Source: Anaeromyces robustus (taxonomy: Eukaryota). Taken from it: 64,000 nucleotides of DNA. A program made the position numbers and the translations under genes. Below are positions 1-64,000 of the stretch, one piece after another; within the stretch, counting starts at the first letter, position 1; every line of letters begins with the position of its first letter. The notes under the pieces are model-generated. The model was not told the origin of the DNA, did not search any database, and was given only the letters and a program-made list of their open reading frames with translations. The stretch lies in contig MCFG01000012.1 of the NCBI GenBank assembly GCA_002104895.1, positions 186,001 through 250,000 of the forward strand. Direction: 5' to 3'.

Positions 1-9
1 AAAATAGAA

Positions 10-322
<313 letters not shown>

Positions 323-328
323 TTTAAG

Positions 329-5885
<5,557 letters not shown>

Positions 5886-6857
5886 TAATATAAATACATA
5901 TATGTATATAATGATAAAAAATTAAAAAGCATATCTGTACAAAATTTATTGTTAATATTAATAATATATATGTATATAATTATATAAACTACATAAAAAA
6001 ATATAATAAATTATAATGTCTATTAAGAAATTCTGAATAAATTATAGTAATAAATATTTATTATTTTAATATTTAATATTTTAATATTTATTATTTTATT
6101 ATTTTATTATTTTATTATTTTATTTTATTTTATTTTCTTTTATTTTATTTTATTTATTTATTTAATTATTTATTATTATTATTTTTTCTTTTTAATTTTA
6201 GTTTATTTTATTATATTATTTATCACTACTTTCTATATAATACAAATATTTTATTTTTTTTGTTATATAAGTTATTTATTTTTTTCTAGATTATTGATTA
6301 TTATTTATTAATAGTTGAGTGTAATGTATAACATTTCTATTATCATTATATAAGATAGTAAGTAATCAATATATAAAGAGGCCATTTGTATTCATTGATT
6401 ATACGAGGATATCTAAAGGAAACTTAACATAATATCATTCTGAAATGAAATTTTGATGAAGTATACATTTGAATATTTTGAATTAAGTAAAATAAAATTT
6501 AATCTTAAGGTATCGACAGAAATCTTAAGTTTGCTATGAAGTTAACCTATTATTTTGGAAATAAAATTCTCAAATAATTCAGTGGTTATATTTAAGGTTT
6601 TTATATTTAAATAAATTAAAATTTATATAAAATACAAAACTATTACAAAACTTATTTTTGGGTATACTATTTGGAGGTATAATTAATATTGAGAATTGAA
6701 TTATAAATTTTAAAATTTATAAATATTATTGACCTTTCATTTGAAAAAGTATTAATTTTTATGGAAGGTATTATTAATGTAAAAATTAAATTTTAATAAT
6801 ATTTATTCTTTTAATTAAATTATTGAACTTTTTTAAAAGTACGTATTTTTTGAAATG

Positions 6858-7371
6858 TTAATTTTCTTTAATATCTGATGTAATCATAACTAAACTTATA
6901 AATACAAAAACTACTGACGCTCCAAGAATAATGCAAAATACTGTAATACCAAATGCCCATTGATAGTCTGGAAAAAATGACCTCATTATATTATCTTCAT
7001 CAACGAAAGGCTATTTTTATATTGATTAGTATAATTGGTATATAAAAAAATAAAAAAATAAAAAAAAAAAAAAAAAAAATTAAATTAAATGCATATTTAA
7101 AGAGAAAAAAGGCAATTATTTATATATATAAATAAATTTATTAATTATTTTATTATATTTATATTATAACAAATACCAAAATTATAATCCATAATGTATA
7201 ATAAATAAAGAAAATAATTGAACTTATTAAAAACAAGTAACCACCTGTTCTTGTTTCCTATTTTTTAATAATAATTAAATAAAATGTTATAGTTATTATC
7301 ACTACTTTATTGATGATATTTTTTTATATATTTTTATTTATTAAATACTTTTTTTATTGAATATATACCAT
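6858..7371 (-). CDS. DPM2: Dolichol-phosphate mannosyltransferase regulatory subunit 2
   Basis: Exons: ATG only (7369-7371), ~7177-7257, 6858-7010. Translation METRTGGYLFLISSIIFFIYYTLWIIIL|PFVDEDNIMRSFFPDYQWAFGITVFCIILGASVVFVFISLVMITSDIKEN has the DPM2 signature YYTxWxxxLPF.D......FF and two hydrophobic helices. Missed by the ORF track. Confidence 0.85.
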
Positions 7372-8604
7372 TTTTATTATCCTTTACTTTTATTTATTAA
7401 TATATACACTTTTAACTATTATAATAGCTTATTTTATGACATTTAATATTTATTATCATATTTAATAAAATTATTTTATTAAATATTATTTTTTATTAAA
7501 CCAAAAAAAATTTTTTTATCATATTAATATTATTAATTAATGTACAATAATGTAAAACAACTCATTAAAAATTTTATTTATTTATTTATTTATTTATTAG
7601 CTATATGATTAAACTTTATTAAATGAAATAAATATTGAATATCAAACATGTAAATATTTCTATTAACAAACAAACAAACAAACAAACAAACAAACAAACA
7701 AACAAACAAACAAGCAAATAATAAAAAAAAAAAAAAAAAAAAAAGAATAATTTTTTCATATTTATATTTTAGTCATTGGTTTCTAATTTTTTATATATGT
7801 ATAATTGATTAATATACAAATTCTTTTTATAACTTAATATATTATATTTTATTGTTTCGATACTATCAATTATTTATTTTTTCCATATCAATAGCTTGAT
7901 TATTTATTTAATAATAAATGAATGAATTAAATTTTATTAATATTATTCATTAAGTAGTAAAGTATATAAGAGGTTATTATTATGTCGGAGATGGGCAAAG
8001 CCTACTCCAATCGAATTCAGTATTTTTCCGAGGAACTATGAAAAATTAATAATATAGTATCACTTTGTAATAAAGAATATTAATATTATTATAATGGTTA
8101 TATTTAGTGTTCTTTTACTATATAACATATACTACTGCTTTAAAGAAAAAACTTTTTTAATGAATTCTGCGGGGTTGGTTTTACAATTATAATTAACTTT
8201 GAATTTAATTTATTCTTATATAATAGATTTATATGAGGTCTTTGTTTCATTTTTTTAAATTAATGTTTTCATAAAATACAAATTTTATTTGGATTATTAT
8301 TAGAATATTTAATATTGAGCATTCAATTTTAGTTACACATTTCAAATAGTTTTATAATTTTTTTTACAATAAATTATTTTCATTTTATTAAGAAGGATTA
8401 ATTATTCTATTGGATTTTAATTATAATTTCAACCTAATATTATTTCAATTAAAAATAATATATTGTATATTATTAAATAATACAATAATGATTAAATAAA
8501 GATAATTTTTAGAGGATTGAATATTGAATATTTATAGATATCTATTATTTTAAATAAAAGTTAATTTAATGAATATAATAGATTTTTTTTTAATATTTGA
8601 ACTT

Positions 8605-9102
8605 TTATATAAATTTTTTGAAATATCGATTTTTTTCTTTAATATTTGATGGAACAATGACTAAAGTTATAAATACAAAAAAAAAAGTCACTGTAAGAAT
8701 AATGCAAAATATAGTAATACTAATTGCCCATCTCCAAGCTAACAAAATGTTTTCATGATATTATTACTATCATCGTAAGGACTATCAACAATAAAAGAAA
8801 ACTAATCCAATGTATTATCAATAAGTCAAAAATATTTGTGAACAGTAAAAAAGGCAACAAAAAGAAGTAATCAATTAATAATTTGTAATTTTCAATAAAT
8901 GTTATATATATATATATATATATATATTTATTTATTTTGTTACAATAACAAAACTATAATCCATAACATAAATATATATAGAATTGAACTTATTAAATAA
9001 CCATTTGTTCTTGTTTCCTTTTTAATAATCTTAATAATTATATTTATTTATTTATTTATATATTTTTGTATTAATATTATTCTTATTTAAAAAAAATACC
9101 AT
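8605..9102 (-). pseudogene. DPM2: Tandem duplicate of DPM2 with a 1-nt frameshift
   Basis: Same ATG|GT first exon (9100-9102), then ETRTNGYLISSILYIFMLWIIVL and PYDDSNNIMKTF. A 1-nt loss near 8744 gives a premature TAG at 8739-8741; the shifted frame continues WRWAISITIFCIILTVTFFFVFITLVIVPSNIKEK. Confidence 0.75.
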
Positions 9103-9581
9103 TTTTTTATTCTTGTTTTCTTTAAGTTTCATTTATTAAAATATATATGAAATCTTTTTAACCATTATATAATATTATTTGCTATTAGCAGTATTATTTA
9201 TTATTATCTTAGTTAATTAACCATATATTATATAATTTATATACTTTTAAATTAATACAATTTTGCAAATTATAAAATATTAAAGATGTAAAAATTAAAG
9301 AATATAAAAATTAAATAATATTACGAAACATCTATTGAAATATGGAAAAAATTGATGAAATTTGAAATAATTAAAAATCATGTAACATAAATATAATAAT
9401 TATATTTACAAATCTTTTACAATATATATTATTGATTGGATTGTAAATCCGATGTACATTTACAAAAATTGTAATTGTAGATTGATATAAATTAATAATT
9501 AAAAAAATTATGTATATATATAGATATAAATTATTTAATTATTATTTTTTTTAATTTCTTTATATTATTTAAAAAATAATA

Positions 9582-11825
<2,244 letters not shown>

Positions 11826-11964
11826 AAAGTATATTTTTGATAAGACTGAATATGTATTTAATAGAATCAAATTTAAGTATAATGCAGAATTAGTATTTTA
11901 TTTTAAATTTTGAGCTAATCTAAATTAAACAAAAATAAAATAAAATTAATTTTATCTCATCTCA

Positions 11965-12001
<37 letters not shown>

Positions 12002-12454
12002 AAAATATTTATTTAAAACTTAAATAAAATTAATGATATTTATTTAATTATAGATAATTTACATTGTAAATTGACTTATTAATTAATATCATTTATATCA
12101 TATATATATTATTTTTGTATGTATATATCTTAAGCAAACAAATTTTAAGTAAATAATTGCAATTATAATAAGTAAAAAGTTTTTTTCAATATAAAATAAA
12201 AAACAAAACAAAATTTCAGAATAATAATAAAAAAAAAAAAAAAAAATAAAAAATAAAAAATAAAAAATAAAAATACATAATAATCAAACATATACAAAAT
12301 AAAAAATGTTTTTGGAAATTGTAAATTATGAATTAGTTATTATATATATGTTATGGATGCTGTTAATTGTAAATGACTTATTTATATAAATTTATTTAAT
12401 TTTATAATTATTTTAAATATTTAAATTTATTTACTGAGCAAGAATTATATATTA

Positions 12455-12555
12455 TGTTTTTGTTTTTAAATAATATATTAGTTATAAACATAATATTTGA
12501 GAGATGTTTTTGTTTTTAAATAATATATTTGCTATAAACATAATATTTGAGAGAT
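12455..12555. repeat. Two tandem copies of a ~50-bp unit
   Basis: TGTTTTTGTTTTTAAATAATATATT(A/T)G(T/C)TATAAACATAATATTTGAGAGA repeated twice. Confidence 0.85.
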
Positions 12556-12699
12556 ATTTAGTAGAAGAAAATTATATATGATGATATTTAGTAGAACAAA
12601 AACCAAATTGATAAAGTTAAATATTATGTTTTTATCAAATATATTATTTAAAACCATGAGTTAAAATACTCAAGCTCAAGTTTTAATTATTCTCTTGTT

Positions 12700-12773
12700 A
12701 ATTCGCGGAAGAATAAATAGAGCTTTAATTGAATATTTCTTAACATTTTGAATATTTTTTAACATTTTATTCC

Positions 12774-12806
<33 letters not shown>

Positions 12807-12948
12807 ATATATTCGCTTTGGATCTAATCTTGGAAAGTTTTTTTTTTTTTTTTTTTTAGATTTAATTCTACTTACTTTAGTATATGAATATTTTCTCTCA
12901 TGTATTTTAATATTTAAATTCAATAAAGTTGACGTACAAATTGTGTGC

Positions 12949-12993
<45 letters not shown>

Positions 12994-13673
12994 ATATTTT
13001 CTCATTTTTTGAATTATATTAATTAGTTTAGAAAAAATACAGTTAGAACTCGCCCATCTTTTAAAGTATTTTACTTGTAAAACGTACACATTTAGCAGAT
13101 AACAGATGAATGACTCTAGAGAAATAATATAATAATATAAATGAAGTCCATTTATTAAGTCCATCAATCCGAAATGGACCTTTGTTAATAAGTTATGAGT
13201 TTCTAAGTTTTTACTATTGGAATTTAATAAAAGTGAAAGAGAGTTAATATAAAATTAAAAAGGGAATGTCCGAAATTAATAAGAAATGAAAAAAAAATTT
13301 TTTTTAAAAAAACCTTTGCTAATAAAAATTAAAAAAAAAATTTTTTTTCTGTTAGATTAATAATAATTATAACAACTTTTTAGAGATAGCTTTATCAACC
13401 ATAGTAATACATTTCAAAATACCAAATACAATTTACTGGTCCAACCATTAACAATACTTAAAGATTTATTCAATTTTCCATTAGTAGGGGCACATAAAAC
13501 ATCATCATCAGCAAAAAGACTTCCATAACAATAATCGTCATCGACTCGAACTTCTTATTCGTTATAATTTTTAAATATATCATAATAAGATTAAATAAAA
13601 TAAGAAAAGGAAGGCAATTTTTTCTAACACCTTTTTCAATACTGAAAGAATCAGAATATTGATATTTTTCCAT
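12700..13673 (-). mobile_element. Decayed non-LTR (LINE-type) retrotransposon, reverse-transcriptase region
   Basis: Across frameshifts the minus strand reads SDSFSIEKGVRKNCLPFLILFNL (cf. GVRQGCPLSPILFN), YCYGSLFADDDVLCAPT (FADD catalytic motif), GILKCITMV (cf. INKC) and further on KYFKRWASSNCIFSKLINIIQKMRKYS. Interrupted by A/T homopolymers; the left boundary is approximate. Confidence 0.8.
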
Positions 13674-13970
13674 TTAGAAAAAAAAAAATACTAAAAAAAA
13701 ATCATCTAAAGTTAGATATTAATAAAGTTTTATTATATAATAATGATAATAATAATAATCGTCATTATAATTGTAGTAAATAACTATTATAATAAATAAA
13801 TAAATAAATAAATGAATAAATAAATAAATAAATAAATAATGAATAAATAAATAAATGAATAAATAAATAAATGAATAAATAAATAAAATAATAATAATAA
13901 TAATCTAAATAATATAAGTAATAAGTAATAAGTAATAAGTAATAAGTAATAATAATAATAATAATAATAA

Positions 13971-14044
<74 letters not shown>

Positions 14045-14397
14045 TATTATTATTATTATTTAAATTTTTAATTTTTTTTTTATTAATTTTTATAATTTTT
14101 TTTATTAATTTTATAGTTTTTTTTTTATTAATTTAATTAGTTTTTTTATCAATTACTAATTTTTTTTTTTTTATTATTTATATTTGTTATTAATAATTAT
14201 TAGTTGAATTTTATTCATTTTGCTATTTATATTCATATTCTTTTATTTATATAATTTTTATTATTATTAAATTTTTTATTTTATTTTTTTTTTTTATTTA
14301 TTCTTATTTTTTTATTTTTTTATTATTTATTTTTTTTTTCTTTATTTTTATATTTTGTAATTTATATTTTATATTTTTTACTTTTTTTTTTCTTTCT

Positions 14398-14437
<40 letters not shown>

Positions 14438-14580
14438 TTTTAATTTTTTAATTTTAATTTTTTTTTATTAATTTATTTATTTATTAATGCTATTATTATC
14501 AACTAGTTATATATAGTATTTAAAATAATTTTAATTTTTAATATTTCTATATTATAATTTATTATTTAATATATAAATGA

Positions 14581-15825
14581 TTACATTATTATGTAATTAT
14601 CTGGCATTAATCTAGTTTCATGTGAGTAATTTACAGAAGATCCATTTTCAACGAGTTGAATATCAGCAATCTTAATATTAAAATTATATATTCATATAAA
14701 TATTTTAGTTATTGAAAAAAAAATTTTTTTTATTTATAAATAATATCATATTGTTATTTATATTATTATAATAAAATTTAATTATTATATACATTTAAAT
14801 ATAAATTTATAAATTTATACTTACATTTATATTAGAGAAGGATTGAGAAGATGTGAAATTAACACGAACTGGGAAGAATGAATTAGTATCATTTCCTTGA
14901 ACATTGAATTCCATACTACCTGAACGATTATCAGCATCAATAATTGGAATTTGCCATTCAACATAACGATTTTGGTGATTGATATTGTAAGAACCATCAA
15001 CTTCACCAACAGTTGGATTACCCATACCACTATAATATTAATAGTAATATAAAAAAATTTATTTTTTTTTTAAGTTATACACTTTTTTTTTGTAATAACA
15101 AAATAAAAATTAAATATTTAAATATGTTTAAAATGATAAATATTTACGGATAAGGAATAATAATTGAAACATTGTTAAGAGTAATGTTTGGTACTTCAAG
15201 TTCATATTCAATATTAACATCACAGGTACCATTAGCGGCAAGAGATGGCCAACAGTTGACTAATTGTTTTCAATAAAAAATTACATTGATAAATTAATAC
15301 TACTACTAAAATAATCATAATAAATTATCATTTCTAAAAATATATATAAAGTAATTAAAATATATTTACTTGAAAGTGGAATGAAACTTTCATCTCTAGT
15401 AGCAAATCTCCATTTCAATATACCTAATGGAGTACCAACTGGGAATGGTTTTGATGGATCCTTTAAAGCAATAACACTACCAGAATTGAATAATTTTTTA
15501 TCAACTTGTGGATGAGTTTTAAATTGGAAGTTTCTATTAAATGAATTATCTAACTGTATTCTTAAGCGAGTACTATTTGGATCAGTAATTCTCAATATCA
15601 TATCACCCTTAATTTCTAAGTTTTCTAAGCCACCATCATGTGTAGCAGCTAAACTAATCTTTTCTGAAATAATAGCATGGACACTAATAATAAATAATAA
15701 TAAATAATAATAATAATATATATTTTCCCATTATATTAATAATAATAATAATAATAATTATAATAATAATAACAATAATAATAAAATATTGATATTTAGT
15801 AAATTAAAATATTATTAAATTTATA

Positions 15826-15860
<35 letters not shown>

Positions 15861-15897
15861 ATTAATGAATAAATAAATAAATAAATGAATGAATGAA

Positions 15898-15961
<64 letters not shown>

Positions 15962-17617
15962 AAAACAAACAAATAAACAAATAAATAAATATTAATACTA
16001 CTAATAATAATATTAATAATGATAATTACGGTTCAGTTGGGGTAGGTGGTTCGTTAGGAGAATTGGCTGCCATTTGATCTGCCATAACTTGGTTGTTAAC
16101 TTCCTCTTGCATTTGGGAAACTAAATCATTAACATTATTATTATTTTTATGTCCTAATTGCATACCTTTTCCACGGAATGGTTGATTTTGTTGTTGGCTT
16201 TATAATAATAATAAATAAATAAATATATTTTAATATTAATTATTCATATATATTATAAATTAAATAATTAAATTATTTATATTATAATATATCATAATGC
16301 ATACTTATTATTGAATCTATTATCAGAATTATAATCATTTTGGTTATAATTGGAATTATTTCCGAAACCACCATTGTTACCATAGTTATTGTTACCGTAG
16401 TTATTATTATTGTAGTTATTACCATATCCACTATTACCAAATCCACTATTGCTACCGTATCCACTATTACTACCATATCCACTATTACCATATCCACTAT
16501 TACTACCATATCCCATACTGTTGCCATAACCCATTCCTCCTGCAGCCATCTTCTTTTGCATTTCTTTTCTTTGTAATTCCAAAGACTTAGCCTTTCTGTT
16601 AAGTAATTCTTTAGCTTCTTTTTCTTTATTCTAATATTTAATAATTGTATTAAATAATAATGATAAATATGAATATGTAATTATAAATGATAAATTAATT
16701 ATAAAGAAAAAAAAATTTAGAAAAATTTATAATATATTAATAGATAATAATTAATTATAATTATATATTACATTAAAATTATTTCAATACAAACAAAAAA
16801 TATTCTATAAATTTACCTTTTCAATTTCGGCAGCCAATTTTTCTTCATGACTTTCCATTTCGTAAATTGTTCTAAGTTGTTGAAGACTTACATATTCTCT
16901 GTAACCAAGATTGACAATTTCATCAAATACACTTGAAAGTTCAAAAGCCATTTCTTCAATTTCATGAGTATTAATAGTATGACAGTAATCTGAAATAGCT
17001 CTAACAAAAAGATTTAAAGTTTCTATATCTTGAAGAATATTTGAATTTTTATTTGTAATTAATACCATAAAAAGTTCTTCCAATGGTTGATAAACATAAC
17101 GAACTGAATCTGTTTCGACAAAAGTGTGTTGTTCATTGTTATCGATTAATTTTGGGAAAGAAGCTAATAAACCTTCAATTCTTGAGCGAGAAATGTCCAT
17201 AAATTGACGTGAAAGAATAGCTGTTTTATTATGAGTATAAATATATATAAATATATATATATATTTTTTTTAAAAAAATAATATAAATATTAGATTAATT
17301 TTATATTGATTATGTATTAGATGGATATTATCTTTTTTTCCAATTAATATAAAACTATATTATATAATTGAATAATTCATATTTATATGATTATATTTAT
17401 TTTAATTATTCCATTTTTGATTTATTTATTCAATTCAAGATTTATTGATGTAAAAAAATGTATATAATCTAATTTATATATTATATATATAAATTTTACT
17501 ATATAATTTATTATGTTATTACTAATAAAGAAAGAAACAAAAATTTTCTTTCTTAATTCTTATTATATTGTTTCTATTTTGCTTTTATCCCTTTTTTTAT
17601 CTTTATTTTTATTACTA

Positions 17618-17650
<33 letters not shown>

Positions 17651-18101
17651 GGTTATATTTGTTTTATTTTGATTTTATAGTCGATTAATAAGTTCAATCA
17701 ATAATATTATTTTATCTTCTTTCAATTCATTTGATGTTTTTTTTTTTTTTTTTAAAAAAAATTTCACATATATTGAATATTTAGAATTACCCTTTCCAGT
17801 TTTTGTACAAACTGAAGCAGATATAACGACCTTTAAAAAAAAAAAAAGATAAATTTATATTAAAAATATATATATTAAAAAAAAGTAATTATTTCCATTA
17901 TTTAAAATTATTTATCATAAATATAATAATATAATTAATAATAATATTTATTTAAATCATTTGTTAATATAATATTATTTAAAATAGAAATGATTAATAA
18001 TAATAATAATAATAACAATAATAATAACAACAATAATAAAATAACAATAAAACAAAATAATAATTATAATGTATAATTTATTATAAATGTTTATTTACCA
18101 T
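14581..18101 (-). CDS. RET2: Coatomer subunit delta (delta-COP)
   Basis: ATG-only exon (18099-18101), then VVISASVCTKTGK (17791-17830) and AILSRQFMDISRSRIEGLLASFPKL...VETDSVRYVYQPLE...SNILQDIETL. C-terminal mu-homology domain (FKTHPQVDKKLF, GILKWR, NCWPS, SGSMEF, FFPVRVNF); stop at 14581-14583. Confidence 0.96.
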
Positions 18102-18396
18102 TTTGTAATAAATATATCTTTTCTCTATATAGAAATATTATAAATATTAAAATATATTTGAAAATTTATCTTTTTAAATTTTTGTCTTTAATTTTTAATA
18201 TTGTTTATTTATATAGATAGAACTTTTTATATTAATTATATAAATTATCTATATAAAATAAATGTCTTTACTCTATTAAAAAAAAAAAAAGAACTTTCAA
18301 TATTAAAAATTTAGAAATCAAAAAAAATTTTTTATTAATAGGTATGAATTTAGTATATAAGAAATTAAGGTTATAATATTAAAATCAATTTATTCT

Positions 18397-18439
<43 letters not shown>

Positions 18440-18730
18440 TTCATTCATTCATTCATTTATTTATTTATTTATTTATTTATTTATTTTTTATAATAATAAT
18501 TAGATGTAAAATACATTTACATTTTAATACATTATAAAAATAATGTATCATTCCCTAATAAAAAGTATTTACGTAAATAAACTTTATTTATGAAATTATT
18601 ATTATAAATTTAATAATAAATAATAATATATTATTTTTTTTCAGATATTTTTATATAAATATTAATTATTATTATCATTATAGATAAAGTATATACTATT
18701 GAATGAAATATATCATTCTTTTTATTTTTT

Positions 18731-18881
18731 TAAATTAAAGAATTATTATTATATAGTATAGTTTTTTTCTAAATTAAAGAATTATTATTATATAGTATAG
18801 TTTTTTTCTAAAATAAAGAATTATTATTATATAATATAGTTTTTTTCTAAAATAAAGAATTATCATTATATAGTATAGTTT
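18731..18881. repeat. 39-bp minisatellite, about 4 copies, in the delta-COP/CLU1 divergent intergenic region
   Basis: Unit TAAA(T/A)TAAAGAATTATTATTATATAGTATAGTTTTTTTC. Confidence 0.9.
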
Positions 18882-19573
18882 ATTTTTATTATTTTATTAA
18901 TTAAATCAGTAATATAGTTTAACATAAATTATTTATATTTAATAATATTTATTTTAGTCTAATTTTTATTTTTTGTTATAATTTAGTATTAACCATTATA
19001 AAGTAGTTTTAACAAAAAATAAAAATCATAACAATTAATATTTATTAATATTAATTGTTGTAGTACAATTCTGTAAATTTTAAATTTTAATATTAATTAT
19101 TTAATATATAAATATTAAATAATTATCTTATTATATTAATACTAATATATCCGTATGATTAAAAATTATGATTGGTAGATTGTATTTTTGTATGAATGAT
19201 GAATGTTAATAATATAAAAAAAAATTACCATGAATGCTGGCAATAAAAATAATGGAATAATTGAAATTCATAATATTAAAAAATTATAAAATAAATTACT
19301 TATATTTTATTTTTAATTATAAAAAAAGCCTAAAAATTATTTTTTAATATATTGTTGAAATAAAAAAAGGATATTATATATATATATAATGTTTTTTTTT
19401 TTTTTGTGTGTTTAAAATTTTAGTAATACATTATTACTATAATTTTATATTATAGTTTACGTAAACTATATTTTAATTTATGACCTATCCTTTTTTAAAT
19501 TTTTTTTTTACTACATTTAATTTTATTTATATATTATATATTATTAATATATATTAAATAAATGGATTTTATA

Positions 19574-19609
<36 letters not shown>

Positions 19610-19682
19610 TTTTTTGAATTATTATTTTATCTATTTTTTTTTTATTTTAATATTTTCAACATTTCTTTTTATGAATAAAAAA

Positions 19683-22600
19683 ATGGATAATGAAAATAAT
19701 ATTGAAATACCAAAAGAATCGCAACCAATCCAAAAAGGTTAATATATATGATTAGTATATATTGATTAAAATAAATTAAAAAAAATTTTATTAATATTAT
19801 TATTTTAATGAAAATAGTAAATGAAGAAACTGAGGTAGTTGAAGTTGCACAAGATAAATTATATGAAGTTGAAATATTATTACCAGCTAACCAAGGCTCA
19901 TTTAAGGTTCCTGTAAGTATATAATTTAATAAAAAAATCTCAATATAATAATTTGGCATATTAAGATAAATATGATTAATATATATAATTCTTTTTTATT
20001 ATTTATATTGTATATTTTCTCTTAAAAATATATAAAAAGGTATCAAGTCGTATAACTATAAATGAAATAAAACAATATATTTGGGATGCTCCGGAAGCAA
20101 AATTTTACACTTGTTTTAATTTATACTTAAACGGTGAAAAGTTAAATAATTCTTCAAATATTGAAAATGATGTACAATTATCTTTAGTACCAGGTTAATA
20201 TATTTTATTAAGTAAAAACATTTTATTTTAATAATTCATATGTTAAATTAATTAATCATATTTTGTTTTATTATATAAAGATCGTTACACCGAAAAAGAT
20301 GTTCGTTTCCATTTAATAAAGATGCTTGAAGTTTTAAAAGCTTATAAAAATGACATGTCTTTTGGTTTAATGCCATCACAAACATTTTTTTCTTCAATTA
20401 TGGATAATAGTATTGGTAATATAAGAATAAGTATTATAAATAAATTTAATTTAATTTAATTTAATTTAATTTAATTTAATTTAATTTAATTTAATTTAAT
20501 TTAATTTAATTTAATTTAATTTAATTTAATTTAATTTAATTTAATTTAATTTAATTTAATTTAATTTAATTTAATTTTTTAATTAAATTATTATATATAT
20601 AAAATTTTACATTTTATAGAAGAAGAAAAAGAAGAAGATTCTGATAAAGAAAGAGATAAAGATAAAAAGAAGACAAGCAATAATTCCAAAAAAGGTATAT
20701 ATTATTAATATTTTTATAATATATAATGAAATAAATATAAATTAATTCAATTAGAAATGTTAATTTCAATTCTATTATATTTTTATTAAAAAAATATATA
20801 TTTATTTTATTTTATTTCTTAAATAAGGCAAAAAAAATAAAAAAGTTAAAAAATCAAAAAATGTTAATTCTAATAAATCAGTTGAAGATGAATACTCTTC
20901 AATTTTAAATGATGCTGTTGATGAAATTCCAAAATTATCTGAATTCTTACCAAAAAATTATAGCGATTCAACTATCAAATGTTATTCATTATTAACCTTA
21001 TCATCATGGAATCCAGTCTTAAATACTAGAAAAATTAATGGTACATATATTAATATAGTATTTTTTTATAATAATTGTATTATATTCGATGATATAATTA
21101 AATTATATAATAATTATAAATTTTAGGTGATTTATTATATTTAAAGGTTATAACATTGGAAAATAAATCATATCATATAACTGCTTCAGTAAATGGTTTC
21201 TTTATTAATAGATCAACAGATATTCAATTTAATCCTTTAATTGTACACGATGGTAGAAAATTTGATACATTGTCAGCTCTTCTTTGTAATATCAGTCAGT
21301 TATATAAAATAAATTTAGAAAAACATTTAGAGAATTTAAAAGATAAACTTATGTATGAATATGTTCCTGTTTATCCAGAAATATATCCATGGATTGTTAA
21401 ATCTAGCATGATTGAACCAAGTCAAAACTTATTAGAAAATGTTTTAACTAATTCTAATACTCTTGAAACTTATGGTGTTCGTAATTGGAATGAAGAATTT
21501 AAAGCTGTAAGATCAATGCCTAAAAATGAAGTTCAAGAAATTTTAGTACGCGATCAAAGTTTTAATCGTGTTCAGATTGATTTTGTTGCAGCAGCAACAA
21601 AAGGTGCTGTTGATGCTGTTAATGGTAATCTTATTTCTTTAAATCAAGGTGAATCGATCATCGATGAAAATGGAAAAGAATCAAAAATTAAAATATTCAT
21701 TCATAATGGTATTTTCTATACTTGTGGCTATGATGAATTTGAACTTTTTGAATCTTTAGGTGGAAGTGAAGCTGCTCATGTAGCTATTGGTAAAGATATT
21801 GAAGGTATTAATATTATAAATAATGCTGATATTGAAGGAATTTCTTCTTTAAGTACAATTGCTGTTGATTATCTTGGTCATAGAGTTGTTGCACAAGTTG
21901 TTGCACCAGAAATTATTAATAAAACTAAGGATACTTCCATCATTTATGGTTCATCTGATCATGGAAAAACTATTTTATATAATGATAATGTTCATGAAAA
22001 ATTAAAGAAAGCTGCCAAAGTATTACATTTAGAAGAACATGAAGTTGTTGATGAAAAAAATGAAAAACACTCTTTAGTAACATCAATGGATATAAAGGTA
22101 ATAATATATATATATATATTTATATATTATTTTTCATTATTTTTTCATTATTAATAAAAGTTTTAAATATATCTATATATTTTATAAATTAATTTTTATA
22201 TTAATTTTTATATTATTAATATATGAATTTTAATAATAGGCCATTAATTGTGGTGACGATGACTATTATTTATTAGATTTATATAGATTAACACCTGTTG
22301 ATATTGAATTTTTAGAAGAAGTTGAAAAAGAAAAAGAAAATCCATATCCACATAGATTAACTTTAATTAGAAATGAATTAATTACTTTATATATACAACA
22401 TAAATTCAATGAATATCTTTCTAAACTTAATGAAAGTGTAAGTTATATTCATTTCAAATATTATATATATTATTTTATTTATTTTCTAAATATTTTATTA
22501 TATAATTTTTTTTATAATAATTTAATAATAGGCCCCAAAGAAAGAAGATGGAAAAGAAATTAGTGAGGAGGAATTAGAAAGACAAAGGATTTCACAAGAA

Positions 22601-23958
22601 GAATTAACTGAAAAAGTTGATATTAGATTCAATAATGATTGTTTCGTTTTCAAACCAAAAGAAAAGGATGAAAAATTATTAAAACAAGAAGAAAATGTTA
22701 GAGAACTTTCAAAATTTATTAGTACTGCTGTAATACCTGGATTCGTAAGCATTAAATACTTCTTATTAAAAATATTATTTTTTAAAATCAATTGTATTTT
22801 ATTATTTTATATAATATTTAAAATTTTTATTTAATATTTTTATAAAAAAATTAGATTGTTGATTTATCAGAAAATAAGATTTCACCAGTTGATGGTGAAA
22901 ATCTCACTAGTATTATGCATCAACGTGGTATAAATATGAGGTATCTCGGTAAAATTGCAAAATTAATTGAACAAGCTAATGAGAAAAAATTAAATTACTA
23001 TAATGTGAGTTTTTTTTTTTTTTTTTTTTTTTTTTCTAAATTCTATATATTATATAGAGACATATAATTTTTTATAGATTAATTATGAAATTTGTTTTAA
23101 TTTTTAAATATTATTAATATTATATAGAAAATCATTATTGATGAAATGGTTACTCGTTCCACTAAACATATTTTAAACAAAGCATTGAAGAATATTACTA
23201 TAGATCATGCATCACAATGTATATCTCATATTCTTAATTGTTTATATATAAAATCTTATGAATACATCAAAAAAGATTCATACGATTTCAATAAAATTAC
23301 TAATGAATCATTGTGGGCAGAAATTAAAGAAGATATTAAAAGACGTTTTAGATATGAACTATCTGATAATTATTACCTTGATAGAAAGATACCAATATTA
23401 AAAGCTTTATGTAAATGCATTGGATTCCAAATTGAAATGCGTGATTACGATTTTTTAAGCAATACAAGAATATTCAATTCTTCAGATATTCTTAATATAT
23501 ATCCAATTGTTAAAGCACCAAAGTTAAAGGTACAATATGCTCAATATGCTCAAGACAATGCTAGATCATATTTAGCTAAAGGTAATATTCAAGCTGGTTT
23601 GGAATTATTTAATGAAGCACAAATCTTATATGAACAAACTCATGGTAAAATATCGTCATATTTATATTGTATTTTTATAAATATTAAAAATCAAAAATTA
23701 AATATATAATTATAAATAACATATTTATGATACCATAAAAACAAAAGGTCCAATTAATCCAAATATTGCAAATTGCTGTCAAGAAATGGCTTTAATATAC
23801 TCTATTCAAGACGGTGAAGAAAATAAGAAATTAGCAAGAGATTATCAACAAAAGGCTATTATTATTTTTGAAAGAACAATTGGTGTTGATAATTCGGAAA
23901 CTATTATGCAATACGTAATTTTTTATTTTATTTTTGTTAAAACAAATACATTATTTAA

Positions 23959-24031
<73 letters not shown>

Positions 24032-25024
24032 TAATAATAATAATAATAATAATAATAATTTATATTATATATTTAATAATTAGTTTAATCTTGCATATTA
24101 TGAATTTAATCTTGGTAATATTAAGAAAGCATTATATTACATAAAGCATGCATTATATCATTGGAATTTATTAAAAAAGAATGAATTACATCCTAACGAT
24201 ACAAATGTTTTAAAAAGTATTGGTTCTATTTTAAGAAATATTAAATGCTATGAATTATCTTTAAAATTCTATAAACTTGTTTTAGATGCAAATAAGTTAT
24301 TTTATGGAAATAAACACTTAATGACTGGTTTAAGGTTAGTTTTAACTTTTATCTCTATATACTAATATTTTCAATTAATATTAAATCAATAGATTTTAAT
24401 ATATGATATTAAATTAAATAACAATAAATAAGTTATCATCAAGTTACCCAAAGTTATTGCCTTCTTAATGATTTTAAATCTGCTGTTAATACTGAAACAA
24501 ATACTTATAAAATATTATCAGAAGAAGTAAATAAATATTAAAATTATATTATAAATTATAATATAAGCAATTTAATAATTATATTATTTTTTTCTTTTAT
24601 AAAAATTAGTTCGGTGAAAATGATGAAAGAACTCTTGCAAGTAAAAGTCTATTATCACAACTAAAGAACCGCAATATTAAGGTAAAATACAATTTATTTG
24701 TTATAAATGAATATAAATATTTAATAAAATTTTAATAAATAATTATATATATTTATTAAATATAAATAATATTATTATAATTGCTTGTTTTAATGATAGG
24801 ACCAAGAATTAGATGCTAATAATAATGTAAGTATTTATTATTTTAAAATTATAATACAATAAAGCATAGACTATTAAAAATATTGTAAAACTATTTTTAT
24901 TATAATTGTATAGGATATTGGTAATTTACCAATTGAAGATATTATGAAATATATCTCTGGTGAAGTATCATACAAATCTATGTCAAAATTAGCAAAAAGT
25001 AAAAGTAAATCACCTTCACATTAA
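19683..25024 (+). CDS. CLU1: Clustered mitochondria protein (Clu1/TIF31/CLUH family), many exons
   Basis: Motifs LSSWNP..GDLLYLKVITLE.K.YHITASVNGFFINRST, RNWNEEF, VDYLGHRVVAQ, YLLDLYRLTPVD, PVDGENLTSIMHQRGINMRYLG and EMVTRSTKH, followed by TPR-like C-terminal exons. Confidence 0.93.
20444..20576. repeat. (TTTAA)n pentanucleotide array in a CLU1 intron
   Basis: Directly visible perfect array. Confidence 0.9.
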
Positions 25025-25077
25025 AATAAATAAAGTATAAGTTTTTTTAGCTTATTGAATAAGTGCTAATAAATTAA

Positions 25078-25116
25078 AACAATACTGACAAACAATACTG
25101 ACAAACAATACTGACA
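25078..25116. repeat. 13-bp unit x3 in the CLU1 3' region
   Basis: AACAATACTGACA repeated three times. Confidence 0.85.
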
Positions 25117-25223
25117 AATAACTAAATAAATAAATAAATAAATAAATATATTTAATTAATTAATTTTATTTTAAATAAATAATAGCATAGATTTATTTTA
25201 CTAAAGTCTAAACAAAACAGAAA

Positions 25224-25262
<39 letters not shown>

Positions 25263-25883
25263 AATATAAATATAAATAGAATTATATGTATATATTTTAT
25301 ATGAATTATATATATAACTATTTACGTATTATCATAATTATTTTAATTATTTTTTTTTTGTAAAAAAAAAAAAAAAAAGAGAAAAGAGAAATAATTGTAC
25401 CATTTATTTATTTATCTATTATAATTTAAAAAATAATATATATAATAATAATTTATAAATAATAATATTTATTTTCATATTCAATTTATTTTAATTATAA
25501 ATTATTTTCTTTAGAAAAATTTAATTTACATCTATTAGAAGAAAAAATCTTTTAAAATAGAAATAAATTATTTTTTCAATATTATATATTAATGTCATGT
25601 TTAATAAGCAATTATAGAATAAATAAATAAAAAAAATAATATAAAGTTATTTTAATTTTAAATTATTTTTTTTAGAAAATTTTAATCGTATAAAAAAATT
25701 CTTTTTCTAATATAAAATTATTACATTATTATTTATTTAATAATTTTTATTACATAATAATAAAAAGTTTTTTTATTCAATTTTTTAAATTTAAATTTCT
25801 GAAAAGTTTTAAAATAATTTATAAAAATAAAACGTTATTTTTTAATAAATATATTATTAAAAACTAAACTATAATAATTATGA

Positions 25884-25979
25884 ATATTCAGAACTAAATT
25901 GCGTGCATTAGATGATTACAAAATCACCTTTTCACTAGAGGTGTCAGAAATAAAAATTAATAGGTTATCATCATATATA
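25884..25979 (-). ncRNA. SNORD60: Box C/D snoRNA, SNORD60/snR48-like guide for LSU rRNA Gm (yeast G2793 equivalent)
   Basis: Minus strand: box C AUGAUGA (25974-25968), guide UUUCUGACACCUCUA antisense to conserved LSU rRNA UAGAGGUGUCAGAAA, D' GUGA (25935-25932), C'-like GUGAUUU, box D CUGA (25891-25888). Flanked by a perfect 17-bp inverted repeat (25871-25887 / 25977-25993). The D'+5 rule places methylation on the second G of CUAGAG; rRNA numbering is from memory. Confidence 0.88.
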
Positions 25980-26431
25980 TTCATAATTATTATTACTAGT
26001 TTTATCATTATCTTTATATAAGAATAACATATAAAACTAATAAATGAAAAAAAAATAATAATTATTAGTATATAAATTTATTATTATATATAATTATTAT
26101 TTTTTTTTAACTTGATTAAAAAAAAATTTTCTGAGGAATACCATCTACTTTTATAGTTTAGAAATTATTTCTAACCAATCATATATTGAGATATTCATTG
26201 ACTCTAGAATATGATTTGTTGGAAAATCAATAGTTTTTTTTATAATATTTTTATTAAATTAAAAAAAAAAATATAATAAAAAATCAAAACTTTATTAAAG
26301 AAGAAATGAGGTTTAATATGTTAATATATTATTAAAATGAAAATAGATAATGAGTAAAAATGAAAAATATAATAACATTATAACAAAGTCTTATACAAAA
26401 ATTTTTATTGACTTATCACGTGACATCATAT

Positions 26432-26731
26432 GAATGTATCGAAGCCCTTAGGATTTGACTTTAACCCTTAATAACAGGTCCAAGTCTATAAGCCTCTCAT
26501 ATATACAATAGTTACCAAGGGAACTATCCAATATTAGAAAGCAGCATCCCATATTATTAGAATACACTAATATTATTTTATGAGGCTTAAATAGACACAA
26601 ATTAACCTGAAGCAAGTCTCTCTTGTCATAGTGTAACCGTTCAGGAAAAAACCACTGTATTTGAGGTAGAACCAGAAGCCTTATATATGTTAAGGAAATG
26701 GTTTAATAACCAGGATAAAGACTGACCGATT
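26432..26731 (-). ncRNA. ~300-nt structured RNA with hairpin / H-box / hairpin / ACA layout; family not identified
   Basis: GC-enriched island with nested helices. G-U pairs mostly favour the minus strand. H-box-like ACACUA at 26634-26629; ACA+3 nt at 26437-26432. Confidence 0.6.
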
Positions 26732-27015
26732 TAAATTTAAATAAATTAAAGTTTTTTTCTTTTTTTTTTTTTTTTTAAAATTAATATTTTTATATATTAA
26801 TAATTCAATACTATAAGCCACTAAAACTGAATATTTAAAAAAATTTAAATTTATATATATATTAATGTGGCTTTATCTGTTAATGGAATTTATTGAATTA
26901 TTTTTTTTTTTTTTAAAAAAAATTAATATTATTACCTTTTTTTTTCTAGAAATTTAAAATTACATCTTTTATTAATATAAATAAAAAATTATAAATTTTT
27001 AATATATAATATAAA

Positions 27016-29191
27016 ATGGAATCCATAAAAGAAGTAATTATTTAATTATTTTTATTATGTATATTTAATTGAAATTCGAAGTTAATTAATGTTTAAAAAA
27101 ACATTTTGCAACTTATTAATTTTAATAATTTATAATTTACAATGAAATTATTTATTGAAATATCAATAATATAATTAATAATATTATTATAATACATAAA
27201 TATATATATTATTTTTTGAAATAAATATATTTATATATAAAAGCTTTTTGATTTTTTAATTGACTTAAAGCCAGAAGTAAGAAGAATTGCTGTTGAACAA
27301 GTTTTAACATTTTCCAATTCTCCAGAATATGTTCCATTATTTTTAGACGAAGACATGAAAGCAATTAAAAGTCTAAAATTATTAGTCAATGATACACCTG
27401 TAATATTTTAATTAATATAGCAATAAATAAATTTAAATGAATATTATTTTATTCTGTTTCCTTCCTTTATATAATATATTTTATAATAAAAAATATATAT
27501 AACTAAATAAAAATAAAAACTAAAATAATATAATAAAATAGTTAATTGCCCAATCTGCTTTATCAGCTTTAATTAATCTTTCTAGTAAAGTTGAAATTGC
27601 TTCACAAATGACTGATGAAAGATTTTTAGCCGATATAATTAAGATTATTTTAGTAAGTTGAATTTATTTAAGTTTTTAACAAATAATTAAATTAGAATTA
27701 CTTAATAAAATATATATTAAATCAAAATAATATTAAATTGTCAAAATAATATTAAAATATCAAAATACTATTAAATTATCAAAATAAATATATATATTTT
27801 TTTTTAAAAAATATTAAAGAATACTGAATCACCAAATTCTGATATTGCTTGTATGTTATTATCCAATTTATCAAAATCTGAAACTGTTTCTGACAAACTT
27901 TTACCAAGAAGTGATTTAGATGATAATACTAAATTAAGAACAGAATTTACTACTATTGGCAAATTAGTTGATATATTTGTAAGAGGTGAAAGTAATAAAG
28001 TTAATAAATTTGCTAACTACGATCATCTTAGTGGTGTTTTTGCTAATATTACCAAGGTATATACAAATTTAAATAAATTTAAATTAATGAAGTATTAAAT
28101 AAATAAATATTATAATTTCATATAAATTTATATATATATAATATTATAAATAGTTACCACAAGGACGTAAACACTTCCTAAGAAATGTTGAAGATTCCGA
28201 ATATAATTGCCTTTTAGGTAATATCATATGTTTCACCGAACATCCAAGTTTATTACGTCGTGGTGGTGTTATTTCAACAATCAAGTATGACAATATAAAT
28301 AATTATCTATAATATTTTAATTATAAAATCAAGAAAAAAATAATAACAAAAATCAATTATTAATCTAATCAATTATTGTTTATTTTTTTTTATTTATTTA
28401 TTTATTATTTTTTAATTTTTTATATTATTTTTTATATTAGAAATTGCTGCTTTAATATTGAAGCTCATGAAAATATGTTAGATCCAAATGGTCTCAATCT
28501 CTTGCCAAGAATCTTATTACCACTTGCTGGTCCTGAAGATTTTAATGATGAGGAAATGGAAGCTTTACCAGATGAAGTAATTATAATCACAAAATTTATA
28601 AATTATTAATATAATGTAGAAATAAGTAATATATTAACAAAATTCTACTTTTTATATAAAATAATTAAAATTAAAATTAAAATTAAAATTAAAATTAATA
28701 ATATTAATAATAGCTTCAATTACTTGAACCTACTAAGAAACGTGAAAGTGATAGTTATATGAGAGAATTATTAATTGAATCTTTAATTTTACTTGCTACT
28801 ACTAAATATGGAAGAGATTATTTAAGAAACCATTCTGTATACCCAATTATTCGTGAAGTAAATAAACTTGATAAATATTTAATAAAATATTTGATTTGCT
28901 ATCATAATATAATAAAAATTTATTTCAAATAAAATTTTATTATATTTTATTTAAAAAAAAATAGAGTGCTATTAACTAAAATTATATTAATATATATATG
29001 TTACTTTATTTTTAAAGATGGATCTACAAGAAACTGATGAACGTGTTCACGAATTAGCCTTAAAGTATGTTAATATGACTATGAGACCTGATGATCCAAA
29101 TGAACAAGAAGATCTTACTAAACATACTGAATATGTTAAAACTAAACATCTTGAAAAGGATGAAGAAGAAGTTATTGATGAATTAGATTAA
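27016..29191 (+). CDS. HGH1: Hgh1/FAM203 (eEF2 chaperone, ARM-repeat protein)
   Basis: Spliced motifs ALINLS, ACMLLSNLSK, YDHLSGVFANIT, FTEHPSLLRRGGVISTIKNCCF, LLPRILLPLAGPEDFNDEEMEALPDELQLL..TKKRE and GRDYLRNHSVYPIIRE. Confidence 0.95.
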
Positions 29192-29972
29192 ATTTTAATC
29201 ACGAAAAACAAAAACAATTAATATATATAAAACACAAAATTTTTTTATTAGTATTATTATCATAATTTATCAGCAGCTATTTAATTTAGAATATTTTTAT
29301 AGAATATAATATAAAATAAAATAATTTATATTAAAAGAATAACAGAGAAATAATATATTATTATTTATAGTCAGTATATATTTAAAAATAAAAAAAAATT
29401 ATAAGAATAAAAATAAAAATAAAAATAAAAATAAAAATAAAAATAAAAATAAAAATAAAATTAAAATTAAAATAAAAATTAAAAAAAAAAAAATAAAAAT
29501 AAAAATAAAAAACAAATAATTAAAAAAAAAAAAAAGAAAAAAAAGAAAATCAAGATTTTTAACTTATTAAATAATAAATAAATAAATAAATAATATTTAT
29601 ATTAATAAATGTTAACTTATTAAATAAATAGAAATAAAAATAATATTTGTATTAATAAATGTAAGTAAATGAGTACTTTTTTTTTTTATTTTTAAATTAT
29701 AAAATATTATTTATATTTATTATTTATTTTTAAGAGAAAAAAGAAAAGGGAGAATGGAAAAGGGAAATATATACCTAACCTTTCGTAGAATTATGAAAGA
29801 GAAATTCTCTCAGTTGTAATTGGGCATGGCATAATAATTATTATATATATATAAAAAATTGTTATATTAAAATAAAAAAATTTTTTTAATAATATTTTTA
29901 ATTAAATCAAATCAATCTATTTATTATATAATTGTTATTTTTCTGTATATTAAAAGTTTAATTTAGTTTAAA

Positions 29973-30246
<274 letters not shown>

Positions 30247-30469
30247 CACTTTTTAATATAATCATTTAATTAATTAATTTTAAAATTTCAATTTAATAAT
30301 AAATAAAATTACAAACATAAAAAAAAAAGAAATTATTCCTAATATCAAAAATTTTTAATATATAGAACTGAACTAAACATACATTTGAAATTTGTTTAAT
30401 ATTTAATTTATAATACATCTTATATTATATTTATTTAGCAATTAGTATATAAAGTATTATTATAAAGAT

Positions 30470-34456
<3,987 letters not shown>

Positions 34457-34498
34457 ATCTTTCAATAATTAACATTATATTTAAATGAAATTAAAAAA

Positions 34499-34613
<115 letters not shown>

Positions 34614-35204
34614 ATAGAAAAAGAAAATTATTTTTCAAAATAATATATATATATACATAAAATAATATATTTTTATATAGGAGAGTATTATAATAAATTT
34701 GAAAAATAGTTATTGAAAAAAATTTGAACTGTTAATCGACACGTTAAATAAATACGGATAAACGAATGAAAAATATGAATACTTTTTACTTAAGAGAAAG
34801 GATTTATAATAATTTATAGTTCCTTCAAAAAAGAATTCATGTTTATATAAAACGATGTTTATAATTTATAATAAAATTAATTTTATTTATTTATTTATTT
34901 ATATAATAAAAAAAAAAAAACTTGAAATAATAGTAGCAAAAGAATAAATAAATTATTGATTTATAATTACATTGTAATGTTTCTATAATAATACTCTGAT
35001 TAATAAAAAAATACATATAGAGAAATGTATATATAAATATACAAATATACTTAAATAATAAATACTAAATTTGGTTAATTTAATGTTTAAATTATGATTA
35101 AAATTAAAATATATGAAGAAATGTACATATAATAATTATGAAAATAAAAATTTATATTTAAATAATAAATGCTAAATTTGGATAATTAAATGTTCAAAAT
35201 ATTG

Positions 35205-37132
35205 TTAAAATTCAAATTTTGAATACATAGTTTTTGAATCATTAATAGAATTTTTTACTTGCTTTTCTTTCAATTCTAATGTATTTAATATTTTTTTAAA
35301 TTCTTCAATTTTACTTTTATAATGTTCTGCAACGACTTTATCCCTTACTTTATTTCTATCATAGCGTTCATAAGCTCGTTTAATTTGATAATTTAAATCA
35401 TTGATTTGTTTTTGAATTTGTAAAAGTTTCATATTGTTTTCTTTTTTACTTTTTTTACTTGCAATTTCTTGCTTTTTTCTTTTTAAAGATGTACTTTTTA
35501 TTTCATCTTTATTTTTATCCTTACCATTATTAATTTCTTCTAATTTTGATTTTGTTTCAATAGCATATAATTTTCCTTTTGCTTTTTTATTTATACTAAC
35601 ATTTAAAAAATCAAAAACATCAGAATCAATACTTTCCATACTATTTAGCTTCCTTTTTCTTTGTTTTTTTTTCATTAAGATAAGTTTTCTTTTTTCTTGT
35701 TCCTTTTGTCTTTTAATTGTTAATTCTTCTATTTCATCTATTTCAAAATCTAAACCTTTTCCCGGTGGTCGTATCTCAATTTGAATAGGATTAATAATAC
35801 CTTCGCCATTTATACCTAAACCTTTTCCCTTTTTTTTTTTTTTATATTATTATTTTTATTTTATTTTTATAATATTGAATATTTTTAATACAATATAAAA
35901 TAAAATACATAAATATTTTTAAATAATTAATAATTTCAACTTTGGAACATACATGTTCATATCCCATTTTTTTCATTAATTGAGAAGCTATACCTTTTGT
36001 ATGTTTTTCCTTATTTTATATATAAATGTTAGTTAGTTATACTTTGCTTGCGTTTTATAAACATAATAATAATTCTATTATGTTTATATTAATCACTATT
36101 ATTATCATCATCATCATCATCATCATTATTATCATTATTATTATTTTATTTATTTATTTATCTATTTATTAATTCAGTATTATATTATATTTAAGAATAG
36201 CATACCCATTCACCAAAAGAACTATTATTACCTAAAAATTTTAAGGAGTCATCAGTAATACTTGTACTATTAGATAAACTTTCATAGTTAAATTCTTCAA
36301 ATGAATTACTATCTGATGAATAAGAAGTTATATCTGAATCTGAAGAATAATTATTTTCTGAATCAGACCATTCATCTAGTATACTTTCTATATCCATACC
36401 ACAAACAGGTATTATATTTTCAGGAGTAATTTCTTCATACTCATCATAACCTTTATATTTAATTATAAACTTATCAACATGTTTAGTATTCTCATTTTCA
36501 ATTCTTCTAATAATTTTTGCTAGATACCACACAGAATCTTCATATTTAGCAAAACAAATACCTTTTTCTTTTAGTGTTTTAATATCAAGTATATCATATG
36601 ATAAAATTAAACCCTTATTTATTTCAATACCATGTGAATGATTACAATTTAAATTACAATTGTATTTCTGACATGGAATTAGATTTTCGTTTATAGGTGT
36701 TATTAAAAGAACTTTACAATTGTCGCTTTCATTATCTAATTCAGTTATCATTCCTGGCAAAAAAAAAATATGACCGTCATTTTCTAAAGGAATACAACAT
36801 TTTAAACCTTCTTTTATGATATCTGCTTTTAGTAAATATTTATTAAATATTTCTGTGGATGTATTTTCAGAAGTTGCTGAACATGTTGAGGATGATACAC
36901 TTCTATCATTATAACTATCTGATGTTTTTATGGAATTTGTTGATGAAGATATTCCTTCTACTAAATTTAATAATTTTTTTTTTTTCTCTTCTATTAAACT
37001 GGCTTCTTGTAATTGCTTTAAATGTGATAAATCTTGATAAAGAGATAAAATTTCTTGATTATTAGGATCTAAATCAATCAAATTTTTTAATTGATTTAAT
37101 TGCTCTACAGTTTGTTGATACTCTTCTTCCAT
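35205..37132 (-). CDS. ZGPAT: Zinc finger CCCH-type with G-patch domain protein (Tudor + G-patch)
   Basis: Three exons. Tudor-like CFAKYEDSVWYLAKI; G-patch FGEW|EKHTKGIASQLMKKMGYEH|GKGLGINGEGIINPI..PPGKGLD; C-terminal coiled coil ending KFEF. Confidence 0.9.
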
Positions 37133-37334
37133 TCTTTTAAATCATCTTTTATATATTATTATTATTATTTTATGAATATTTTATTTAATTAATAGTTTAA
37201 AAAACAATATAAAAATATAGACATTTGTTTATTTAAAATATTTTTTAAAATGTATTAATTATTTAATATACAAAAAAAAAATTATATTAAAAAAAATAAA
37301 ATAAAATAAATAAATAAATAAATAAATAAATAAG

Positions 37335-37390
<56 letters not shown>

Positions 37391-37419
37391 ATACAATTAT
37401 TGTATTTAAATATATATAA

Positions 37420-37650
37420 TCATATTATACTTTTCATAATTTTAAGAATAGATGATTTTTCTTTAGTAAGAAATGAAATGAAGTTTAATTATCAGCATAA
37501 TTATAAGATGATTATTAATTTAATAAGATAAAACTTTAAATATCATATTATACTTTTCTTATTTATTTAATTAATTTTAGGAATAAATGATTTTTCTTTA
37601 GTAAGAAATTAAACAATATCATTAATTTAATAAGATAAAACTTTAAATAT
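37420..37650. repeat. Imperfect ~120-bp direct duplication upstream of ZGPAT
   Basis: The blocks ATCATATTATACTTTTC, ATGATTTTTCTTTAGTAAGAAAT and ATTAATTTAATAAGATAAAACTTTAAATAT each occur twice in the same order. Confidence 0.75.
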
Positions 37651-38299
37651 TAAATGATACAAGTACACTCATAATTAATAATATTAATACTTGTATCTGA
37701 CAGAATATTAATTCATAAAAAACTTATAATAAAATTATGTAATAATAAATAAATGAGTAAAATAATTAATGTAATGTTAATAGAATTAAATATAAAATTC
37801 GAATTACTAATTTTAATTAGCAACAAATTTTATAATGAAAAATTAAATGTTTTATTAAACCTTTATAATTCTCAATTATTTAAATGTTAATAAAAGAAAT
37901 TTTTATTAAAAATTTTATTTTTTCAGTATCATTTCATTTTTAAAGTTTTTAAAAATACAGATAAAGGTTTTTATATTACATAATAACTAATAATAATAAA
38001 AATATTATTATTAATTAATTATTAGTTTTTTTATCAATGCTATTAAAGAAAATACGATTAATAGTTGTGAATCACTTACATGACAATAATAAATACTTGA
38101 ATAAAAATGATTAATGAACAATATGAATAATTAATAAACAATATGATTTTCAATTCAGATAAATAATAATTAAGTTTTTAATAATATTATGAAGAATAGA
38201 ATATTAGTTTTTTTTATTATATATGGTACAAATATTATTTTTAACATATTATGGTCTTATAATATCCAAGTTAGAAATAAAAAAAAAATTATTATAAAA

Positions 38300-38369
<70 letters not shown>

Positions 38370-38868
38370 TAATTATAATATAATTCATCTAAAAATATAT
38401 ATATTTAAAATTTTATTAAAAAATATCCCATTTATAAATAACAAAGTAAGGAAAAATAAAAAATAAAATATTAATATTTAAAATTGTTAATTATTTTTAA
38501 ATACTCATTTTTAAAAAATCTTATTTTTTTCTAAAATATTTTTTAAAATTATAATTAATTTAAAGCATTTTCCTAATATATAATATTTCAAATATAAATT
38601 ATAAATATTATATTTGAATTATTATTTTATTTTAAAAATTAAATTCATTAAAAAAAGTTAAATTGCTTATTACATTTTTTTATCATTTTTTGATATAATT
38701 TTCCAAATTTTTTAAACTTTCTTATTTTTCCTTTATTCTTATTTATTTTTAATTATTTTTTTTCTTTTTTTATTATTTATTAGATATAGAATTATCGTAT
38801 TTTATTATTATAAAAATACTTATATTTAGTAATATTTTATAGTAATAAATAATAATTAATAATATAAA

Positions 38869-59900: not shown

Positions 59901-62467
59901 TATCAGATATACTCTTATTTGGGAAGAAATATTTCGAAGAATAATTAATAGTGTTTATTGTGGTATTTACAATAGTTTCAAATGATTCATTAATAATTGA
60001 TAGTGTATTATGCAAACCACTTTTATTTTCATATTCTTTTTCAATTTTTAATGCTGTATTTATCAATATATAAGCTAATTTACGATGTACAGATATAGGT
60101 AAAAATAAACTAGTACTATTTAAATTACTTTCTTTTGGTATATACATAGATGATGTTAAAGATATTACAGGCTCCTTTTTACTTTTTAAATAGTCTTCTT
60201 TTAGATTTTCAGATGAATTTGGCAAATTTAAATTATGTGAAGTTGAATGATCATCTAATAAAATATCACCAGCTGTATCATTATTATTTCCACTACTACT
60301 ACCATTTAATAATTCATCTAACTTTGAATCTGTAAGATCTTCATCATTCAAAAGTGCATCTACATCAAAGTCATCATCATCATTTCCACCGTCATCATGA
60401 TTCTTATTACCAATATTATTTTCTTCATCATCATCTTTTATTGGATAACCTAAATTTAAATTTTGAATAACAAATTGTGAAAATTTAAAACGATCACTAT
60501 CAATAGATTGAGTTAAAAATGATTCTAGTATAGCCAATTCTTCCAAATTAATTTGATATTTATAAAGTGGCAATGATTTAAAAAGATAAATACTCATGGA
60601 ACCAATGGATTTATAATTTTGGTTTACTAAACGTAAAAGGAAAGCAATAAGGGGTGGATGTTGATCACAAAGACAAACAAAGTAATCTAATGTTATTTTA
60701 TACATATCTTCACGATAGTTATTATTTATATATGAAATATCAAAGATAACAAAAAGAACAACATTCATTAACTTTATCATAAGTAATTCTTCTGCATTAT
60801 ATATCATTTGAGATAATTCCTTATTATATTTTCCAAATTTTTTATGACGAGATAATGCTAAACTAACCAAACAGCGAACAATAGAAAGAGCTTCATTTGG
60901 ATTTTCTTCAAATGGTCTATTGAAATTATTAATGAAATCAGAATTACTTAAAATTGTATAAATGGAATGTTCCAGTTTTTCATTTAAAAGTTTTACAAAA
61001 TCATTTGTAGATAATTTAAAATGGAAAATACAACCTAAAATATTCCAACATGACATAGTGGACATAGCATGAAATGGAATATCTACTAAATATTGCCAAA
61101 TATCTGCATTTGGACAATCCATGAAAATTCTAAATGATTTTAATATAAAACCATCAATTTCATTTTGAATTTTAGTTTTAATATAACCATTTGATATTTC
61201 ATCTTCATCAAGTAATAAATCAGGATGTTTACTATTATTATTTTGATCTATTTTAGTTTGACTATTATTATTATTATTATTGTTATTACTGTTATTATTA
61301 TTTTTTTTATTAGTTTTTACCTCTTTGTTAAATTTTAATATAGATTCAAAAGTTTCACCATAAAAAACAGTAATACGTGAAAGAATATATCCCAATTTTT
61401 TCACTAAAAGAGGATATAAATGTACATTAAAAGTATGAAATGAATTCTTTAAAATATCTAGTAAAAGATTAGAAACAGAAATGATTTTAAGTATATATTG
61501 ATTGGCATGAATAATATGTCCATTAGAATAATTATCTTTATAATTAACAATCATACAATTAACAAATCCATAATAATGATCTAATACATTAAATTGACTA
61601 AGAAGTGAAAGATAATCATCTTCAGTAATATAAGAGAGATTTATTGGACCTTCAAAATTAATCTCTCTAATAACTTCCCAATTTCCTTGGATTTCTAATT
61701 GTTTGAAACTTTCTTCTAACAATTTTTCATGTTCCAATTTTTGATCATGAATTTCTTTTATTTCTTCTACTGGTAATAAAAAGGTATTCAAACGAGTAAT
61801 AAATTCATTTATACATTGATCATTCCAAGATTTATTATTATATGAAACTTGAATGAAGTGAGAGCCCCAAGAACTAATATTTTTTGTTCTTAAAGCTTGT
61901 AAAAGAATAAATTGATGAAGATTAAAATCATCTAAAGTTAAAAGGCAAGCAACTAATTGACTAATCCATTTTTTAAGATTTTTCAAAAAAGTAGATATAG
62001 TACATTTTGTAGTTTTACTTTTGACTTTAAAATCTTTTGTTATATATATGTTATTAATATTGATATCTATAGTATCAGATTCATCTTGATTTTCATTTGT
62101 TTCTGTTATAGAATTTACTTTATTATTATCTTCTTTTCCTTCTCCTTCTTCTTTAAAATTATCATTAATACTTTCATTCATCGATTCAAATATTTCTTGT
62201 GTAAATTCATGATCTTTATATTTCCTTACAAAATGAAATAAAATATTTAAATATTTCTTCATTTTTTCAATTGTTAAAGTTTTAGGATCCTTTGAGTTAT
62301 CTTGCTCTTTTTCATCTATTAATTTATCATTATTTTTAATGTTGTTTTCTTTATCACACTCCTTATTATTTTGAGTTGAATTATCACTATTACTTGAATT
62401 ATTATTAGAGTTTTTATTATTATTATTAGTTTCTTGTTTCTTTTTATCTTCTTGATTATTACTATCA

Positions 62468-62499
<32 letters not shown>

Positions 62500-64000
62500 T
62501 GTTTCTTGTTTCTTTTGATCTTCTTTATTATTTTTATTAGTATTATCCTGGCTTTTATTTGAACTTGTATTTACATTTGTACTTTTATCTGTATCTTTAT
62601 TTGCTTTTGAATTATTAATATTATTAGTATTATTAGTATTATCTGTTGTTCCAACCTTTTTAATATCTTCCTTTTTATTATCTTCCTTTTTATTATCTTT
62701 TACAATGCTATCTTTTTCTTTATTATTTTCTTTGTTTTTAGTTTCGTTCTTAACATTTTTATCTTTATTTTCGGCTTTATTCTTATCATTAACAAAAGAA
62801 TAATATATTAATTCATAAAGATAATTATCAATCCATTTTTTCTCTTCCTCAACTTTAAATTGTAAATCTGAAAGTTGATTCAAAAGATCAATAAATTCTT
62901 TAAATCCATCAGAAAGATGTGTCATTACTTCTTCATCAATAGAAGTTAATTCCGTAACATATTGAAATGAAAATCGTACTCCATCACCACAAGTACGACT
63001 GATATTTTTCAAAATTTGTTCAAATTTCCATGAATTACTAATATTTTGATTTATTTCTAATATTTTACGATTAACAAGTGACTTTGATGTTTGAAATTCA
63101 TAAATTAAATCTTCATAATTTTTAATATGATTATAAAAATTAGAGTTTAATTTTTCCATTTGTTTTCTAAATATTTTAACTTTTTGTTCATGGTTCATCA
63201 TTTCTTTATTATTAAACATTGTACTAAGTTGAGGTTCAGTTAATGAATATGTATAAAGTTTATTAATTTCCTCTTTATTATAAATAATTTCTTTTTTCTT
63301 TTTATGTTTATTTTGTTTTTGATCCTCTGCCTCTTCATTCATATAGAATAATATACTTTCTGAAGGAGCTGATGGAACAAAAACAAAATCTTGATCATTA
63401 TTTAAATATTCAGCAGGAAAAACTGATGTCATTGGTGCTGTTGGGTATTGAGCATTATATACATTCATTAAATTATTAATTTCATTAATAACATTAGTAT
63501 TATCTTCATGAATACGAATATCAGATACTTTTGGTGAAATATCTAAACTTGGATATATATTGGTATAAGATGTTTGAGTTAATAATGATGGTGTATTAAT
63601 TTTAATATTATCATTATTTATAATAGAATTTGTGGTGGTAACATTTGATTGTAAATTTTCTTTATACTCTGAAATTTCTTCTTGATTATTTTCTGATGAA
63701 ATTTCTTCAATAAGAACTTTATTTTTTACCTCTTCCTGTTTTTGTTTTTTTTCTTCAGAATCTTCAGGTTTTAATGGTACTTGATTTGGATCTTTATTAA
63801 TATTTTCATCTTCTTTTTATATATAAAAATGTATATATATAAAAATATAAAATAATTAATAATTTAAATAAACTAATTAATTACGAATATATAACAATAA
63901 TAAATCAATATATAAAAATAAAAAATAAAAAAAAAAAAAAAAAGAAAAAAAAAAAAAAAAACCCAAATTCTAATCTTACTGTCTTTAATTTCTTTATCTT
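53908..64000 (-). CDS. EPG5: Ectopic P-granules protein 5 homolog (autophagosome-lysosome tether); 5' end outside the window
   Basis: One exon 53908-63812 (open frame extends upstream of the listed ORF), intron 63813-63979, and an upstream exon running off the window. Recalled EPG5-like motifs: TCGDGV, WISQLVACLL..LHQFILLQALRT..SWGSHFIQ, EDDYLSLLSQF, WQYLVDIPF, YLFKSLPL, LFLPISVHRKLA, IYKWAKEILILPVDHELMPLYLQIFFSLY. Confidence 0.85.

What the first reader, a model, noticed from the sequence alone, without database searches (positions are those of the whole stretch)
26411..26731. Unassigned ~300-nt highly structured RNA on the minus strand, H/ACA-like in layout
Seen: a GC-enriched non-coding island with extensive nested pairing. 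The 5' domain is closed by AAUCGGUCAG/CUGAACGGUU and holds the hairpins UGGUU/AACCA and CCUUA/UAAGG. ACACUA (fits H box ANANNA) follows. A long rod comes next: GACUU/AAGUC, GCUU/GGGU, CAGGU/ACCUG, GUCUA/UAGAC, UAAGCCUC/GAGGCUUA, capped by a branch with AAUAUUAG/CUAAUAUU, GUAUUCUA/UGGGAUGC and AUAGUU/AACUAU. It ends in ACA+3 nt. Several stems need G-U pairs that exist only on this strand. Inference: a long H/ACA-class RNA with an expanded 3' domain. Its first pocket (CUUU / UUUUUUC) could pair with 18S GAAAAAA-UU-AGAG, a site I recall being pseudouridylated in yeast and human. An alternative pairing CCUGAA/UUCAGG with AGUG/CACU could form a pseudoknot. I found no convincing signature of U1-U6, U3, RNase P/MRP, SRP or U17/snR30.
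Basis: partly seen in the sequence, partly recalled or inferred. Interest (0 to 1): 0.75.

Follow-up and report, generated by a model that had tools for sequence, protein, structure and literature searches.

The report
Orphan structured RNA heading snoRNA cluster
A roughly 300-base folded non-coding RNA, unlike any catalogued family, is made from the DNA between two genes of an AT-rich fungus and lies just upstream of an ordinary ribosome-modifying small RNA, so it is probably a new nucleolar RNA whose job is still to be found.

Summary
It is a 34% GC island in a 17% GC window, between CLU1 and HGH1. Stranded reads of a diverged homolog (91 of 91) place the RNA on the minus strand, with its 5' end near 26720-26730. 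One exact fragment from an RNA run spans 26727-26421. Rfam gives no hit. Only the central three-way junction and one hairpin fold better than shuffles.

The two-hairpin H/ACA fold costs 11 kcal/mol. The pocket lies 17 nt from box H (rule 14-16), and the rod ends 19 nt before ACA. The 18S target is not unique, and rRNA complementarity overall is no better than shuffles. The favoured fold pairs the 5' end with the segment just before ACA.

New: a SNORD60/snR48-like box C/D snoRNA lies 458 nt downstream on the same strand, the only C/D candidate in the window.

Best reading (0.4): an orphan, ACA-ended nucleolar RNA heading a snoRNA cluster, working like snR30/U17 but not a member of it. U17 and MRP motif tests failed, and no telomere-like template was found. 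Target, 3' end and protein partners are unshown.

The parts
26421..26731 (-). Structured non-coding RNA; 5' end about 26727-26731; 3' end unresolved (26432 if ACA+3, at or beyond 26421 if the one fragment is mature RNA, about 26396 if Sm/5'-splice-site ended)
   Evidence: GC island; X2 exact pieces 26577-26727 and 26421-26571; X23 stranded homolog reads
26672..26716 (-). Block conserved in expressed homologs; holds hairpin CCUUA/UAAGG with a CAUA loop
   Evidence: 91 reads, 6 listed difference positions, pair 26690-26685 A-U read as G-C or G-U (71 difference rows were not shown)
26716..26730 (-). 5' arm of the favoured terminal helix
   Evidence: p 0.69-0.94 for AGUCUUUA/UAAGGGCU with the 5' end at 26727, 0.32-0.38 with both ends extended to 26735-26385; duplex -10.6 kcal/mol, reached by 42 of 1498 random internal segment pairs
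26438..26450 (-). 3' arm of the terminal helix, ending directly before ACA
26629..26644 (-). Alternative 3' arm for the 5' end (26644-26635) followed by H-box-like ACACUA (26634-26629)
   Evidence: duplex -8.3 kcal/mol; p about 0 in the ensemble
26484..26597 (-). Central three-way junction on an 8+5 bp stem; the best supported structure
   Evidence: z -2.97, 1 of 200 shuffles
26457..26486 (-).
   Evidence: p 0.91-0.97; z -3.11
26435..26437 (-). ACA, candidate box ACA
   Evidence: sequence; function inferred
26396..26409 (-). AAUAAA, then Sm-site-like AAUUUUUG whose G begins a possible 5' splice site GUAUAA
   Evidence: AATTTTTG occurs 10 times on the minus strand of 64 kb; splice sites listed; no spliced read seen
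26125..26235 (-). Possible second snoRNA (uncertain): 10-nt perfect complement to 28S UUGACUCUAG overlapping a D'-like AUGA; boxes C and D not canonical
   Evidence: no meaningful Rfam hit; z -1.17
25871..25993 (-). Box C/D snoRNA, SNORD60/snR48-like: C box 25974-25968, guide 25950-25934, D' GUGA, D box 25891-25888, 17-bp terminal stem
   Evidence: Rfam SNORD60 E 0.0044, 27 bits, below gathering 42; 17-nt pairing with 28S in L044, reached by 1 of 200 shuffles
26732..26963 (.). About 240-bp gap between the RNA and the HGH1 transcript, head to head; AAGCCAC twice in inverted orientation (candidate shared promoter)
   Evidence: HGH1 piece begins at 26964 in X2; 2 of the 4 AAGCCAC in the window lie here

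Best explanation
A single, probably polymerase II-made, non-coding RNA of about 300-330 nt, transcribed away from HGH1 and standing first in a small same-strand snoRNA cluster. Its two ends pair into a 13-bp helix followed at once by ACA, enclosing a multi-branched body. The inferred mechanism is that the helix plus ACA loads the H/ACA proteins (Cbf5, Nop10, Nhp2, Gar1) for stability and nucleolar location. The conserved 5' block and the junction would then act as a protein- or pre-rRNA-binding scaffold in ribosome assembly, as snR30/U17 does, rather than as a pseudouridine guide. Shown: strand, expression of a homolog, approximate 5' end, local structure, the C/D neighbour. Inferred: polymerase II, co-transcription, Cbf5 binding, nucleolar role.
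For: Minus-strand expression with HGH1 as internal strand control, a conserved block with a retained pair, and an insertion that falls in a hairpin loop. The terminal helix is favoured and abuts ACA. The only stem-closed C/D candidate in 64 kb lies 458 nt downstream on the same strand (about 0.4% for a given 500-nt strand-specific stretch, a post-hoc figure). An internal U6 run argues against polymerase III (established knowledge). Fungal snoRNA clusters and non-coding hosts are described (PMC2780460 passages), and H/ACA families are poorly traceable into early-branching fungi (PMC5824354 passages), so no Rfam hit is expected.
Against: The only fragment with both ends runs 11 nt past ACA+3. 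There is no rRNA complementarity above shuffles (positive control passed), so no target supports a ribosomal role. ACA is a 3-letter motif found 5 times here. The terminal helix falls to p about 0.35 when both ends are extended. Single-hairpin ACA RNAs are not the fungal norm, and the N. crassa clusters hold only C/D RNAs, while 16 of its 20 H/ACA genes are intergenic. The 3' two-thirds had no homolog reads laid, so conservation of the helix and of ACA is untested. No read joins this RNA to the C/D neighbour.
Confidence: 0.4

Rival explanations
1. Structured first exon of a non-coding snoRNA host transcript, or an Sm-ring-bound RNA whose 3' end is set at AAUUUUU|GUAUAA (5' splice site at 26396), with the downstream snoRNAs released from introns; not bound by Cbf5.
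For: The fragment passes ACA+3. An Sm-like site overlaps a plausible 5' splice site; branch-like ACUAAU lies at 26069 and 3' splice sites at 26037 and 25799, each about 90 nt after a downstream element. Non-coding intronic hosts are known in N. crassa.
Against: No spliced joint among those listed in the 4 runs laid. GUA-type sites are common here (16 candidates in 1.26 kb). Host exons are not usually conserved or folded (established knowledge).
Confidence: 0.18
2. Canonical two-hairpin H/ACA guide with an expanded 3' hairpin that pseudouridylates the first U of 18S GAAAAAA-UU-AGAG.
For: A 9-of-10 bp helix is directly followed by ANANNA. The target pairs 4+7 bp with one G-U and ties for top score in its register. 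H/ACA folds are often missed by energy minimisation (own knowledge).
Against: Distance 17 versus 14-16 (rule). Other sites score equal or higher in other registers. No second lower stem. Fold penalty 11 kcal/mol. The second letter of box H is C, where about 80% of fungal boxes have G. Conservation lies in the supposed insertion. rRNAs of other eukaryotes stood in for the organism's own.
Confidence: 0.15
3. No functional RNA: a GC-rich remnant, a promoter-divergent transcript of HGH1, a small mobile element or a short coding exon.
For: The whole-length fold is not above shuffles. Own-sequence evidence is one fragment at depth 2 that could be DNA. An 84-codon stop-free frame exists at 26448-26702.
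Against: Homolog reads are deeper than HGH1 exon reads in the same runs (about 78 versus 5-13) and are strand-specific. Single copy in the window, with no terminal inverted repeat among the 25 longest of 110 listed. The frame has no Pfam match and its first ATG leaves 34 codons. The snoRNA neighbour.
Confidence: 0.1
4. A strongly diverged member of a universal family (U17/snR30, RNase MRP or P, SRP, U3, U1/U11/U12).
For: Size fits. AAACCAU (U17 m2) occurs at 26704, and a U1-type AAUUUGUG occurs at 26603.
Against: No such Rfam match at E up to 10 in three scans. m1 is absent; m2 is in the wrong place and changed in all 91 homolog reads. The best MRP P4 pair has 7 deviations where 1-2 are allowed. 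Recalled core motifs of U1, U2, U5, U6, RNase P and SRP are absent.
Confidence: 0.07
5. Telomerase RNA: pseudoknot, CR4/5-like three-way junction and a 3' Sm site cut by the spliceosome, as in some fungal telomerase RNAs (recalled).
For: A possible H-type pseudoknot with a U6 loop; a junction with one long and one short hairpin; Sm-like site at a 5' splice site. No telomerase RNA paper for this group was found in the searches.
Against: No CCC-bearing template or 1.5-repeat stretch on the expressed strand. The one template-like stretch (UUAACCCUUAA, read by eye) is on the plus strand. The pseudoknot's 3' strand is not A-rich, so no U-A-U triples. The organism's telomere repeat is unknown (searches found nothing on it).
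Confidence: 0.05

Closest known systems
snR30/U17 (SNORA73), processing H/ACA RNA
   Same: Long, multi-branched, ends near an ACA, no convincing pseudouridylation pocket; S. pombe U17 is 325 nt (PMC7601244 Table 1)
   Different: No m1 AUAUUCCUA; the m2-like heptamer is in the 5' part and not conserved; no standard 3' hairpin before ACA
Long fungal H/ACA guides (snR37, snR42, snR86; names and sizes of the first two recalled)
   Same: Large lineage-specific insertions; intergenic position; H- and ACA-like motifs
   Different: Longer than the 148-266 nt range that holds 90% of fungal H/ACA RNAs; pocket distances fail; no specific target
SNORD60/snR48 (N. crassa CD8) - for the downstream neighbour, not the finding
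   Same: C and D boxes, terminal stem, D' guide to the 28S GAGGUG-CAGAAA site
   Different: Scores below the Rfam gathering threshold; intergenic in N. crassa, here apparently clustered
Fungal telomerase RNAs with a 3' Sm site (recalled)
   Same: Sm-like site over a possible 5' splice site; three-way junction; possible pseudoknot
   Different: No template; a third of the size or less; no triple-helix sequence

Membership tests
Box H/ACA guide snoRNA | Hairpin-hinge-hairpin-tail fold | tested here: not met
   Forced fold -58.9 versus -70.1 kcal/mol; no lower stem for hairpin 2; prediction only
Box H/ACA guide snoRNA | Box H (ANANNA) directly after hairpin 1 | tested here: inconclusive
   ACACUA follows the alternative helix, but 14 ANANNA occur in 352 nt
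Box H/ACA guide snoRNA | ACA three bases from the mature 3' end | tested here: inconclusive
   ACA at 26437; the single fragment runs 11 nt past ACA+3 and may be precursor or DNA
Box H/ACA guide snoRNA | Target uridine 14-16 nt from box H or ACA | tested here: not met
   17 nt for the proposed 18S site; 19 nt from rod to ACA; other registers give only G-U-rich matches, not tested against shuffles
Box H/ACA guide snoRNA | Binding of Cbf5, Nop10, Nhp2, Gar1 | not testable with these tools
   needs immunoprecipitation
snR30/U17 | m1 AUAUUCCU(A/G/U) and m2 AAACCAU in the 3' hairpin before ACA | tested here: not met
   definition; m1 with A or G absent and no AUUCC in the RNA; m2 at 26704 and changed in homolog reads
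RNase MRP RNA | P4 motifs gaaAGuCCCC and acnnnanGGGGCUnannnu | tested here: not met
   definition; at least 7 deviations on either strand
RNase P, SRP, U3 and spliceosomal snRNAs | Rfam model match or core motif | tested here: not met
   recalled motifs for P, SRP, U1, U2, U5, U6 absent; U3 judged by Rfam and by eye only
Telomerase RNA | Single-stranded template of about 1.5 telomere repeats | tested here: inconclusive
   none C-rich on the expressed strand; the organism's repeat is unknown
Box C/D snoRNA (the finding itself) | Box C near the 5' end and box D near the 3' end | tested here: not met
   no RUGAUGA; the only CUGA is internal at 26644
Box C/D snoRNA (neighbour 25871-25993) | C and D boxes, terminal stem, guide of 10 nt or more before D or D' | tested here: met
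MITE or SINE | Terminal repeats, many copies, polymerase III boxes | tested here: inconclusive
   single copy and no terminal inverted repeat seen within the window, no B box match; whole genome not available

The most novel reading that the evidence does not exclude
A lineage-specific large RNP RNA of a layout not yet described. It would be either a single giant ACA-closed hairpin carrying a multi-branch domain that chaperones pre-ribosome assembly, or an Sm-bound RNA cut out as the first exon of a snoRNA host transcript by the first step of splicing. The latter would include the small chance that it is the still unreported telomerase RNA of anaerobic gut fungi.
Probability: 0.2. Interest if true: 0.8.

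Novelty: new variant of a known kind. Interest (0 to 1): 0.5.

Why it matters
Only 7 of 50 fungal H/ACA families could be traced into early-branching fungi (PMC5824354), and my searches found no paper on snoRNAs or telomerase RNA of anaerobic gut fungi. An expressed, conserved 300-nt orphan at the head of a snoRNA cluster, sharing a short divergent gap with HGH1, gives a concrete handle on how these fungi organise and process nucleolar RNAs. If it is an ACA-anchored scaffold without the U17 motifs, it would be a second processing-type H/ACA RNA. If it is Sm-ended, it would extend spliceosomal 3'-end formation to another RNA. If it proves an ordinary guide, the value falls to annotation.

Tried and rejected
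- Homolog searches: metagenome contigs gave 27 matches and 0 homologs. Viral contigs gave 0, and phage records 0. No whole genome is held.
- Runs X16 and X19 did not cover the island. Their small word shares came from low-complexity flanks.
- rRNA antisense leads that looked good by eye: two segments against the 18S AAUAACAGGUC...GCCCUUAG region, and two against GGAAGGCAGC...GCAAAUUA. None was above shuffles. The best case was a parallel chain in L041 at 10 of 200, which was 108 and 22 of 200 in the other two 18S sequences.
- U7-like reading: rejected on size. The preprint read (passages) has no mention of this group.
- SECIS, Y RNA, and U1/U11/U12 likenesses were noted by eye from recalled sequences and dropped. 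tRNA scan: none.
- The bacterial promoter/terminator scan was uninformative.
- Reads laid on part of the C/D neighbour carry changes in box C and are treated as mis-laid, so its expression is not shown.
- Four look-ups of earlier findings returned nothing.

Full report
Setting. The window is 17.3% GC and rich in introns. The element lies between CLU1 (Pfam CLU and eIF3_p135; plus strand, ending about 25026) and HGH1 (DUF383/DUF384; plus strand). An HGH1 transcript piece begins at 26964, so the RNA and HGH1 are head to head, about 240 bp apart. No whole genome is held.

Observation. The island is 34% GC against 10-15% in its flanks and is single-copy in the window. Folding support is local. The whole region is not above shuffles (z -0.86, 20 of 100), nor is the 5' domain (55 of 200). 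The central three-way junction (1 of 200) and hairpin 26457-26486 (2 of 200) are. These sub-regions were picked after viewing folds, and the junction scores as well on the plus strand. Rfam gives nothing at gathering in 64 kb and only chance-level matches at E up to 10.

Expression and strand. I laid 4 of 23 listed runs at 80% likeness. In metatranscriptome X2, two exact 151-nt pieces cover 26577-26727 and 26421-26571 at depth 2. The bins 26308-26409 and 26767-26919 are empty, and HGH1 is at depth about 40. This looks like one fragment matching the island's edges, but it may be DNA. In raw stranded reads (X23, pooled from up to 4 samples), 91 reads of a diverged homolog lie on 26672 to about 26717, all with first mate on plus. 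HGH1 exon reads have first mate on minus. The RNA is therefore minus-strand. Loose parts have a median of 101 of 151 letters on the downstream side, so most reads begin near 26720, close to the predicted 5' end (inference). X16 and X19 did not cover the island. Low-complexity flanks attracted many mis-laid reads at this setting.

Conservation. Six difference positions are listed in the block (71 rows of that table were not shown). None falls in the CCUUA/UAAGG stem. The pair 26690-26685 is A-U in the window and G-C (54 reads) or G-U (37 reads) in the homolog. That is one retained pair at a marginal position above a bulge. Hairpin UGGUU/AACCA takes three changes on one side, one of which breaks a pair, so it is not conserved. 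The 30-letter loose end shows a net 11-nt insertion in the loop of the small GGU/ACC hairpin, which can itself pair, after which similarity resumes. No homolog reads were laid on 26410-26664, so the 3' two-thirds is either more diverged or not alignable by this tool. Pattern and BLAST searches found no further homologs. No covariance analysis was possible.

Architecture. Nothing pairs the segment after box H with the segment before ACA (-0.8 kcal/mol). The ensemble instead pairs the 5' end with 26450-26438 (p 0.69-0.94 for three 3' ends; about 0.35 when both ends are extended), and ACA follows at once. That helix encloses several hairpins and the junction. Downstream lie AAUAAA and an Sm-like AAUUUUUG whose G opens a possible 5' splice site.

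Targets. Eukaryotic rDNA contaminating prokaryote assemblies stood in for the organism's own rRNA. The proposed 18S site pairs 4+7 bp but at distance 17, against the 14-16 rule (PMC2780460 passage). Other sites score as well or better. Single and chained antisense runs do not exceed shuffles, while the same test detects the neighbour's guide (1 of 200). snRNA targets could not be tested.

Cluster. 458 nt beyond ACA+3, on the same strand, lies a box C/D snoRNA. It has C box AUGAUGA, D box CUGA, a 17-bp terminal stem and a 17-nt complement to 28S, and it matches Rfam SNORD60 at E 0.0044. It is the only stem-closed C/D candidate in the window. The N. crassa table equates U60 with snR48. Between the two lies a doubtful element, whose 10-nt complement to 28S overlaps a D'-like AUGA. 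From recalled numbering this would address the 25S-2421 site that snR78 methylates through its D' guide (that assignment seen), but its boxes C and D are not canonical. Branch-like and 3' splice sites fall about 90 nt after each downstream element. This is compatible with a non-coding intronic host as in N. crassa, but no joint was seen.

Mechanism. The most likely reading (0.4) is an orphan nucleolar RNA held by H/ACA proteins through the terminal helix and ACA, and acting as a scaffold in ribosome assembly in the manner of snR30/U17. Cbf5 binding, nucleolar location, target and co-transcription are all inferred. Rivals: structured first exon or Sm-ended RNA (0.18), canonical guide (0.15), non-functional or mobile (0.10), diverged universal RNA (0.07), telomerase RNA (0.05).

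Known families. It fails the U17 test: m1 is absent, and the m2-like heptamer is misplaced and unconserved. It fails the MRP P4 descriptor by at least 7 deviations. It fails two defining tests of H/ACA guides, so I do not file it there, though it may work like an H/ACA RNP.

Literature. I read passages of PMC5824354, PMC7601244 (with Table 1), PMC2780460 (with part of Table 1), PMC1796607 and PMC2996960, and the abstract, outline and passages of bioRxiv 10.64898/2026.10.14.759114. No supplements were opened; the supplement of PMC5824354 may list related sequences, though its main text does not name this group. Searches (listings only) showed no paper on snoRNAs, telomerase RNA or telomere repeats of anaerobic gut fungi. 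The library lacks most subscription journals.

Verdict. A real, expressed, unclassified structured RNA in a snoRNA cluster. Class and function are not settled. Interest 0.5.

Noticed in passing
window 25871-25993 (-): Unannotated SNORD60/snR48-like box C/D snoRNA, below the Rfam gathering score, with a 17-bp terminal stem.
   Followed up: yes
window 26125-26235 (-): Possible snR78-like guide (10-nt 28S complement plus D'-like AUGA) without canonical boxes C and D; could also be a short exon or remnant.
   Followed up: partly
window 26416-26423: TCACGTGA, the only CACGTG in the 64-kb window, just past the RNA's ACA; a possible DNA-binding site or part of a 3' hairpin.
   Followed up: no
window 26815-26821 (+) and 26873-26867 (-): AAGCCAC twice in inverted orientation in the gap shared with HGH1; 2 of 4 copies in the window.
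   Followed up: no
window 53908-63816 (-): A 3302-codon uninterrupted frame in an intron-rich genome, no Pfam match; Atlas hits are weak (best 0.87) and HEAT/ARM-like. The middle part recalls EPG5 from memory; untested.
   Followed up: partly
window 39894-41429 (+): 511-codon frame with a class C GPCR-type 7tm_3 match, E 6.6e-07, below the curated cut-off.
   Followed up: no
window 25080-25120 (+): Three tandem copies of a 13-nt unit just after the CLU1 stop codon (read).
   Followed up: no
L028-L048: 21 stretches in prokaryote genome assemblies carry a eukaryotic 18S motif; all 5 scanned hold eukaryotic rRNA genes, one with a group I intron in 28S: contamination of those assemblies.
   Followed up: partly
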